In this document: positions 1-64,000 of the stretch, piece after piece
Position numbering within the stretch: position 1 is the first letter of the stretch
Layout: each line of letters starts with the position of its first letter
DNA from: Myxococcota bacterium
Lineage (GTDB): Bacteria; Myxococcota_A; UBA9160; UBA4427
Assembly (NCBI GenBank): GCA_965250285.1
Contig: OZ252299.1
Location: forward strand, 384,001-448,000
DNA: 64,000 bases
Direction: 5' to 3'
The notes under the pieces: model-generated
The model's input: only the letters and a program-made list of their open reading frames with translations
What the model was told of the DNA's origin: nothing
Databases searched by the model: none
Made by a program: the position numbers and the translations under genes

Positions 1-79
1 GCCATGGGGGTGTCCTCTCACTTCGGGTGTCGGGGCAGCTTCGCCGAGACCGGGCGCTCGGGCAAACGGAGCGCCGCAT

Positions 80-1333
80 TCAGGAGACGAGCGGCGGGGG
101 CTTGCCTTCGGGCGCCGGCGATCGACGAAACGCGAGCCAGGCGACGCTGCATGCGACGAGAAAGCCGACACCCAGCACGAGCAGCACCGGGTGATCGCCG
201 TGTCGTTCGATCGCGAAGCCGGTCGCCGGCCCGATCACGCAAAAGCTCAGGCGAAACACCAGGCTGCGGAGCGACACGAAGCTCGCGCGGTCGCCGCTCG
301 GGATCACCCGATGCTCCTCGTGCGAGAGCACCGGGCCGTTCAGACCGCGGCACAGGCACAGCGCGAAGTAGAACGCGAAGCCATAGAGGGCGTGCGTGAG
401 TCCCATCCCGAAGTAGCCGACGCCAACGAGAGCCAGCGCGGTGAGCAGCACGGCGTGGGTGCCAAAGCGCCGCTCGGCGCCGGTCGCCGCCAGTGAGCCG
501 ATCGCGACGACGTAGTTGGCGGCGGCCCAGATCGGACCGATCCACGCGACCGGGACGCCCGCCTTCTCGGCATACAGGGCGACGATCCACACGGGCACGA
601 AGGTCGATAGCCCGAACAGCACCGACAGCGTGAACGTCGATCGAAGCCGCGCCGATCCCCGTCGAACGTATCCGACGAGCGCGACGACGCGCGCCCAGGC
701 GTCATCGACGACCGGTCGGTGGAATGCGGGCTCGACCAGCGCGAGCGCGACGCCGAGCGCGACGACCCAGACGCCCGCCTGGACGTAGAAGGGCAGCTTG
801 AACGAGATCGCGTAGAGCACGCCCGCGGCGAGGGCCGCGCTGCCTTCGCCCATCTGGCCGAAGAAGCGCGCGCGGCCGAACCACTGACCGAACGTGTCCT
901 CTTCGTCGAGCTCGACGAGCGTCTCGTAGAGCATCGCCGAGTTCGTGCCCGAGATCAGCGAGAGGGCGAGCGCGAGAAAGACCTCGGCCAGAGCGACACC
1001 CCAGAAACCAGCGGCCTCGGCGTAGACCAGCCACCCGACGACCGAGATCGCCGAGGCGGTGACCATGCTCGTGCGGTAGCCGATCCGGTCGGCGAGCACG
1101 CCCGACGGAAACTCGAACAGCGCGAGAGCGGCGGCGAAGATCGCCTGCAGCACCATCACGCCGGTCATGTCGACGCCGAGCTCGTGGGTCTGATAGATCG
1201 TGACGATGGCGACCGGAAAGAGCGTCATCATCAGTGTGTGGTGCGTGCAGAGCAGGACGAGATTTCGGCGCAGACCGGCGCGCGGCGCGGGAGACTCGGA
1301 TTGCGCGTGCGGTCGGTCCACCCCTCGACTCAC
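80..1333 (-). CDS. MFS transporter
   Basis: About 12 hydrophobic segments; MFS motif-A-like PSGVLADRIGYR; GTG start preceded by AGGAAGG. Confidence 0.9.
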   Translation of the reverse strand: MSRGVDRPHAQSESPAPRAGLRRNLVLLCTHHTLMMTLFPVAIVTIYQTHELGVDMTGVMVLQAIFAAALALFEFPSGVLADRIGYRTSMVTASAISVVGWLVYAEAAGFWGVALAEVFLALALSLISGTNSAMLYETLVELDEEDTFGQWFGRARFFGQMGEGSAALAAGVLYAISFKLPFYVQAGVWVVALGVALALVEPAFHRPVVDDAWARVVALVGYVRRGSARLRSTFTLSVLFGLSTFVPVWIVALYAEKAGVPVAWIGPIWAAANYVVAIGSLAATGAERRFGTHAVLLTALALVGVGYFGMGLTHALYGFAFYFALCLCRGLNGPVLSHEEHRVIPSGDRASFVSLRSLVFRLSFCVIGPATGFAIERHGDHPVLLVLGVGFLVACSVAWLAFRRSPAPEGKPPPLVS

Positions 1334-1780
1334 CCTTCCTCAGCCCCCGCCGCGGGTGCTCGCGGGAGCGGCGGCCACGGCACGGCCCCGCGAGGAGACT
1401 GGACAAGCGCAGGGTCCGTGACGAAAACAATCCGCGCAGCCACACAGCTGGGTGTGTGATTCGGCCCGCGCCCCTTTGGCGGGGTGGGGCGACCGAAAAA
1501 GCGAAGCACGATTTCTCTTTCGAACTCGGGCAGTTTGGCGTTCGCCCGCTGCGATGTAAAGCCGACTCCACGCGGGGAGACTTGCGGAGGGCGGTGAGGC
1601 GTGTGCTAAACGGGTCGCCTTTGAGAGCCGGATTCAGCGGCGCGGCATCGGAGGGCGGCTCAAGTCCTTGCGGGTCGCTTCCGATCCCGGCTGTGGCTCG
1701 GACCGGGGGGTCGGGCTCGCGAGGTGGGGTCGCGCAGCGCAGCGAAAGCGCGGCCGGAGAGGACACGACGCAGAGGAACC

Positions 1781-4630
1781 ATGGCGAAATCGCTGGTCAT
1801 CGTAGAGTCGCCCGCGAAGGCGAAGACGATCAACAAGTACCTGGGACGGGACTTCGTCGTGAAGTCGTCCGTCGGCCACGTACGTGATCTGCCGACCTCG
1901 GGCTCGGGCAAGAAGGTCGATCCGGCCGAGCGCGCGAAGCAGGCCGCCAAGACCCGCGCGATGCCCCCGAAGAAGCGCGAGGCCTATAGAAAGAAGAAGG
2001 CGAAGGAGGCGCTGATCGCGCGGATGGGCGTCGACCCCGAGAAGGGGTGGAAGGCCCGCTACGAGATCCTGCCCGGCAAGGAGAAGGTCGTGAACGACCT
2101 TCGCAAGCTCGCCAAGGGCGCCGACTCGATCTACCTCGCCACTGATCTCGATCGCGAGGGGGAGGCCATCGCCTGGCATCTTCGCGAGATCATCGGCGGC
2201 GACGACAAGCGCTTCAAGCGCGTCGTGTTCAACGAGATCACCAAGTCGGCCATCGAAGAGGCGTTCTCCGACCCGGGCAAGCTCGACATGTCGCGGGTGA
2301 ACGCCCAGCAGGCGCGGCGCTTCCTCGACCGGGTCGTCGGCTACAAGCTTTCGCCGCTGCTCTGGCAGAAGGTCGCGCGCGGGCTCTCGGCCGGGCGTGT
2401 GCAGTCGGTGGCGGTGCGCATCATCGTCGAACGCGAGCGCGAGATCCGCGCGTTCATCCCCGAAGAGTACTGGGAGGTCTACGCCGACCTCCTGACCGAG
2501 AAGAACGAGGCGCTGCGGCTTCAGGTGATGAAGCGCGACGGCGAAGATTTTCGCCCGACGTCCGAGGCCGAGACCCAGGCCGCCGTGCAGCTGCTCGAGC
2601 AGGGCAGCTATGAGCTCGCCGAGCGCAACGACAAGCCGACCAAGACGCGGCCGGGCGCGCCCTACATTACGTCGACCCTGCAGCAGGCGGCCTCGACCCG
2701 GCTCGGCTTCAGCGTCAAGAAGACGATGATGCTCGCGCAGCGGCTGTACGAAGCGGGCCACATCACCTACATGCGAACCGACTCGACGAACCTGTCGGGG
2801 GAGGCCGTCGAGGCCTGTCGCGAGCACGTGCGCGGGAAGCTCGGCGATCGCTACCTGCCCGAAGAGGCGATCTCGTACTCGAGCAAGGAAGGGGCGCAGG
2901 AAGCGCACGAGGCGATCCGACCCTCGGACGTGCACGTCGAGCCCGATCAGCTCGACGGTCTCGAACGTGATCAGCAGCGTCTCTACGACATGATCTGGCG
3001 GCAGTTCGTCGCGTGTCAGATGAACCCCGCCGAGTACCTGAGCACGACGCTCGTCGTCAAGAATGGCCCCTTCGAGCTGCGCACACGCGGTCGAATTCTG
3101 GTCTTCGACGGGCATACGCGCATTCAGCCGCCGTCGGGCTCGGGTGACAAGACCGGCCCGCTGCCGGACGTCGAGGTCGGCACCACGCTTTCGGCTGCGG
3201 CCCTCGATCCGGTGCAGCACTTCACGAAGCCGCCGGCGCGCTTCGGCGAAGCCAGCCTCGTAAAGGAGCTCGAGAAGCGCGGCATCGGTCGCCCGTCGAC
3301 GTACGCGTCGATCATCTCGACGATTCAGGATCGAGGCTACGTACGCCTCGACGGCCGACGCTTCCACGCCGAGAAGATGGGCGAGATCGTGACCGAGCGG
3401 CTCGTCGAGAGCTTCGAATCGCTGATGGACTATGGCTTCACGGCAGCGCTCGAAGAGTCGCTCGACGAGATCGCCGTCGGCGACAAGAAGTGGAAGGACG
3501 TGCTCGACGAGTTCTACTCGGGCTTCGAAGCGAAGCTCGAGGCGGCCGGTGCCGAGAAGGCGGGCATGCGCCCGAACGATCCGACCGACGTCGACATCGC
3601 GTGCCCGAAGTGCGGTCGCCCCATGCAGATCCGCACGGCGCAGACCGGGGTGTTCCTCGGCTGCTCGGGCTACGCGCTGCCTCCGAAGGAGCGGTGCAAG
3701 TGCACCATCAACCTGATTCCGGGCGACGAGGCCGTGAGCGCCGATGCGGAGGATCAGGAAGAGGCCGAGTCGATCCTGCTGATGCACAAGCATCACTGTC
3801 CGATCTGTGGGACGGCGATGGACAGCTATCTGATCGACGAAGACCGCAAGCTCCACGTGTGCGGCAACAACCCCGACTGCCCGGGCTACGAGGTCGAGCA
3901 GGGCAAGTTCGTCATCAAGGGTTACGACGGTCCGGTCCTCGAGTGCGACAAGTGCGGCTCGGACATGCAGCTCAAGAGCGGACGCTTCGGCAAGTACTTC
4001 GGGTGCACGAACGAAGAGTGCAAGAACACCCGCAAGCTGCTGCGCAGCGGTGAGCCGGCCCCGCCGAAGGTCGACCCGATCCCGATGCCGCATCTGCTCT
4101 GCGAGAAGTGCGACGACCACTTCCTGCTGCGCGATGGCGCCGCCGGCATCTTCCTCGCGGCCAGCCAGTTTCCGAAGCATCGGGAGACGCGCGCGCCGAC
4201 CGTCGAAGAGCTGAAGTTCGTCGACGATCAGCTCGACGAGAAGTACAAGTATCTGGCGACGGCCCCGGCGGCCGACCCCGACGGCAACCCGGCCATGGTG
4301 CGGTTCCTTCGCAAGACGAAGGAGCAGTACGTGATGAGCGAGGCCGACGGCAAGGCGACGGGTTGGCGCGCCTACTACCGCGACGGCAAGTGGGAGCAGG
4401 AGATTCCCGAGAAGAAGGCCGCTGCGAAGAAGGCGCGCCGCAAGAAGGCGGCCAAGAAGAAGAAGGCGTCGAAGAAGAAGGCTTCGAAGAAGGCCGCCAA
4501 GAAGAAGGGCGCCAAGAAGAAGGCGTCGAAGAAGGCGGCGGCCAAGGCCGCGAAGGGACGCGGGGGCAAGGGCAAATCGGCTGATCGCGTCGGCGGCGCT
4601 TCGGGCTCGCGTCGCGCGGCCACGGGCTGA
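1781..4630 (+). CDS. topA: DNA topoisomerase I (type IA) with Zn-ribbon domains and Lys-rich C-terminal tail
   Basis: [35 protein letters not shown], catalytic [19 protein letters not shown]4 zinc ribbons; RBS GAGGAA before ATG 1781. Confidence 0.98.
4412..4556 (+). repeat. Low-complexity Lys/Ala repeat (KKAA/KKAS units) coding the TopA tail
   Basis: Tandem AAGAAG-GCN units translating [48 protein letters not shown]. Confidence 0.9.
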
Positions 4631-4687
4631 GGCGACGCGGTGCAAGGCGGGCGCCGGGACCGGCCGGCTGGGCGTCCTGGTTTGTGC

Positions 4688-4716
4688 TTGACAGGAGCGC
4701 CGCCCGAGAGTGAACT
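4688..4716 (+). promoter_or_regulatory. Putative sigma70 promoter of the kinase/regulator operon
   Basis: TTGACA-17 bp-TGAACT, about 50 bp upstream of ATG 4768. Confidence 0.55.
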
Positions 4717-4767
4717 GAGTCGATCCGGCCGCCCGATCGGCCGCCATTCCAGCGAACCCCTCGGCTC

Positions 4768-6033
4768 ATGAACCGCACCATCGACCGCGTTCTGCTCGCT
4801 CGCCACGTCGCCCTCAGTCTGGGCGCGGTCGCTGCCTTTCTGTTTCGATCCGAGCTGCAGACCGGCTACGTCGCGCTGTGGATCGTCGGCGTCAGCGCGA
4901 CGCTCAACTTCATCGCCTACCTGTTCCAGAGCCGGCCGCGGTTCGCCGCCTTCAGCCGCCAGGCTTCGCCCATCATCGGTCTGGGCAGCTGGACCGCGCT
5001 CGCCGCGGTGACCAACGGGGCCAACTAGCCCTTCATCGCCGGGCTCTGGCTCGAGATCGTGCTCTCCGCCGTTGCGCTTCGACTGCGCGGCGTCGCCGCC
5101 GTGACCGCGGCGGCGCTCGTCGGCGTCGTTGCTGCTGAGGCCTGGGTGGACTTCAGCAATGGGTGGGTGCGCCTGGCCCTCCAGCTCGGTTTCACCGGCG
5201 CGATGGGCACGCTCACATTTCTCCTCGCGCGCCGCTGGCTGCGAGCGCAGACCCGCCTCGACGCCGAACGCAACGAACTCGATGTACGGCTCGCCGAGCT
5301 GAATCAGCGACTCGAGGACGAGCGCGTCGTCGCCGAGCTCGGTGAGAACGTCGCGCGCCTCGCGCACGGCTTGAAGAACGCCGTGCACAGCCTGCGCGGC
5401 TTCGTGCGACTGATCGAGCCGAAGGTGCAGGGGCAGACCGGAGTCGGGCCGGCGATGGAAGGGCTGCGCCGAGCGATCGACGATCTCGAATCGCTCGCTC
5501 ATCTGACGTTGGGATCGGCGCCCGCGGCGCCGCCACCGCCGGATCGCGGGGCGTCGCCCCCGCCGTCGGCGACCCACAGCGACGGCGCCGAGATCGCCGT
5601 CGTCGTCGAGGCCGCGGCCGCGAGCGTGGGCGGCGCACACGATGCGTTCGAGGTCGAGGTCGTGCTCGCACCGGCGCTGCCGCCGACATCGCTTGCGGCG
5701 AAGTCGCTCGAAGAGGTCTTGATCATCCTGCTGCGCAACGCGGCCGAGGCGATGGACGGGAGCGGCCGCGCCGGGATTCGCGGGGACGTGCACGAGGGCG
5801 GCTTGCGGCTCGTGGTGCACGACACCGGACCGGGCTTCGGCGATGTCGACCTCGCCGAGATCTTCAAGCCGGGCTACACGACGAAGGAGGGCGGCAGCGG
5901 CTATGGGCTCTTCCTCGCGCGGCGCATCCTCGAAGAGCACGGGGGGCGGCTCGATCTGACGAGCGGCGACGAGGGCGGTGCGCGGGTGACGCTGTGGCTG
6001 CCCGCGGCCGCGGCCGAGGCGGGAGCTCGATGA
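4768..6033 (+). pseudogene. Membrane sensor histidine kinase (PilS-like) interrupted by in-frame TAG at 5026-5028
   Basis: ORFs 4768-5028 and 5059-6033 are in the same frame; reads TNGAN*PFIAGLW (cf. TGGxxSPF); H-box LAHGLKN, N-box RNAAEA, G1 DTGPG, F box, G2 GSGYGL. Confidence 0.8.
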
Positions 6034-6067
6034 TGGGGCGCTTCAGGGCAGGCGGGGAGAGGCTCTC

Positions 6068-7396
6068 ATGAGTGAACAGATCCTCGTGGTCGAGGACGAG
6101 CGCTCGGCCGCTGACTATCTGAAGACCGTGCTCGTCGATCTCGGCTACGACGTCCGCGTCACCGGCAACGGCATCGAGGCGCTCATCGCGCTCGAGGCAA
6201 ACGCGTACGACCTCGTCGTATCCGATCTGCGAATGCCTCAGATGGACGGCTTCGAGTTGCTCAGTCACGTGAAGCAGCGTTGGCCGCGGCTGCCCGTGAT
6301 CGTCTTGACCGGCGAGTCGGAGGTGAGCGGCATCGTCGAAGCGGTGCAGCTCGGTGCAACCAACTATCTGATGAAGCCCGCGACGCCGCCGCTGATCGAG
6401 TCGGCGGTGCGTCGAGCGCTCTCTGCGCGACCCGAACCGGTCGGCGACGATGCATCGATCCCCGAGCTGATCGGCCGCAGCCCGGCCATGGTCGAGGTGC
6501 GTCACCGCGTGGTCATGGCGGCGCGGAGCGACGTACACGTCATGGTCACGGGCGATACGGGCACGGGTAAAGAGCTCGTCTCGCGCGCGATCCATCGGCA
6601 CTCGGCTCAGGCCGACGGGCCCTTCATCGCGCACAACTGTGCCATCGCGCCCCACGATCTCTTCGAGAGCGAGTTCTTCGGCCACCGCAAGGGCTCGTTC
6701 ACCGGCGCCGATCGCGATCGTCTCGGTCTGCTACGCGAGGCCGATGGCGGCATGCTCTTCCTCGACGAGCTCGAGACGCTCCAGATGGTTCATCAGGCGA
6801 AGCTCCTGCGCGTCATCGATGACGGCGAGGTCCGGCCGGTCGGCGACGAGCGGGCCTACCGCGCCTCGGTGCGCTTCGTGGCCGCCACGAACCGCGATCC
6901 GCGAACCATGATCGAGGCCGACGAGCTGCGATCCGACCTCTACTACCGATTGCGCGGCATCGAGATCGCGCTGCCCCGACTCAGCGAGCGCGCCGACGAC
7001 ATTCCGCTGCTCGTCGAGCACTTCCTCGGCGAGGAGGGCCCCGAGCTCACCGACGACGCCATGGCCGCGCTCGTCGAGGCGCCGTGGCCGGGCAACGTGC
7101 GACAGCTGCTGAACGTCGTGAATGGGGCGAAGGCGCTGGCCGGGAGCGGCAAGATCACCCGTCGGCACCTGGCGATGGATGAAGGCGTCGTCGAACGCCC
7201 CGCGCGCGTGCAGCCCGAAGGCGCCGACGGCGGCTCGGTCGTACCGCGCGGCGCGACCCTGCGCGAGGTCGAGAAGCAGGCGATCATGCAGGCCCTCGAA
7301 GACTGCGACGGCAATCGCACGAAGGCGGCGAAGATGCTCGACATCGACCGCTCGACCCTGCGCCGCAAGATCGCCGAGTACGAACTCGACACGTGA
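6068..7396 (+). CDS. Sigma54-dependent response regulator (NtrC/PilR family)
   Basis: Receiver (VVEDE, DLRMP), Walker A GDTGTGKE, GSFTGA loop, FLDE, WPGNVRQL, Fis-type HTH. Confidence 0.95.
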   Translation: MSEQILVVEDERSAADYLKTVLVDLGYDVRVTGNGIEALIALEANAYDLVVSDLRMPQMDGFELLSHVKQRWPRLPVIVLTGESEVSGIVEAVQLGATNYLMKPATPPLIESAVRRALSARPEPVGDDASIPELIGRSPAMVEVRHRVVMAARSDVHVMVTGDTGTGKELVSRAIHRHSAQADGPFIAHNCAIAPHDLFESEFFGHRKGSFTGADRDRLGLLREADGGMLFLDELETLQMVHQAKLLRVIDDGEVRPVGDERAYRASVRFVAATNRDPRTMIEADELRSDLYYRLRGIEIALPRLSERADDIPLLVEHFLGEEGPELTDDAMAALVEAPWPGNVRQLLNVVNGAKALAGSGKITRRHLAMDEGVVERPARVQPEGADGGSVVPRGATLREVEKQAIMQALEDCDGNRTKAAKMLDIDRSTLRRKIAEYELDT

Positions 7397-7420
7397 GTTG
7401 CGCGGCCGCTTCGGCGCCGC

Positions 7421-9163
7421 TCAGGTGCGTCGGGCGTCGAGATCCACCACCGCGGCCGAATCCGGTGCGCCGCCGCGGCGGACATCGGGCGCGCCGACCC
7501 GCGCGGCGTCGGCCGTGCGGTCGTCGGGCTGAGCCTGGCTGTCTCGCTCCGCCGCCACCCGCGCTTCGTAGTGCGTGATCTCGCGCGCCGTCGTCTCTTC
7601 GTCCCAGTCGAGCACCTCGGCCATGAGCGCGGCGACGTGGGGCGCCGCCTCGAGCCCGCGATCGAAGGTCTCGATCGAGATGCGTGTGCGGCGCGTCAAA
7701 ACGTCGTCGAGATGCAGGGCCCCTTCGTGCGAAGCCGCATAGAGCGCCTCGACCATCAGGTAGGGGGCGGCCCCCGGGATCGTCTCGCGCAGCTCGGGTC
7801 GCTCGCGCATCATGCGAGCGAGCTCCTGAATGCGCGAGCCGTGGCGGGAGATCAGGTGCTCGACCGAGTGCACGTGCAGGTCGAGGTCGTCGGCGACGCG
7901 CTCGCGTCCGTTCCAGAAGCCCTGCACGCCCGGTGCACCGATCAGTGGGATCGTTTCGGTGCACGAGGGTGGCACGCGGTGGGGGAGGCCCCGCGCGGCG
8001 AGGTCGATCGCGTCCTTCGCCATCACGCGATAGGTGGTGTACTTGCCGCCGGCCACGGTGATCAGCCCTGACACCGACTGCGACACCGCGTGCGTGCGCG
8101 AGAGCTGGCTCGTCGATTCGTCCTCGCCGAGGAGAAGCGGTCGCAGACCTGCGTAGACGCCCTCGATGTCGCCATGGGTGAGTGGGCTCGCGAGCATCTG
8201 GTTGACGGTGTCGAGCAGGTAGTCGATGTCGCGGCGGCTCGCGGCGGGGTGGTCGAGATCGAGGTTCCAGTCGGTATCCGTCGTGCCGACGATCCAGTGC
8301 GTCTTCCACGGGATCACGAAGAGCACGCTCGTCTTCGTGCGCAGGATCAGGCCCGAGTCGCCGTGGATGCGGTCGCGAGGCACGACCACGTGGATCCCCT
8401 TCGAGGCGCGCACGTGAATGCGACCCCGCCCCGCGAGCGACTGGACGTGGTCGGTCCAGACCCCCGTGGCGTTGATGATCTGCTTGCCGCGCAGGTGGAT
8501 CGTCTCACCCGATTCGAGGCAGCGCGCCTGCACACCGGTGACTCGGCTGCCGACCTCGCTGAAGCCGATGCAGCGCATGCTGCTCGCGAGCGCCGCGCCG
8601 TGCACGCGCGCCGTCCGCGCGATCGCGAGCGTGTGCCGCGCATCGTCGACGAGGCCGTCCCAGTACTGGATGCCGCCGCGGACCTGCTTGCCATCGAGGC
8701 CCGGGAACAGCGAGAGCGTGCGGCGGCGCCCGAGGTGGCGATGCCAGGGCACGGCCTTGCGTCCACCGACGAGGTCATAGAGCGCGACGCCTGCGCCGAT
8801 GTAGGCGCGCTCGAAGACGCGATGCTGCAGCGGGTAGAGGAAGGGCACGGGGCGAACCAGGTGCGGGCAGAGACGCTGGAGCATCAGCGTCTGTTCGTGC
8901 TTGGCTTCGCGCACGAGGCCGAACTCGAGCTGCTCGAGATAGCGCAGGCCGCCGTGAATGAGCTTGCTCGATCGACTCGACGTGCCGGCGGCCCAGTCGC
9001 GCTGTTCGACCAGGGCGACGCTGAGGCCGCGGGTCGCCGCGTCGAGGGCCGCGCCGACGCCGGTCACGCCTCCACCGACGATCACGACGTCGAACTCCTC
9101 GGTGCGCATGCGCTCGAGGTCTTCGGCTCGCTCGTGCGGTCCCAGTCGGGATCGGTCGGTCAC
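7421..9163 (-). CDS. glpD: FAD-dependent glycerol-3-phosphate dehydrogenase/oxidase
   Basis: GGGVTG, AGTSSRSSKLIHGGLRYL, YAGLRPL, AGGKYTTYR; GTG start with GGGAGGGAG upstream. Confidence 0.92.
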   Translation of the reverse strand: MTDRSRLGPHERAEDLERMRTEEFDVVIVGGGVTGVGAALDAATRGLSVALVEQRDWAAGTSSRSSKLIHGGLRYLEQLEFGLVREAKHEQTLMLQRLCPHLVRPVPFLYPLQHRVFERAYIGAGVALYDLVGGRKAVPWHRHLGRRRTLSLFPGLDGKQVRGGIQYWDGLVDDARHTLAIARTARVHGAALASSMRCIGFSEVGSRVTGVQARCLESGETIHLRGKQIINATGVWTDHVQSLAGRGRIHVRASKGIHVVVPRDRIHGDSGLILRTKTSVLFVIPWKTHWIVGTTDTDWNLDLDHPAASRRDIDYLLDTVNQMLASPLTHGDIEGVYAGLRPLLLGEDESTSQLSRTHAVSQSVSGLITVAGGKYTTYRVMAKDAIDLAARGLPHRVPPSCTETIPLIGAPGVQGFWNGRERVADDLDLHVHSVEHLISRHGSRIQELARMMRERPELRETIPGAAPYLMVEALYAASHEGALHLDDVLTRRTRISIETFDRGLEAAPHVAALMAEVLDWDEETTAREITHYEARVAAERDSQAQPDDRTADAARVGAPDVRRGGAPDSAAVVDLDARRT

Positions 9164-9272
9164 GGTCGCTCCCTCCCGGAGAGCGCGGAATCTAGCCGAT
9201 CGGTCGCTGCTCGGTGCACCTGCGCCGCGCGGTCCCACTCGGTCGCCCCGACGCACGCGTCGCGCCGATGGG

Positions 9273-10007
9273 TCACACGACGAACAGGTCTTCGATCGAC
9301 CGGATCGTCTCTTCGAGGGTGCGCCGCTTCTCGCTCGGCATCGCGATGAACTCGAGGCCCATCCCGTTGGGCAGCGTCTGGTCGTGCAGATTGCCGGGCA
9401 CGTTCGTGTAGAGCACGCGTCCGGCGAGATCGACCGTGCCGCCAGGGAGCGGCAGCGTCACCGCGACCTCGGCCCCGCGCTGCGAGGGACGCGCGGTGGC
9501 GAGGTATGCTCCGCCTCCACTCAGCGAGTACACCGACGTCCGCTTGCGCCGCCCGCTCACGGCGAGCACCGCCTGCCAGTCGGTGGGGATGCGCGTGTCT
9601 TGGCGCAGAGCGAGCAGATGCTCCTCGGCCGATGCGCGGTTGATCTGGAAGCGAAGCGTGTGATCGCCCACTGGGCCCCAGAGCGCGAGCGTCACATGGG
9701 CGTCCCGCAAGCGGTCGAGGGTCTCGCCATCGGGGAACTCGGCCGCTGCGATGACCGCGTCGGGCCGGCCGTCGGCCAGTCGCGCACGCAGGGTCGCCAC
9801 GGCGCGGCCGAGATCGAGGGCGGGCAGGTCGGCTTCAATCAGGATGGCGCGCGCCGAGACGCCGCGCTCTTGCGCAAGGTCGAGCGCCTCTTCGGCCGTC
9901 TTGATCCGCCGGGCCCGGTAGCCGAGCCCGCGGATGCGCTCGGTGAGGTCGCCGAGGCCCGGGTCGTGGTCGCCGATGATCAGCACCGGACGTTCGTCCT
10001 GGTACAT
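9273..10007 (-). CDS. PilZ-domain protein with degenerate N-terminal receiver-like domain
   Basis: RQDTR (RxxxR), SLSGGGA, GMGLEF; N-terminus resembles a receiver fold without the canonical acidic residues. Confidence 0.7.
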   Translation of the reverse strand: MYQDERPVLIIGDHDPGLGDLTERIRGLGYRARRIKTAEEALDLAQERGVSARAILIEADLPALDLGRAVATLRARLADGRPDAVIAAAEFPDGETLDRLRDAHVTLALWGPVGDHTLRFQINRASAEEHLLALRQDTRIPTDWQAVLAVSGRRKRTSVYSLSGGGAYLATARPSQRGAEVAVTLPLPGGTVDLAGRVLYTNVPGNLHDQTLPNGMGLEFIAMPSEKRRTLEETIRSIEDLFVV

Positions 10008-10117
10008 GCGCGCGTCTCCTCCTCTATCTGCTTCGGCGGGGTTGGCGAAGGGCTTGAGTGGAGGCAGCCTCGGCGGCTTGAGACGCCGCCCGACGGGGAA
10101 CTGCAGGAGGCGCTTTG

Positions 10118-11794
10118 GTGACCCCGGGCACGAAGTCGGCCGCCGTCGAGACGTGGCGCGTGCGGGCCCTGCCGCTCGCGCTCGACGAGGACGAGCGCGT
10201 GCTGCTCGGGCGCGCGTGCGACGAGATCGGCGTCGACCCCGGCGACGTGCTCGCCCTCCGGCTCGCGCGCAAGTCGGTCGACGCGCGGAAGCAACGCGGT
10301 CAACGGCGCGTCCGTTTCGTCGTGCACGTCGATCTCGATCTCGAAGCCGGTCTCGAAGCGCGCGGGGGCGAGGTGTTCGAGCGCGCTCGACGCGGCGGGC
10401 GCGTCGCGCTGCAGCACGCGGCCCAGGGCTTCGAGGTCGAAGGCGCCGAGCGCCCGCCGGGTGGCGCGCGCGTCGTCGTCGTGGGCTCGGGGCCGGCCGG
10501 GCTCTTCGCCGCGCTCGCGCTCGCGCGCAACGGGGTGCCGGTCGACGTGCTCGATCGCGGGCCCGATCTGCGCGCGCGCGGCCGGGCCGTCGCGCGCTTC
10601 GTCCGCTCGCGCGAGCCCGACCCCGAGGCCAACCTGCTCTTTGGCTGCGGCGGCGCGGGCACCTACAGCGATGGCAAGCTCTACACGCGGGTCGATCACC
10701 CGATCGAGGGCGCGATCATCGAAGAGCTCGTGGCGTGCGGCGCGCCGCCCGAGATCGCCTGGGACGCGCGCGCCCACATCGGCACCGACCAGCTGCACCG
10801 GGTTCTGCCGAAGCTCATCGCACGCCTCGAAGGGCTCGGTGTGCGCCTTCATTGGGGTGTGCGCGTCGAGGGGCTCGTGAGCGAGGACGGGCCCGCGCGC
10901 GCGGTGCGGGCGCTGCGCACGAGCGAAGGCGATTGGCCGTGCGCCGGCGTGCTGCTCGCCCTCGGCCATAGCGCCCGCGACTCGTTCGAGGTGCTGCGGC
11001 GCGATGGCCTCGTGTTCGCATCGAAGCCCTTCCAGCTCGGGGTGCGCATCGAGCACCCGCAAGCCTTGATCGATCGGGGTCGCTACGGCCCGCCCGAGAT
11101 CGTCGAGCAGCTGGGCCATGCCTACTACGCGCTGTCGGCGCGCGCGAGTGAAGGCATCGCCGGCGCGCACAGCTTCTGCATGTGTCCGGGGGGGCAAATC
11201 GTCGGCACCGTGAACGTGCCCGGCCTGCTCTGCACGAACGGCATGAGCAACTCGCGACACTCGTCGCCCTGGGCGAACGCCGGGCTCGTCACGACGCTGG
11301 GCCCGGCCGAGTTCGGTCCCGAGCCGTTCGACGGCTTGAAGCTGCAGGCCGAGCTCGAAGCCCGCTTCTTCGAGGCGGGCGGCGGCGACTACACCGCGCC
11401 GGCGCAGCGCGCCGATGACTTCATCGCGGGGCGCGAGAGTCGCGGCGAGCTCGCTTCGAGCTACAAGCTCGGCACGTGCGCCCGGCGCGTCGATGCGCTG
11501 CTGCCGGAGCGCGTGCGGGATGCCCTGCGCCACGCGCTCGGACGCTTCGATCACGCGATCCCCGGCTTCGGCGGGCCCGACGGTCTGCTCGTCGGCATCG
11601 AGTCGCGCAGCTCGGCGCCGATTCGCATGCCGCGAGATCCGGTGACGCGACGCGCTGCGGGCTTTGCCAACGTCTTTCCGGTCGGGGAGGGCGCTGGCTA
11701 CGCCGGCGGCATCATGAGCGCGGCGATCGACGGCGCCCGCTCGGCCCGGGCGCTGCTGGGCGTGTACGAACCACCTCGGCGAGGCGACGGTTGA
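10118..11794 (+). CDS. FAD-dependent oxidoreductase (uncharacterised FAD dehydrogenase family)
   Basis: VVGSGPAGLFAA, GGAGTYSDGKL, HIGTD, SFCMCPGG, GEGAGYAGGIMSAAIDG. Confidence 0.88.
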   Translation: MTPGTKSAAVETWRVRALPLALDEDERVLLGRACDEIGVDPGDVLALRLARKSVDARKQRGQRRVRFVVHVDLDLEAGLEARGGEVFERARRGGRVALQHAAQGFEVEGAERPPGGARVVVVGSGPAGLFAALALARNGVPVDVLDRGPDLRARGRAVARFVRSREPDPEANLLFGCGGAGTYSDGKLYTRVDHPIEGAIIEELVACGAPPEIAWDARAHIGTDQLHRVLPKLIARLEGLGVRLHWGVRVEGLVSEDGPARAVRALRTSEGDWPCAGVLLALGHSARDSFEVLRRDGLVFASKPFQLGVRIEHPQALIDRGRYGPPEIVEQLGHAYYALSARASEGIAGAHSFCMCPGGQIVGTVNVPGLLCTNGMSNSRHSSPWANAGLVTTLGPAEFGPEPFDGLKLQAELEARFFEAGGGDYTAPAQRADDFIAGRESRGELASSYKLGTCARRVDALLPERVRDALRHALGRFDHAIPGFGGPDGLLVGIESRSSAPIRMPRDPVTRRAAGFANVFPVGEGAGYAGGIMSAAIDGARSARALLGVYEPPRRGDG

Positions 11795-11812
11795 CGTGGC
11801 GTCACGCGTCGA

Positions 11813-12898
11813 TCAGCGGGGCGGGACGCCCTTGCCAAAGACGTTGATCCCGCGATTGAACGGCGCCTGCCGCTCGGGGTCGTAGCCCGAGGCCTCGGGC
11901 GGCGGTTCGCCCCAGATCGGGTGGGCGTGCGCTTCGGGCAGGTGCTTCGCGAGGCGCGACTGCGTGTGGTCGTCGAGCGCCTGCCACTCGCGCCGGAGCT
12001 CTTCGAGACACCACACGCGGTAGCGTGAGCTCGGCACGTCGACGTAGCGCTGCCCCTGGATCTTCATCGCGTAGCGCGTCTGCCCCTCGGCCCAGGCCAC
12101 GGCGTTCTGGCGCAGCTGCTCGACGTGGGTCTCGCACGCCTCGCGCAGCAGGTCGGCGAGGGGGGCGTCGACGTCGTCGATCAGGGTCGCGGGGGCGCCC
12201 GTCGGCCGCGCATTCCAGACGCGGGCCGTCCACTCGAACACGCCCGAGGCCTGCTGGCGCATGATCTCGGCGGGGGTCGGATCCTGGGCGAAGTGGCGGA
12301 ACATCGGCGCCATCAGGCCGAAGTCGGCGATCGTCGGCGCGTCGCCCAGCACGTAGGGGCGAGTGGCGAAGATGCGCTCGAGGCAGTCGAGCGCCGTGAA
12401 GTAGCCTCGCTCGACGTGATCCCACGTATCGGCGGTGACGCCATCGCCGCGAACGAACCCGTTCAGCTGCCGACGCCAGATGCGCCCCCGCCGCAGAAAC
12501 CGGGGCGCCTTCACGTGGGCCCCCTGTTCGTCTGCCAGTGAGCCGCCCAGGTGCTGGCGATCGATGAGATAGCTCCAGCGGTAGTGCATGGCGGGGCGCC
12601 AGAGCCACTCGTCGGCATAGTCTTCGACGAGCAGCGCGATGAATCGAAGGCCCGGATCGCCCGGGTAGATCGATGGCGCGCTCTGTTGCGCATCGAGCCA
12701 GGCGAGCATCGGGCTCGAGTCGGTCATCCAGCGGCCGTCGTCGAGTCGGGCGACGGGCATCTGCGTGGTGCCCGCACCGTCGAGCACCTCGCGGACGTGG
12801 GCATACGTGGGAAGCAGCTCGTAGTCGATGCTGCGGTAGCGCAGATACGCTTCGAGCTTGCCCGTGTAGTACGAATGCTTGCTGCCGTAGACCTTCAT
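11813..12898 (-). CDS. Glutathione S-transferase family protein
   Basis: SYYTGKLEAYLRY, QMPV, TDSSP, YADEWLWRPAMHYRW, PTIADF; start uncertain (12898 or 12931). Confidence 0.85.
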   Translation of the reverse strand: MKVYGSKHSYYTGKLEAYLRYRSIDYELLPTYAHVREVLDGAGTTQMPVARLDDGRWMTDSSPMLAWLDAQQSAPSIYPGDPGLRFIALLVEDYADEWLWRPAMHYRWSYLIDRQHLGGSLADEQGAHVKAPRFLRRGRIWRRQLNGFVRGDGVTADTWDHVERGYFTALDCLERIFATRPYVLGDAPTIADFGLMAPMFRHFAQDPTPAEIMRQQASGVFEWTARVWNARPTGAPATLIDDVDAPLADLLREACETHVEQLRQNAVAWAEGQTRYAMKIQGQRYVDVPSSRYRVWCLEELRREWQALDDHTQSRLAKHLPEAHAHPIWGEPPPEASGYDPERQAPFNRGINVFGKGVPPR

Positions 12899-12953
12899 GC
12901 ATGGACCTTCATGGTCGCCGTCCGCCGTCATGAGTGCGGCGAGCGTCGCCGCG

Positions 12954-13979
12954 TCAATCCTCGATGCTGCCCCAGGCGTTGCCATTTCGCTTGCGCCACC
13001 CGGCCAGCGGCTCGGGCAGATAGCCCGTCGCGGCGTGGCGGTCGATCACCGAACGATGCACGAGCGCGCCCTTGGGCATGCGCCGGGGGCGCTGGCGCCC
13101 CCGCAGCCGCCACATGAGGCTCCACGACTCGCTCAGCTCGACGCGCTCGAGGCCGTCGAGGGCGCCGTGCACATGCTTCTCGAAGCGCAGGCCGGTGGTG
13201 TCGGCCTCGCGGACCATCCACCCGAGCGGGATGTCGCTCGCGCGATTTCGCTTCTGGCCCTCGACGCCCCCGCCCACGTCGCTGTGGACCCCGGCGAACC
13301 AGACCTGCTTGAGGTCGGCGGCCGACTTCTTCTTCCAGAGGGTCGGCGCGAAATCCTTGCGCAGCTCGTCGATCGCGACGGCGTGCCGCGCGACGTCGAC
13401 GCTCGAGCCGAGCTCTTCGTCGTAGAAGAGATCGGCCTCGTCGACGAACGCGAGCACCCGGGTGGGGATGCCGAGCGCGCCGACCGTATCCCAGACGCCG
13501 AGGAACCGGACGGGGCCCCGCTCGGCCTCGACGCAGTGCCGCTTGCGCCAGTCGGATGCCGCGTCGTCCGAAGGCTTGATGTCGCTCTGCTTGTAGAAGT
13601 CGAAGGCCTTCGGGATGTGCTGGGCGCGGCTTCGCTTCAGGATGCCGCACTTGTTCAGCATGCCGGCGAGCGCACGTGCCGTGTAGGCACCGCGGCTGAA
13701 GCCGAACAGGAAGATCTCGTCGCCGGGATCATAATTCTGAACGATGAACCGGTAGCCATCCTGGATGTTCTTCATGATGCCCAGGCCCGACACGCCGGCG
13801 CGCGTCTTCGAGTACGTCGTGCCGACCCCCCAGTCGTAGAACACGACCTGCTGCACGCCGTGCTCGTCTTCGGGCTGGATCGATCGCGCGACCCGCACGA
13901 CGTTCGTGGGGTTCTCGGCCTCGGGGTCGTTCCACGTGCCGTCGGAACAAATGACGATGCGTTTCTTCGCGGTGGGCAT
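12954..13979 (-). CDS. DUF2235 alpha/beta hydrolase (Tle1-like phospholipase fold)
   Basis: ICSDGTWN, TNV, GFSRGAYTAR, GVWDTV, HAVAIDELR, WFAGVHSDVGG. Confidence 0.92.
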   Translation of the reverse strand: MPTAKKRIVICSDGTWNDPEAENPTNVVRVARSIQPEDEHGVQQVVFYDWGVGTTYSKTRAGVSGLGIMKNIQDGYRFIVQNYDPGDEIFLFGFSRGAYTARALAGMLNKCGILKRSRAQHIPKAFDFYKQSDIKPSDDAASDWRKRHCVEAERGPVRFLGVWDTVGALGIPTRVLAFVDEADLFYDEELGSSVDVARHAVAIDELRKDFAPTLWKKKSAADLKQVWFAGVHSDVGGGVEGQKRNRASDIPLGWMVREADTTGLRFEKHVHGALDGLERVELSESWSLMWRLRGRQRPRRMPKGALVHRSVIDRHAATGYLPEPLAGWRKRNGNAWGSIED

Positions 13980-14075
13980 GGGCGTCCTCCGATGGGGGAG
14001 CCTTGATGCTAGTGCGCGGGCACAGTGTCGTCCGTGCGATCTTCGTGGCGCGTGCGTGCAGGTTGGAGCCGGGGA

Positions 14076-14489
14076 TCAGCCGAGCTCGACCAACGCCGTC
14101 CCCATCACCCGCGTCTCGCCCGCCTCGTTCACGATCGTCATGTCGATCTCGGCGACGCGTTCGTCGTCGCGCAGGTCGGTGACGACGCCGCGGCAGCGGG
14201 GCTCGCTGTCGACGATCAATGGCGCACGGAAGATCGTGTCGAGCTTGATGATCTTCGCGTTCGGAGCCCAGGCGTGGATCTGGGCGGCCATGATGCCCTG
14301 GCTCATGATGCCGGGCACGATCGCGCCGGGCAGGCCCGAGGCGCGCGCCTCTTCGTGATCGTTGAAGCGGCCGAACGTCATGTGCGTCGCCTCGGTGAAC
14401 TTGTGGATCGTCGGCATCGTCACGTCGGGCGTGAACTCTTCGAGCTCTTCGCCGAACTCGACGTCTTCGAATCGCTTGGTCTCGGCCAT
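14076..14489 (-). CDS. MaoC-like hot-dog dehydratase subunit
   Basis: DHEEARASGLPGAIVPG motif, FRAP; in the acyl-CoA operon. Confidence 0.8.
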   Translation of the reverse strand: MAETKRFEDVEFGEELEEFTPDVTMPTIHKFTEATHMTFGRFNDHEEARASGLPGAIVPGIMSQGIMAAQIHAWAPNAKIIKLDTIFRAPLIVDSEPRCRGVVTDLRDDERVAEIDMTIVNEAGETRVMGTALVELG

Positions 14490-14502
14490 CTTTCCGTCTG
14501 CC

Positions 14503-14937
14503 CTACGCCTGATCCTTCTGGATGAGCTTCCAGTCGACGATCGACACGAGCTCGCCCGACGCGTTGAAGAACTCCATGCGGTGCACGACGAACATCATGC
14601 CGCCCGAACGACCGGTCTTCTCGAAGATGTCATGAATGTGCGACTTGGCGACGAGCTCTTCGCCGGCGCGGATCGGGGCCTTCGGCTCGACGCACTTGCC
14701 ACCGTCGAAGCTCCGCATCATCTCCATCGGGAAGTCTTCGGGCAGCTGCTTGCGGCCGTGATACCGCGTCGTGTAGTTCGGCACGGCCTGAAAGTCGGGG
14801 TGAGTCGGATCGACGAACCGGGGATCGGTCTCGCCGCAGGCCTCGGCGAATGCCTGCATCTGCCCGGCCTCGGTGGTGAATCGGCTCTCGTCGAACTCGT
14901 GGCCGACGTACTGCTTCTTGAGCGCGGCGACGTCCAT
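14503..14937 (-). CDS. MaoC-like hot-dog dehydratase subunit (N-terminal type)
   Basis: AFAEACGETDPRF, PIRAGEEL, EKTGRSGGMMFV. Confidence 0.82.
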   Translation of the reverse strand: MDVAALKKQYVGHEFDESRFTTEAGQMQAFAEACGETDPRFVDPTHPDFQAVPNYTTRYHGRKQLPEDFPMEMMRSFDGGKCVEPKAPIRAGEELVAKSHIHDIFEKTGRSGGMMFVVHRMEFFNASGELVSIVDWKLIQKDQA

Positions 14938-14967
14938 CGGGGGCTCCTGCTGAATCGGTGGCCGAAG

Positions 14968-15606
14968 CTAGCTCGCCGGCAGCTCGGGTGTCACGGCTTC
15001 GAAGTCGCCGCTCTCGAGCGCCGCGAGCAGGCCCGCCATGTCGCCGATCTCCGTCTCGAAACGGGTCGCGCAGCGCCCGACGTGGCTCACGATGTGCGCA
15101 TCGCTCCCGCCGATGCCGCCATAGCCGTACTGCTCGGCCACCGCGGCGGCCATGTCGTTCTCGTTGCCGCGGCTGCCGCCGTTCAGCGTCTCGACGATGC
15201 GCACGCCCTCGACGGGCCCGCGCGCCTCGTAGTGGGCGCAGAGGCCGACCTTGGTGCGGCCCGGGTGACACGGCACCGCGATGCCGCCGCAGCGGGCCGT
15301 CTCGCGCACCACGGTCTCGCACGAGAGGCCGATCTGGCCGAAGTCGTAGGCGGCGCGCATGTCGTCGTTGACGCCGAAGACGAGCACGTGGCCGTAGTCG
15401 GTCTCGACTTCGCTCGCCTTGAGGATCAGCAGACCGAACTCGTCCTCGAGCGGGCGGTAGTCGCTCTCGTCGTCGAAGAGCCGGTGCTCGCTCAGCACGA
15501 ACCCGTCGATCGGGATCTGCTTCTTGCGGATCCACTGGCAGTAGTTCTCGACCTTGGCGCGACCGTCGTCCGACACGATCGAGTGGTTGTGCAGGTCGAG
15601 GATCAT
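14968..15606 (-). CDS. PHP-domain metallohydrolase
   Basis: DLHNHS..SDDG, SEH, ASEV..GHVL, PCHP, GGSDAH; ATGA overlap with the DUF35 stop. Confidence 0.88.
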   Translation of the reverse strand: MILDLHNHSIVSDDGRAKVENYCQWIRKKQIPIDGFVLSEHRLFDDESDYRPLEDEFGLLILKASEVETDYGHVLVFGVNDDMRAAYDFGQIGLSCETVVRETARCGGIAVPCHPGRTKVGLCAHYEARGPVEGVRIVETLNGGSRGNENDMAAAVAEQYGYGGIGGSDAHIVSHVGRCATRFETEIGDMAGLLAALESGDFEAVTPELPAS

Positions 15607-16013
15607 GCGGGCACGAATCTCGGCACGCCGAGCCCCTCGTCCGTCTTCACGAAGTCGACCTTCACCGCCATGCCGATCGAGACGTCTTCTGGGGCGCAGC
15701 CGACGACGTTGGTCAGCAGTCGCGGCCCCTCTTCGAGGTCGACATACGCGAACACGTAGGGCACCGCCTTCACGAACGCGGGCAACTGGTTCTGGTGCGT
15801 GACGGTGAACGTGTGCACTGTGCCGCGGCCGCTCGCGACGAAATGCTCGATCGAGTCGCCGAGGCAGCTGACGCAAACGGCGCGCGGGCGATGCTGCACC
15901 ACGCCGCAATCGCTGCAGCGCTGTAGCACGAGCTCGCCGCGCCCCGCGCCCTCCCAGTAGCCGCGGGTCTCCCAGTCGCAGTAGGGCGTCTTGTACTGGA
16001 TCTCTTCGGCCAT
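15603..16013 (-). CDS. DUF35 Zn-ribbon/OB-fold protein
   Basis: CSDC...CVSC, SGRGTVHTFT, VDLEEGPRLLTN. Confidence 0.93.
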   Translation of the reverse strand: MAEEIQYKTPYCDWETRGYWEGAGRGELVLQRCSDCGVVQHRPRAVCVSCLGDSIEHFVASGRGTVHTFTVTHQNQLPAFVKAVPYVFAYVDLEEGPRLLTNVVGCAPEDVSIGMAVKVDFVKTDEGLGVPRFVPA

Positions 16014-16028
16014 CGTCGCCTCTTTCGC

Positions 16029-17189
16029 TCAGTCGCGCGTCAACAGCAGGGTGGCGCCGCTGTGCGAGACGCCGAGCGTGCCGCCCGTGCCGTGCGCGAG
16101 CGCGACCTCGGCGCCTTCGACCTGTCGATCGCCGAGCCCGCCGCGCAGCTGGCGCGTTGCTTCGATCACGAGAAAGATGCCGCGCATGCCCGGATGATTC
16201 GAGCTCAGGCCACCGCCATCGGGGTTGACGGGCAGCGCGCCCCCGAGCCCGATGCGGCCGCCTTCGACGAAGGGGCCGCCTTCGCCCAGCTCGCAGAAGC
16301 CCAGGTTCTCGAGCGACGAGAGCACCGTGATCGTGAACGAGTCGTAGATCGTGCAGAGGTCGACGTCGGCGGGCGTCATCCCCGCCATCTCGAATGCCCG
16401 TCGCCCCGAGTCACCCGATGCGACGCGCAGCAGGTCGGGCGCGCCGATCTCTTGATGCCAGACCGCCTCGCCGCAGCCGCGAACCACGACCGGCGGCTGG
16501 CGCAGGTCGCGCGCGCGCTCGGCGCTCGTCACGACCACCGCGCCGCCGCCATCGCTGATGATGCAGCAGTCGAGCAGGTGGAGTGGCTCGCTGATCATGC
16601 GGCTCTCGAGCACGTCGGCGTGGCTGATTGGCTTGCGCATCTTGGCGTCGGGGTTGAGCGACGCATGACGCCGGATCTGCACCGCGATTTCGGCGAGCTG
16701 CTCCGAGGTCGTGCCGTAGAGGTGCATGTGGCGCTGCGCCACGAGCGCGTAGCTGCCGACCGTCGTCATGCCGTAGGGCGAGACGAAGGCGCCCGCGGCG
16801 CTGCGCCCTCCGCCGCCCATGCCGGTGCCGATCGCCATGGCGTTGCTCGCTGCCGTGCTTCCGTAGAGGATGAGCGCGACGTCGCACAGCCCGGCGTGGA
16901 TCGCAGCGGCCGCATGGGTCACGTGCGCGACGAACGACGAGCCGCCGATGTTCGTATCGTCGAGGTAGCGGGGCTTCAGGTTCAGGTACTCGGCGAGGTT
17001 GACCACCGCCATTGGTCCGGCCGAGATCCCCGCCGTGAAGAGCCCGTCGACGTCGTCGAGCGAGAGCCCCGCGTCTTCGAGCGCGCCCCGCGCGCACTCG
17101 GCCATGATCTGCTCTTCGCTCTTGTCGGGCGCCCAGCGCGTCGGATGCTCGTAGACGCCGGCGATGGCGCAGTGACCGGAGAGACTCAC
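16029..17189 (-). CDS. Thiolase-fold (SCP2/Ltp-like) protein lacking the catalytic Cys
   Basis: TNIGGSSF at the usual CxS site, LLDCC..SDGG, YDSFT, NPDGGGLS..HPG, AHGTGG; adjacent to DUF35. Confidence 0.88.
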   Translation of the reverse strand: MSLSGHCAIAGVYEHPTRWAPDKSEEQIMAECARGALEDAGLSLDDVDGLFTAGISAGPMAVVNLAEYLNLKPRYLDDTNIGGSSFVAHVTHAAAAIHAGLCDVALILYGSTAASNAMAIGTGMGGGGRSAAGAFVSPYGMTTVGSYALVAQRHMHLYGTTSEQLAEIAVQIRRHASLNPDAKMRKPISHADVLESRMISEPLHLLDCCIISDGGGAVVVTSAERARDLRQPPVVVRGCGEAVWHQEIGAPDLLRVASGDSGRRAFEMAGMTPADVDLCTIYDSFTITVLSSLENLGFCELGEGGPFVEGGRIGLGGALPVNPDGGGLSSNHPGMRGIFLVIEATRQLRGGLGDRQVEGAEVALAHGTGGTLGVSHSGATLLLTRD

Positions 17190-18001
17190 CGGACCTCCTC
17201 CGTGAACGACCGCAGCAGGCTCGCCACGGCGGCCGAGGCCTCCACCGGCAGCGCATGACCCGCGCCTTCAATCACCTCGAGGCGGGCGGTGGGCGTCGCA
17301 CTGGCCAGGGCGTCGGCGGCCGCGCGCACGGGGGCTCGTTCATGCTCGCCGACGACGACCAGCAGAGGGACGGTGAGCCCGGTTGCTCGTGCACCTTCGT
17401 CGAAGCCGCGGCAGGCCGTCATGTCGCCGAACGTGGCGCGCGGGTCGGTCTTCATCCCCTCCATGAAGTAGGGGCGCATGATGTCCTGGGGCGTGCCCTC
17501 GGCGAACACGCTCACGTCGAAGGGGCGCCGCGCCTTGCCCTCGGTCACGCGCTGCATCAGCGCGTAGGCGTCGTCGTCGACCGGCAGCGTCGCTCCGCAC
17601 CCGATCACGACGACCCCCGCCACCGTGTCCGGCGCATCGAGCGCGACCCGCAGCGCCGCGGCGCCGCCAAGGCCGTGACCGGCGAGCACCGGTCGGTCGA
17701 GCTCGAGCCGGCCGATCGTCGCCCGCACCAGTGCGGCGAGCCGGCCGACATCGCCGAGCGAGTCGAGCTCGCCGGAACGTCCGTGGCCGGGCTGGTCGAA
17801 CGTGATCAGATTGGGTGCGTTGGCCACCTCGGCGAATGCCTCGCGCACGTGCGAGAAATCCCACCCGTGGCGGCCGGCATCGTGGAGCGCGAGCACGGCG
17901 CCGGCGCCGTCCACCTGGGGTGGACGGCCCGGCAGTGTGGTCGGTCCGTCGTGCACGACGTAGAGCGCCGTGTCGTCGACGTGCAGGTACTTTGCGGGCA
18001 A
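17186..18001 (-). CDS. Alpha/beta hydrolase fold protein with Gly in place of the nucleophile Ser
   Basis: FDQPGHGRS, GHGLGG, GEHE, GAGHALP; TTG start after GAGG; overlaps the thiolase start. Confidence 0.8.
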   Translation of the reverse strand: MPAKYLHVDDTALYVVHDGPTTLPGRPPQVDGAGAVLALHDAGRHGWDFSHVREAFAEVANAPNLITFDQPGHGRSGELDSLGDVGRLAALVRATIGRLELDRPVLAGHGLGGAAALRVALDAPDTVAGVVVIGCGATLPVDDDAYALMQRVTEGKARRPFDVSVFAEGTPQDIMRPYFMEGMKTDPRATFGDMTACRGFDEGARATGLTVPLLVVVGEHERAPVRAAADALASATPTARLEVIEGAGHALPVEASAAVASLLRSFTEEVR

Positions 18002-18029
18002 AGCCTCGACCTCGCGGCTCGCCGCCGCT

Positions 18030-19277
18030 CTACTTGCTCGGCGGACCCGTCGGGATGTCCTTGAACGCAAGGCCCTTGTCGGCGCGCGCCTCGGGCGGCA
18101 GCCCGAGCACGCGCTCGGCGATGATGTTGCGCAGCACCTCGTCGGTGCCACCCGCGATGCGCAGGCCCGGGATGCCGAGATAGCGACCCTGCCACTCGGC
18201 CTCCTGCGGCGTGTACGCCTCGTCGAACGATGCGCTCGCCGCGCCCTGGAGCTCCATCGCGAAGGCGGCCATGTCCTGGCCGAGCACCGCGCCGACGAGC
18301 TTGCCGAGGCTGGCCTCGGGGCCGGGCGTCTTGCCCTGGCTGAGCGCCGAGAGCGTGCGATTGCCGGTGAGCTTCACGCCCTGACCGCGAATGTAGAAGT
18401 CGGCGAGCTTGTAGCGCACCGAGCGGTCTTCGATGGCGGGGCGACCGTCGAGGTCGGTCTCCTGCGCGAGGCGGAAGAGGTCGCGCATGCCGCCGGCGCC
18501 CGCGCTGCCGCCGATCGACGAGCGCTCGTTCATGAGCGTCGTGATCGACACGGCCCAGCCGTTGCCGACCTCGCTGATGCGCTGGCTGTCGGGGATGCGC
18601 ACGTCGGTGAAGAACACCTCGTTGAAGCCCTGACCCTTGTTGATCTGCGTGATCGGCCGCACCTCGACGCCCGGTGCGTGCATGTCGACCACGAAGAACG
18701 TGAGGCCCGAGTGCTTGGCCACGGTCGGGTCGGTGCGCACCACCAGAATGCCCCAGTCGCAGAAGTGGGCGCCGGTGGTCCAGATCTTCTGGCCGTTCAC
18801 GATCCAGTCGTCGCCGTCCTTCACGGCCGTGCTGCGCAGGCCGGCCAGATCCGAGCCGGCGCTCGGCTCACTGAAGAGCTGGCACCAGATCTCTTCACCC
18901 GAGATCATCTTCGGGATCCAGCGCTCTTTCTGCGCATCGGTGCCGTGCGTGAGGATGGTCGGTCCGCACATGCCCAGGCCGATGCCGAAGATGCCCGGCG
19001 GCGTGCGGAACTTCGCCTCCTCCTGGTTCCAGATCACGCTCTGCATCGAGTTGCCGCCGCGGCCGCCGAACTCCTTGGGCCAGGTGATGCACGTCCAGCC
19101 GTCGTCGGCCTTCTTCTTCTGCCAGGCCTGCGCTTCCTTCACCGTCTCGGGCGTGGTGCGCTCGCCCAGTGCGTCCGCGCCGGGGTCGCCGGGCTGACGC
19201 AGCTCGGCATTCGCCTCGAGCCAGCTGCGGCACTCGGCGCGGAAGGCGGCCTCTTCGGGGGTGTCGTTGAAATCCAT
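18030..19277 (-). CDS. Acyl-CoA dehydrogenase (putative catalytic subunit of a heteromeric ACAD)
   Basis: WCQLFSEPSAGSDLA, NGQKIWTT, FNEVFF, TLMNER, RIAGGTDEV. Confidence 0.93.
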   Translation of the reverse strand: MDFNDTPEEAAFRAECRSWLEANAELRQPGDPGADALGERTTPETVKEAQAWQKKKADDGWTCITWPKEFGGRGGNSMQSVIWNQEEAKFRTPPGIFGIGLGMCGPTILTHGTDAQKERWIPKMISGEEIWCQLFSEPSAGSDLAGLRSTAVKDGDDWIVNGQKIWTTGAHFCDWGILVVRTDPTVAKHSGLTFFVVDMHAPGVEVRPITQINKGQGFNEVFFTDVRIPDSQRISEVGNGWAVSITTLMNERSSIGGSAGAGGMRDLFRLAQETDLDGRPAIEDRSVRYKLADFYIRGQGVKLTGNRTLSALSQGKTPGPEASLGKLVGAVLGQDMAAFAMELQGAASASFDEAYTPQEAEWQGRYLGIPGLRIAGGTDEVLRNIIAERVLGLPPEARADKGLAFKDIPTGPPSK

Positions 19278-19364
19278 GGGGTGTTCCTCTCTGTCTCGCG
19301 GTGCGTCGCCGGCGCGGCCTGCGCGCTTCGGACGACGCCCTGGGTCGGTTTCGAAGCGGCGCGT

Positions 19365-20477
19365 CTAGTGGTCGTCGGAGAAGTCGACGCGGTCGACGAG
19401 CTTGTTCCGCCAGGCGTTCGGGGTGCCGAGAGCCCCCGCGAGCGCCCGCGCGCGTCGGTAGAACAGGTGGCAGTCGTACTCCCACGTGTATCCGACGCCG
19501 CCGTAGAGCTGCACCATTTCGATCGACATCTGGTTGAGCGCCTCGCTCGCCTGCACGCGGCTCTGGCACGCGGCGACCCCGAGCTCGGGTTCGTCGCCTT
19601 CCAGCGCCCAGGCGCCGAAGAAGCAGCTCGATCGAGCGAGCTCGACCTCGCAGTAGAGGTCGGCGAGGCGATGCTTGATCGCCTGGAACGACGCGATGGG
19701 GCGGCCGAACGCGTAGCGGCCTTCGACGAAGGCCTTGGTCAGCTCGAAGCTGCGTGTCGCGGCCCCGAGCTGCTCGAACGCCAGGAGCACGGCGGCGCGG
19801 TCGAGCAGCGCTTCGGCCTGGGCGGCGCCTTCGCCGGCGGTGCCGAGCAGCTCGGCCGGGGCGCCGTCGAAGTCGATGTGGGTGAGCGGCCGCGTCGGGT
19901 CGAACGCGTCGATCGACTTGCGCGCGACACCATCGCCCGTGAGGTCGACCAGGTAGAGGCCGAGGCCGCCGTCGCCCTGGGCGGCGACGACCGCGAACGT
20001 CGCGATCTCGCCGTCGGGCACGGGTGACTTCTGGCCCGTCAGCTTGCCGCCGTCGACCTTCGCGGCGACCGACTCGACGCCCTGCTGGCCGGGCTTCTCG
20101 GTGAGGGCGAAAGTGCCGATGGCGTCGCCGCTCGCGAGCCCGGGCAGCAGCTTCTTCTTCTGGTCGTCGCTCCCGAAGCGCAGCAGCGCCTCGGTGGCGA
20201 AGTAGACGCTCGACGAGAAGGGGATCGGCGCGAGCGCGCGGCCGACCTCTTCGGCGATCAGCGCGAGCTCGAGGTAGCCGAAGCCGGCGCCGCCGTACTC
20301 CTCGGGAATCACCGCGCCCTGCCAGCCCATCTCGGCTGCGCCCTTCCAGAGCGCTTCGGCGTAGGCGGCGTCGCTTTCGAGGATCTCGCGGCAGACCGCG
20401 AGGGGAGAGTGCTCGGCCAGATAGTCGCGCGCCGTCTGTTGCAGCAGCTTCTGGTCGTCGGAGAAGTCGAAGTTCAT
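19365..20477 (-). CDS. Acyl-CoA dehydrogenase (putative partner subunit)
   Basis: MNFDFSDDQ, FGRPIASFQAIKH, QLYGGVGYTWE; shorter, tandem with the other ACAD. Confidence 0.92.
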   Translation of the reverse strand: MNFDFSDDQKLLQQTARDYLAEHSPLAVCREILESDAAYAEALWKGAAEMGWQGAVIPEEYGGAGFGYLELALIAEEVGRALAPIPFSSSVYFATEALLRFGSDDQKKKLLPGLASGDAIGTFALTEKPGQQGVESVAAKVDGGKLTGQKSPVPDGEIATFAVVAAQGDGGLGLYLVDLTGDGVARKSIDAFDPTRPLTHIDFDGAPAELLGTAGEGAAQAEALLDRAAVLLAFEQLGAATRSFELTKAFVEGRYAFGRPIASFQAIKHRLADLYCEVELARSSCFFGAWALEGDEPELGVAACQSRVQASEALNQMSIEMVQLYGGVGYTWEYDCHLFYRRARALAGALGTPNAWRNKLVDRVDFSDDH

Positions 20478-20582
20478 CGGGGGGACTCCGTGGCCGCCGA
20501 TCGGAGCGGCCGGATGAATGGGGCAGTTGCGGGGCCAGGGTGGTGTCCGCACGCACGCCGGTCACGCCGGCGGCGAAGATCG

Positions 20583-20613
20583 AGAATCCACCGGATTGAT
20601 TCGCGTGTCAATC
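20583..20613 (-). promoter_or_regulatory. Sigma70-like promoter of the ACAD operon overlapped by a palindromic operator
   Basis: Minus strand TTGACA-17 bp-GATTCT; inverted repeat GATTGA-N8-TCAATC at 20594-20613 covers the -35. Confidence 0.6.
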
Positions 20614-20696
20614 GCGGCCCCGGCGGGCGTCAAGCCGCCGGGGCCGCCCCAAGTAACCGATTCAGAACGCGAAAAGCGCGCCTTGGGCGACGGCGC

Positions 20697-21647
20697 TCAG
20701 GCCTGGGCGAAGGCCTTCGTCAATACCTCTCCACACTCGTCGAGCAGGGCCTTGCCGTCGTCGCTGATCGGGGAGAGCTGGAAGAAGATGTGCGCCATGC
20801 CGTCGTACTCGTGGAACTGCACCGCGACCCCCGCGGCCTCGAGCTTCTTCGCATACGCCCGACCTTCATCGCGCAGCGGGTCGAACTCGGCCGTGACCAC
20901 GAGCGCGGGCGGCAGGTCGGCGTGGCTCTTGGCCTTGATCGGCGAGAGGCGCGCATCGGTCGTCGGGTCGGGCTTGCTCTTCATGTAGTTGCCCATGAAC
21001 CACTGCATCGTATCGAGCGTGAGGAAAGGTCCCTCGCGGTTCTCTTCGAGCGACGGATACGTCGTCGCGTCGCCGCTCGCATCGACGGCGGGATAGACGA
21101 GCAGCTGGAAGCAGAGCTTCGGGCCGCCGTGATCGCGGGCATGAATCGCGACGGCGGCGGATAGGTTGCCGCCGGCGCTGTCGCCCGCGACCGCGATCCG
21201 CATCGGATCGCCGCCGAGATGGGCCGCATTCTCACCGACCCATTCGAGCGCGGCATAGGCGTCTTCGAACGCGGCCGGAAAGGGGGCTTCCGGAGCCAGG
21301 CGGTAGTGCACGGCGACGACGATGCAGTTCGCCTTGTTGCAGATGGCGCGGCACTCGCGGTCATGGCTATCGAGGTCGCCGATCACGAACCCGCCGCCGT
21401 GGTAGAAGACGACGACCGGGAGCGCGCCGCTCGCGCCACTCGGCGTGTACACGCGCACCGGGATCTCACCGGCCGGGCCGGGCACGCTGCGGTCGCTGAC
21501 CGAGCCGACCTCTTCGGTGCCCGGGAAGAGCTGCGCGAGCGCGAGATACGAAGCACGGGCCTCGTCGGGCGTCATGTCGCTCATCTGGACGGCGTCGGGG
21601 CCTTGCATGCCTTCGGCGAGGGGGACGAGCTGGGGGTGGAGCGGCAT
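20697..21647 (-). CDS. HSL-family (family IV) esterase/lipase
   Basis: HGGGF, YRLAPE, GDSAGG, DPLRDEG, GMAHIF. Confidence 0.95.
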   Translation of the reverse strand: MPLHPQLVPLAEGMQGPDAVQMSDMTPDEARASYLALAQLFPGTEEVGSVSDRSVPGPAGEIPVRVYTPSGASGALPVVVFYHGGGFVIGDLDSHDRECRAICNKANCIVVAVHYRLAPEAPFPAAFEDAYAALEWVGENAAHLGGDPMRIAVAGDSAGGNLSAAVAIHARDHGGPKLCFQLLVYPAVDASGDATTYPSLEENREGPFLTLDTMQWFMGNYMKSKPDPTTDARLSPIKAKSHADLPPALVVTAEFDPLRDEGRAYAKKLEAAGVAVQFHEYDGMAHIFFQLSPISDDGKALLDECGEVLTKAFAQA

Positions 21648-21686
21648 CGGTGTTCTCCTGGTGCGAGGGGGCGTGGGCTCGCTCGG

Positions 21687-22205
21687 CTATGCGCCGGGAT
21701 CCGACCCGGCGCCGGTGAAGGGTTCGATCACATCGTGGCGCAGGGCGTCGAGGCATGCGCGCGGCGCGCCCGCGCGCTCGAGCGCCTGCTCGGTGTCGCG
21801 CAGGATCCGCGTGATGCGGTCGGCGCGTCCGACCTCGCCCGTCTCGAGCGCGTTGGTGTCGAAGAGAATCTCGTGACCGTCCGGGTCGCGTGTCGACCAG
21901 CAGGCCCCGTCGGCGTCGGCCGCGTTCTCGAGGTCATCGGCCCGGTAGCGGCGGGGCACTTCGCCGGGGGCGTCGGGCAGGGCGGCCGTGACCGCGCCGT
22001 GGATCGCGAAGGCGTCGCCCCCGCGCCAATTGAGCAGCGGCGCGTCGAGGAACGTCATGAGGGCGAGTCGGAAGGGGCCGTTGCGCAGGACGATGCGGAG
22101 GCCCGGGACTTCTTCGACGAGCTCCATGCCCAGGGCTTCGTAGAAGCGGCGGGAGCGCGCGAGATCGCGTGCGGGCAAGCAGAGCGAGGTCCAGCCGAAG
22201 TCCAT
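21687..22205 (-). CDS. VOC/glyoxalase family protein
   Basis: ARDLARSRRFYEALG and TRDPDGHEILFD. Confidence 0.8.
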   Translation of the reverse strand: MDFGWTSLCLPARDLARSRRFYEALGMELVEEVPGLRIVLRNGPFRLALMTFLDAPLLNWRGGDAFAIHGAVTAALPDAPGEVPRRYRADDLENAADADGACWSTRDPDGHEILFDTNALETGEVGRADRITRILRDTEQALERAGAPRACLDALRHDVIEPFTGAGSDPGA

Positions 22206-22265
22206 GGGCGCCTCCGAGAGCCCGTGCGCGGGCCCTCGGATGCTACCCCACGGCCAACCGCCACC

Positions 22266-22370
22266 TCAGGCCGGTGCGTACTCGACCAGCTCGAGGTCGA
22301 GGAGCCGGCGATAGAAGGCGATGGATCGGTCGAGATCGGTGACGGTCAGATTCACGTGCTCGAGAAACAT
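22266..22370 (-). pseudogene. 34-aa internally deleted VOC/glyoxalase remnant
   Basis: Read by hand: MFLEHVNLTVTDLDRSIAFYRRLLDLELVEYAPA*, RBS AAGGGAGA; VOC N-terminal strand-helix joined to a VOC-type C-terminal ELVEY. Confidence 0.7.
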
Positions 22371-22508
22371 ACGGGTCTCCCTTCGTCGGGCGGTGCGTCG
22401 AAGGGCAGCGTGCCTCAGGGGCGCTTGGGGCGGGGCGATCGCGCCGAGACATCGACGACGGGTTGGCGCGTCGACGGGGACGCCGGTTGATCCCCGGGGC
22501 GGGGCGCC

Positions 22509-23495
22509 TCAGCCGCCCCCCAACAGTGTGTCGATGGCGCGTTCAACGAGCGCGGCCAATGCCCAGGCGATCGGCGGGATGATCACGTAGACGAGCACGC
22601 GCGTGAGCAGTCGCAGGTCGAGGGGCCAGGTGCGCGCGTCGGCGAGTCGGTCGCGGTGGGCGAGCAGCTGCTCCAGCCGCACCGTTCCTTCGCTCGATTC
22701 GGCCGCGCGATCACCGATCGCGTCGAGCTGCTCTTCGACCCGGGCGAGGCGCGCGTCGCGGTCGGCGCGGATGCGGCGGTGCACGAGGCGAAGGGGCCAG
22801 ATCAGGTAGAACGCGAGCGACGGTGTCGCGACCAGCAGGGCGAAGCGGTAGTTGCCGGGGCGAAACTCGAAGTCGAGCGACTGGAGCGGCGCGAAAAGGA
22901 GGGCCCCCATCACGATCGCGGCGTCGAGCACTCCGTTTCGCGCCAGGGGCCGCAGTCGACCCAGCCGCAACACGTCGACGGGCAGCTTCTCGCCGAGGTG
23001 CGCGAAGACGTTGGCCGCGATCACGCGCACGCAGAGCACGTTGCCGATGACCGTCCACAGGAAGATCTGGCCCAGCGAGATCGAGAGCGCGATGAACGGG
23101 TAGGGCGCCTGGGTCGCCCAGAGCGGATTCGTGTTGAACAGGCTCAGCCCGAGTCCGAGCAGCGTACCGAGCCACCAGGTGCGGCCCCACGCCGAGGCGA
23201 TCGTATCGAGCGCGGTGTCGGCATCGGCGGGGTCGGTCAGCTGCGGGCGCAGCTCTTCGACGAGCTCGGCCGACCGGCGCTGGGTGATCGTCCAGGCCGC
23301 CGTCAGGTAGGTCGTGACGCCGATCAGCATGAGGGACATGCCGATCAGCTCGCGGGCCGCCCAGCCCCAACCGGGGCGGTCGGTCGTCGAGAACGTGCCG
23401 GCCGACACGTAGAGCACCGTCAACCCGACGAAGGCGCCGGCGGCGGCGAGCAGGCCCGGCGTGCCCCGGGTTCGTGTGAGCGTCCATCGACCCAT
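22509..23495 (-). CDS. Hypothetical multi-pass membrane protein
   Basis: About 7 hydrophobic segments, C-terminal TWP motif before the last TM; start uncertain. Confidence 0.7.
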   Translation of the reverse strand: MGRWTLTRTRGTPGLLAAAGAFVGLTVLYVSAGTFSTTDRPGWGWAARELIGMSLMLIGVTTYLTAAWTITQRRSAELVEELRPQLTDPADADTALDTIASAWGRTWWLGTLLGLGLSLFNTNPLWATQAPYPFIALSISLGQIFLWTVIGNVLCVRVIAANVFAHLGEKLPVDVLRLGRLRPLARNGVLDAAIVMGALLFAPLQSLDFEFRPGNYRFALLVATPSLAFYLIWPLRLVHRRIRADRDARLARVEEQLDAIGDRAAESSEGTVRLEQLLAHRDRLADARTWPLDLRLLTRVLVYVIIPPIAWALAALVERAIDTLLGGG

Positions 23496-23530
23496 CTCGC
23501 GCGAGCGTATCACCGCCGCGCCGATCGCGA

Positions 23531-24271
23531 TCAGTGACGATACTTGGCGTACATCCCCTCCACCCAGCGCAGGCCCGACTCGCCCGCCCAGCGCGCTCGC
23601 CACTCGACCATCGCCGGGCCGAGGTCTTCGGGCAACGTGGTGTGGAACCCGTCGGGATAGGTCGTGATCGAGAGCAGGGCGGCCGCCGTCAGGTCGGCCG
23701 CCGTGAAGTGATCGCCCACGAGGTGACCGCCGTTCTCGGCCGCCCGGGCCACCCGCGCGAAGGCTTCGGTCGTCGTCTCGAGCCCGGCCGCCGCGCCCGC
23801 CGCATCGATGCCCATCTCGCGCTTCATCACCCGGCGGAGGACCGGGAGCGCTGCGCGATAGAGCCGCTCGCGCAGCCCCCACGGCTCGCGCACGAAGATG
23901 CGTGCGACCGAGTCGAGGTCGGTGAGCAGCTCGTGGAAGAGCGCGAGCCGCACGGCCGGCCCGAGTTCGTCGTCGAACCACGCGATCGTCTCGACGCACT
24001 GCCGTCGCTCGGCCTCGTCGTGCGGGAAGAGCGGTCGCTCGGGCAGCCAGCGATCGAGGGCGAAGAGAATTTCGGTGCTGCCCGCGATGACTTCGCCGCC
24101 CCACTCGAGCACCGGCGTCTGCGTCTGGCCCGTCAGCTTGCGCATCGCTGCGGCATGCGGCCCCGGCCAGTGCTCGACGACCTCGTAGTCGAGCCCCTTC
24201 CACGCGAGGCCCCAGTGTGCCTTCTCGTTGAAGTGCGAGGCCCGAAAGCAGTGCAGGATCGGCTTCGTCAC
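23531..24271 (-). CDS. Glutathione S-transferase N-terminal domain protein
   Basis: SHFNEKAHWGL, TGQTQTPVL, GSTEI, FTAADLTAA; GTG start with GAAGGAG. Confidence 0.88.
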   Translation of the reverse strand: MTKPILHCFRASHFNEKAHWGLAWKGLDYEVVEHWPGPHAAAMRKLTGQTQTPVLEWGGEVIAGSTEILFALDRWLPERPLFPHDEAERRQCVETIAWFDDELGPAVRLALFHELLTDLDSVARIFVREPWGLRERLYRAALPVLRRVMKREMGIDAAGAAAGLETTTEAFARVARAAENGGHLVGDHFTAADLTAAALLSITTYPDGFHTTLPEDLGPAMVEWRARWAGESGLRWVEGMYAKYRH

Positions 24272-24355
24272 GGTCGGTTCTCCTTCGGCTCGCGTCGCGG
24301 CGCGAGGCGGTCTACGGGATCGAGCGCCGGGCACGGGGATACGACCGCACGCTGA

Positions 24356-24373
24356 ATATGAGCGCGAACATAT
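24356..24373. promoter_or_regulatory. Palindrome upstream of GST, candidate repressor site
   Basis: ATATG-N8-CATAT, AT-rich in GC-rich context, about 85 bp before the GST start. Confidence 0.4.
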
Positions 24374-24434
24374 CTGCCGTCGGACGCGTCAGCGGCTCGA
24401 GCGCACGACGCGGGCCTTCGCTCGGCGGTGGTCT

Positions 24435-24779
24435 TCATGCGCCGACGCCTCCGTCGATCGGCGACGCATCCTCGGCCGAGCCGAGGCGTACCCGGTCGAG
24501 GGGCAGCCCTCCCTCGCCCGGGTACGCGACCGGCACGGCCGGCTCGCAGCGTTGGCTGGTCTCGAGAACGGCCCGCTCCACCGCCCCCTCTTCGACCGGG
24601 CGTGCGACGCGCGGCGGGGCGTCGCCGGCCGGTGTCGCGCCAGCGCGCGCTCCCTCGAGGAGCGATACCGACACGACGAGCACGAGCAGCAGCAGGCCCA
24701 GCACGCCGGCGGAGACCAGGTGCCACACCACCTGCTCGGCCCGAACCTCGAGCCGTCGCTGTCCTTCGAACGGATTCAT
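24435..24779 (-). CDS. Small hypothetical single-pass membrane protein
   Basis: ATG with GGAGAGGGG RBS; TM VVWHLVSAGVLGLLLLVLVVSVSLL. Confidence 0.6.
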   Translation of the reverse strand: MNPFEGQRRLEVRAEQVVWHLVSAGVLGLLLLVLVVSVSLLEGARAGATPAGDAPPRVARPVEEGAVERAVLETSQRCEPAVPVAYPGEGGLPLDRVRLGSAEDASPIDGGVGA

Positions 24780-24979
24780 GACCCCTCTCCAATCGGTTCC
24801 AACGGGTGCCCGGCCTCGTCCGGCCACCCGACAGACGGAGGCCGAGACCCCCGACTGCGTGCTTCGGCGCGCCTCTGGCACGCCGTTTCCCCCTTCGCTC
24901 CGGCCGACTCGGGGCGTCCTGCCTCCTCCAGGACGCCTGCTCCCGGCGGTTTCGCCCGCGCTCGCGCAACACGAGCCCC

Positions 24980-25025
24980 AAAAAGCGAAAACCCCTTCGG
25001 CCTGCTGGCGAAGGGGTTCTCGTTT
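24980..25025 (-). terminator. Intrinsic terminator (attenuator-type)
   Basis: Minus strand AAACGAGAACCCCTTCG-CCAGCAGGC-CGAAGGGGTTTTCGCTTTTT; G-U pairing and U-tract fit the minus strand. Confidence 0.8.
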
Positions 25026-25048
25026 CGACTCGGTCTGGGATCGGGTTG

Positions 25049-25249
25049 CTAGACCCTTCCTCGCCAAGTCCCCCTTCGTGTGTGCCGCCCAACGCGGTCG
25101 ATCTTCGCGTCGAACGCACACTGCGTGATCTGGCCTGCCCACGGCTTGAGGCCGTTCTGGCCCGCAAACGCGCTCGAGACCGGCCCACGGGCCGACGCGT
25201 GCCCGGCGGGCACCGCGCGCATCTCGTTGTGGTTGCAGGTGAACGACAT
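25049..25249 (-). CDS. Putative leader peptide (66 aa, ends HTRRGTWRGRV)
   Basis: ATG preceded by GAAGGA; TAG lies about 24 nt before the terminator; last codons complementary to the terminator 5' arm. Confidence 0.5.
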   Translation of the reverse strand: MSFTCNHNEMRAVPAGHASARGPVSSAFAGQNGLKPWAGQITQCAFDAKIDRVGRHTRRGTWRGRV

Positions 25250-25354
25250 CAGTGAATCTCGATCCTTCAATGCAGACGATGCAGATGCGCGAGCGATGGA
25301 TGATGCCCGCGCGCTGAATGCGAAATCGGTGCGGAACTCGCACCGGCTGGCCCG

Positions 25355-25412
25355 TGTGTATCGGCGATCGCGGCCGGTGTCAAAGCAAAAAATGAGCCGA
25401 CACCAAAAAAAC
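25355..25412 (-). promoter_or_regulatory. Sigma70-like promoter with upstream T-tracts driving the leader
   Basis: Minus strand TTGACA (25378-25383)-17 bp-TACACA, preceded by two T6-7 tracts (UP-element-like). Confidence 0.55.
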
Positions 25413-25569
25413 ATTGACCCTGACACCACCGAGCGTCGCCCGCCCGACACCGAAGCGACTCATCGATACCGGGTCAGGTGGCGACCCCCGCAAGGCACGC
25501 AGCGACGAGCCCGCCCCCACCCCGCACTCCGTTGCGGGGCCGCCCGGGTGCCCCCGCCTCGGGCGCTCG

Positions 25570-26976
25570 CTACAGCAACTTCTTGATCATGTTCAGCTTC
25601 GAGTCGCTGTACGGCGGGTACACGAACTTGATGTCGAGCCAGGTGCCCCGGCGCATCACCGACTTCTGGTGCGAGAACGTGTCGAAGCTCGTGCGCCCGT
25701 GGTAGGCGCCCATCCCCGACTCGCCGACGCCGCCGAAGGGCATGTTCGGGTTGCCGATGTGCAGGATCGTGCCGTTCACGCAGACGCCCCCCGAGCTGGT
25801 CTCGGCGATCACGTGGTCGACGGCCTCCGCCTGCTCGCTGAACATGTAGAGCGCCAGCGGCTTATCGCGGCCATTGATGAACCGGATCGCCTCGTCGACG
25901 TCGTCGACGACCAGCAGGGGCAGGATCGGCCCGAAGATCTCCTCGGTCATCGCGCCCGACGTCGGGTCGACCCCCGTCAGGATCGTCGGCGCGATGTAGA
26001 GGTCGTCTTCGTCGGTCTCCCCGCCCACGACGGCCTCGCCGTCCTTCAGCAGGTTCGCGAGCCGCCGGTGGTGCCGGACGTTCACGATGCGGCCGAAGTC
26101 GTCGCTGTCGCGGGGCGAGTCGCCGTAGAAGTTCCGAATCTCGCCCTTCAGGGCGTCGATGAGATCGCCCTCCATGCCCCGCTCGACGAGCAGGTAGTCG
26201 GGCGCGATACACGTCTGGCCCGCGTTCAAGAACTTGCCCCAGGCGATGCGGCGGGCCGTGACGTCGAGCTTCGCGCTGCGGTCGACGATGCACGGGCTCT
26301 TTCCGCCGAGCTCGAGGGTGACGGGCGTCAGGTGCTTCGCCGCCGCCTCCATCACGATCCGGCCGACGGTGCCGTTGCCGGTGTACATGATGTGGTCGAA
26401 GCGCTGCTCGAGCAGCGCCGTCGTCTCTTCGACGCCGCCCTCGATGAGCACCACCGAGTCTCGGTCGAGGTACTTCGGGACCAGGTCGGCGAGCAGGGCG
26501 CTGGTGCGCGGCGTCACCTCGCTCGGCTTGAGGACGACGCAGTTGCCGGCCGCCAGCGCGCCGAGCAGCGGCGAGATCAGCAGCTGCACGGGGTAGTTCC
26601 AGGGCGAGATGATCAGCACGACGCCGAGCGGATCGCTCACGATCTCGCTCTTCGAGGGGAACGTCTGCACGGCCCCCTTCACCTTGCGCGGCTTCATCCA
26701 CTTCTTGACCGACTTCGCGACCTGCTTGGCCTCGTCGGCGATGATCGCGATGTCGGCGGCGTAGGCCTCGAGCGCCGGCTTGCCGACATCGAGGTGCAGG
26801 GCCTCGGCGAACGCGTCGGCGTGGTCGCGCATCATGTCGCGCACACGCTCGATCTGCTGGATGCGCCACTCGGCCGGGCGGGTCAGGCCCGAGTCGAAGG
26901 TGGCGCGCAGGCGCGCGACGTCGTCGGCGATGCCCTCGACGGGCGTCTGGGGCACGGGGATGGGCTCGGCAGCCAT
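25570..26976 (-). CDS. Aldehyde dehydrogenase (ALDH3/coniferyl-aldehyde-like)
   Basis: SPWNYP, LKPSE, TLELGGKSP, GQTCIAPDY, EEIFGP, PFGGVGESG. Confidence 0.96.
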   Translation of the reverse strand: MAAEPIPVPQTPVEGIADDVARLRATFDSGLTRPAEWRIQQIERVRDMMRDHADAFAEALHLDVGKPALEAYAADIAIIADEAKQVAKSVKKWMKPRKVKGAVQTFPSKSEIVSDPLGVVLIISPWNYPVQLLISPLLGALAAGNCVVLKPSEVTPRTSALLADLVPKYLDRDSVVLIEGGVEETTALLEQRFDHIMYTGNGTVGRIVMEAAAKHLTPVTLELGGKSPCIVDRSAKLDVTARRIAWGKFLNAGQTCIAPDYLLVERGMEGDLIDALKGEIRNFYGDSPRDSDDFGRIVNVRHHRRLANLLKDGEAVVGGETDEDDLYIAPTILTGVDPTSGAMTEEIFGPILPLLVVDDVDEAIRFINGRDKPLALYMFSEQAEAVDHVIAETSSGGVCVNGTILHIGNPNMPFGGVGESGMGAYHGRTSFDTFSHQKSVMRRGTWLDIKFVYPPYSDSKLNMIKKLL

Positions 26977-27129
26977 GGGCAGGTCCTCTCGATCGGGGTG
27001 GGCGCGCGGTTCGGCGCCGTGGCCCCGAGATTCTACGAGGTGCGTTCGAGGCGGGCCATCCCAGCGGGGTCGAGCGCCCGGCCGGCCAAGGGGCGCAGGC
27101 AGCGCCGGACCGTGGGCGCCGAGGTGGGG

Positions 27130-27861
27130 TCAGGCCGGTGCGACCTCGCTGACCGAGATCCGGCCGCCCATGCACACGTCGACGTCGGCGCCCGAGAGCC
27201 GTGCCCGGCCGTGGTAGTCGGCTCCGTTCAGGTAGCCCTCGGTCCCGATCTCGAACGTGACCGGCAGCGGACTCGGATCGACGGGGCAGACCGACCAGCT
27301 GGTGTCGACGGCCTCGTCCGGCGGGTGCGGCAGATTCACGTTCCAGTAGGCGTACGCCGTCGGGGGTCGATCCAGCAGGTGGTCGAGCACCGGACGGGCC
27401 CGTTCCATCGTCGCCTGCCAGTCGATCGTGCGATGTCGGGCCTGGTACTGCGAGATGGCGATCGCCGGCGTGCCGCGAAGCCCGGCCTCGCGCGCCGCGG
27501 CCGCCGTGCCCGAGACGAACGTGTCGGTGCCGAGGTTGGCGCCGTGATTGATGCCGGCGATCACCCAGTCGACGGGGCGCGGGTGCGCGGCGGCGTGGGC
27601 GGGCCAGAGCGGCCCGCCGCGGGCGAGGGCGAGGCGAGCGCAGTCGGCGGGCGTGCCCGAGGCGGCGATGCGGTCGGCCCCGCGTGCGTCGGCCTCGATG
27701 TGCCGCCCCGATTGCGCCAAAGCGTGACCGATGCCGCTGCGGGGCCCGTCGGGAGCGATCACGATCAGGTCGGCTTCGGGGCGAAGTGCGCGCAGGGTCG
27801 TCTCGAGGGCCTCGATCCCCGGCGCGTCGATGCCGTCGTCGTTGGTGATCACGATCCGCAC
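27130..27861 (-). CDS. surE: 5'/3'-nucleotidase SurE
   Basis: ITNDDGIDAPG, SGTPADC, GINHGANLG..SGT, NVNLP. Confidence 0.92.
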   Translation of the reverse strand: MRIVITNDDGIDAPGIEALETTLRALRPEADLIVIAPDGPRSGIGHALAQSGRHIEADARGADRIAASGTPADCARLALARGGPLWPAHAAAHPRPVDWVIAGINHGANLGTDTFVSGTAAAAREAGLRGTPAIAISQYQARHRTIDWQATMERARPVLDHLLDRPPTAYAYWNVNLPHPPDEAVDTSWSVCPVDPSPLPVTFEIGTEGYLNGADYHGRARLSGADVDVCMGGRISVSEVAPA

Positions 27862-28134
27862 GGCGGCGGAGCCTAGCAGCCGGTTCGGCCTCGACGCGCC
27901 GTCCTCGGGTGCGCGACCCCGTCGGGCCGGCGGCTCGGAGGCCGGTCGCTGGCCGGCTGCCGATCGGCTGCAGGCGGGTTGCGGGGCGGGTGCAGCGAAG
28001 CGCGACAGGATCTGGATTGTGTGCGTTTTTTCCTTCACTCGACGGGACGCCGGACGAAAAGGCCTGTGCGAGGCTGTGCGCTCGAGTGCCTCCCCCCTTT
28101 CAACCTCCTCGACGCGCGCAGCGGAGGACCCCCG

Positions 28135-28722
28135 TTGAAGACCACCCCCGAAGAATCCGACCGCCTGCGCGGCTGGCTCGGCGACGGCCTCATCTCGGCC
28201 TCTCGTCAGCTGAGCGACGCGCACTCGGCCGAGACCCGAGTGCACGTGCTGCACGCCCGGGCGTTTCCGCTCGATCAGTTCGGCGAGCTGGGCCTGCATG
28301 GGGACGAAGACGATCTCGTCGCCGGCGCCCTCACCGCCTGTCGCGGTGACCTTTCGGGCGCCGCGCTGCTCCACATGGATCCCGAGGCTGCGCTCGCGTG
28401 GTCGCGCGCGCTGGCGCCCGGCGCGGACGCGATCGCCACCTTCCTCGGTGCCGGCGACGTCCTGCTCGGCTCGGTGATCCGCGCTGCGAGTGACGTGCTC
28501 GGGCTCCCGACCGAGCTCGGCGCGTGCCAGCTGGTCGAGGACACCCTCGGCGGTTGTCTGCTCGCGACCCATGCCCCGCCCGACACGGTGCTGATCGGCG
28601 CCAAGCTGGTCGTCGAGACCGGCGCAGAAGGGGCCGCCGACGAGCAGACGCACGACGCCACGTTCCATCTGCTGCTCGACGGCAAGCTCGTCGGCGCGAT
28701 GCTGCAGACGATCGTCGAGTAG
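28135..28722 (+). CDS. Hypothetical protein, degenerate CheC/CheX-like fold
   Basis: TTG with GGAGG RBS; G...ASRQLS and RGDLSGAALL patterns resemble CheC, but no E-x-x-N motif. Confidence 0.5.
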   Translation: MKTTPEESDRLRGWLGDGLISASRQLSDAHSAETRVHVLHARAFPLDQFGELGLHGDEDDLVAGALTACRGDLSGAALLHMDPEAALAWSRALAPGADAIATFLGAGDVLLGSVIRAASDVLGLPTELGACQLVEDTLGGCLLATHAPPDTVLIGAKLVVETGAEGAADEQTHDATFHLLLDGKLVGAMLQTIVE

Positions 28723-28812
28723 CCCGGGTTTCCGAGCGCGCGCGAAGCTCGTCGACCGGGTGCGCGCGTGCCGGCTCGGCAGCGCGGCACAGCTCGCGTA
28801 TCGTCCGCACCC

Positions 28813-29427
28813 ATGATCTATTGGATCCGCCACGGTGAGACGCCGGGCAACCGCGACCGTCGGGTCCAGGTGCCCGAGACGCCTCTGTCGGATCGCGGTC
28901 TCGCTCAGGCGGCCCGTCTGGGCGAGCGCCTGCGAGATGCAGGGCTGGTGCGCCTGCTCTCGAGCGACCTCGCCCGGGCGCGCATGACCGCCGAGGCGGT
29001 TGCCGCGACCACGGGCCTCGCGCCCGAGCTGCACGACGTCTACCAGGAGCGCAACTTCGGCGATCTGCGCGGCACGCTCTACGCCGACCTCGAGTTCGAT
29101 CTATTCGGCCCCGACGTCGAGCCGCCGGCCGGCGAGTCGTGGCCGGTATTTCACGCGCGGGCCGACCGGGCGTGGACGCATGCGCTCGCGGCCGCTGCCG
29201 AGGCCGAAGGCCCGATCGCGGTCGTGACCCACGGTCTGGTCCTCGGCTCGGTGCTCGGGCGATCCGTCGGGGGCGGCGATGGGCCGATGCACTTCGGCAA
29301 CACGTCGGTCTCGATCACGGTCCCGGCCGACGATCGGCCGAGCGGCTGGCGGCTCGAGCTGCTCGACTGCACCGAGCACCTCGACGCGGCGATGGCCGAT
29401 GATGCCGGGGGCATTTCGGGGATCTGA
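28813..29427 (+). CDS. Histidine phosphatase (phosphoglycerate mutase-like) family protein
   Basis: IRHGET, SSDLARA, ERNFG, GES, VTHG. Confidence 0.93.
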   Translation: MIYWIRHGETPGNRDRRVQVPETPLSDRGLAQAARLGERLRDAGLVRLLSSDLARARMTAEAVAATTGLAPELHDVYQERNFGDLRGTLYADLEFDLFGPDVEPPAGESWPVFHARADRAWTHALAAAAEAEGPIAVVTHGLVLGSVLGRSVGGGDGPMHFGNTSVSITVPADDRPSGWRLELLDCTEHLDAAMADDAGGISGI

Positions 29428-29538
29428 GGGCGCGCGTCTCGTGGCGCGGGGCGGTCCGTCGGGACTCTGCGCTTCGCCTCGAAGCGGGCGCGGGGCGCCG
29501 CCGATGAACTGCGCCCGGCCGGTCGGCCGGCAGCGGGA

Positions 29539-30708
29539 TCAGTCCTCGCCGAGTAGGCCGCCCACGTCGCGCCGCGTGAAGAGCATGAAGCACACGTTCT
29601 CTTCGACGTCGCAGTCCTCTGTGTCCTCTTCGACCGAAACGAACTCGTACTGCTCGCTGTGGTAGTAGAGGCATTCGAGGTCGAGCAGCCGCGCCATCGT
29701 GACGAGGATCGGCTGCTGCCAGACCGTCCAGTTGTGGTAGTCGAACAGCGCACGCTCGCCGGTCTCGTCCGAAGCTTCGAGATGGAAGTGCATGAGGTTC
29801 GTGAACGGGTTCGGTTCGCCGTCGGGCTCTTCGACGAGCTCGACGTCGAAGCCCGCGTCCTCCATCTCGGGCCGCGACATGTCGTCGGTGCCGCCCATCT
29901 CGGTCACCGTCACGAGCTGAGGGACCTCGAGCATGAAGTAGTCGACGTTGCGCGTCGCCACGTCGAGCAGCTTGTAGAGCTGTTTCGCGTCGAACAGGTG
30001 ATGGCTCTGCTTGCCGATCAGGCTGAGGCTCTCGCCCTTCGACAGGCTCTTGACCTGCTGCCAGAACGATTCGTCGAGGATGTCGTTGACGAGGTAGTGC
30101 TTCTCGGTCTGGTCGAGCCAGGGTTGGGCGAGGACCTTCTCCTTCGCCTTCTCGTCGAGGTCGGCCATCACGTACTGGTACTCGGGGAAGCGGAAGTGCC
30201 CCTCGTACGAGAAGTCGGCCGTGCCGGCCATCGGCTCGATGATCGTGCCGACGTTGCGGCAGAGCCTGGTCGCGACGAAGTCTTCGACGCCGAACTCGAA
30301 GGTGCCCAGCACCGAAGCGTAGACCGCGTAGGGGTCGAGCTGATCGAGGCCCCCCTCGAGGTACGCGCGCACGTAGTCGTAGTCGACCTTGAAGGGCGAG
30401 TCATACGACTTCATCCAACCGAAGTCGGTGAAGTCGTGGAACCCCTCGCTGGCGATCGAGCGCCAGTAGTCGAGGCGCTTCTTCTTCTTCTTGATCTTGG
30501 AGTTGTTCGCCTTGAAGCCCCGCAGGACGCAGGGGTGCATGCGGGCGACGATCCGCTTTCGTTCGGGCTTCTCGAGCTTGTCGAGGCGGCAGTCGGCCTG
30601 AAGCGCGATCCAGTCGGGCTTCGACTCTTCGCCCGATTCGATCGCGGAGAGGATCCGATCCAGCGCTTGCCATGATCGGGCCACGCGCGTCCGCTGCTTG
30701 ATCTCCAT
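29539..30708 (-). CDS. Hypothetical protein, possible SAM-dependent methyltransferase-like fold
   Basis: Clean ORF with protein-like composition; IIEPMAGTADF followed by YVMADLDE resembles motif I/post-I. Confidence 0.65.
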   Translation of the reverse strand: MEIKQRTRVARSWQALDRILSAIESGEESKPDWIALQADCRLDKLEKPERKRIVARMHPCVLRGFKANNSKIKKKKKRLDYWRSIASEGFHDFTDFGWMKSYDSPFKVDYDYVRAYLEGGLDQLDPYAVYASVLGTFEFGVEDFVATRLCRNVGTIIEPMAGTADFSYEGHFRFPEYQYVMADLDEKAKEKVLAQPWLDQTEKHYLVNDILDESFWQQVKSLSKGESLSLIGKQSHHLFDAKQLYKLLDVATRNVDYFMLEVPQLVTVTEMGGTDDMSRPEMEDAGFDVELVEEPDGEPNPFTNLMHFHLEASDETGERALFDYHNWTVWQQPILVTMARLLDLECLYYHSEQYEFVSVEEDTEDCDVEENVCFMLFTRRDVGGLLGED

Positions 30709-30792
30709 GCCAGCTCGTCTCCGGCCGCTCGTTCCATCGGCCGTTCGTGGGGAGTGCGGTGCCTCGACGGGGCGGCCGCTCGATCGAGTCGC

Positions 30793-31062
30793 CTAGCCGG
30801 CGGCCTCCTCGGCGCGGCGTTTCTCGTAGTCGTCGAGATAGGCCTGCAGCGAGACGTGCACCTGACGCGCGACGTCACCCCGCCAGCCCTGGATGGCCGA
30901 CAATACGAGGAATGCCTGCGCCGCCATCGCGTCGGCGCCCTTTTCTTTGATGACTTCGAGTGCTTGCTCGGCTGCGCCGACCACCGACCCGTGCGGACAC
31001 TGTCGCGTCACGGCAGTGATCGCTTCGACCACGCCGAGGATGCGCTCTTCCCCGTCGCTCAT
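30793..31062 (-). CDS. Small hypothetical protein
   Basis: 89-aa helical-looking ORF co-oriented with the adjacent hypothetical gene. Confidence 0.6.
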   Translation of the reverse strand: MSDGEERILGVVEAITAVTRQCPHGSVVGAAEQALEVIKEKGADAMAAQAFLVLSAIQGWRGDVARQVHVSLQAYLDDYEKRRAEEAAG

Positions 31063-31394
31063 GCGGCGCATCATATCGCAGAAGCGCGCGCGTGGTGCCG
31101 CGGATTCGAAGTTCGACGCAGTCCGCACACGATGCGGCGGGCTCGAAGTTCGGCCCGGCCCCGCGAGTGATGCAGGCATTGGTGGCGGGCGAGCGCCCCG
31201 AAGTGGTGCTTCGCGTCGGCACCCTCCGTACTCTCCGAGCGGTCGAACTCGTTGCACCACGAACCACGAGAAGGCGGAGGCCGCCGACAAAGCCGGCGCC
31301 TCGGGGAGAGCGCATGGGGATCAATCAGCGGCATGGGTCGCGCCGGCGGCGTACGGAGCGACGAGCCGCGATCCGCACGGGGAGCGTGCGATGC

Positions 31395-32309
31395 ATGCTG
31401 CACGTCTGCCTTCGGGTGTGCGGTGTGTCGCTCATCGTGCTCGCCCTCGTCTCGAACGCGTCGAGTCAGAACTTCGACTCGGTCGAGATCACCGTGACGC
31501 CGCTGCGGAGCGGTCTCTCGATGATGACGGGCGCCGGAGGCAACCTGCTCGTCTCGACGGGCGACGACGGCGTGCTCGTCGTCGACGATCAGTACGCGCC
31601 GATGGCGCCGAAGATCCGCGCTGCGGTCGAGCGGATGAGCGCGTCGCCGATCCGGTGGGTGATCAACACGCACTGGCACGGGGATCATACCGGTGGCAAC
31701 CAGGCGATGGCCGAAGCCGGCGCCGTGATCGTTGCGCACGACAACGTGCGCGTGCGGATGAGCAGTGAGCAGTTCATCGCCGCCCTGGGTCGACGCGTGC
31801 CGCCGTCGCCGGTCGAGGCCCTGCCGGTCGTGACGTTCAGCGAGGCGATGTCGCTCCACTTCAATGGTCAGGAGCTGCGGGTGCACCACGTGGCTCCGGC
31901 CCACACCGATGGCGACGCCATCATTCACGTGCGCGACGCGAACGTGCTCCACACCGGCGATCTCTTCTTCAACGGTTTCTATCCGTTCTTCGACTCTTCG
32001 AGTGGCGGTGCGTTCGCCGGCATGGTCGCGGCGGCGCACCGACTCGTCGCGCTGACCGATGACGAGACGCTGATCGTGCCGGGGCACGGCCCACTCGCTG
32101 ACCGGGCCGACCTGGTCGCCTACCGCGACATGCTCGTCGAGGTGGAGCGCGGTGTCGGTCGCGCGATCCGCCAGGGGAAGAGCCTCGAGGAGACGATCGC
32201 GAGTCGGCCGACGCGTGCGCTCGACGCGCGCTGGGGCGGCGGGTTCCTGAAGCCCGAGGCCTTCGTGACGCTCGTGTACGAGAGTCTGTCCGGCGATTCA
32301 GGGCGCTGA
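31395..32309 (+). CDS. Secreted MBL-fold metallo-hydrolase (cyclase-like)
   Basis: Signal peptide; THWHGDH, AHTDGD, HTGD, VPGHG. Confidence 0.92.
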   Translation: MLHVCLRVCGVSLIVLALVSNASSQNFDSVEITVTPLRSGLSMMTGAGGNLLVSTGDDGVLVVDDQYAPMAPKIRAAVERMSASPIRWVINTHWHGDHTGGNQAMAEAGAVIVAHDNVRVRMSSEQFIAALGRRVPPSPVEALPVVTFSEAMSLHFNGQELRVHHVAPAHTDGDAIIHVRDANVLHTGDLFFNGFYPFFDSSSGGAFAGMVAAAHRLVALTDDETLIVPGHGPLADRADLVAYRDMLVEVERGVGRAIRQGKSLEETIASRPTRALDARWGGGFLKPEAFVTLVYESLSGDSGR

Positions 32310-32328
32310 CCCGGGGGGTTCTGCGGTC

Positions 32329-32363
32329 TGGCAGAAATCGTGGGGCGTCCGTCATTGCAGACA
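32329..32363. promoter_or_regulatory. Imperfect inverted repeat upstream of the GlxA-family regulator operon
   Basis: TGGCAGAAATCG...CGTCATTGCAGACA; candidate AraC/GlxA binding site. Confidence 0.35.
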
Positions 32364-32388
32364 CAGGGAGAAGCGGCACTCTCGGGCC

Positions 32389-33390
32389 ATGCCGCGTACG
32401 CCCCGAATCCCTCCGCGTCACCTCGTCTCGATGGTCGCCTTCGAGGGCGCGAACGTCGTCGACGTGACGGGAGCGCTCGAGGTCTTCTCCACGACGAACC
32501 GAGTGCTCGAGGCACAGCGCCCGAAGCGCCCGAGATACGAGGTCGAGATCGTCGCGCGCGAGGCGGGACCGCTGGGGATGTCCTGCGGTGTCGAGCTCGT
32601 CGCGAAGCGCGCCCTCGGGCGAATGCGCACGCAGCCCGACACGTTGATGGTCGCCGGCGGGCTCGGCACACGCGCGGCCGTCGAAGACTCCGCTCTGATC
32701 GAGGCGATTCGGCGTAGAGCGTCTGGGACGAGGCGGATCGCGTCGGTGTGCACCGGGGCCTTCCTGCTGGCCGAGGCGGGTCTGCTCGACGGACGGCGCG
32801 CCGTCACGCACTGGGGCAGCTGTGACGAGCTCGCGGCGCGCTACCCGCGCGTACGCGTCGAGGTCGATCCGATCTTCGTGCGGGACGGGCGGGTGTGGAC
32901 GTCGGCCGGGGTCACCGCCGGTCTCGATCTGGCCCTCGCCCTCGTCGAAGCAGACCACGACCGCGAAGTCGCGCTGGCCGTCGCGCGTTCGATGGTGTTC
33001 TACCTGAAGCGACCGGGCGGACAGAGTCAGTTCAGCGCCCAGCTCGATGCCCAGCTTGCAGCGCGCGAGCCGATCCGCGATGCCCAGAGCTTCGTGCACG
33101 AGCATCCCGAAGCCGACCTGACGGTGCCGGCGCTCGCGAAGCGCGTGGCAATGAGTCCGCGGCACTTCGCACGGGCCTTCGCGAGCGAGGTGGGGACGAC
33201 GCCGGCGCGTTACGTCGAGCGCGCCCGCGTCGAGGCCGCGCGCCGCCGACTCGAAGACACGGATCAAGGGCTCGATGAGGTGGCCTTCGCGTGTGGGTTC
33301 GGGAGCGGCGAGGTGATGCGCCGCGCGTTCCTGCGCGTGCTCGAGGTCGGGCCGTCGGCCTACCGCAGTCGATTCAACCGGGGCGCCTAG
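32389..33390 (+). CDS. GlxA-family (DJ-1 + AraC HTH) transcriptional regulator
   Basis: SVCTGAF, THW, TSAGVTAGLD, RPGGQSQFS, MSPRHFARAF, CGFG. Confidence 0.95.
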   Translation: MPRTPRIPPRHLVSMVAFEGANVVDVTGALEVFSTTNRVLEAQRPKRPRYEVEIVAREAGPLGMSCGVELVAKRALGRMRTQPDTLMVAGGLGTRAAVEDSALIEAIRRRASGTRRIASVCTGAFLLAEAGLLDGRRAVTHWGSCDELAARYPRVRVEVDPIFVRDGRVWTSAGVTAGLDLALALVEADHDREVALAVARSMVFYLKRPGGQSQFSAQLDAQLAAREPIRDAQSFVHEHPEADLTVPALAKRVAMSPRHFARAFASEVGTTPARYVERARVEAARRRLEDTDQGLDEVAFACGFGSGEVMRRAFLRVLEVGPSAYRSRFNRGA

Positions 33391-33420
33391 GCGTCTCCGT
33401 CGACACGAGGGAGAAACGAG

Positions 33421-34017
33421 ATGTCTGCACTCGAAGTGGGCGTGGTGCTCTTCGACGATGCCGAAGAGCTCGACTGGGCCGGGCCGTGGGAGGTGCTCAC
33501 CGGGTTGCGGGTCGTCGGGGAGGCCAACGTCTTCACCGTGGCCGAGCGCGACCAGCCGATCCGCTGCGCCAAGGGGCTGCGCGTGCTGCCCGACCGCACC
33601 TTCGACGAGGTCGACCGGCTCGATGTCCTGTTGATTCCGGGCGGGCAGGGGAGTCGGGTCGAGCTCAAGAACCCCGCGATGCTCGACTGGGTGCGCCGCG
33701 TCGCCGACGGCTGCCAGTGGGTGACGAGCGTCTGCACCGGCGCAGCGATCCTCGCGGCGGCCGGCCTCCTCGAAGGGCGTCGGGCGACGACCCATTGGGG
33801 CTACATCGAGACGCTCCGCGAGCAGCATCCCGAGATCGAGGTGCTCGAGCGCGTGCGCTACGTGCGCGACGGTCACGTCGTGACGGCGGCCGGCGTGTCG
33901 GCGGGGATCGACATGTCGCTTTGGCTGGTCGGGCAGATCCACTCGCCCGAGGTCGCGCGCCGCGTTCAGCACTACATCGAATACGATCCGGCGCCGCCGT
34001 ACGCGGCGGAGGCCTAG
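33421..34017 (+). CDS. DJ-1/PfpI family protein (isonitrile hydratase-like)
   Basis: EELDWAGPWEV, SVCTG, ATTHW, AGVSAGID, IEYDPAPP. Confidence 0.93.
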   Translation: MSALEVGVVLFDDAEELDWAGPWEVLTGLRVVGEANVFTVAERDQPIRCAKGLRVLPDRTFDEVDRLDVLLIPGGQGSRVELKNPAMLDWVRRVADGCQWVTSVCTGAAILAAAGLLEGRRATTHWGYIETLREQHPEIEVLERVRYVRDGHVVTAAGVSAGIDMSLWLVGQIHSPEVARRVQHYIEYDPAPPYAAEA

Positions 34018-34023
34018 CGGCGT

Positions 34024-35253
34024 CTAGCTCGGCTCGGGATCGGCGGCCCGCGCCATCCGCATCGTCGCGGCCAGACCCGCGGTCGCGACGAGTCCGAGCA
34101 GGGACGCGATCGCGAGCAGTCGGCCCAGGGTCTCGGGATCGCCCTCGGCGCCTTCACCCGCGAGCCAGCCGAGGCCGCCGACGACGAGGCCGTACGCGAG
34201 TCGACCGGCGAGGCTCTGCAGCGAGAAGAAGGTGGCGCGGCGCGCACTCCGCACGCGCGGCGAGCAGGTGGCGTTGACGATCGGCTGGCTGATCGCGGGC
34301 TGCACCGAGCGGGCGAAGAGCAGCACCAGCACGAGGGGGTGCACCACGATCGCCATCGCGAGGATGATCGTGGTCTGCAGCGCCGACATGGCGACGAGGG
34401 CGCCGCCGACGCCGAGCCGAGCGCGCACGCGCATGCTGTAGCCCGCCGCGAAGGCCGCGACGCCGTAGACGCCGGCGTAGAGCACGGCGCTCGCGATGGG
34501 GGTGTAGTAGACGTCGTTCGCGCGCTCGACGAGCACCAGCGCCGTGTAGGGCTGCGCGAACTCGTACGGGATGTGCTCGAGCACGAGCATGACCACGACG
34601 TAGCACGACACCCAGACGAGCACGGGATCACGCAGTGCACCGACGCATTCGCGCAGCTGGGTGCCGAACGAGTCCCGGGCGAAGCCGTCTTCGCCCCGGG
34701 CCGGCTCGCGCATCAGCAGGGTCACGACGAGACCGATGCCGGCGAACGCGAGTCCGAAGGCGTAGGCCCCGCTCAGGTCGAAGAAGCCGACGCCCCCACC
34801 GATGGCGACGCTCAGCGCCGCGCTGACATAGCCGCGACGGGCGAGGCGAGCTTCGCGGTCGCCGTACTCGGTCTCGATGCCGAGCGCGCGCAGGGCGTCG
34901 TAGTGGTACGAGGTGTCGGTGCCGGAGATGCAGGCCCAGTGAAGGGCCATCGCGACTTCGGCGAGCGCGTGGATCTCGAATCGCGTGCCACCGGAAAGAA
35001 AGAGCGCGTAGGCCGCGATCTTCGACACCGCCGACAAGCGGAGCGTCGGCACTCTTCCGATGCGATCGCTCAGATAGCCGGAAGGGACCTCGAGGGCGAC
35101 GACGCTCAAGTAGTAGAGCGCCGACAGTCGCAGCACATCGTCGATGCCGAAGCGCGCGCTCAGAAAGAGAAAGAAGACCGGCGCATGGAAGTTCAGCCGC
35201 GAGAGCGGAAAGAAGAGGCCGTAGAGTCGCAGGCTTCGCGCGGTGGCGTCCAA
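34024..35253 (-). CDS. MFS transporter (same subfamily as 80-1333)
   Basis: LEVPSGYLSDRIGR, ISGT, RATFFSL; about 12 TM. Confidence 0.88.
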   Translation of the reverse strand: MDATARSLRLYGLFFPLSRLNFHAPVFFLFLSARFGIDDVLRLSALYYLSVVALEVPSGYLSDRIGRVPTLRLSAVSKIAAYALFLSGGTRFEIHALAEVAMALHWACISGTDTSYHYDALRALGIETEYGDREARLARRGYVSAALSVAIGGGVGFFDLSGAYAFGLAFAGIGLVVTLLMREPARGEDGFARDSFGTQLRECVGALRDPVLVWVSCYVVVMLVLEHIPYEFAQPYTALVLVERANDVYYTPIASAVLYAGVYGVAAFAAGYSMRVRARLGVGGALVAMSALQTTIILAMAIVVHPLVLVLLFARSVQPAISQPIVNATCSPRVRSARRATFFSLQSLAGRLAYGLVVGGLGWLAGEGAEGDPETLGRLLAIASLLGLVATAGLAATMRMARAADPEPS

Positions 35254-35329
35254 TGCGATCCCGCTCCCCGGTGCGCCGGCATGCGAGGCGCGGGCTCTCG
35301 TGGGCGACGCAGCCCGTCAGGCAGACGTG

Positions 35330-35773
35330 TCAGGCGTCTTCGCCGCCGAAGTGCGCGGCGGTGTGTTTCGCCATGTGCTCGATGAACCACTGAGGAAACT
35401 GCGAGACGAAGTTGTTGACGTCCCAGTAGTCGCTCCAGCGAATGATCAGGCCATCCTTCAGCTCGTGCATGGTGGCGAAGGGGTTGACCGCTTTCTCGCC
35501 GGTCTTGAACGTCCACGTCTCGGTGTGGTCGAGCAGGGCGACGTCGCCATCGACGGCGAGGTGATGCACGACGTGTTCGTGCTGGGTGATCTGGTCGAAG
35601 GCGATCTCGAGTCGCTTGACCACGTTGTCGGGGCCGGTCGCGCCGGTGTCGGGCGTCGGGATATCGGCGTAGTGCACGTCGGGGTGCAGGCAGCTCTTCA
35701 GCGTGTCCCAATCCTTGGCCGATAGTGCGGCCCACATGCGCTCGACGGTCTGGCGGTTTTCTTCAGCGGACAA
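35330..35773 (-). CDS. NTF2/SnoaL-like protein (limonene epoxide hydrolase-like)
   Basis: ENRQTVERMW, HPDVHY, DHTETW, DGLIIRWSDYWD; TTG start with GAGAGGGAG. Confidence 0.85.
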   Translation of the reverse strand: MSAEENRQTVERMWAALSAKDWDTLKSCLHPDVHYADIPTPDTGATGPDNVVKRLEIAFDQITQHEHVVHHLAVDGDVALLDHTETWTFKTGEKAVNPFATMHELKDGLIIRWSDYWDVNNFVSQFPQWFIEHMAKHTAAHFGGEDA

Positions 35774-35905
35774 GTCGACTCCCTCTCAGCGTTGCCGGTG
35801 GGTGATGGCGACTTCGATGATGGCTCGCGCGGGGCGTTCGGGCCAGACCCGTTCCCGACCGACGAAAGCACGCCTCGTCGGGGCGGGACGGTGTAGTCTG
35901 TCGCC

Positions 35906-36928
35906 ATGGGCAGCACTCCGACCGAACAGTCTCCCGACCGCATGAACCTCGTGGCGATCTTCGTCGCCTCCGCCAGCGTGCTCTTCCTGGCGCTCGGCTC
36001 GTCTTTCCGACAGCCGTTCGGCGACGCGCTCTCGACGAACCTCGGGCGCGTCGTCCTGGTGGGCTCGGCCGGGGGCGCGCTGGCCCTCGCCGGCGCGATT
36101 CGGCGGGTGCGCGGCGCCGAAGAGGGGCCGACGTTCGAGCTCGCGATCTTCGGGGCCGCGTCGATGGGCGCGGCAGGCGTCGCGATCGGATCGGGGTGGT
36201 TGTCTGCGGCACCGCTCGTCGGGGGCGTGCTCGCTGGCAGCGTGCTGGGCGCGCTGGGCCTGGGGCTCGCGCGCCTGTGTGATCGCGAGAGCCGCGCTTC
36301 GAACCTGCTCGTCGCCGGCTTGCTCGGCGTCTTCATTGCGGCGGCCGGCCTGAGTGCGAGCTTCGGCGCCGAGGCCGGGGGCGCGGTCACGGGGACGATC
36401 ATGTGGCTCGTCGGCAATGCCGCCGATGCGACGCCGGCGTCGGCCGGGCTGGCGGCGGCGCTGCTCATCGTGGCACTCGTCGCCTCGACGGTGCTGGCGC
36501 GGCGGGGCGAGGCCGGCTCGGCCGGGCTCGCGATCATCGGCCCGGTGGCGCTCGGCTTCGCGACCGGTCTCGTCGGCGTGTTCGCCTTCATTGGATCGTT
36601 CGTGCCGCGCACCGTGCGGGCGCTTGCGCCGGGAGCCTCACCCGCGGCGCTGCTCGTCGCGAGCGTCGTCGCGGGCGGCGCCAGCGCCGCGATCATCGAC
36701 GCGGTCCCCCGCTTCCTGATCGGCGGCTACGCACTGCCGTTCGCCGTCTCGATCGGCATGCTCGCGGTGCCGATCTACCTCTGCTGGAACCGCGCGCGCC
36801 TGCGCCGCCTGGCCGGGCCGGCGTCGGCGGCCTTCGAAGCGCTCGAGCTCACCGTGATTGGCGTGGGCACGGCCGTCGCGGTCGGTCTCGTCGTCTTCTT
36901 GACCCAGGTGGTGCGCAGCTCGACCTGA
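35906..36928 (+). CDS. Divergent FecCD/BtuC-like permease
   Basis: GGALALAG, ASMGAAG, IMWLVG, GVFAFIG.FVP, ALPF...GML.VP.Y patterns. Confidence 0.6.
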   Translation: MGSTPTEQSPDRMNLVAIFVASASVLFLALGSSFRQPFGDALSTNLGRVVLVGSAGGALALAGAIRRVRGAEEGPTFELAIFGAASMGAAGVAIGSGWLSAAPLVGGVLAGSVLGALGLGLARLCDRESRASNLLVAGLLGVFIAAAGLSASFGAEAGGAVTGTIMWLVGNAADATPASAGLAAALLIVALVASTVLARRGEAGSAGLAIIGPVALGFATGLVGVFAFIGSFVPRTVRALAPGASPAALLVASVVAGGASAAIIDAVPRFLIGGYALPFAVSIGMLAVPIYLCWNRARLRRLAGPASAAFEALELTVIGVGTAVAVGLVVFLTQVVRSST

Positions 36929-36964
36929 GGGTCAGTCCGCAGCCGCGACGCGCGCTGTCTGCGC

Positions 36965-38392
36965 TCAGACCAGCAGCGCGCCGGTATCGATGTGCGCAGC
37001 GATGGCTTCACCCACGCGCAGCTCGGCCGTCTCGACGTTCTTCGGATCGCCCACGAGGTCGGTCCGCGACGCGAAGTAGTCGGACGTGCCGACGCGCACG
37101 ATCTCGTCGTCGCCGGGCGAAACGCCCCAGCCCTCGAGGCGCTGGCGCAGCGGCGGTGCGATGGCGCGGCCTTCGATCTCGATGCGGGCGAGGCGATTGC
37201 CGTAGGGGTCGAGGCTCCAGGCGTGGCCCGACGTGACGTCGCCTGGGCAGAATCGGCCGAAGACCTCGTCGCCGTGGAAGCCGTACGGGGTCTGCGCGGC
37301 CGACTTCATCGCATCCTCGATCAGACGGCGCATCTCGACGCCTTCGATCGTGCGGCCGAGCCGGGCAAGCAGGTCGCCGCTGCCCCATCGCGTCGGATCC
37401 TGCACGATCTGAACGTAGGCGTGCACATGCGGGTGCCCCTGGAAGTGGATCACGGTGCCCGGGCCCTCGATCCGCCACACCTGCCAGTAGGGCACGCCGC
37501 GGCGCGCGCGCTCGGCCGCGTCGAGAGATGCCACTGACTGCATGTCTTCGTAGAAGCCATGGCTCTCGTAGAACGCCAGCCTCAGCTCATCGACGCCGCC
37601 ATGACTGTCGATCGTGTCGCGCGCGCGCTTCGCTTCGAGCTCGGGGTAGTGCGAGAACACGACGTCGAGCAGGGCCTCGGCTTCGGCGCGGCCCGCCTCG
37701 TTCGCGTCGCCGAGGCGCAGGCCGTCGAAGTGGCCGTCTGCGCTCTGGGGCTGCAGCACGAGCTCGTTCGGCGCGGTCGCAGCGACGGCCTTCGTCCGGG
37801 ACGCCTCGTCGAGGGCGGCGAAGACCGCGTTCGCGGCGTCGCCATGGTGGGCGAAGCTGTTGCCGGGGATCTTCCACTGCTCGTTGCCGAGCTGATGCCC
37901 ATAGGCGACACCGCCACCGAAGGGCTCGCGGCCGATGTTGCCGCCGCGCAGCAGCACGTGGCCGCCCATCAGCGCCGCCTGGGCCGGCCCGTCGAGCGGG
38001 TCGCCATAGATGGCGAGCACGCAGCCTTCGAACTTGCCCTCGACGGCGAAGGTGCCCGCGAAATCCTGGCAACCCTTCTTGGAGAGCATCGCGTCACGCA
38101 GCCGCGCGACGAGCTCGATCTGGCTCGGCGTGAAGACCGTGCCGATGTGGGGGCGGTCGAGAAACGTCGACGTGTTCGTGATCTGCCGCGAGGGGTGGTC
38201 GCGGTGCAGCACGGTCTGGGCGCGCTGCTCGAGCGTCATGCTGGCGACGAGCGCCTCGAGGTGCTCCATCACGCTGCCGGTTGGCGCTGCTGCGCCGACG
38301 CCGTGGACGCCCAGGCCGCGGGCCGCCAGCAGGCCAGCGGCGGCCGCCGACGCGGTCAGGAAGGTGCGCCGTCCGACACTCGTTTCAGCCAT
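36965..38392 (-). CDS. Tat-exported DUF3500-like protein
   Basis: Tat motif GRRTFL; AIYGDP, GGH, YWQVWRIEGP, HFQGHPHVH. Confidence 0.7.
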   Translation of the reverse strand: MAETSVGRRTFLTASAAAAGLLAARGLGVHGVGAAAPTGSVMEHLEALVASMTLEQRAQTVLHRDHPSRQITNTSTFLDRPHIGTVFTPSQIELVARLRDAMLSKKGCQDFAGTFAVEGKFEGCVLAIYGDPLDGPAQAALMGGHVLLRGGNIGREPFGGGVAYGHQLGNEQWKIPGNSFAHHGDAANAVFAALDEASRTKAVAATAPNELVLQPQSADGHFDGLRLGDANEAGRAEAEALLDVVFSHYPELEAKRARDTIDSHGGVDELRLAFYESHGFYEDMQSVASLDAAERARRGVPYWQVWRIEGPGTVIHFQGHPHVHAYVQIVQDPTRWGSGDLLARLGRTIEGVEMRRLIEDAMKSAAQTPYGFHGDEVFGRFCPGDVTSGHAWSLDPYGNRLARIEIEGRAIAPPLRQRLEGWGVSPGDDEIVRVGTSDYFASRTDLVGDPKNVETAELRVGEAIAAHIDTGALLV

Positions 38393-38498
38393 GCCCTGCT
38401 CCCTTCGAGTTCGGGAGAGTAGCGAGGATCCGACGCCAGGGGCCAGCGCGGGCCGTCGTGGGCGCTGCGCCGTTGCGTTCGATGGCGCGTCGATGCGG

Positions 38499-39656
38499 TC
38501 AGTCGCGGCCGAGGATCGCGATCCCGCAGGCCGTGGGGTGACCGCCAATATTATGAGAAAGCGCAAGCTTCGGATCGGCGACCTGCCGGTCGCCTGCGCG
38601 CCCTTGAAGCTGCAGGACGTTCTCGTAGATCATCCGCACGCCGGTCGCCCCGGTCGGGTGGCCGAAGCTCTTCAACCCGCCGTCGGTGTTGACGGGAAGA
38701 GCGCCCCCGATCTCGAACCGACCGTCGGCGATGTGTTCCTTCGCGCTGCCCTTCTCGCAGAAGCCGAGGTCTTCGTAGCTGAGCAGCTCGGTGAGCGAGA
38801 AACAGTCGTGCACCTGGGCGACGCCGATCTCTTCGCCCGGGTTCGTGATGCCCGCCTGCGCGTATACGTCCTCGGCGGCCCAGCCCGTCGGCTTCCAAGA
38901 AAGGAAGTCGTTCGTCGGATCCTTCTGCGGGTTCGGGCCGCTGCGGATCGTGACGGCCTTCACCTGGACCGGGTCGTCGCGGAAGCTCTTCGCCAGGTCG
39001 CTGCGGGTCAGGATCGCCGCCGCCGCCCCATCGGTCTGCGCGGCGCAGTCGTAGAGCCCGAAGGGCCACGAGATGAGCCGGCCCTTCATGTAGTCGTCCA
39101 TGTCGATCTCGCGCTTCAAGAAGCTGTTCGGCGCGAGCGTGCCGTTGTGGTGGTTCTTGATCGCGATGCGCCCGAGGTCTTCGCGGGTGGCGCCGTACTT
39201 GTCGAAGTAGGTCGCGGCGCACAGCGAGAACCAGCCCGCCGGCGTCTTGGGCAGATCGCGGACCCCGTCCATCATCACGCTCGGCCCCGACACGCCGCGA
39301 TCCTTCGGCTTGTCGTAGCCGACCACCAGAACGGTGTCGTACATGCCTGCCGCGATCGACATCACGCCGTAGCGAAACGCGTCGGTGCCCGTTGCGCAGT
39401 AGTTCGAGACCTCGCTGACGGGCTTGTTGAAGAGCTTGAGCGCGTCGCTGCACTCGTGCGGGCCGGCCTGGCTGTAGATGCTGCCGGTGAAGACGGCCTC
39501 GATCTGCTCCTGCGGGTTGTCGATGCCCGCGTCGGCGTAGGCCTCGTAGGCGGCGTCCACGATCATGTCCGAGGGCGACTGATCCCAGTTCTCACCGAAC
39601 TGGCAGCAGCCCACGCCGACGACCGAAACCTTGTCGCGAATGCCTTCCCGTGCCAT
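38499..39656 (-). CDS. Acetyl-CoA acetyltransferase (SCP2-type thiolase)
   Basis: NYCATG (catalytic Cys), HDCF, GHPTGATG, HNIGG. Confidence 0.92.
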   Translation of the reverse strand: MAREGIRDKVSVVGVGCCQFGENWDQSPSDMIVDAAYEAYADAGIDNPQEQIEAVFTGSIYSQAGPHECSDALKLFNKPVSEVSNYCATGTDAFRYGVMSIAAGMYDTVLVVGYDKPKDRGVSGPSVMMDGVRDLPKTPAGWFSLCAATYFDKYGATREDLGRIAIKNHHNGTLAPNSFLKREIDMDDYMKGRLISWPFGLYDCAAQTDGAAAAILTRSDLAKSFRDDPVQVKAVTIRSGPNPQKDPTNDFLSWKPTGWAAEDVYAQAGITNPGEEIGVAQVHDCFSLTELLSYEDLGFCEKGSAKEHIADGRFEIGGALPVNTDGGLKSFGHPTGATGVRMIYENVLQLQGRAGDRQVADPKLALSHNIGGHPTACGIAILGRD

Positions 39657-39779
39657 CGAAGCTCCTCTCTCGAAGGCGCGGAAGGTACCGGATTCGCCCG
39701 CGGTTCGCGGTGCGGCGCGCCGTTTGGCCCGGCCTAGGGGGCGGTGCTGTGAGATGATGCGGGTTCGAGCGCACCTTTC

Positions 39780-41285
39780 ATGGAGCAGGTCGACCCGAGC
39801 ATGCCGCGTATCCCGTATGGCCAGGTGTTCACGCAGCGCGCCGCCGAGGCGCCGGACCGCGCGGCCCTTGTCTGTGGGTCAGTCACGTGGACGCGCGCCG
39901 AGCTCGAGACGCGCTCGAATCGGCTCGCTCACTGCTTCAGGCAACGGGGCGTCGGCGTCGGCGACCTCGTCACGATCGGTCTGCCCAATGGGCCCGAGTT
40001 CGTTGCGGCGGTCGTCGCAGCCTGGAAGTGCGGCGCCACGCCGAACCCGCTCTCGCCCCGGCTGCCCGAGCGCGAGGTCGCTGCGATCCTCGAGCTCGCT
40101 CAGCCGGCGCTGGTGATCGGCTTCGACGCGATCGACCACGGGTTCGCGTCGTGGCCGGTCGGCGCTGCGCCGCCGGCATCGACGTCACCGACGCCCCTCG
40201 GCGACGTCGTGGCGCCGCGCGAACGTTGCCTCGCCTCGGGCGGCAGCACGGGGCGGCCGAAGCTGATCCTGCTCGACGTGCCGAGTCTCTACGATCCGGA
40301 CGTCCCGGCGACGATTCTGACGCCGACGGGGCCGGTGCTCGTTCCCGGCCCCCTCTACCACGCGGCGCCCTTCGGCTCGCTCACTCAGGCCCTGCTGGCC
40401 GGCGAGCGGTGCGTGGTGATGGAGCGCTTCGATGCGGCGGGCTGCCTCGATCTGGTCGAGGCGCACGCGATCGAGCAGATCCTCTTCGTGCCGACGATGA
40501 TGCATCGCATTGCCCGGTTGCCCGAGGCGCAGCGCTGTGCGCGCGACGTATCCACCCTTCGCATGGTGCTCACGGGCAGCGCGCCGTGCCCGGCCTGGTT
40601 GATGCGGTTCTTCATCGAGTGGCTCGGGTCGGACGTGATGCACGAGGTCTACGGCGGCACCGAGCGGATCGGCGGCACCCACATCACAGGCGCCGAGTGG
40701 CTCGAGCATCCCGGCTCGGTGGGGCGACCCATCCAGACGACGCAGTGCGAGATTCGCGACGTCGAGAGCGGAACGTCGTTGCCGGTCGGCGAGATTGGCG
40801 AGATCTGGTTCAAGCCCGTCGCCGGACGCAGCTCGACCTACCGGTACGTCGGCGCCGAGCGCCGCGACGACGGCGCGGGCTGGGAGTCGATGGGCGACAT
40901 GGGTCGGCTCGATGCGGACGGCTACCTCTATCTCGCCGATCGTCGGACCGACCTGATCCTGACCGGCGGACGCAACGTGTACCCGGCGCAGGTCGAGCTC
41001 GCGCTCGAGGAGCACCCGCACGTCGCTTCGAGCGCGGTGATCGGTCTGCCCGATGTCGACCTCGGCCAGCGCGTGCACGCGATCGTCCAGACGACCGAGG
41101 CCGTCGATGACGCGGCGCTGCTCGGTCACCTGCGCGAGCGCCTCGTGCCGTACGCATTGCCCCGCAGCTTCGAGCGCGTCGACGAACCCCTGCGCGACGA
41201 CGCCGGCAAGGTGCGGCGTTTTGCGCTGCGCGCCGAGCGGGCGGGTGCGTCGGGCGGGGGCGGTTTCGAACGGCCGGCGAGCTAG
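39780..41285 (+). CDS. AMP-binding acyl-CoA ligase (bile-acid CoA ligase-like)
   Basis: SGGSTGRPK, PLYHAAP, YGGTE, GD.G.LD.DGYLY, GK. Confidence 0.92.
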   Translation: MEQVDPSMPRIPYGQVFTQRAAEAPDRAALVCGSVTWTRAELETRSNRLAHCFRQRGVGVGDLVTIGLPNGPEFVAAVVAAWKCGATPNPLSPRLPEREVAAILELAQPALVIGFDAIDHGFASWPVGAAPPASTSPTPLGDVVAPRERCLASGGSTGRPKLILLDVPSLYDPDVPATILTPTGPVLVPGPLYHAAPFGSLTQALLAGERCVVMERFDAAGCLDLVEAHAIEQILFVPTMMHRIARLPEAQRCARDVSTLRMVLTGSAPCPAWLMRFFIEWLGSDVMHEVYGGTERIGGTHITGAEWLEHPGSVGRPIQTTQCEIRDVESGTSLPVGEIGEIWFKPVAGRSSTYRYVGAERRDDGAGWESMGDMGRLDADGYLYLADRRTDLILTGGRNVYPAQVELALEEHPHVASSAVIGLPDVDLGQRVHAIVQTTEAVDDAALLGHLRERLVPYALPRSFERVDEPLRDDAGKVRRFALRAERAGASGGGGFERPAS

Positions 41286-42589
41286 GCCACGGCGAGTTCG
41301 AGGCTGCGCAGACCGCGCAGCACCGGGTTCGGCCGATACTCGGGCCGTTCGGTGACGAGCTCGAGCGTGGGCATCCGACGGGCGAAGGCTTCGAACGACA
41401 GCGCGCCTTCGAGGCGCGCGAGCGGGGCGCCCAGACAGAAGTGCGTCGCGAAGCCGAACGCCAGGTGCGGGTTCGGATCGCGGGTCAGATCGAGGCGCGC
41501 GGGGTCGGCGAAGACCGCCGGGTCGTGGTTCGCCGCGCCGATGTTGACCAGCACGAGGGCGCCCTTCGGGATCGTATGCCCCCTCATCTCGACGTCGGCG
41601 CTTGCGACGCGGACCGTCGCCTGGACCGGGCCGTCGAATCGAAGCAGCTCCTCGGTTGCGACCGGTGCGAGCTCGGGCTCGCTGCAGAGCTGCGTCCATG
41701 CGTCGCGCTCACGCATGAGCGCGAGCAGGCCGTTGCCGATGAGGTTGGTCGTCGTCTCGTGTCCTGCGAGCAGCAGCAGATTGCTCGTCGCGAGCAGCTC
41801 GAGATCGGTCAGGGTGTCCTGTGCTTCCTGGGCGGCGATCATGGCGCTGATCAGGTCGTCCTGCGGTCGCCGGCGTCGCTCGGCAATGACGTCGCGCAAG
41901 TAGCCGAGGATCGACTGCATCGCCGCGCTGCCGGCGGCCACCTGATCGGGATCAGGCGCGCCGAGGCTCGCGATCAATGCGCTCGACCACTCTCGAAACT
42001 GGCGATGGTCGTCGGTCGGGACGCCGAGCAGCTCGGCGATCACGATCGCGGGCAGGGGCTCGGCGAAGTCGTGGATCACGTCGAACGACCCGGTGTCTCG
42101 CGCGGTCTGCTCGGCCGCGTCGATCAGCTGCTGCACGAGCGCTTCGATGTGGCCGCGCAGCCGCTCGATGCGCGACCGCGTGAACGCCCGGTTCACGAGC
42201 TTGCGGATCCGCGTGTGGTCGGGGGGATCCATGATCAGCATCGTGCGCAGGCCGCGGCTGCTCTGCTGCAGGAACTCGGGCATGCGATCGAGATTCTGCT
42301 GAATGAGCGGCGCCTGCGATCGGTCGGCCGAGAAGTCGGCGCTGCGCAGCACGTCGCGCACGTCTTCGTAGCGCGTGAGCAGCCAGGCGCCGGGCCCGTT
42401 CCAGTCGGGGGTCGGCACTTCGAGCACGGGGCGCACGGTGCGGATCACGTTGTAGATCGGGTAGGGGTCGTCGACGTTGCCCGCGCTGCGCAGGGGCAGA
42501 AAGAGATCGAAGGGGACCTCGGGGTGCTCCGCGCGCGGCGCGGCCGGGCTCGGGCGCAGCGGCGGCTGCGGGGTGACGTCGGCCGACAT
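41282..42589 (-). CDS. Cytochrome P450
   Basis: AGHETT I-helix, EELLR, heme loop FGFATHFCLG. Confidence 0.96.
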   Translation of the reverse strand: MSADVTPQPPLRPSPAAPRAEHPEVPFDLFLPLRSAGNVDDPYPIYNVIRTVRPVLEVPTPDWNGPGAWLLTRYEDVRDVLRSADFSADRSQAPLIQQNLDRMPEFLQQSSRGLRTMLIMDPPDHTRIRKLVNRAFTRSRIERLRGHIEALVQQLIDAAEQTARDTGSFDVIHDFAEPLPAIVIAELLGVPTDDHRQFREWSSALIASLGAPDPDQVAAGSAAMQSILGYLRDVIAERRRRPQDDLISAMIAAQEAQDTLTDLELLATSNLLLLAGHETTTNLIGNGLLALMRERDAWTQLCSEPELAPVATEELLRFDGPVQATVRVASADVEMRGHTIPKGALVLVNIGAANHDPAVFADPARLDLTRDPNPHLAFGFATHFCLGAPLARLEGALSFEAFARRMPTLELVTERPEYRPNPVLRGLRSLELAVA

Positions 42590-42673
42590 CGGGTCGCCTC
42601 CTGATCGGGCGTAGGGGGGGCGAGATCAGCTTCGATCCCCGCCCTCGAGGCGGGGAGCTTCATCTCGGCTGGG

Positions 42674-42702
42674 TTGAAAATGACTGACCGGTTGGTCATG
42701 AT
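42674..42702 (+). promoter_or_regulatory. Promoter with embedded TetR-type operator between divergent P450 and TetR genes
   Basis: TTGAAA-17 bp-CATGAT enclosing imperfect palindrome TGACTGACCGGTTGGTCA (42681-42698); GTG start 6 nt after the -10. Confidence 0.65.
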
Positions 42703-42707
42703 AAGGC

Positions 42708-43352
42708 GTGCCCAAGATCCCGGCAAGCCAGCGAGATGCGTTCTACGAGGCCCGGCGCGACGAGCTGACCCAGGTCGCCCTCAAGCTCTGGGCCGAGCGC
42801 GGCTACGACAAGACGTCGGTGGCCGAGATCGCGCGCGAAGCCGGCGTCGCGAAGGGCACGTTCTATCTCTACTTCGATACCAAGCAGACCCTGCTGCTCG
42901 AGGTACTGCGGCGGAACACCCTGCTGCCGAACGTGCTGCGATTGATGGACGACCTGCAGCACGCCTCCCTCGAAGACTCTGTTGCCGGCTTCGTGCGGGG
43001 CAGCTGGCGCCACCTCGCCGAGCACCGCGAGCTGATCCTGCTGGTGTTGAGCGAGCTGCCGACGCACCTCGACGAGGCGCGCGCGTTCATCGAGAACGTG
43101 ATCGCACCGACGAACGAAGCGCTCGCGGGTTACCTCGAGTCGTACATGTCGAGTGAGCGCGCGAGTGAGCTGTCGTCGGTGATCGCCGTACGGTCTCTGA
43201 TCGGCATGGTGCTCGTCGTGTTCGTATCACAGGAGCTGCTCGGCGCCGGTCGCGTGCTGCCGGTCTCCGAAGACGACATCACGCGCACGATCACCGAGCT
43301 CTTCCTGCGCGGCGTCGCGCCCGAGACGGCCGCCGCCGCCACCGATGCTTGA
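42708..43352 (+). CDS. TetR/AcrR family regulator
   Basis: GYDKTSVAEIAREAGVAKGTFYLYFDTK. Confidence 0.95.
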   Translation: MPKIPASQRDAFYEARRDELTQVALKLWAERGYDKTSVAEIAREAGVAKGTFYLYFDTKQTLLLEVLRRNTLLPNVLRLMDDLQHASLEDSVAGFVRGSWRHLAEHRELILLVLSELPTHLDEARAFIENVIAPTNEALAGYLESYMSSERASELSSVIAVRSLIGMVLVVFVSQELLGAGRVLPVSEDDITRTITELFLRGVAPETAAAATDA

Positions 43353-43385
43353 GCCCGCGAACCCCCGCGCCCGCGGAGAATCGTC

Positions 43386-44696
43386 GTGAACTGGAGACAC
43401 TGGAGACCCGCGCGCGTCTTGCGCGTGCAGCTCGGCCTGGCTCGCGTGCTGCCGCGGTATCTGGCGCTCATCCTGAGAGAGCGCCGGCGCGCGGGCTCGA
43501 CGAGCCAGGCCGAGTGGGATCGCGTTCATGCGCGGGCCGCTGCGGAGATTCGGCGAGTCGCGCTGGTCTATGCCGGGGCGTTCGTGAAGGCCGCCCAGAT
43601 CGGCGGCGCCCGCGCCGATGTGTTGCCGCGCGTGTTCATCGACGAGCTGAGTCGGTTTCACGACGACGTGCCCCCTCGGCCCTTCGAGCAGCTGCGCCCG
43701 ATCGTCGAGCGTGACCTCGGCCGGTCGCTGTCCGACGTGTTCGCCGACGTCGACGCACAGGCGATCGGCGCCGCTTCGTTGGCCCAGGTGCACCGGGCGC
43801 GTTTGCGCGACGGCGAAGAGGTGGTGCTCAAGATCCAGTACCCCGAGGCGCGGCGGATCATCCCGATCGACCTCAAGATGGTGCGCCTCGTCGGAGCCAT
43901 CGCGAGTCGCGTGCAGCGTTACGTCGACATCGGTGCGGTGATCAACGAGGTGACACGCTTCATCGAGCGCGAGCTCGACTTCGCGGGCGAGGTCGCGTCG
44001 ACCCAGCGGCTCGCCGGGGTGCTCGATGACATGGCGCATGTTCGCGTGCCGCGCGTCCACGACGCGCTCTGTGGTCCGAACCTGATCGTGCTCGAGTACC
44101 TCGATGGCATCCAGGTGACCCGCACCGCTGAGCTGCAGAGCGCGGGGCACAAGCTGCCCGACATCGCGCGTCGTGTCGGCCACATCTACGGCGCGATGAT
44201 CTTCGAGCTCGGCTTCTTTCACGGCGATCCGCATCCAGGCAACCTGCTCGTCCTGCGCGACGGCACCATCGGTCTGCTCGACTACGGCCTCTGCAAGGCG
44301 CTGCCCGACGGCTTCGCGCTCCTCGTCGCGCGCATGATGGTCTCGGCGATGATCGGCGATGTCGACGACGCACTCGATGCGGCGGGTCGCCTCGGCTTCG
44401 ACACGCGCCATCTGCGCGCCGAGCATCTGCGGATCTTGATGCTGCGGATGATCGGCGACAACGACGGCGACGAGAGCGTCTTCGACGTGTTCGCCGAGAG
44501 CCGTGTCGAACGCATCCCCGAAGACTTTGCCCTCGTCGTTCGGACCCTCATCCTGTTGAACGGCTTGTCCGAACGGCTCGTACCGCATCGGCGGCTGCTG
44601 CAGGGGGCCTTGCTCGAGCACCTCGCCGCCGGAGCGGCGAAGGCGTTCGAGGCCGAAGACAGCGGTGTGGCTCCGCCCGTGCGCGCGGCGAGCTGA
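43386..44696 (+). CDS. ABC1/UbiB/AarF family atypical kinase
   Basis: FVKAAQ, AASLAQVH, LKIQYP, ELDF..E, HGDPHPGN, LDYG. Confidence 0.94.
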   Translation: MNWRHWRPARVLRVQLGLARVLPRYLALILRERRRAGSTSQAEWDRVHARAAAEIRRVALVYAGAFVKAAQIGGARADVLPRVFIDELSRFHDDVPPRPFEQLRPIVERDLGRSLSDVFADVDAQAIGAASLAQVHRARLRDGEEVVLKIQYPEARRIIPIDLKMVRLVGAIASRVQRYVDIGAVINEVTRFIERELDFAGEVASTQRLAGVLDDMAHVRVPRVHDALCGPNLIVLEYLDGIQVTRTAELQSAGHKLPDIARRVGHIYGAMIFELGFFHGDPHPGNLLVLRDGTIGLLDYGLCKALPDGFALLVARMMVSAMIGDVDDALDAAGRLGFDTRHLRAEHLRILMLRMIGDNDGDESVFDVFAESRVERIPEDFALVVRTLILLNGLSERLVPHRRLLQGALLEHLAAGAAKAFEAEDSGVAPPVRAAS

Positions 44697-44837
44697 GCCC
44701 CTTCGTGATGTCCGTTGGGTTTTGGTCCCGCTGACACGCCATGGCGTCAGGGGGGCGATCTCGTCTTGCACCCCGGGTCTCGGGCGTCGGAAGATGGAGC
44801 GCGTGATCCAGGGTTCGATCCATCGAGGAGAGCTTTC

Positions 44838-45242
44838 ATGGACATCGTGATTCCGCTTCCGATCAGTGCCCTTTACCTGGCGGTCTTCGCCGTGTTCTCC
44901 GGCGCGCTCGCCGCCTTGCCCGGCACGCTGCGCGGGCGCGAGGGCATCTCGATCGGCGATGGCGGCCGGAGTGATCTCCTCCTGGCCATGCGGCGGCACG
45001 GGAACTTCGTCGAGTACGTCCCGTACTTCATGACGATGTTCGTGGTGCTCGAACTGAACGGCGCTTCGGCCCCGTGGCTGCATGGTCTCGGGCTGTCGAT
45101 GGTCGTTGCCCGCGTCTGCCATGCGATCGGGCTGCAGGCCGATTCGATCTCGAGCCCGCTGCGTGCGGTGGGTGCCGGGGGCACGCTGCTTGTCACGCTC
45201 GTCGCAACCGTGCTGCTGCTGATGCAGTTCGTCGCCGGCTGA
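44838..45242 (+). CDS. MAPEG family membrane protein
   Basis: RRHGNFVEYVP, ARVCHAIG; RBS GAGGAG. Confidence 0.9.
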   Translation: MDIVIPLPISALYLAVFAVFSGALAALPGTLRGREGISIGDGGRSDLLLAMRRHGNFVEYVPYFMTMFVVLELNGASAPWLHGLGLSMVVARVCHAIGLQADSISSPLRAVGAGGTLLVTLVATVLLLMQFVAG

Positions 45243-45291
45243 GTCTCAGTCGGCGCGGCGCGGGGTGCGTCCGGGGTCTATCCTCGCGGAC

Positions 45292-45792
45292 ATGGCCGAG
45301 CACTACGCCGTCGAGAACCTCTTCGGAGAAGCGCCCACCGAGTTCGTCGAGCACGTCCCGCACTGTCGTGAGCTCGGCATGCGTTGCACCCGTGCCGGGC
45401 CGCGCACTGCGACGATGGTGGTGCCGCATCGCGACGCGCTCGTGGGTGACCCGGGCCGGGGGGTCGTGTTCGGTGGCGTCGTGACGACGCTGCTCGATCA
45501 GGCGGGCGGGGCCGCGACGCTCTGCAGTCTGCCCGAGCTCGTGACCATCGCGACCATCGATCTGCGTATCGACTATCTGCGCGCAGCCACGCCCGGTCGC
45601 GACCTGCACGGGCTCGCCGAGTGCTACAAGCGCACACGCAGCGTGGCCTTCGTGCGCGGCAAGGCCTGGGACGACGATCCCGAGGACCCTTTCGCGCACT
45701 TCATCGCGACGTACATGCTCGGTTCGACGATGGGCGACCACCCGCTCGAGAAGCTCGCTCAGGAGCGCGCCGGTTCGGAGCGCAGCGGGTGA
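45292..45792 (+). CDS. PaaI-family thioesterase
   Basis: VFGGVVTTLLD, ATIDLRIDYLRAATPG. Confidence 0.9.
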   Translation: MAEHYAVENLFGEAPTEFVEHVPHCRELGMRCTRAGPRTATMVVPHRDALVGDPGRGVVFGGVVTTLLDQAGGAATLCSLPELVTIATIDLRIDYLRAATPGRDLHGLAECYKRTRSVAFVRGKAWDDDPEDPFAHFIATYMLGSTMGDHPLEKLAQERAGSERSG

Positions 45793-46178
45793 GCGTCGAC
45801 CGGCTCGTCGAGGGCATTCCCTATGCGCGCTTGATCGGGATGGTCGCCGATCGGGACGACGAGGGGTTGGTCTGTCATCTGCCCTTTGCCGAGAAGATCG
45901 TCGGCAACGCTCGCCTGCCCGCCGTGCATGGCGGCGTGGTGGGTGCCTTTCTCGAGATGACCGCGATCCTCGCGCTGCTCGATGCAGGTGACGCTGAGCG
46001 CGTGCCGAAGCCGATCAACTTCAGCATCGACTACTTGCGGTCGGCGGGCCCGCACGAGACGTTCGGGCGAGCCGAGATCGTCAAGCTCGGACGTCGCATC
46101 GCCAACGTTCGGGTACTCGCCTACCAACAGGATCGCGGCAAGCCGGTCGCTGCGGGCATCGGTAATTTTCGGCTCTGA
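45789..46178 (+). CDS. PaaI-family thioesterase
   Basis: VHGGVVGAFLE, PKPINFSIDYLRS; GTGA overlap with the upstream thioesterase. Confidence 0.9.
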   Translation: MSVDRLVEGIPYARLIGMVADRDDEGLVCHLPFAEKIVGNARLPAVHGGVVGAFLEMTAILALLDAGDAERVPKPINFSIDYLRSAGPHETFGRAEIVKLGRRIANVRVLAYQQDRGKPVAAGIGNFRL

Positions 46179-46197
46179 CGCCGAGTCGGGGGGCACG

Positions 46198-46977
46198 ATG
46201 GAGCTGAGCGACGCGCTGGCGCAGTGGGAGGAGCGAGGCTTCTTCCTGATCCGAGGCTTCCGGTCGGCCGACGTCGGTGACGCCATGCTCGACCGCGTGA
46301 TCGAGATCGGGCGTGCTGCCAACGGCGAGTGGCTCTTCGAGGATCGGATCGTCACGCCCGAGCAGAATCTCGCTGCCGAAGTCTCGGCCGACTCGCCCGC
46401 CGAGGCGCGCATCTCGAAGATCTTCAAGCTGCATCGCGATCCGGTTTTTCGCGCGTTCATCGAGTCGCCCGACGTGCTCGCGATCGGCCGATCGCTGCTC
46501 GAGGCCGAGCTCGACTGTTTTCTCTCGCAGTTCATCTTCAAGAACCCGGGGGCGTGGGGTCAGCCCTGGCACCAGGACGGGTTCTACTTTCCGTTCGATC
46601 GCGAGCCGCAGGTCGGTCTGTGGCTCGCCGTCACACAGGCGAACGAAGAGAACGGCTGCCTGTGGGTCGTGCCCGGCTCGCACCGCGACGAGATTCACGA
46701 GCACGTGCCCGACCGACGGCCCAACGCCAACGTCGGCTACGTCGAGATCGTCGACCGCGACACGTCGACCGAGATTCCCGTCGAGATGGCACCCGGCGAC
46801 CTGTTGGTCTTCCACAGCCGCCTGATGCACCGCTCGAAGGACAATCTCTCCGACGGGCTTCGCGCCGCCATGGTCTATCACCTGGCCGCGCGCGGCACTC
46901 AGGACGTCTCGGGCCGAGCGTCGCCCGTGAACGACTGGTTGCCCCTCGACGTCGACGGCGGCGCAGCGGCCCCGTGA
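46198..46977 (+). CDS. Phytanoyl-CoA dioxygenase (PhyH) family Fe(II)/2OG oxygenase
   Basis: PWHQD, ENGCLWVVPGSH, MHRS..N.S...R. Confidence 0.92.
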   Translation: MELSDALAQWEERGFFLIRGFRSADVGDAMLDRVIEIGRAANGEWLFEDRIVTPEQNLAAEVSADSPAEARISKIFKLHRDPVFRAFIESPDVLAIGRSLLEAELDCFLSQFIFKNPGAWGQPWHQDGFYFPFDREPQVGLWLAVTQANEENGCLWVVPGSHRDEIHEHVPDRRPNANVGYVEIVDRDTSTEIPVEMAPGDLLVFHSRLMHRSKDNLSDGLRAAMVYHLAARGTQDVSGRASPVNDWLPLDVDGGAAAP

Positions 46978-46997
46978 CCGCGCTGGCCGGCGATCCG

Positions 46998-47399
46998 ATG
47001 AAGCGGATGAGGCCGTTTCTGCTGGTGACCGACGTTGGCTTCGTCGCGTACTGGGCGGTTTCTCTGCTGGTGCTCGTGGGACTCGACGTGGTGCCGAAGT
47101 CGTGGCTCTTCAAGGACTACGATGACCCCATCGTGTTCGCGTGGAACTGGTCGTTCTTTCCGCTCGACATGGTGCTGTCGGGCTGCGGCCTGTGGGCGGT
47201 GCGACGGCATGCGCGCGGCGACGAGGGCTGGCGCCCCCTCGCTGCGTTCTCGCTGGCGCTCACGTTCTGCGCCGGCTTCATGGCCATCTCGTTCTGGGTG
47301 ATTCGCTGCGACTTCGATCCGTCGTGGTGGGCGGCCAACCTGTTTCTCGCGATCTGGCCGCTCTTCTTCCTGCCGAAGCTGTGGCGCTCGACCGACTAG
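46998..47399 (+). CDS. YvaD/DUF5360-like membrane protein
   Basis: TDVGFVAYW, AWNWSFFPLD, LTFCAG.MAISFW; alternative GTG start at 46974. Confidence 0.75.
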   Translation: MKRMRPFLLVTDVGFVAYWAVSLLVLVGLDVVPKSWLFKDYDDPIVFAWNWSFFPLDMVLSGCGLWAVRRHARGDEGWRPLAAFSLALTFCAGFMAISFWVIRCDFDPSWWAANLFLAIWPLFFLPKLWRSTD

Positions 47400-48394
47400 A
47401 GCCAATCGGGGGTCGGCAGACCCTTCTCTTTCAGGAACGTCGGATTGAACAGCTTGCTCTGGTAGCGGGTGCCGCTGTCGCAGAGCAACGTCACGATGGT
47501 CTTGCCCGGCCCGAGCTCCTTCGCGAGGCGGATCGCACCCGCGACGTTGAGCGCGGCCGAGCCGCCAATGCACAGGCCCTCGTCCTTCAGAAGGCTGAAG
47601 CAGATCGGCAGCCAGTCGGCGTCGTCGATGCGGTAGGCGATGTCGATCGGCGCGTCTTCGAGGTTCGCCGTGATGCGCCCCTGCCCGATGCCCTCGGTGA
47701 TCGACGTGCCCTCGGCCTTGAGCTCGCCATGCTTGTAGTAGTGGTACAGGGCGGCACCGCCGGGGTCGCTGATCGCGATCTTGATGTCGGCATTGCGCTC
47801 TTTCAGCGCCATGCCGATGCCCGCGAGACTGCCGCCGGTGCCGACGGCGCACGTGAACGCGTCGATCGTGCCGTCGGTTTCGTCCCAGATCTCGGGGCCG
47901 GTCGTGCGGTAGTGACCGTCGCGATTGGCGACGTTGTCGAACTGGTTTGCCCAGATGGCCCCGGATGCCTCGCTCTTCGCGAGATCCTCTGCGAGTCGGC
48001 GCGAGACATGGACGTAGTTCTCGGGGTTCTTGTACGGGACGGCCGGCACCTCGCGCAGGTCTGCGCCGCACAGGCGCAGCATGTCCTTCTTCTCCTGGCT
48101 CTGGGTGTCGGGGATGACGATGACGGTGCGGTAGCCCTTGGCGTTGGCCACCAGCGCGAGGCCGATGCCGGTGTTGCCGGCCGTGCCCTCGACGATCACG
48201 CCGCCCGGCTCGAGCTGGCCCTTGGCTTCGGCGTCTTCGACGATCGCGAGAGCGGCGCGATCCTTGACCGAGCCGCCCGGGTTCAGGAACTCGGCCTTGC
48301 CGAGGATCGTGCAGCCGGTCTCTTCGCTCGCACGCTGGAGCTTGATGAGCGGCGTGTGGCCGATCGTGCCGATGAAGCCGTCGCGAATCTGCAT
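47396..48394 (-). CDS. cysK: Cysteine synthase A
   Basis: PGGSVKDR (PLP Lys), EGTAGNTG, NQFDN, GTGG, EGIG. Confidence 0.93.
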   Translation of the reverse strand: MQIRDGFIGTIGHTPLIKLQRASEETGCTILGKAEFLNPGGSVKDRAALAIVEDAEAKGQLEPGGVIVEGTAGNTGIGLALVANAKGYRTVIVIPDTQSQEKKDMLRLCGADLREVPAVPYKNPENYVHVSRRLAEDLAKSEASGAIWANQFDNVANRDGHYRTTGPEIWDETDGTIDAFTCAVGTGGSLAGIGMALKERNADIKIAISDPGGAALYHYYKHGELKAEGTSITEGIGQGRITANLEDAPIDIAYRIDDADWLPICFSLLKDEGLCIGGSAALNVAGAIRLAKELGPGKTIVTLLCDSGTRYQSKLFNPTFLKEKGLPTPDWL

Positions 48395-48457
48395 GGAGTC
48401 TCCGTATGCGCCCACGGAGGCGCCCGCCGATGTCAGATCATGGATCAGGGCTCGGGA

Positions 48458-48952
48458 TCAGCGTCGCCAGCGACCCTGGAGAGCCGTCTCGCGGCCATCA
48501 CCCGTGGGCTGATAGAAGACGTCGATGTCGGCCATCGCGGTCTTCCAGTCTTCGACCGCCGATTCGCTCGCGATCTCGAAGGCGTCGAAACCCGCCCGGT
48601 GCATGAAGACGAGCTGCTCGAGCGCAACGTCACCCACGGCGCGCAGCTCGCCCTCGAACCCGTAGCGTTCGCGCAGCAAGCGCGCGTGCGAGTACGCACG
48701 GCCGTCGGTGAAGGCGGGGAACTCGAGTGCGATGAGGTCGAAGTGCACGAGGTCGTCGACGATCTCTTCGGGGCCCTGATCCGATGAAAGACACACGCCG
48801 AAACTGCCGCCGCGCTTGCAGAGCTCGACCTTGTGCTCCTTCCACTGGTCGAGGCTCACGAGCAGGCGGTCACCGCCCGGGATGCTCGTTGCCTCGGGGT
48901 CGACCTTCTCCCAGCCGTCTTCGGCGACCTTGCCTGCCTTAACGAGGGGCAT
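48458..48952 (-). CDS. DUF934 protein (sulfite reductase-associated)
   Basis: FPAFTDGRAYS.ARLLRER.GF.GELRAVGDV, YQP. Confidence 0.92.
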   Translation of the reverse strand: MPLVKAGKVAEDGWEKVDPEATSIPGGDRLLVSLDQWKEHKVELCKRGGSFGVCLSSDQGPEEIVDDLVHFDLIALEFPAFTDGRAYSHARLLRERYGFEGELRAVGDVALEQLVFMHRAGFDAFEIASESAVEDWKTAMADIDVFYQPTGDGRETALQGRWRR

Positions 48953-50594
48953 AGAGCTTCTCCTTGAAGGGGTCCATGCCGACCCGTCGGTACGTGTCGA
49001 TGAATCGCTCGCCGTCTTCGCGCAGCTCGACGTACGTGTCGAGCACCGTCTCGATGGCCGGGCCGATGTCGTCGGCCGAGAAGCCGGGGCCCGTGCGCAC
49101 GCCGAGTGACGCGTCTTCGTGAGAGCTTCCGCCCAGCGTGATCTGGTAGAGCTCTTCGCCCTTTCGGTCGACGCCGAGGATGCCGATGTTGCCGACGTGA
49201 TGATGGCCGCAGGCGTTGATGCAGCCCGACATGTTCAGCTCGAGCTCGCCGATCTCTTTCTGGCGCTTGAGGTCGGCGAAGCGCTTCGTGATGTCCTCGG
49301 CGACGGGGATCGAGCGTGCGTTGGCGAGTGCGCAGTAGTCGAGGCCGGGGCAGCAGATGACGTCGCCAATGAGGTTCAGGTTCGCGGCCGCCAGCTCGAG
49401 CTCGACCAGCTTCTGCCACAGCGTGAAGAGCTGATCCTTGCGCACGTCGGTGAGCACGATGTTCTGGCGGTGCGTCACCCGCATCTCGCCGAAGCTGAAC
49501 GCGTCGGCGAGGTCGGCGAGCGCGTCCATCTGATCACTCGAGAGGTCGCCCGGCGCGTGGCCGGGCATCTTGACCGAGATGTTCGCGATCGCGTAGCCGG
49601 GTTGCTTGTGGGCGTGCACATTCTGCTCGACCCAGTCGGCGAAGTCGGCGTTCTGCCCGAGCTGCGCATCGAGATCGGGGCAGGCGTCTTCGAGCGTCTC
49701 GTACTCGGGCGGCGCGAAGTACGCGTCGATGCGGTCGATCTCGTCCTGGGGCACCTCGAGCGCGCCGCCCTTGAGGTTGGCGTACTCCTCGTCGACCAGG
49801 CGTCGGAACTCCTCGGTGCCGGTCTCGTGCACGAGCACCTTGATGCGCGCCTTGTACTTGTTGTCGCGACGGCCAAAGCGGTTGTAGACCCGCAGGATCG
49901 CCTCGAGATACGAGAGCAGCTCACTCGGCGGCAGCTCCTCTCGGATCGTCTTGCCGACGAACGGGGTCCGCCCCAGGCCGCCGCCGACGATCACTTCGAA
50001 GACCGGCTGGTCCTTCGAGTCGCGATCGAGGATGAGCCCGATGTCGTGCACCTTGACCGCAGCGCGGTCGTTCGGCGAGCCGGTGACCGCGATCTTGAAC
50101 TTGCGGGGCAGAAACGAGAACTCGGGGTGGAGCGTCGACCACTGCCGAATCAACTCGCAGTAGACGCGCGGGTCGGCGACCTCGTCGGCGGCGCAGCCCG
50201 CATGCTCATCGGCCGTCGTATTGCGAATGCAGTTGCCGCTCGACTGGATCGCGTGCATCTCGACGCTCGCGAGGTCGCGCAGGATGTCGGGCGTCTCCTC
50301 GAGCTTGATCCAGTTGAACTGCATGTTCTGGCGCGTCGTGAGGTGGCCGTAGCCCTTGTCGTACTTTCGACCGATCTCGGCAAGCATCCGCATCTGCTTC
50401 GAGCTGAGCATGCCGTAGGGCACGTTGATGCGGATCATGTAGGCGTGCAGCTGAAGGTAGAGGCCGTTCATCAGACGCAGCGGTCGAAACTGATCCTCGG
50501 TGAGCTTGCCGGCCAGGCGATGCTCCACCTGTCGTCCGAACTGCTCTGCGCGCTCGGTGACCAGCTTCAGGTCGAACTCGTCGTAGCGGTACAT
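48939..50594 (-). CDS. cysI: Sulfite reductase hemoprotein (ferredoxin-type)
   Basis: MYRYDEFD, TTRQN, LPRKFKI, CPGLDYC...SGCINAC siroheme/4Fe-4S motifs. Confidence 0.93.
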   Translation of the reverse strand: MYRYDEFDLKLVTERAEQFGRQVEHRLAGKLTEDQFRPLRLMNGLYLQLHAYMIRINVPYGMLSSKQMRMLAEIGRKYDKGYGHLTTRQNMQFNWIKLEETPDILRDLASVEMHAIQSSGNCIRNTTADEHAGCAADEVADPRVYCELIRQWSTLHPEFSFLPRKFKIAVTGSPNDRAAVKVHDIGLILDRDSKDQPVFEVIVGGGLGRTPFVGKTIREELPPSELLSYLEAILRVYNRFGRRDNKYKARIKVLVHETGTEEFRRLVDEEYANLKGGALEVPQDEIDRIDAYFAPPEYETLEDACPDLDAQLGQNADFADWVEQNVHAHKQPGYAIANISVKMPGHAPGDLSSDQMDALADLADAFSFGEMRVTHRQNIVLTDVRKDQLFTLWQKLVELELAAANLNLIGDVICCPGLDYCALANARSIPVAEDITKRFADLKRQKEIGELELNMSGCINACGHHHVGNIGILGVDRKGEELYQITLGGSSHEDASLGVRTGPGFSADDIGPAIETVLDTYVELREDGERFIDTYRRVGMDPFKEKLYAPR

Positions 50595-50891
50595 CTATTC
50601 GTTCCCCGCTTGCTTGCCCAGGTCGGGTCGGTTCGTCGGACCAGCGGCGCGAATCACTTCGCGGTACTTCGTCGGGCGCACTCTGTCGCCGTCGACCTCG
50701 ACGTCGATCAACTCGGCGCCGACCACCTGCTGCTTCGCCTCGAGCGCGAGCGCCGTCTCGAGCAGCGCCTCGGCGGCATCGCCGGTCTCTTCGACGCGTG
50801 CGTCGTCGACGCCGCTGGCCCAGCTATCGCCCTCGGCGAGAAAGACGATGCGACCGTCGGTCAGTCGATTGGCGATGACGATCTGCGGCAT
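50595..50891 (-). CDS. DUF2849 protein
   Basis: ANRLTDG.IVFL, RE.IRAAGPT; abuts cysI. Confidence 0.88.
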   Translation of the reverse strand: MPQIVIANRLTDGRIVFLAEGDSWASGVDDARVEETGDAAEALLETALALEAKQQVVGAELIDVEVDGDRVRPTKYREVIRAAGPTNRPDLGKQAGNE

Positions 50892-51317
50892 GGTCGCTCT
50901 TCTTCCTCGTGCGCGGGGGCAGGGGGGCGCTCGGCGACGGCGTCGCCCGGTGGATGGTCGCGGGCCCCGCTCGATCGCCGGCTTGCCTCGCGCGCTGAAA
51001 CGTATTTGAAATCGGCTACTTGTGAGAGCTTTGCGGAGCGTCGGGCGCCGCAAACAGGAGGCGCTGAGTAGCACAGCGACCTCAGTGTTTCCAAGTTGGC
51101 GCCCGCAATCCCGAGCCGAGCACCGTGTTGAATGTTGTCCGGATTCTCGTCGTTCGATGCCAGGGCGCGGCCCAGGCTTCGAGCGTGAAGCTGCGGCGCC
51201 TCTCGGCGCTTCGCGTGATCGGGCCGGCGGTGGAGGAGATTCGCGACCGGGGCTGCGGCCCGGGGCGTCGTCGCTTCACGGGCCTCCGTGGGAGGCCGCT
51301 GGACGCGCCCGCCGCTG

Positions 51318-51352
51318 TACACCTGATGTATGCCCGGTATGCATCGAGTGTC
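51318..51352 (+). promoter_or_regulatory. Tandem candidate activator-binding boxes upstream of the acyltransferase promoter
   Basis: TACACCTGATGTA (51318) and TGCATCGAGTGTC (51340), 22 bp apart; match boxes at 54423 and 54444. Confidence 0.55.
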
Positions 51353-51419
51353 GTTCGCGCGAACCGTTCGCTGCGGGTGGGATTGGCGCAAGTCGCTGAA
51401 TTTGCAGGGTTTTCAAGAG

Positions 51420-51435
51420 TGGCATCTTTCCTGCT
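51420..51435 (+). promoter_or_regulatory. Sigma54 (-24/-12) promoter of the acyltransferase
   Basis: TGGCATCTTTCCTGCT (GG-N10-GC); IHF-like CAAGTCGCTGAAT at 51389-51401. Confidence 0.7.
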
Positions 51436-51469
51436 CTAGTCCTCCCCAACCACCGAGGAGGACCACCCG

Positions 51470-52837
51470 ATGCTCGATTCGATTCGCTCCATGTGGCGCC
51501 AGGCCGATGACCTCGCCGCGCAGGCCCCCGACACGCGCAACCGGGCCGTCGACTTTCTGCGGGCGGCGTCGATCGCCGTCGTCGTGATCGGCCACTGGCT
51601 CGTCGCGGCCCCGTTCGTGCGCGGGGGCGAGGTCGTGCCCGGTCACATGCTCGAGCTCGCGCCCTGGACCCAGTGGCTCACGCTGGTCGTTCAGGTGATG
51701 CCGATCTTCTTCCTGGTCGGGGGCTACTCGAATGCCGTCGCCTGGCAGGCGGCGCGTCGCAAGGGCACGGCCTATGGCCCGTGGCTCGGGGCTCGGATCC
51801 AGCGGCTGATCGCGCCGGTGATGCCGGTGCTCGTCGTCTGGATCGGTGTGTCGGCCATCGCCGTCGCGTGCGGTGTGCCGGCCGAGCAGGTCGGGGTCGC
51901 GACCCAGATGGCGCTGGTGCCGACTTGGTTCCTCGCGGTCTACGTCATGGTCGGGGTGTTCGTTCCCGTCACGCTGGCGGCATGGGAGCGGTTCGGGTTC
52001 GCCTCGGTCGCGGCCGGTGTCGCCGCTGCGGCTGCAGTCGACTTCCTCGTCCTCGAGGCCGGGGTGCGCGGCGTTGGCTACGTGAACTACGCCTTCGTCT
52101 GGCTCACCGTGCATCAGCTCGGTCACGCGTGGCAGGCCGGCGCCATGCGCCGCCCGCTCGTCTGGGCCGGGGCCGGTGCGGCCGGTCTCGTCGCGCTGAT
52201 CGGCTTCGGACCATACCCCCTCGCCATGGTCGGCGTGCCCGGTGAAGCGTTCGGCAACACGTCGCCCCCGACGCTCGCGTTGCTCTTTCTCGGGATCACC
52301 TGGACGGGTCTCGTCCTCGCCATCGAGCCCGCGCTGCGACGGATGCTCGCGCGTCGGCGGGTGTGGACGACGACCGTGCTGATCAACGGACTCATCATGA
52401 CGCTGTATCTGTGGCACATGACCGCGATGCTGGCGGCGCTCGGGATCGCCGTGGCCCTGGGCGGGGTGGGCCTGCACGCGATCCCCGACTCGGCCGAGTG
52501 GTGGGCGCTTCGCCCCGTTTGGATGGGCATCTACCTGGTTGCGCTCGTCCCGCTGATGGTCGGGTTCCTGCGCTTCGAACGGCCTCGCCGCGCCACACAC
52601 GTCGCTTCGAAGCGGCGGCTGCTGACGGGCGCGTCGCTCACGGCTGCCGGCCTCGGTGTGCTGTCGGCAAAGGGCATCGTCAGCGGCGCTGGCGTGCACG
52701 TGGGCCCGAGCCTCATGCCGCTGTTGGGCGGCGCGCTCGCGGGCTTCGGCCCCGTGCGGCGCGTGCTCGTGTGGCTGCGACGCCCGGCGCAGAAGACCGA
52801 TGCGACTTCGGCGACGAAGGACGGTGCTTCGAGCTAG
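51470..52837 (+). CDS. Acyltransferase-3 family membrane protein
   Basis: RNRAVDFLRA...VVIGH, QVMPIFFLVGG, WFL.VY, MTLYLWH; RBS GAGGAGGA. Confidence 0.92.
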   Translation: MLDSIRSMWRQADDLAAQAPDTRNRAVDFLRAASIAVVVIGHWLVAAPFVRGGEVVPGHMLELAPWTQWLTLVVQVMPIFFLVGGYSNAVAWQAARRKGTAYGPWLGARIQRLIAPVMPVLVVWIGVSAIAVACGVPAEQVGVATQMALVPTWFLAVYVMVGVFVPVTLAAWERFGFASVAAGVAAAAAVDFLVLEAGVRGVGYVNYAFVWLTVHQLGHAWQAGAMRRPLVWAGAGAAGLVALIGFGPYPLAMVGVPGEAFGNTSPPTLALLFLGITWTGLVLAIEPALRRMLARRRVWTTTVLINGLIMTLYLWHMTAMLAALGIAVALGGVGLHAIPDSAEWWALRPVWMGIYLVALVPLMVGFLRFERPRRATHVASKRRLLTGASLTAAGLGVLSAKGIVSGAGVHVGPSLMPLLGGALAGFGPVRRVLVWLRRPAQKTDATSATKDGASS

Positions 52838-54405
52838 TCGCCCGTCAGCATCTCGAGCAAGGCCCGGTCGACCTTGGCCTTGACCGTGCGGCGGTCGAGG
52901 CCGAGCGACCGGGCCGCTGCCTCGTACGAGCCCTGTGAGGCATAGACCCGCGTGACGTACTCGCGGAGCAGGTCGTCGGCCGAGGCCTGGCCCGAGAGGA
53001 TCGATGCGGCGATCGTGGTGCCGCCTTGCTCGATGTTCGCGCCGGCGAGCGGGCCCCTGGGTTCGTAGCGCCCCTGCACCAGCACGCTGCGCACGCACTG
53101 TTCGAGCTCGCGCACGTTGCCGGGCCAGGTGTAGTCGGCCGGGAGCCCACTGTGGATCCAGCGGACGACTTCGTCGACCAGATCGTCGGCGCCTTCTCCA
53201 GCGACGCGGGCCGAGATCACCCGCACGAGGCTCTCGAGCTCGTCGGGCGAGTCTCTGAATCGATCGCGGAGCGTCGGCATGCGAATCACGTCCGCGCACA
53301 GCCGGTAGTACAGGTCTTCGCGGAAGCGTCCGGCCTCGAGCTCGGTGTCGAGGTCGCGGTTCGTGGCTGCGACGATGCGGCCTTCGAAGCGCCGCTCTTC
53401 GACCTCGCCGATGCGCTGGTACACGCGGCTCTGCAGCACGCGCAGCAGCTTCACCTGAATGGCCGCGTCGAGCTCGCCGATCTCGTCGAGGAAGATCGTG
53501 CCATGGGGGCCCGACGATTCGAGCCAGCCGACGCGGTCGGCCATCGCTCCGGTGAATGCGCCCCGTTTGTGGCCGAAGAGCTCCGACTCGATCAGCGCCG
53601 ACGAGAGCGCCGACAGATTCACGGCGTGGTAGATCTTCGTGTAGTCGGCGACGAAGGCCTGCTTGGTCGTGTCGAAGGGGATGTATCGGCTGAGACCGAT
53701 CGCCCGGGCGACGAGCTCCTTGCCGGTCCCCGACTCACCGAGCACGAGGGTCGGGATGTCGGCCATGCGGTCGTAGAGCCGGCGCCGGTACCGATCGACG
53801 TCGTGGGTGAAGATCGATTGCCAAACCGTGCCGCGCAGCTCGGCCATGGCGAGCGAGCCGCCGTAGATCTCCCAGTACACGTGATTGAACGCGCGCCGAA
53901 TCTGAAACCCCCACGCCAGCGTGTGACCTGGGTCGGGACGGGTGGGCAACGTCACCCCGGGCAGGTCGAAGAAGTGATCGCAGTCGGCGACCAGGCGCGA
54001 AAAGAAAGAGAGCTTGTGCGTCGTCGGCTGACCCGCTTCGGCGCGCTCGACGAGCTTGGTCAGCTCTTCTTCGTAGCGATAGAAGAAGAGGTATCGAACG
54101 AAGCCCTCGTAGAGCTCGAGCTGCGCGGGCGTCGCGCGCGCACCGCTGCGGAGCCGCTGCCGGAGATCTTCAGCGAGCTGCTCGGCCAGCTGACGCAGCG
54201 ATCCGAGGTTCGGGTTGATCCCCTGCAGCTCACCATCGGCGCTCCACACGGCGGCATAGGGCACGAAGTCGTCGCCGAGTGCGCGCGCCTCCTGCGTGGT
54301 GCGGTCGGGCAGGAACGGGTTCGAGGTGGCGAGGCGCGAGAGCGCCTCGAGTACCTCGTGCTCTCGGTCGCTGACGAAGGGCGGGGCGGTGTCGCGCTTG
54401 GCCAT
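52834..54405 (-). CDS. Sigma54-interacting activator with uncharacterised N-terminal domain
   Basis: GESGTGKE, ESELFGHKRGAFTGA, FLDEIGE, WPGNVREL, HTH; N-terminal ~230 aa not recognisable as REC/GAF/PAS; RBS GAGGAG. Confidence 0.9.
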   Translation of the reverse strand: MAKRDTAPPFVSDREHEVLEALSRLATSNPFLPDRTTQEARALGDDFVPYAAVWSADGELQGINPNLGSLRQLAEQLAEDLRQRLRSGARATPAQLELYEGFVRYLFFYRYEEELTKLVERAEAGQPTTHKLSFFSRLVADCDHFFDLPGVTLPTRPDPGHTLAWGFQIRRAFNHVYWEIYGGSLAMAELRGTVWQSIFTHDVDRYRRRLYDRMADIPTLVLGESGTGKELVARAIGLSRYIPFDTTKQAFVADYTKIYHAVNLSALSSALIESELFGHKRGAFTGAMADRVGWLESSGPHGTIFLDEIGELDAAIQVKLLRVLQSRVYQRIGEVEERRFEGRIVAATNRDLDTELEAGRFREDLYYRLCADVIRMPTLRDRFRDSPDELESLVRVISARVAGEGADDLVDEVVRWIHSGLPADYTWPGNVRELEQCVRSVLVQGRYEPRGPLAGANIEQGGTTIAASILSGQASADDLLREYVTRVYASQGSYEAAARSLGLDRRTVKAKVDRALLEMLTGD

Positions 54406-54422
54406 CGAGCACTCCTCGGTCG

Positions 54423-54456
54423 GACATCCAGTGTCGGGTTCTGTTCGTCCAATGTC
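54423..54456 (+). promoter_or_regulatory. Tandem candidate activator-binding boxes between the activator and the VIT gene
   Basis: GACATCCAGTGTC (54423) and TTCGTCCAATGTC (54444), 21 bp apart. Confidence 0.55.
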
Positions 54457-54547
54457 TGCTCGACCTGAGCTTCGCGGTTCTTCGAGCACACGCAAATCAC
54501 TCCATAGGTTGCTGCCGTGGTTGCGCTTTTCGGGTTTCCCGAGAGTT

Positions 54548-54563
54548 GGGCACGGGTCGTGCT
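54548..54563 (+). promoter_or_regulatory. Sigma54 (-24/-12) promoter of the VIT-VWA/rhombosortase operon
   Basis: GGGCACGGGTCGTGCT (GG-N10-GC), followed by CTAG as in the 51420 promoter. Confidence 0.7.
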
Positions 54564-54608
54564 CTAGAGCCCCTCGAGCCGGGATGAACCCGGCAGAAGG
54601 AGTTCAGC

Positions 54609-56645
54609 ATGACCACCCTGCGCATCGGACTCATCGGGCTCGCGGCGAGTGTCGCGGCCTGGTTCGGGGGCGCCGCTCAGGCGGCCGGCACCCTGACGCC
54701 CAGCGGTTCGCCCCACGCACCGATCGAGATTCGGGACCACCACGTCGAGGTCGTGATCCAGGACGGCTTCGCGCGAACGGCGGTCACCCAGAGCTTCTAC
54801 AACCCGAACGCCGTCGATCTCGAGGGCGTGTACGCGTTTCCGCTGCCGGCCGAGGCGAGCCTCGCCGAGATCACCATCTACGCCGGCGAGCGCGTGCTCG
54901 AGGGTGAGGTGCTGTCCGATGACGAGGCCGATCGCATCTATGGCGAGGAGCGCGACGCCGGCAACGATGCGGGGCTCGGTCGGAAGGAGGGCATCCAGCG
55001 TTTCGAGTTCTACGTGACGCCGATTCGGGCGCAGGACGAGACGCGGATGCGCTTCGTGTACTACGAGCCGCTCGAGATCGACACCGGCGTCGGCCGCTAC
55101 CTGTATCCGCTCGAAGAGGGCGGCACCGACGAGCGTGCGCGGTCGTTCTGGATGACGAACGAGCAGGTCACCCGCGACTTCTCGATCGACGTCGCGCTGC
55201 GCACGAGCGTGCCGATCGCCGAGCTGCGCACGCCGGGCTACGAGGGCGCCGCGCGCATCGAAGCGAAGGGGGAGGGCGAGCACCGGGTTCGCATCGAATC
55301 CCAGGCCGGCGCGCTCGACCGCGACTTCGTGCTCTACTACCGCCTCGCCGATGGTCTGCCGGGTCGCGTCGAGTTGTTGCCCTACAAGCCCGACGCCGAT
55401 GAGCCCGGGCACTTCATGCTCGTGGTGACCCCGGGCGTCGACCTGCAGCCGCTGCGAGACGGGTCGGACTACGTCTTCGTGCTCGACAACTCGGGCAGCA
55501 TGGCGGGCAAGCTCTCGACCTTGACGGCGGGTGTGCGCCAGGCGATCGGCGAGCTCGGGCCGAACGACCGGTTTCGCGTGATCGTGTTCTCGAACGACGC
55601 CCGGGAAGTCGTGGGCTGGACGCCGGCCACGCCGGACCGAGTCGCAGCTGCGCTCGCCCGGGTCGCGTCGATTCGAACCGAGGGCGGCACCAATGTCTAT
55701 TCGGGCCTGAAGCTCGCGCTCGACGACCTCGAGGCGGATCGTGTGACCAGTCTCGTGCTCGTGACCGATGGCGTCACAAACACGGGCGTCGTCGATCCCA
55801 AGGCCTTCCATGCGCTGATGCAGAAGGCCGACGTGCGCGTCTTCGGCTTCTTGATGGGCAACTCGGCCAACTGGCCGCTGATGCGCGTGATCTGTGAGAC
55901 GTCGGGTGGCTACTACACGGGCGTCTCGAATGCAGACGACGTCCTGGGCCAGGTGCTGCTCGCGAAGAGCAAGGTCACGCACGAGGCCCTGCACGACGTC
56001 GAGCTGCACTTCGACGGGGTGCGCGTGACCGACATGACGGGCAAGGCGTACCGCAAGGTCCATCGCGGGGAGCAGCTCGTGCTCTTCGGTCGGTACGAAG
56101 ATGGCGGCGAGCTCGATCTGGCGCTCGACCTGCGGATCTCGGGTGAGGACCAGCGTCTCGAGACCCGGTTCGCGATGCCCGATATGAGCACGGCGTATCC
56201 CGAGGTCGAGCGGCTCTTTGCGCTCGCGCATGTGGACGAGATCGAGTGGCGAACCCAGGCCGGTCTGCTCGACGGCGACGAGGCGGCCACATCGATCGAG
56301 TTCTACGGCACCGAGTATCAGATCGTGACGGACGAGACGTCGATGGTGGTCTTGACCGACGAAGCCTTCGCACGCCACGGGATCGAGCGCCGCAACCAGC
56401 AGCGCACTGCGGTCGAGCACGCCGTGCAGGCGCAGCGCGCCCAGGCCCCGGTGCAGCCCACGCGTGTCGATCGGCACCAGCCGATGTTCGACGCGCCGGC
56501 CCCGCGTCTCGGGTCGGGCTTCTTCGGCCCTGATCACGCGGCGGGCATCGTCGCGCTCTGGTCACTGATCCTGCGCCGCTGGCGGCGTGAAGACGAGGGC
56601 GAAAGCGCGTCCAGGGGCGTGCGCCAAGACAAGGAGGAGGACTGA
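54609..56645 (+). CDS. Exported VIT + VWA domain protein with GlyGly-CTERM-like anchor
   Basis: Signal peptide; VIT (ARTAVTQSFYNP, EGVYAFPLP); MIDAS DNSGSM, GGTN, VTDG; C-terminal GSG-hydrophobic-RRWRR. Confidence 0.9.
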   Translation: MTTLRIGLIGLAASVAAWFGGAAQAAGTLTPSGSPHAPIEIRDHHVEVVIQDGFARTAVTQSFYNPNAVDLEGVYAFPLPAEASLAEITIYAGERVLEGEVLSDDEADRIYGEERDAGNDAGLGRKEGIQRFEFYVTPIRAQDETRMRFVYYEPLEIDTGVGRYLYPLEEGGTDERARSFWMTNEQVTRDFSIDVALRTSVPIAELRTPGYEGAARIEAKGEGEHRVRIESQAGALDRDFVLYYRLADGLPGRVELLPYKPDADEPGHFMLVVTPGVDLQPLRDGSDYVFVLDNSGSMAGKLSTLTAGVRQAIGELGPNDRFRVIVFSNDAREVVGWTPATPDRVAAALARVASIRTEGGTNVYSGLKLALDDLEADRVTSLVLVTDGVTNTGVVDPKAFHALMQKADVRVFGFLMGNSANWPLMRVICETSGGYYTGVSNADDVLGQVLLAKSKVTHEALHDVELHFDGVRVTDMTGKAYRKVHRGEQLVLFGRYEDGGELDLALDLRISGEDQRLETRFAMPDMSTAYPEVERLFALAHVDEIEWRTQAGLLDGDEAATSIEFYGTEYQIVTDETSMVVLTDEAFARHGIERRNQQRTAVEHAVQAQRAQAPVQPTRVDRHQPMFDAPAPRLGSGFFGPDHAAGIVALWSLILRRWRREDEGESASRGVRQDKEED

Positions 56646-57316
56646 TGGGGGCGATCGCGCGGCTTCGGTGGTTCGACGCGCGATCGCGCCGGGAGGGGGT
56701 GACCCCCTCCCGGCCAACCCCGGTCTTCACCCTTGGCCTCTGTCTCGCCGCGATCGCGGCCTACGCACTCGGGCAGGGTTCGGCGTGGGAGTGGTCGCGA
56801 GAGGCGCTCGGGCGAGGCGAGTGGCATCGATTGATGTCGGCGCACCTCGCGCACTGGTCCCTCGAACACCTCGCGTGGGACGTCGGTGCCCTGGCCGTGC
56901 TCGGCGGATGGCTCGAGGGGCGGGGCCGCGCGCGCTACGTGGCGCTCGTTCTCATGGCGGCGCTGGCGATCTCGCTCGGCCTCTCATGGCTCGACCCCTC
57001 GCTGGCCGCGTATCGGGGGCTCTCCGGGGTCGATGCGGCGCTCTTCGTCTCGGTGTGTGGTGCGCTCGCACACGACGCCGTCTCGCGACGCGATCACGGC
57101 GCAGCGGTCGTCGCCGGGGTGCTGCTCCTCGGTTTCGTCGCCAAGATTGCGTTCGAAGCGCACAGCGGTGCTTCGCTCTTCGTCGCCCGCGACCCCGGAC
57201 CGCCCGGGGTCGTGGTCGCTCCGATCGCACACGCCATCGGCGCGGGCGTCGCGCTGGGCTTCGGCGTCCTGTCGGTCGGCGTGCGTCGCGGCTTCGGCGG
57301 TCGGCTGCGGTTCTGA
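56645..57316 (+). CDS. rrtA: Rhombosortase (rhomboid S54 family)
   Basis: GEWHRLMSAHLAHWS..HLAWD, catalytic YRGLSG, AHAIG; TGATG coupling to the VIT gene. Confidence 0.85.
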   Translation: MGAIARLRWFDARSRREGVTPSRPTPVFTLGLCLAAIAAYALGQGSAWEWSREALGRGEWHRLMSAHLAHWSLEHLAWDVGALAVLGGWLEGRGRARYVALVLMAALAISLGLSWLDPSLAAYRGLSGVDAALFVSVCGALAHDAVSRRDHGAAVVAGVLLLGFVAKIAFEAHSGASLFVARDPGPPGVVVAPIAHAIGAGVALGFGVLSVGVRRGFGGRLRF

Positions 57317-57595
57317 ATCGCGCGCGCGGCCGAGTCGGCGTGCAGGCGATTCGGTTCAGGCCCGCTTGAAGCCTCGCAGTCTGGCGCGATCGAAAGACCA
57401 CCGGGCCATTGACGACCGGCTCGTGGCAGCAATGTTGAAGTCGGGTGGGGCGACGGAGGGGGCACACACCTGCGCCGGCCGCTGGGCGATGCGTTGGGCC
57501 GCGCGCGGCCGTGACCGCGCGCGCTCCGTGCGGGGCGGTGCGGTCCCCGATTCCGTACCCTCGTTGAGTCGACAGGGGCAGGGGAGGCCGCCGCG

Positions 57596-59842
57596 ATGCA
57601 CCAACGCCGGAGTCGCCGTCGAATTCATGAGCAGCCGGGTCGGGGTGGGCCGGGGTGGATCGGCATCCTCCTCGTCCTCGCGCTCGGCTTCGGCGTGGTC
57701 GCGTGTGGGGAGCAGGGGGAGGCGGGCCCACCGGGCCCCGAAGGCCCCGAAGGTCCACCCGGGCCACCGGGCCCCCCTGGCGATATCGTCGACACCGGGA
57801 CGTCCGTCGAAGCGTGTCTCGGCTGCCATGGCCCGGACGGCGTCTCCCCCGTTCACGACGTCGACGATCTCGATGACGCGCACTACGTCGACCTCGATCC
57901 CGACGGGCCTGCGACCGGCTCCGGGTATCGCCAGCTCGCGATCGAGGTGCTCAGTGTCGACGTGACGGGAAACGACGTCGAGTTCCGGTTTCGCGTCGAG
58001 GACGAAACGGGAGGCGCCGTCGACGACGTCTTCGCGGCCGACGGCCGGTTCGGTCTGGCGCGGCTGCTCGACCCGGCCGGCATCGGTGACCCGACCACGT
58101 GGCAGGCGTTGATCACCTCGGAGCGCTTCACCACGAGCGGCGCCGCGTTTACGCCCGAAGGCGGCGGCGAGTACACCTATCGGTCGGTCTTCGACCCCCA
58201 GAGCCCGGCGGTGCCTGTCGCGACGGGCGACACGTTGCGACTCGCCATTCAGCTCAGCGCATCGGATCTGCCGGCCGGCAACGGAATCTGCGACTTCGAT
58301 GCGAACCTCGCCAGCGCGAACGACTGCGTCAGCGCCGTCTCGCGCACGCGCGACATCGTGCCGACGAGTCAGTGCAACAGCTGCCACGGCGTCACCAGCG
58401 ACTCGAAGCTCGCGTTCCACGGTGGAGGGCGAACGGAGGTCGAGTACTGCGTCGTGTGTCACAACCCCGATCTCGGCGACGCCGACATGACCGTGATGAC
58501 GCACAAGATTCATGCGGGCTCGACGCTCACGAACGGCTATCGGAGCTGGTCGCACGTCAACTACACCCGCGACCTCGCCGACTGCACGACGTGCCACGGC
58601 GGCGGCGGCGCCGACGAGACGAACTGGTACGACGTCCCGACCATGGAGGCATGCGGGGCCTGCCACGACGACGTCGACTTCTCCGACGGCACGAACCATG
58701 GATCGGGCGGCCAGCAGGTCGACAACAGTCTGTGCGCGAACTGCCACCCGCCGCTGATCAACGACACGGGCTCGAAGCTGCCGGTTCGACTCGTTCATCG
58801 GGGGGAGGAGCGCCGGACACGCGCCGCCGAGTTCCGGGGCGGGTCGAACGGCTACGCGATCGAGGATCTCACCTGGGACGACGCGTCCGACGAGCTCACG
58901 GTGCTGTTCTCGGTCACCCAGCTCGGCACACGACTCGACCTCGAATCGGATCCGGCCTTCCCCGCCGCCGGCGGCTCGGGCCGCGTCAACCTGCGCGTGG
59001 CCTGGTCGACCGACGAGTACACCAACGAAGGGAGCGGGAGCAGTCCCGCGCCCGCGCAGCCGCCTGCGTACTCGGGCACCGACTTCAGCGAGGTGACGAA
59101 CATCGGCGGTGAGGTCTACGAGCGGGTGATCCCCGTGCCGGGCGGGGCCTTCGACACGGTGAGCGTCACGATGGATGGCTATCCCGCCACGGATCTCGAT
59201 GACGATGGTCAGTTCGACGATGCGCTGCCGGTCCAAACGGCCTTCGCAGATGTGAACGTCGAGCTGCGCGGCACCGACACGCCGCGCCGCAGCTCGATCG
59301 ACATGGCGAAGTGCAATCTGTGTCACGACGCGGCCGGCGCCGGCCTCGCCTTTCATGGCAACAATCGAACGAGCGAGACCATCTCGTGCGTGTCGTGTCA
59401 CAACGCCGATGCGACCGACATCGCGCAGCGACCGAGCGATCCGTCGACGACACCCGACGGAAAGCGCGAAGAAGCCGTCGACTTCAAGCGGATGATCCAC
59501 CAGATCCATGCGGGAGAGGCGCTCGAGGCGGGGATCGTCGTCTACGGGTTCGGGGGGCGTCCCCACGACTACTCGGACGTCGGTTTCATCGGAAACCTCT
59601 CGAACTGCGAGACGTGTCACGTCGACGCGACGCCGCCCGAGAGTGGCTACGGCGCCGCTGCGGCCTGGGCCGCCGAGGCGACGACGCTCGACACCGGGGC
59701 CGAGGTCACCGACCCCAGTGACGACCTCAACGTCTCGCCGGTCGCGTCAGTCTGCTCGTCCTGTCATGACGACGCGGTCGCGCGGGATCACATGCTGCTC
59801 CACGGCGCCTCGTTCATCGCGCTCGACGAAGACATCCGCTGA
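57596..59842 (+). CDS. mtrC: OmcA/MtrC-family decaheme lipoprotein cytochrome c
   Basis: Lipobox VVAC; 10 CxxCH; LAFHGGGR, HKIH, FKRMIHQIH; first gene of a C-A-B cluster. Confidence 0.88.
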   Translation: MHQRRSRRRIHEQPGRGGPGWIGILLVLALGFGVVACGEQGEAGPPGPEGPEGPPGPPGPPGDIVDTGTSVEACLGCHGPDGVSPVHDVDDLDDAHYVDLDPDGPATGSGYRQLAIEVLSVDVTGNDVEFRFRVEDETGGAVDDVFAADGRFGLARLLDPAGIGDPTTWQALITSERFTTSGAAFTPEGGGEYTYRSVFDPQSPAVPVATGDTLRLAIQLSASDLPAGNGICDFDANLASANDCVSAVSRTRDIVPTSQCNSCHGVTSDSKLAFHGGGRTEVEYCVVCHNPDLGDADMTVMTHKIHAGSTLTNGYRSWSHVNYTRDLADCTTCHGGGGADETNWYDVPTMEACGACHDDVDFSDGTNHGSGGQQVDNSLCANCHPPLINDTGSKLPVRLVHRGEERRTRAAEFRGGSNGYAIEDLTWDDASDELTVLFSVTQLGTRLDLESDPAFPAAGGSGRVNLRVAWSTDEYTNEGSGSSPAPAQPPAYSGTDFSEVTNIGGEVYERVIPVPGGAFDTVSVTMDGYPATDLDDDGQFDDALPVQTAFADVNVELRGTDTPRRSSIDMAKCNLCHDAAGAGLAFHGNNRTSETISCVSCHNADATDIAQRPSDPSTTPDGKREEAVDFKRMIHQIHAGEALEAGIVVYGFGGRPHDYSDVGFIGNLSNCETCHVDATPPESGYGAAAAWAAEATTLDTGAEVTDPSDDLNVSPVASVCSSCHDDAVARDHMLLHGASFIALDEDIR
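57707..57781 (+). repeat. Collagen-like (Gly-X-Y)8 linker after the lipidated Cys
   Basis: GEQGEAGPPGPEGPEGPPGPPGPPG. Confidence 0.85.
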
Positions 59843-59847
59843 GGGAG

Positions 59848-60786
59848 ATGTCGATGCGAAGCGGCCCCGGTCGCCGTCGCCCGCGCGAGAACGCAGAGCC
59901 CGACGGTGGGCGTCGGCGCCGCGTGCTGCGCGGGTGCTCGGCGTTCGGCGTCCTGGTGTTCGTCTGGGCCTGTGCGAGCGTCTGGCAGCCGCCGGTTCTC
60001 GAACCGCGGCACCGAGTCGAACCCATCGCGGGTGCGGGCTCGACGCTCGGTTCGGCGACCTGCCTCGAGTGTCACGACTCCTTCGATGCGCACTTCGTCG
60101 AGTCGCCGTTTCACGGCGACTGCGAATCGTGTCACGGCCCGGGCGAGCTCCACGTCCACACGGTGCAGGCCGATGCGATCCGTTTCCCCTCGAGCGCCGA
60201 TTGCATCATCTGCCACGGGAGCGCGCAGCGAACCCTGGTGCACTGGGATGCCTCGCCTCATGCAGAAGTGGGCGTCCTCTGCAGCGACTGCCATGCGTCG
60301 CATGTACGGACGCCCGACCTGCTCCGTGCACCGAGTCAGCTCGACACGACGTTGCTTCGCCATGCCTCGGCTGAGACGAAGCTCTGCGCGACCTGCCATC
60401 CGGGCGTCGTCGGGCAGCTCGGGCTTCCGTCTCATCATCCCGTCAAGGAGGGCATGCTCGACTGCACCTCGTGTCACTCTCCCCATGCGCGCGACGGGGC
60501 GCTGGCGGGGGGGCGCAACCAGGTCTGCGCCGAGTGTCACGAGGAGGTCTTCGGCCCCTGGGTCTTCGAGCACCCGCCCGTCAACGAAGACTGCGGTTAC
60601 TGCCACGTGCCGCACGGGGCGCCGAATGAGTCCCTGCTCGAAGTCAGTCAGCCGGGCGTCTGCTTGTCGTGCCACACGCTCGCCGAGGCGGGGGCAGTGC
60701 ATCAGCCCTGGGCGCTCTCGACCGCCTGCACCGACTGCCACAGTGCCGTACACGGGTCGTACACCGATCCGCACTTGAGGCGATGA
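59848..60786 (+). CDS. mtrA: DmsE/MtrA-family decaheme cytochrome c
   Basis: 10 CxxCH; PSHHPV.EG, GPWVFEHPPV, terminal CTDCHSAVHGS. Confidence 0.92.
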   Translation: MSMRSGPGRRRPRENAEPDGGRRRRVLRGCSAFGVLVFVWACASVWQPPVLEPRHRVEPIAGAGSTLGSATCLECHDSFDAHFVESPFHGDCESCHGPGELHVHTVQADAIRFPSSADCIICHGSAQRTLVHWDASPHAEVGVLCSDCHASHVRTPDLLRAPSQLDTTLLRHASAETKLCATCHPGVVGQLGLPSHHPVKEGMLDCTSCHSPHARDGALAGGRNQVCAECHEEVFGPWVFEHPPVNEDCGYCHVPHGAPNESLLEVSQPGVCLSCHTLAEAGAVHQPWALSTACTDCHSAVHGSYTDPHLRR

Positions 60787-63068
60787 CGGTGCGTGGATGG
60801 CCGACGGGTAAGGGGATCATCGCCACCGTGGTCTTGTACGGGCTCGGCGCGGCCGGATCCGCAGCGGCGCAGTCGGAGCGGACCGACTCTGCAGATGAGA
60901 CCCGTTCGATTCGCGACGCTCCGGCGTCCGCCGCGCATGGCGTGCCTTCGGCCACCGCCGGCGCGCGCGAACCCGTCGAGCTCGTCTGGTCGGCGACGGT
61001 GATGGCACAGGGCAAGGTGATTGCGCCGCGCGAAGCCACGGATGACGTCGGCGGTTTCTTCGATCAGTACGAATACACCCCCAACAAGGGCAGCGCGTTT
61101 CCGGTCGAGCTCGGCGTGCGCGATGCAGCGTTCGACGCGTACGGTGGATCGGGCGATCCGATCTTCCAACTGCGACTGTCGAGCCCGACGTCGAATCTCG
61201 GCGTGTCGGGTCGCGACATCGACCAGCCATTCTTCAACCAGAGAGTCGAGACGACCACGCGCCTGGGCGAGCCCGGGCCGAACGCGCCCGGGCCCTGGCG
61301 CATCGACGTCGACTATGCGCGAATGCGGACCGAGCAGCTGCGCGTGTTCCCGAACACCGAAGGCGGCTCGTTGATCTACGATGATCTCACCGATCCCGAC
61401 GCTCGGTTCTTTCGCGATCGCACCGGGTTCGACGGCACCGTCTCCCGTCGCTCACTGTCGTTGGCCGACCCCGATCGCCCCGTCGCCTACGGCTTCGATG
61501 TGCGAGGGGACTTCCAGGCCCGTCGTGGTCTCGAGCAGCGGCGCGTGTTCCGAGATCCACAGAACGACTGGCTCGGATTGCCGCGCACCCTCGACCGCAA
61601 CGCGAGCGGCGCCGGGGCGGGTGTGCTCGTCGGTGCGGCTCGGGATGGCCGCTGGCTGGTAACCGTCGACTACGACCACGACATGCTGCGGTGGAAGTCG
61701 CCGCAGCTGTACGAGTCGGGGCTCGGCGTGCCGCCGCCGGTGGGCGACCGCCCCCTCGGCTTCGTGCCTGACAGCAACCGCGACACGGCCCGCGTATCGA
61801 TCTCGGGCCGAGCCGGATCTACGCTCAGCTGGTCCACGCAGTATCAGGTCAGCGTGCTCCAACAGGTGGGCGAGGGAACGCCCGAGCAGCGGGCAGCGGG
61901 GCTCGACGACAACACGGTGCTGAGCCAGGCGGCCGCGGCCCACGTCAGCTGGCGCATGGCCGACCAGTGGACCCTGCGCGCCGGTCTCGACTTCGACGCG
62001 CGAGACAATCGGATCGACCGCGACACGCCGCTCTTCAACCCGGTCGGCGGCGTGCAGGTCGACCCCTTCGTCGAAGACTGGTGGAGACTCGCGCTCGAGA
62101 GCGAGGTCGAGTGGCGGTTTTTTCGCCGCAACACCCTCGCCGTCGGCGCGCGGTTCGACGACATCGAGCGCAGCATCGACTTCGCCGAGCCGGGCGGCGT
62201 GCGCGTGCTACCCGAGAACGCCTTGATCGGCGATACGACGCGCATGATCGATGTCTATGCCAAGACGCGCATGCGCCTCTTCCGAACGCTCCGGCTCGAC
62301 GGCAGGCTCGGTTACCGAGCCGCGCCGCAGACGGGCTACATCACCGATCTCGATGACTACGTGCACGGTCAGCTGCGCCTTCGCCAGACGTTCACCACGC
62401 GCCGACCCCTGGCACTGACGGCCTTCGCGCGGGGCGACTGGGGGCAGAACGACCAGTTCGAGATGGTGGAAGGGCTCGGACCCGATCCGACCGGTACGAG
62501 CGTCGGGCGCACCTTCGAGCGCTGGACGGTGCAGTGGGGGGTCGGGCTCGAAGCCGCTCCCGTCGACCGGCTCTCGGTCTTCGCCTCCTTCGTTCGCCAG
62601 TGCTTGAATCAGCAGAGCGGCGTCGTGACGTCGACCCTGCAGCGCTACTTCCAGGAGACGGCTGCGCTCGACTTCACCGACCTCGGCGTCGACGACGCGC
62701 GCCAGAAGATGGCCAGCTTCGTCACGGGTCTGAACTACGACTTCAGCCGCCACGTCGACGCGGGGGTCGCCTACACGTACACGAGGTCGAAGTCGAACTA
62801 CGAGGGCGAGGCGTCGCCCGCCTTCGACGTGCTGCGGGCCGAACGCCGCGTCGAGAATCGGACTCATGTGGTCGACTTTCAGACCGGCTTCGAGCCGCGC
62901 GTAGGCTTGCGGCTGCTCGCCGGCTACCGGCTGCAGTACAACCGGGACGACGTCGATGCGCCCGAGAGCATCGCGAGCGCTTTGCCCCCCATCGATCGTT
63001 CGACGTACCAGCACACCTTCACTGTCGGTGTGAGGTTCGACGGGCGTGTCCTGCGAGGCGGTGACTAG
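60783..63068 (+). CDS. mtrB: MtrB/PioB-like outer-membrane beta-barrel
   Basis: ATGA-coupled to mtrA; signal peptide; 761 aa rich in alternating beta-strand patterns; call relies on context. Confidence 0.75.
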   Translation: MTVRGWPTGKGIIATVVLYGLGAAGSAAAQSERTDSADETRSIRDAPASAAHGVPSATAGAREPVELVWSATVMAQGKVIAPREATDDVGGFFDQYEYTPNKGSAFPVELGVRDAAFDAYGGSGDPIFQLRLSSPTSNLGVSGRDIDQPFFNQRVETTTRLGEPGPNAPGPWRIDVDYARMRTEQLRVFPNTEGGSLIYDDLTDPDARFFRDRTGFDGTVSRRSLSLADPDRPVAYGFDVRGDFQARRGLEQRRVFRDPQNDWLGLPRTLDRNASGAGAGVLVGAARDGRWLVTVDYDHDMLRWKSPQLYESGLGVPPPVGDRPLGFVPDSNRDTARVSISGRAGSTLSWSTQYQVSVLQQVGEGTPEQRAAGLDDNTVLSQAAAAHVSWRMADQWTLRAGLDFDARDNRIDRDTPLFNPVGGVQVDPFVEDWWRLALESEVEWRFFRRNTLAVGARFDDIERSIDFAEPGGVRVLPENALIGDTTRMIDVYAKTRMRLFRTLRLDGRLGYRAAPQTGYITDLDDYVHGQLRLRQTFTTRRPLALTAFARGDWGQNDQFEMVEGLGPDPTGTSVGRTFERWTVQWGVGLEAAPVDRLSVFASFVRQCLNQQSGVVTSTLQRYFQETAALDFTDLGVDDARQKMASFVTGLNYDFSRHVDAGVAYTYTRSKSNYEGEASPAFDVLRAERRVENRTHVVDFQTGFEPRVGLRLLAGYRLQYNRDDVDAPESIASALPPIDRSTYQHTFTVGVRFDGRVLRGGD

Positions 63069-63080
63069 GGCGTCGACCTC

Positions 63081-63893
63081 TCAGCGTGCATCGAGGGCGG
63101 GATCGCCCGCCGCCAGCGGCGGGATCGGGTGAGCCAGGCCCTTGTGGCAACGAACGCACTCGATCTCGCGCTCAGTCGCCGTGGCGTGGAACCGCCGGGC
63201 CTTCTCGCTCTGGGCCGGCATGCCGCCCGGCGAGAGGTCGTGGCAATCGCTGCATCGGCTCGAGTCGAGGGGGCCGTGCGGGTTGTGGCACGTGCTGCAG
63301 GTGAAGTCGTTCTGGTCGGTCGGCGTCGCCGTGACCGGGTGGGTGAACGTCGACGGATCCGCACCGCCCATCAGGTTCGTGTGGCAGCTCTCGTTGCACG
63401 TCGCGGTCGAAGCCGCGTGCGCGGGCACGATCGCGTCGGGCTGATGCATCGAGTGACAGGTGCTGCAGAGCACGTCGTCCAGGCCGTGCGGGCTCGTCTT
63501 CCAGTCGGCCTGCGTCCCGCCGTCATGGCAGTCGAGGCACATTGCGTTTTGGACGGCGGCAGCCGCCCCGGAGCCCTTCCCGAAGTGCACGTTCGAGACC
63601 TGCATCGGGAACTGCATGTGCTTTGCGCTCGGGCCGTGACAGCTCTGGCATTGTCGCTGGGCGGCGGGCGAGCGCGGATCGTCGAAGTCGGCGTGCTTGG
63701 TCTCGGCGATGCCGAGGATGCCCGAGCTGGCGTGACAGTCGATGCATGCGTTGTAGTCGGCGTCGGTGTAGTCGGTCTCGCTGAGGACCAGCTCGTCGGC
63801 CCCAGCGAATGAGGACGCCAGCTGGAGGGTCACGCCGAGGGCCAGCCAGCGCGTGAGCGCACCCGATCGTCGCGTGCCGCGGGCCTTCTTCAT
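63081..63893 (-). CDS. Exported multiheme cytochrome c (7 CxxCH + 1 CxxxCH), DmsE-like N-terminal half
   Basis: Signal peptide; CIDCH, CQSCHGP, CLDCH, CSTCH, CNESCH, CSTCHNPHG, CSDCH, CVRCHKGLAH; RBS AGGAGG. Confidence 0.88.
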   Translation of the reverse strand: MKKARGTRRSGALTRWLALGVTLQLASSFAGADELVLSETDYTDADYNACIDCHASSGILGIAETKHADFDDPRSPAAQRQCQSCHGPSAKHMQFPMQVSNVHFGKGSGAAAAVQNAMCLDCHDGGTQADWKTSPHGLDDVLCSTCHSMHQPDAIVPAHAASTATCNESCHTNLMGGADPSTFTHPVTATPTDQNDFTCSTCHNPHGPLDSSRCSDCHDLSPGGMPAQSEKARRFHATATEREIECVRCHKGLAHPIPPLAAGDPALDAR

Positions 63894-64000
63894 GATGCCT
63901 CCTGCCGACGCTGGGCGACTCGGGTCGGCTCGGCTGCGGGCACGGATGCCTCGACGGGCGAGTCGGCTTCGACGCCCTGTGGCAGCACATGGGCAACGCC

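Follow-up and report, generated by a model that had tools for sequence, protein, structure and literature searches.

The minus strand of positions 24980-25412 in our window, a 64,000-nt stretch of the Myxococcota bacterium contig OZ252299.1, very probably carries a real and conserved ribosome-coupled transcription attenuator, judging from comparative analysis and RNA folding. A promoter, an upstream ORF (uORF) of 49–116 codons, a terminator hairpin and a gene for a small one-helix membrane protein recur in this order at 56 loci, related but free of redundancy, which makes the layout more than chance. With distinctly less assurance, we favour a version of this attenuator in which a single Trp codon in the middle of the uORF is the tuning site, as codon counts and predicted folds suggest. 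Profile and sequence comparison identify the controlled gene as what is left of an RND-efflux adaptor, namely its N-terminal anchor, and its substitution pattern places it under purifying selection.

Architecture of the leader

All the elements named in a sequence-only reading of this DNA are present at their minus-strand positions. T-tracts (25386-25412) precede TTGACA (25383-25378), which is followed after 17 nt by TACACA (25360-25355). An ORF of 66 aa (25249-25049, minus strand) ends in TRRGTWRGRV and TAG, and the strong terminator reported shortly after it corresponds to a hairpin at 25023-24980, 25–27 nt past the stop. CGA and AGG are indeed uncommon, accounting for 13 and 2 of the 163 Arg codons in eight window genes.

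Table 1 Features of the probable attenuator locus and its neighbours in the window.
Feature	Positions	Strand	Remarks
T-rich tract, putatively UP-element-like	25386–25412	minus	A/T-rich upstream of the −35 in 52 aligned promoters
−35 box	25378–25385	minus	CTTTGAC invariant in 52/52 promoters, fixed spacing
−10 region	25355–25364	minus	CCGATA nearly invariant, 13 nt past the −35 hexamer
Shine-Dalgarno-like word of the uORF	25263–25268	minus	SD-like word before 53/56 chosen starts, a count that is partly a product of start selection
uORF, 66 codons	25049–25249	minus	near-neutral sequence across the family; frame and stop kept
W37 codon, predicted sensing codon	25139–25141	minus	single mid-ORF Trp, in frame in 54/56
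Hairpin immediately 5′ of the antiterminator strand, possible pause	25080–25121	minus	z < −2 in 9/56 loci, not family-wide
Antiterminator 5′ strand (region 2)	25064–25078	minus	duplicates the terminator 3′ arm; a further 7 nt pair with 25027–25033
Alternative pairing strand of the sequence-only reading	25054–25066	minus	weaker second register; only in the window's genus-level group
Strand extending the antiterminator helix in the window genome	25027–25033	minus	predicted by folding
Terminator-like hairpin	24980–25023	minus	5′ arm 25023–25007; 3′ arm and U-rich tail 25002–24980
Ribosome-binding site of the controlled gene	24782–24790	minus	
Controlled gene, 114 aa	24435–24779	minus	truncated N-terminal anchor of an RND-efflux periplasmic adaptor, by sequence comparison
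GST gene	23531–24271	minus	local neighbour, outside the conserved unit
Aldehyde dehydrogenase gene, upstream	25570–26976	minus	
surE	27130–27900		directly upstream of the promoter in most relatives

The regular expression used in the promoter search contained TTGA[CA], and the leading CT of the −35 box lies outside it. T occupies the final position of the −10 hexamer in only 2 of 52 promoters, which leaves the sigma factor uncertain; we take the −10 region to be sigma-28-like in look, and the strictness of the promoter, with its CTTTGAC and CCGATA at a set distance, may point to a non-housekeeping sigma factor. Six sites in the window genome match a similar loose promoter pattern. A promoter and terminator consensus scanner called neither element in 22000-28000; the −10 lacks its last T and the stem contains a C.C mismatch.

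Upstream of the leader stands surE in 45 of 56 cases and an aldehyde dehydrogenase gene in three. The GST gene, which the sequence-only reading had noted after the small membrane protein gene, follows in just 3 of the 43 loci with enough sequence, and on that count we rejected it as a regulated target. The neighbourhood at 27130-29427, with surE and divergent CheC-like and histidine-phosphatase-like genes (the last two named by eye), is itself conserved and recurs in G003 and G005. Several G+C-rich hairpins lie between the terminator and the start of the small gene (24860-24975, minus strand); jointly they do not exceed shuffles (z −1.8), and they are poorly kept in the genus mate.

Conservation and spread

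A genus mate keeps the promoter, start, frame and hairpin, with every indel a multiple of three and the uORF stop swapped from TAG to TGA. A hairpin pattern led to 22 loci in species-representative genomes, and all 23 loci, the window's included, have the promoter (complete in 22), the uORF, the hairpin and the same small gene. Four of the eleven matches of one pattern search were chance hits inside coding sequence.

Against the circularity of pattern-selected loci, we added a protein-profile search of 225 genomes of the class. At E <= 0.01 the profile matches 40 of the 225; the figures are 36 of 67 for the window's family and 28 of 31 for its largest genus. The locus check covered 35 profile loci with E no higher than 0.002, 22 of them already known and 13 new. 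In twelve of the 13 new loci the hairpin is present and shows compensatory changes near the base of its stem, and the thirteenth, without the layout, is a weak match within an unrelated ORF. A metagenome scan gave 49 loci, which we sorted into 39 of the family, seven of a second kind and three unrelated terminators. Removal of near-duplicates, the truncated L077 and L091 (whose ORF failed the calling rule) left the 56 non-redundant leaders.

The strict window-type terminator pattern occurs in 7 of 401 phylum genomes, all from the window's family, and in none of the viral contigs, and a pattern for the RND-type leader described below occurs in 2 of the 401; these figures refer to exact patterns and to a sample. 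Neither blastn nor a WR-motif scan finds a second copy in the window's own genome, and a strict terminator-plus-uORF scan, which also missed the window locus itself, gives no convincing paralogue. Three contig runs from a single study match the stretch without any difference and may be where it comes from. The window locus ranks 746th of 2683 in a genome-wide duplex ranking that is too loose to inform.

Competing RNA folds

Folding of both conformers predicts a terminator and a competing antiterminator. The terminator region (24975-25030) folds at −29.3 kcal/mol (z −3.8), with none of 200 shuffles as good, and RNA ending before the 3′ arm is predicted to adopt an alternative hairpin of −34.3 kcal/mol (z −3.9) where 25078-25064 finds its partners in the terminator 5′ arm and in 25033-25027. 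As the sequence-only reading had observed, CGAAGGGG at 25078-25071 is identical to the terminator 3′ arm. That reading had also proposed pairing of TGGCGAGGAAGGG (25066-25054) with the 5′ arm; this pairing can form, as a weaker register (−16.8) than the preferred antiterminator of CGAAGGGG plus GACTTGG (−23.0). Conservation and folding together favour its proposal that the two structures are mutually exclusive.

Of the 56 loci, 51 retain the C.C mismatch in the terminator stem, and the stem also shows compensatory changes. The mismatch, between 25007-25012 and 24996-25002, lies beneath the uppermost three base pairs; it reappears when the antiterminator forms and may tune the balance between the two folds. 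The U-tracts are weak, with 2–6 T within 9 nt after the G run, and the scanner called no terminator. Rfam covariance models give no match at the gathering score in the window and, in five related loci, one chance miRNA match far below the cut-off.

When paired with the terminator 5′ arm, region 2 outscores every control window at 18 of the 23 loci, and at the other five it outscores at least 93% of them; the test is partly circular, because region 2 was located by a purine-run pattern, and was made on related loci. Cognate pairs beat swapped pairs on average (0.00075), with the cognate best in only 2 of 23 rows. Compensatory events are few, which counts against the pairing. A second helix, between region 2 and the ribosome-binding site of the uORF, scores as a strong duplex in 18 of 23 loci but is absent from the window and from its genus mate. 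This helix wins in 4 of 56 full folds without a ribosome; we therefore rejected it as a universal part and kept it as auxiliary.

A drifting peptide over a conserved RNA strand

The uORF peptide has a mean column identity of 18%, and Met1 is the sole invariant residue among 23 uORFs. In five groups of close loci, uORF pN is close to pS, and anchor-gene pN lies well below pS. The region 2 strand is read in all three frames, divided 32/19/5 over the 56 loci (a few automatic placements being wrong) and 16/4/3 in the 23 checked by hand, so that the same RNA encodes Glu-Gly-Asp, Gly-Gly-Leu or Arg-Gly-Thr in relatives. Because the strand is kept and yet read in three frames, the rare Arg codons in the window appear to be a by-product of an RNA requirement. 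Arrest-peptide leaders of the TnaC or SecM kind have a conserved C-terminal arrest motif; our test for such a motif finds none conserved, the C termini being read in three frames. The uORFs tolerate short tandem duplications (L052, L098, L047, L079 and L081). The L098 leader holds three copies of the antiterminator strand, and that of L052 is seemingly frameshifted and has no in-frame Trp.

Alternatively, the uORF with its hairpin could be an independent small gene or sRNA ending in a leaky constitutive terminator; expression of the anchor would then depend on leakage or on a separate promoter, and the complementarity would be incidental. Weak U-tracts would suit such an arrangement, as would spacers of up to 289 nt that could house a promoter, and in L116 a near-identical hairpin is apparently a plain terminator after an L25-like ribosomal gene. 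The unconserved uORF product, by identity and by pN alike, speaks against it, as do the retention of the complementary strand in three frames and the presence of a different terminator, with its own matching strand, before full-length efflux operons. Moreover, 14 of the 52 terminator-to-start spacers do not exceed 70 nt, which leaves little room for a promoter of its own, and only 3 of 52 spacers contain TTGAC. We judge this arrangement improbable.

Predicted response to the ribosome

Nascent transcripts reaching as far as the terminator loop were folded with 30 nt covered by each ribosome, which yields an equilibrium prediction. The antiterminator has P > 0.5 in 39 of 56 loci without a ribosome and in 46 with a ribosome at the start codon. 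The number is again 39 for a ribosome at the Trp codon alone, rises to 51 for a queue up to the Trp codon, and falls to 31 for a ribosome at the stop codon and to a single locus for one on region 2. For the window, P is predicted to be 0.94 with the ribosome at W37, 0.00–0.15 at codons 58-64 and 0.95 at the stop. Delay upstream is thus predicted to favour read-through, and passage over region 2 to favour termination. Because the stop-codon ribosome is non-blocking in 31 of 56 loci and the antiterminator forms in 39 of 56 without any ribosome, the switch would depend on kinetics.

These predictions bear on the version given in the sequence-only reading, where stalling on the C-terminal Arg and Trp codons (RRGTWRGRV) under Trp or Arg shortage turns the gene on. 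Rare CGA and AGG codons and W62 are present in the window and common to the genus mate and one metagenome locus. However, a WRG ending is found in just 3 of 56 uORFs. The codons are themselves the antiterminator strand, which relatives read in other frames. A ribosome at codons 58-64 is predicted to keep the antiterminator from forming, so that a stall on RRGTWRG would bring termination. We hold this version to be very improbable. Of the ribosome-mediated attenuation first proposed, the layout and the predicted exclusive folds thus stand, whereas the signal at the C-terminal Trp and rare Arg codons is not supported.

A single conserved Trp codon

In 54 of 56 uORFs an in-frame TGG lies between the start and region 2, and in 50 there is exactly one; among the loci collected after the idea arose, 32 of 33 have it. 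The other two frames hold an equal total of TGG, yet have none in 18 and 24 of the 56. Among 125 triplet-frame classes, TGG has the lowest variance-to-mean ratio (0.10); Cys (0.38) and internal Met (0.45) are the next lowest among residues and are also under-dispersed. All 26 sequence clusters contain a Trp, against 16.0 expected from position-preserving shuffles (5e-6), where each cluster gave one representative without detectable DNA similarity to the others and the clusters, not fully independent, were treated as such. In the window, the conserved residue is W37 and not W62. Its codon ranges from position 4 to 82 and from 19 to 223 nt before region 2, with variable flanks. The uORFs without Trp are two in the family and the RND-linked L165. 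No such leader is seen at the trpE operon of the window genome, and we know of no link of the pump or the anchor to Trp.

The same switch could work differently, with the conserved Trp as a nascent-peptide residue in ligand- or drug-dependent arrest, or with the leader as a general translation-stress sensor in which several costly residues are kept. His is under-dispersed along with Cys and Met, W-x-C is found 12 times, and exactly one Trp is retained rather than several, all of which would fit, as would an ancestral target of the drug-efflux type, as with PA5471.1/armZ (PMC12057347). Against these points, no residue is conserved at a fixed distance from the Trp, whose own distance to region 2 varies more than tenfold. 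Furthermore, L053 and L104 lose the aligned Trp and have another elsewhere in the uORF (by eye), a relocation that fits a codon requirement better than a peptide motif. We regard arrest or general stress sensing as rather unlikely and retain the Trp codon as the favoured tuning site.

Origin of the controlled gene

The product described in the sequence-only reading as an unknown membrane protein is identified by a profile and by intermediates as the N-terminal anchor of an RND adaptor. The 114-aa protein matches no Pfam and no NCBIfam family, and a SecE-like identity, suggested by its look, was rejected for want of support in either. It is predicted to consist of one long helix (residues 7-47) and a disordered tail. 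Compared with TIGR01730 adaptors, it aligns through its anchor with the N terminus of P0057 and lacks the folded lipoyl, hairpin and barrel domains.

Among 1.84 billion proteins the anchor profile retrieves 91, including P0057 (396 aa), matched at its N-terminal anchor with E 4e-12; P0057 is an RND periplasmic adaptor (TIGR01730, 208.6 bits against a cut-off of 94.9). Since direct BLASTP between the window protein and P0057 covers only 24 residues (E 1e-5), descent from an adaptor is argued from the profile and the intermediates. The latter comprise truncated forms of 221, 145 and 133 aa and internal deletions that keep the C-terminal part of the adaptor (G005, P0067 and L096). In L096, and likewise in G005, a window-type leader stands directly before the internally deleted adaptor. 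The descent is traced through P0057, P0054, P0056, P0060, P0067, L096 and G005. Used as a query, residues 1-90 of P0057 retrieved no homologue besides P0057 itself, and no full-length adaptor was seen directly behind a window-type terminator. The window genome has at least ten RND permeases, and none is an orthologue of the partner permease (best 31%, against 50–68% among orthologues). The gene would thus have shrunk from a pump adaptor of 370–396 aa, via internal deletions, to a selected membrane peptide of 73–114 aa with its regulator intact, a clear case of micro-protein birth by truncation.

Leaders before RND operons and a cyclase gene

Other families of the class have close full-length adaptors that share 41–52% identity with P0057. 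Six of ten such loci have a uORF-terminator leader and four do not, and an RND permease gene follows in five of the six. The RND-linked terminator lies 25–27 nt after the uORF stop (measured in four loci); its stem sequence is different, and its pairing strand straddles the stop codon. In the four loci computed, the antiterminator P of 0.83, 0.90, 0.88 and 0.23 is predicted to fall to 0.00 with a ribosome at the stop. Five of the six RND-linked uORFs contain Trp (three by script, two by eye). Promoter shape, spacing, the QHAAMR word (L164, L045) and the Trp suggest that both leader types are of common descent. The other terminator sequence of the RND-linked leaders and the lipoprotein-type N terminus of their adaptors count against the favoured account as a whole. 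L168 (G136) has a full-length adaptor and a leader with no permease behind; the operon of this other family may have begun to decay in the same way.

Seven metagenome loci (L101, L103, L108, L117, L120, L129 and L136) have a near-identical terminator, here with a full U-tract, downstream of a short uORF whose last residues are LRAWRG(G/R)EAL. They are flanked on one side by a glycerophosphodiester phosphodiesterase gene and on the other by a gene for a stand-alone class III adenylate/guanylate cyclase domain (PF00211; 464-1153 on the minus strand of L120), with apparent rpsU and cvpA genes following. Here the copy of the 3′ arm comes directly after the Trp codon, and a ribosome at this Trp is predicted to block the antiterminator, one six codons earlier not (six loci). 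The same hairpin is also found on an unrelated contig (L116, ~1201-1233) between L25-like and peptidyl-tRNA hydrolase-like genes, named by eye, and may be a convergence or a further attenuator. Two identical terminator-like hairpins stand 54 nt apart at G000:C1:6192013-6192110.

Proposed mechanism

In our model, transcription would start at the conserved promoter, whose sequence is evident and whose use we infer, and the uORF would be translated, as the conservation of its frame, stop and Trp codon suggests. A ribosome keeping pace would cover region 2 (codons ~58-64) during synthesis of the hairpin, leading on folding and kinetic grounds to the terminator. A ribosome or queue delayed upstream, most likely at the single Trp, would leave region 2 available to the 5′ arm, and read-through would follow. 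Such delay could result from scarce or poorly decoded Trp-tRNA and probably also from ribosome-targeting drugs. The ancestral output would have been an operon of adaptor and RND permease, the layout of five loci, given homology of the leaders. In the window's family the permease would have been lost, the anchor micro-protein remaining under purifying selection; our guess is that it modulates the cell's other RND pumps.

More tentatively, the one in-frame UGG in a drifting uORF may be a dedicated Trp-tRNA gauge that once switched on an RND operon. The switch would then have outlived the pump and would now control a micro-protein born from its anchor, with a sister leader controlling a stand-alone nucleotide cyclase in another lineage. 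We hold this full account to be less likely than not. If true, such a gauge could answer, for example, to TrpRS inhibitors or indole-type compounds. Streptomyces has a trpRS1/indolmycin attenuator.

Comparison with known attenuators

An attenuator based on a uORF before whiB7/wblC was reportedly described by Lee et al. in 2022. There, a long, variable uORF controls an intrinsic terminator, efficient translation leads to termination (10.1101/2023.06.02.543512; PMC11550727), and in M. smegmatis a single Trp codon of the whiB7 uORF confers a response to Trp limitation (10.1101/2023.06.02.543512). The Myxococcota leaders share with these a long uORF of variable length and sequence, an antiterminator strand at its end and a terminator beyond. 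They differ in belonging to another phylum, with no gene in common and an efflux-adaptor remnant in place of WhiB7; the conserved residue is Trp here and Ala there, and we see no WhiB7-type feedback. A comparison of the leaders with Rfam gave no match.

The PA5471.1 leader of armZ, which acts on MexXY in P. aeruginosa, likewise ties ribosome trouble to RND efflux through leader-peptide attenuation (PMC12057347). There, the target is an anti-repressor and the pump is reached indirectly; in our loci, adaptor and permease, or the remnant of the adaptor, follow the leader without an intermediary, and the uORF is long. The S. meliloti duf1127-1 attenuator, Rho-dependent through an element at the uORF start (PMC12218461), resembles ours in having a uORF that senses the state of translation before a small gene, and in a ribosome-binding site that can pair with uORF sequence. 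It differs from our leaders, which have a conserved hairpin and a competing strand at the uORF end.

Among classical trp attenuators are E. coli trpL, with tandem Trp codons, and P. aeruginosa trpL1/trpL2 (PMC13434334). They are alike in placing Trp upstream of the antiterminator strand and in the 1:2, 2:3 and 3:4 alternatives. They have two or more Trp codons where our uORFs of 49–116 codons have one, and a biosynthetic target; the window has no 1:2 helix, and only 4 of 56 ribosome-free folds favour it. We rejected a classical trp attenuator, as exactly one Trp precedes region 2 in 50 of 56 uORFs and the target is an efflux-adaptor remnant or an adaptor with its permease.

We found no description of this element in the open-licence literature searched. 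Long-uORF attenuation, so far mainly the actinomycete whiB7/wblC case, is thereby extended to an uncultured class of Myxococcota, and 56 leaders with one kept codon offer a natural series for asking whether a single codon can be a selected amino-acid sensor. The kind of switch is known; what is new is a single selected codon in a long drifting uORF, a direct link to an RND operon, and a switch standing before a truncated anchor. On the modelled behaviour, the element is likely an attenuator of the whiB7 and PA5471.1 sort, tuned by one Trp codon and a member of neither.

Follow-up and report, generated by a model that had tools for sequence, protein, structure and literature searches.

The window that we analysed, a 64,000-nucleotide stretch of Myxococcota contig OZ252299.1, contains an activator gene on the reverse strand that is flanked by an acyltransferase-3 (AT3) gene and by a VIT-VWA/rhombosortase operon (Table 1). 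Profile matches confirm these four identities, which a preliminary description had read from the sequence. AT3 matched PF01757 (E 1.2e-16; 61.1 versus a gathering score of 31) and shows nine hydrophobic peaks, consistent with a multi-pass membrane protein; AT3 proteins modify surface polymers. The rhombosortase scored 94.6 bits against TIGR03902 (cut-off 84), reads with a GLSG motif and a downstream His, and was the sole copy found genome-wide by tblastn. The genome also encodes rpoN (TIGR02395, 454 bits), and a search for a plasmid match returned none.

Table 1. Genes and predicted regulatory features of the locus (positions within the window)
Feature	Position	Strand	Description
Box A1 TACACCTGATGTA	51318..51330	+	Candidate operator, 102 bp upstream of AT3 promoter; 15.3 bits
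Box A2 TGCATCGAGTGTC	51340..51352	+	Candidate operator, 22 bp after A1; 12.7 bits
IHF-like site CAAGTCGCTGAA	51389..51400	+	Between A boxes and AT3 promoter
Sigma-54 -24/-12 promoter of AT3 TGGCATCTTTCCTGCT	51420-51435	+	Predicted
AT3 gene	51470-52837	+	455 aa, stand-alone acyltransferase-3 membrane protein
Activator gene	52834-54405	-	523 aa sigma-54 enhancer-binding protein
Box B1 GACATCCAGTGTC	54423..54435	+	Candidate operator, 125 bp upstream of VIT promoter; 13.3 bits
Partner half-site B2 TTCGTCCAATGTC	54444..54456	+	21 bp after B1; 1.9 bits
Sigma-54 -24/-12 promoter of VIT-rhombosortase operon GGGCACGGGTCGTGCT	54548-54563	+	Predicted
VIT-VWA gene	54609-56645	+	678 aa, predicted secreted; PF08487, PF00092
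Degenerate GlyGly-CTERM-like tail	56511..56588	+	GSG, weak hydrophobic stretch, RRWRR
Rhombosortase gene	56645-57316	+	223 aa; TIGR03902 above cut-off

By our reading of its sequence, the VIT-VWA protein has a signal-peptide-like N-terminus and a DxSxS (MIDAS) motif. Its residues 40-582 are homologous to ITIH4 (E 3e-18) and, together with the MIDAS motif, resemble the ITIH4/ITIH1 heavy chains (PMC7793589), from which it differs in being bacterial and predicted to be membrane-anchored. The family of marine proteobacterial sortase targets (TIGR03788) was ruled out, since the protein scores 186.8 versus 551.65 and its neighbor is a rhombosortase. The C-terminal tail matched none of the NCBIfam models, and its best 17-residue hydropathy is 1.29. 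Orthologue tails combine a run of Gly with a hydrophobic stretch and basic residues, and three of five match the GlyGly-type model TIGR03867, one of them above the cut-off; since the tail in the window has no model match, its GlyGly-CTERM status rests on these orthologues. The VIT-VWA part of the locus, which the preliminary description had thought might belong to an undescribed system, is already published as a dedicated rhombosortase/GlyGly-CTERM system in which one rhombosortase directly follows a vault/ITI-VWA protein, a family that bears GlyGly-CTERM, PEP-CTERM or LPXTG tails (Haft and Varghese 2011, PMC3237569). Unlike the published system, the tail here is degenerate, and sigma-54 regulation is not described in that paper, whose main text does not contain the word "sigma".

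The GG-N10-GC sigma-54 promoters proposed earlier for both flanking operons were found where predicted, while the proposed set of four (G/T)ACA-N5-TGT(C/A) boxes held in part. The boxes at 51318 and 54423 fit this consensus, the box at 51340 has one mismatch to it but nevertheless scores well on the family matrix, and 54444 retains the right half-site only. Box B1 and the activator's start codon are 17 bp apart, and the string CATC.AGTGTCG occurs three times genome-wide. Loci L001 and L143 have boxes at the equivalent position upstream of AT3, and L001 also has a B2-type half-site. A shared box accompanies the activator across phyla, with the consensus TACAT-N3-ATGTA; it is usually paired and precedes a sigma-54 promoter by 76-125 bp, with partner halves spaced 11, 21 or 22 bp apart in 63 of 71 family sites.

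We scanned the 6.25-Mb genome, and this genome only, with a matrix trained on other genomes, the window and L001 being excluded from training. The two promoters in the window ranked first and second of 1,436 candidates (40.4 and 32.0, versus 23.6 for the next), and the best scores in four displaced-window controls were 22.6, 20.9, 28.5 and 25.9. With no third site in the genome scoring near these two, it is very probable, on sequence grounds, that the activator controls both flanking promoters, in line with the single activator proposed at the outset. It is very improbable that another enhancer-binding protein reads the boxes and the neighboring activator is a bystander: the genome has 14 further matches to the activator's AAA+ domain and similar ACA-N5-TGT spacing (GACAAAAATTGTC) is found in other genomes, but the box tracks the activator across phyla, being located at most 61 bp from the activator's start at 56 of the 59 divergent sites, and the genome's only two strong sites flank the activator.

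The activator has a canonical AAA+ domain (PF00158, 162 bits) with Walker A and B motifs and a GAFTGA loop, the loop reading GAFTGA in 28, GSFTGA in 16 and GAYTGA in 3 of 47 aligned family members. Pfam HTH_8 did not match the C-terminus, but predicted helices at 476-511, a conserved DRRT motif and a PADLOC AAA-HTH match extending to residue 514 point to a helix-turn-helix; the DRRT residues are kept across the family, which fits one common operator. Residues 1-214 have no Pfam match. This N-terminal domain of about 210 residues is predicted to be all-helical (pLDDT 92 in the model), and no Pfam family is common to it in 71 family members. The best match among PDB sequences was only E 0.42, Foldseek gave nothing at E<=0.001, a fold search gave no clear match (best VIA, Z 4.9), and only an unnamed cluster matched in the Atlas; with the whole activator, Foldseek returned AAA+ domains only. 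These missing matches do not prove a new fold. The family comprises 1,324 representatives at 50% identity and crosses phyla, with homologues labeled Myxococcota, Acidobacteriota, Planctomycetota, Verrucomicrobiota and Nitrospirota, and with proteins named as Lujinxingia among its distant members. It is widespread and apparently unnamed, and a literature search covering few subscription journals found no description of it.

To what extent do relatives share the gene content of the locus? The preliminary description had proposed checking whether homologues are linked to AT3, VIT and rhombosortase genes. VIT and AT3 genes do lie near the activator in some loci, but AT3 linkage is clade-limited, and we reject the three genes as a conserved core: among 134 loci, AT3 is found in 4 and VIT in 15, with LplT/Aas-like, YiaAB, PspA and PlsC-like genes as frequent or more so. 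LplT/Aas-like genes are the commonest neighbors (26 loci, 14 clusters), YiaAB occurs in 11 loci and PspA with a membrane partner in 10, and PlsC-like acyltransferase, DAGK, CDP-alcohol transferase, desaturase and PAP2 genes are also present. In 49 of the 80 activator clusters (70% identity), one or more of nine recurring families lies within 7 kb, and in the other 31 none does; many contigs are short. LplT-Aas remodeling is described as shielding the envelope from phospholipase attack (PMC11416262); these genes were not found in the present locus.

Within the class, 25 of 121 genomes have the activator, and all six VIT orthologues fall within those 25. Each of the six lies behind a box and a sigma-54 site (scores 21.6-44.6), although two are unlinked to the activator. 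Likewise, all five other activator-adjacent AT3 copies carry the site, while a further 12 AT3 copies lack any sigma-54-like site. In one genome (G098), AT3, VIT/rhombosortase and pspA are all under the box.

Scans of relatives extended the list of boxed genes. Of 123 loci with sufficient upstream sequence, 58 had a scoring divergent site (training sites included) and 65 had none at the chosen cut-off. Outside the divergent training regions we found 12 sites, versus 19 over four displaced controls, and 10 of the 12 precede AT3 (3), YiaAB (2), PspA, LplT-Aas, CDP-alcohol transferase, DAGK or an HO-like gene. A strict box-promoter pattern gave nine matches versus one reversed control in 23 activator-positive genomes, three of them unlinked and upstream of pspA, a CDP-alcohol transferase gene and yiaA; in five genomes of other phyla, it gave only the activator-adjacent site and, in one, a different-looking box. 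A relaxed pattern in 42 genomes (13 matches versus 5 controls) added no new target; eight of nine unlinked matches precede frames matching no neighbor family and one has no called frame. A loose pattern in 301 genomes returned mainly noise, the controls also giving many matches. The earlier picture of a self-contained regulon does not always apply: no third site scores near the two in this genome, but unlinked boxed targets exist in relatives. For some boxed targets a part in membrane repair is not obvious (HO-like/enolase/GH3 operons, radical SAM and unknown proteins).

The envelope or stress theme has stronger backing than a first reading could have given it, and we consider the theme to be probably membrane or envelope damage. 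The activator might instead regulate surface display, adhesion or lifestyle, the membrane genes reflecting a general bias rather than one damage signal. The MIDAS motif in the VIT-VWA protein, the action of AT3 proteins on surface polymers and the shuffling of targets across the activator tree are in keeping with this, as is the general bias of sigma-54 regulons to the cell exterior noted in PMC3162934. We nevertheless find it improbable, since the same small group of families turns up in separate branches and at boxed sites unlinked to the activator, and none of 10 representatives of the neighbor genes matched at 18 loci of other enhancer-binding proteins.

Among the closest known systems is E. 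coli pspF-pspABC. Like PspF, the activator is a sigma-54 activator with boxes beside its own start, its family is often divergent from a pspA-like gene (8 of 134 loci), and its AAA+ domain is 35% identical. It differs in having the N-terminal domain, which PspF lacks (PMC3162934), in scoring 165.7 against TIGR02974 (cut-off 443.55) and in having no divergent pspA in the window. The PspF variants named in PMC11237479 (ACT/PAS, Toastrack) also differ from it. The E. coli pspF-pspA spacer contains no family box (best 1.6 bits on the family matrix), the scanned activator neighbors include neither pspB nor pspC, and the PspA clade of the family shares about 20% identity with E. coli PspA. Its membrane partner has a weak match to DUF2157, renamed LiaI-LiaF-TM in PMC11237479.

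If the activator worked as PspF does, it would be bound and inhibited by a PspA-like protein until membrane stress pulled that protein off, and the N-terminal domain would be docking or structural rather than a ligand sensor. The divergent pspA-like genes are compatible with this, as is an insertion of 12 residues immediately preceding the loop aligned with PspF W56, the PspA contact. We regard it as unlikely, however, because tblastn found no member of that PspA clade in this genome, and only 10 of the 134 loci have it near the activator. We also reject the activator as this genome's PspF, since the genome's own pspA follows a different, receiver-domain activator. A complex prediction for the G098 activator and its boxed PspA scored 0.00, which is informative neither way.

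The best PADLOC match was to RtcR/RtcR-PspF-like CARF-AAA-HTH proteins (235 bits, residues 215-514), which share a one-component damage-response design. The match is confined to the AAA+ and helix-turn-helix domains, and NF038308 scores 198 versus a cut-off of 650 and matches only residues 217-441. The N-terminal domain probably differs as well: it is predicted to be all-helical, while CARF has a Rossmann-like fold, and fold searches gave it no clear match to anything.

We consider it fairly likely that the activator is a one-component, PspF-like membrane-damage regulator and that the window contains a two-operon version of its regulon. The activator likely binds paired TACAT-N3-ATGTA-type boxes and, probably on membrane damage, would switch on AT3 and the VIT-VWA/rhombosortase operon; through the boxes beside its start it would repress its own gene. 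The helical N-terminal domain would sense the signal directly, since no partner gene is common to the loci; that this signal is a product of lipid degradation, for instance a fatty acid or lysophospholipid, we suggest only tentatively. AT3 would acylate an envelope polymer. Cleavage and anchoring by the rhombosortase would act on the VIT-VWA protein, which may serve as an ITIH-like metal-dependent binder or, only by analogy, as a protease trap. In this genome, tblastn matched no YiaAB, PlsC-like, PspA-clade, CDP or DAGK representative, and LplT-Aas representatives gave AMP-binding matches only, so the two local operons alone do not demonstrate a repair role.

A nutritional signal would read the LplT/Aas-like and other lipid genes differently: the activator would sense available fatty acids or lysolipids, for example from prey or detritus, and induce genes to take them up and incorporate them, with surface proteins accessory. 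The prevalence of those genes among neighbors agrees with this, but PspA with its partner, YiaAB and VIT/rhombosortase are not salvage genes, and the first divergent genes scanned include no recurrent beta-oxidation operon, making it unlikely.

The analysis defines a regulator family, with its operator and regulon, in phyla with few mapped regulons. It groups bacterial VIT-VWA/rhombosortase cassettes, YiaAB proteins and phospholipid-remodeling enzymes, along with a divergent clade of PspA, under a single switch, a grouping that makes their functions testable, and the short operator lends itself to a simple reporter test. A soluble domain reporting membrane damage without PspB/PspC would bear on the signal in Psp-type responses. 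More speculatively, the family could represent a third membrane-damage sensing route beside Psp and Lia, in which a cross-phylum one-component sigma-54 activator, through a new helical domain binding a lipid breakdown product directly, would co-induce the re-acylation of lysolipids and patching by PspA/ESCRT-III together with an ITIH-like protease trap anchored at the surface. If true, this would give bacterial VIT-VWA sorting-enzyme targets and YiaAB proteins their first physiological context.

IHF would loop the DNA between boxes and promoter. With a consensus that was relaxed after examples had been seen, 30 of the 69 spacers in the family gave an IHF-like match, versus a shuffle mean of 1.6.

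The four genes that the preliminary description had placed at this locus were confirmed, as were the -24/-12 promoters of both operons flanking the activator, a gene for a sigma-54 enhancer-binding protein. Its paired operator boxes, proposed to follow the consensus (G/T)ACA-N5-TGT(C/A), stood only in part: those at 51318 and 54423 fit, while the one at 51340 has one mismatch and that at 54444 retains the right half-site only. A GAGGAG ribosome site can be read in the sequence upstream of the activator start at 54405, and RpoN is encoded in the window's genome.

Genes of the locus (positions in the window)
Gene	Position	Strand	Remark
Acyltransferase-3 (AT3)	51470-52837		
Activator	52834-54405	minus	
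VIT-VWA protein	54609-56645		
Rhombosortase	56645-57316		TIGR03902 score exceeds cut-off

By all features testable here, the activator is a sigma-54 enhancer-binding protein: GAFTGA or a near variant is present in the AAA+ domain of all 47 aligned members, and the DRRT residues of its HTH are conserved. By analogy it may work similarly to PspF, but it failed three PspF tests (absence of an N-terminal domain, the TIGR02974 cut-off and divergence from pspA), its AAA+ domain carries a 12-residue insertion compared to PspF, and no NCBIfam equivalog reached its cut-off. The N-terminal domain is confidently predicted to form nine helices (pLDDT 92), with no Pfam family found common to members, no match among PDB sequences and no clear match in structure searches. 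The best 120 homologue matches were all full-length, with 54-86% identity to the activator, and a profile search with the N-terminal domain yielded 1,324 representatives (50% identity) and located the domain in 45/301 genomes of a phylum sample and 25/121 of a class sample. Phyla in named homologue records include Myxococcota, Acidobacteriota, Planctomycetota, Verrucomicrobiota and Nitrospirota. The closest relative's locus (L001) is labeled Spirochaetaceae, yet its activator is 86% identical to ours. No description of the family was found in the literature searched, which does not prove its absence; term searches of PMC12316311 and PMC12419801 returned nothing relevant.

We examined 134 loci, the window among them, with genes called by a simple custom script that failed to call the activator gene in 8 of them. 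Where a divergent gene was present (81 loci), the spacer in most cases contains a TACAT-N3-ATGTA-type palindrome and a sigma-54 promoter, with the palindrome mostly 76-125 bp upstream of the promoter. In 63/71 sites, a partner half-site is found at a distance of 11, 21 or 22 bp, compared to 4.5 at random offsets. An IHF-like pattern occurs between box and promoter in 30/69 spacers versus 1.6 in shuffles, using a consensus that was relaxed post hoc, once examples had been inspected. Since the box is within 61 bp of the activator start in 56/59 divergent sites, these data suggest that the activator represses its own gene. The Nitrospirales genome of L202/L203 and several others have a different palindrome, GACAAAAATTGTCAC, ahead of sigma-54-like sites; it is probably the site of another activator.

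When a matrix trained on 59 promoters and 61 boxes, excluding the window and L001, was used to scan the window's genome (1,436 candidates), the window's sites ranked first (40.4) and second (32.0); the third scored 23.6, and displaced-window controls peaked at 20.9-28.5. Outside divergent regions we found 12 sites, 10 of them before recurring neighbor families (one identified as AT3), compared to 19 sites in four displaced controls together. A strict pattern gave 9 matches versus 1 control in 23 activator-positive genomes; six adjoin the activator, and the other three lie unlinked to it, ahead of pspA (together with its membrane partner), a CDP-alcohol transferase and yiaA. Two results point the other way: a relaxed pattern (42 genomes) gave 13 matches versus 5 controls and no new target, and 65/123 loci lacked a divergent site at the cut-off used. 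Across 121 genomes, all six VIT orthologues occur in activator-positive genomes, each with box and promoter; one was in the training set, one scored just 21.6 and two are unlinked to the activator. For AT3, 19 of 20 matches were passed to the script, of which 18 had sufficient sequence upstream: a site precedes the window's copy and five other activator-adjoining copies (one in pieces), and no sigma-54-like site precedes the other 12, one of which is the third gene of a VIT-rhombosortase-AT3 operon. In one relative's genome (G098), three contigs carry AT3, VIT/rhombosortase and pspA, all behind the same box. Altogether, we regard this as a real, well-supported sigma-54 regulon with an apparently undescribed activator family.

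Neighboring gene families (7 kb or less from the activator; clusters counted out of 80, formed at 70% identity)
Family	Loci	Clusters	Remark
LplT/Aas-like	26	14	a few perhaps AMP-binding matches only
VIT-VWA	15	11	
YiaAB	11	9	
Rhomboid	10	8	
Divergent PspA clade	10	7	
PlsC-like acyltransferases	9	6	
CDP-alcohol transferase or desaturase	7	6	
DAGK	4	3	
AT3	4	3	

At least one of these nine families neighbors the activator in 49/80 clusters, and loci of other enhancer-binding proteins (n=18) had no match to any of ten family representatives. A quick tree, with no formal test applied, scatters the activators linked to VIT, PspA or LplT and places the AT3-linked ones in the window's branch. Additional neighbors include HO-like/GH3 operons, radical SAM genes and unknown proteins. 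The divergent PspA clade comes with a membrane protein of 380-470 aa whose only match, to DUF2157, is weak (L145, L148, L155-L164, L188); the two resemble a LiaH/LiaI-like pair. Heme-oxygenase-like, enolase-family and GH3 genes share boxed operons in L066, L068, L070, L082 and L084, where the GH3 protein shows a below-cut-off resemblance to the lyso-ornithine lipid synthetase OlsH. Two co-transcribed boxed proteins (~410 and ~710 aa; L034, L037, L045, L148) had no Pfam, NCBIfam or PADLOC match. At L033:419-5431, genes for a VWA protein and a further PspA diverge from an OmpR-type two-component pair adjoining the activator locus.

Domain content, motifs and two sites were observed in the window, with box, promoter and target families conserved in relatives; judged from sequence, the activator very probably binds the boxes and activates the flanking promoters. 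Lysolipid re-acylation, PspA with its weak-DUF2157 partner and envelope proteins together make membrane damage a fairly likely theme of the response. Because the loci share no common partner gene, the N-terminal domain might sense a lipid product directly, a suggestion we consider tentative. Parts of this picture appear in earlier work: the VIT/rhombosortase pair (Haft and Varghese 2011, PMC3237569), other PspF variants and the renaming of DUF2157 to LiaI-LiaF-TM (PMC11237479), LplT-Aas (PMC11416262), ITIH4 (PMC7793589) and a general bias of sigma-54 toward the cell exterior (PMC3162934).

In the window's genome, YiaAB, PlsC-like, PspA-clade, CDP transferase and DAGK representatives had no match, and LplT-Aas matched through its AMP-binding part only. 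Its pspA (G000:C1:5388868-5390531) follows a receiver-domain sigma-54 activator, not PspF, on the same strand, with no sigma-54 site just upstream. The regulon here therefore consists of the two flanking operons, in line with the self-contained unit originally proposed. Residues 40-582 of the VIT-VWA protein show homology to ITIH4, and the protein keeps the MIDAS motif. Compared with the orthologues' tails, which are Gly-rich, hydrophobic and basic, its own is degenerate, so its anchoring stands as a prediction. In L001 (4795-6822), the VIT-VWA frame stops early, at ~580 residues. Beyond the regulon, 57596-63893 encodes an OmcA/MtrC decaheme, a DmsE/MtrA-like decaheme and an MtrB/PioB-like porin, while a NapC-like multiheme cytochrome gene lies on the other strand; this porin-cytochrome cluster carries no box of the activator family. 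On the minus strand, 47396-50891 holds DUF2849, nitrite/sulfite reductase, DUF934 and cysteine synthase genes, a set likely involved in sulfur assimilation.
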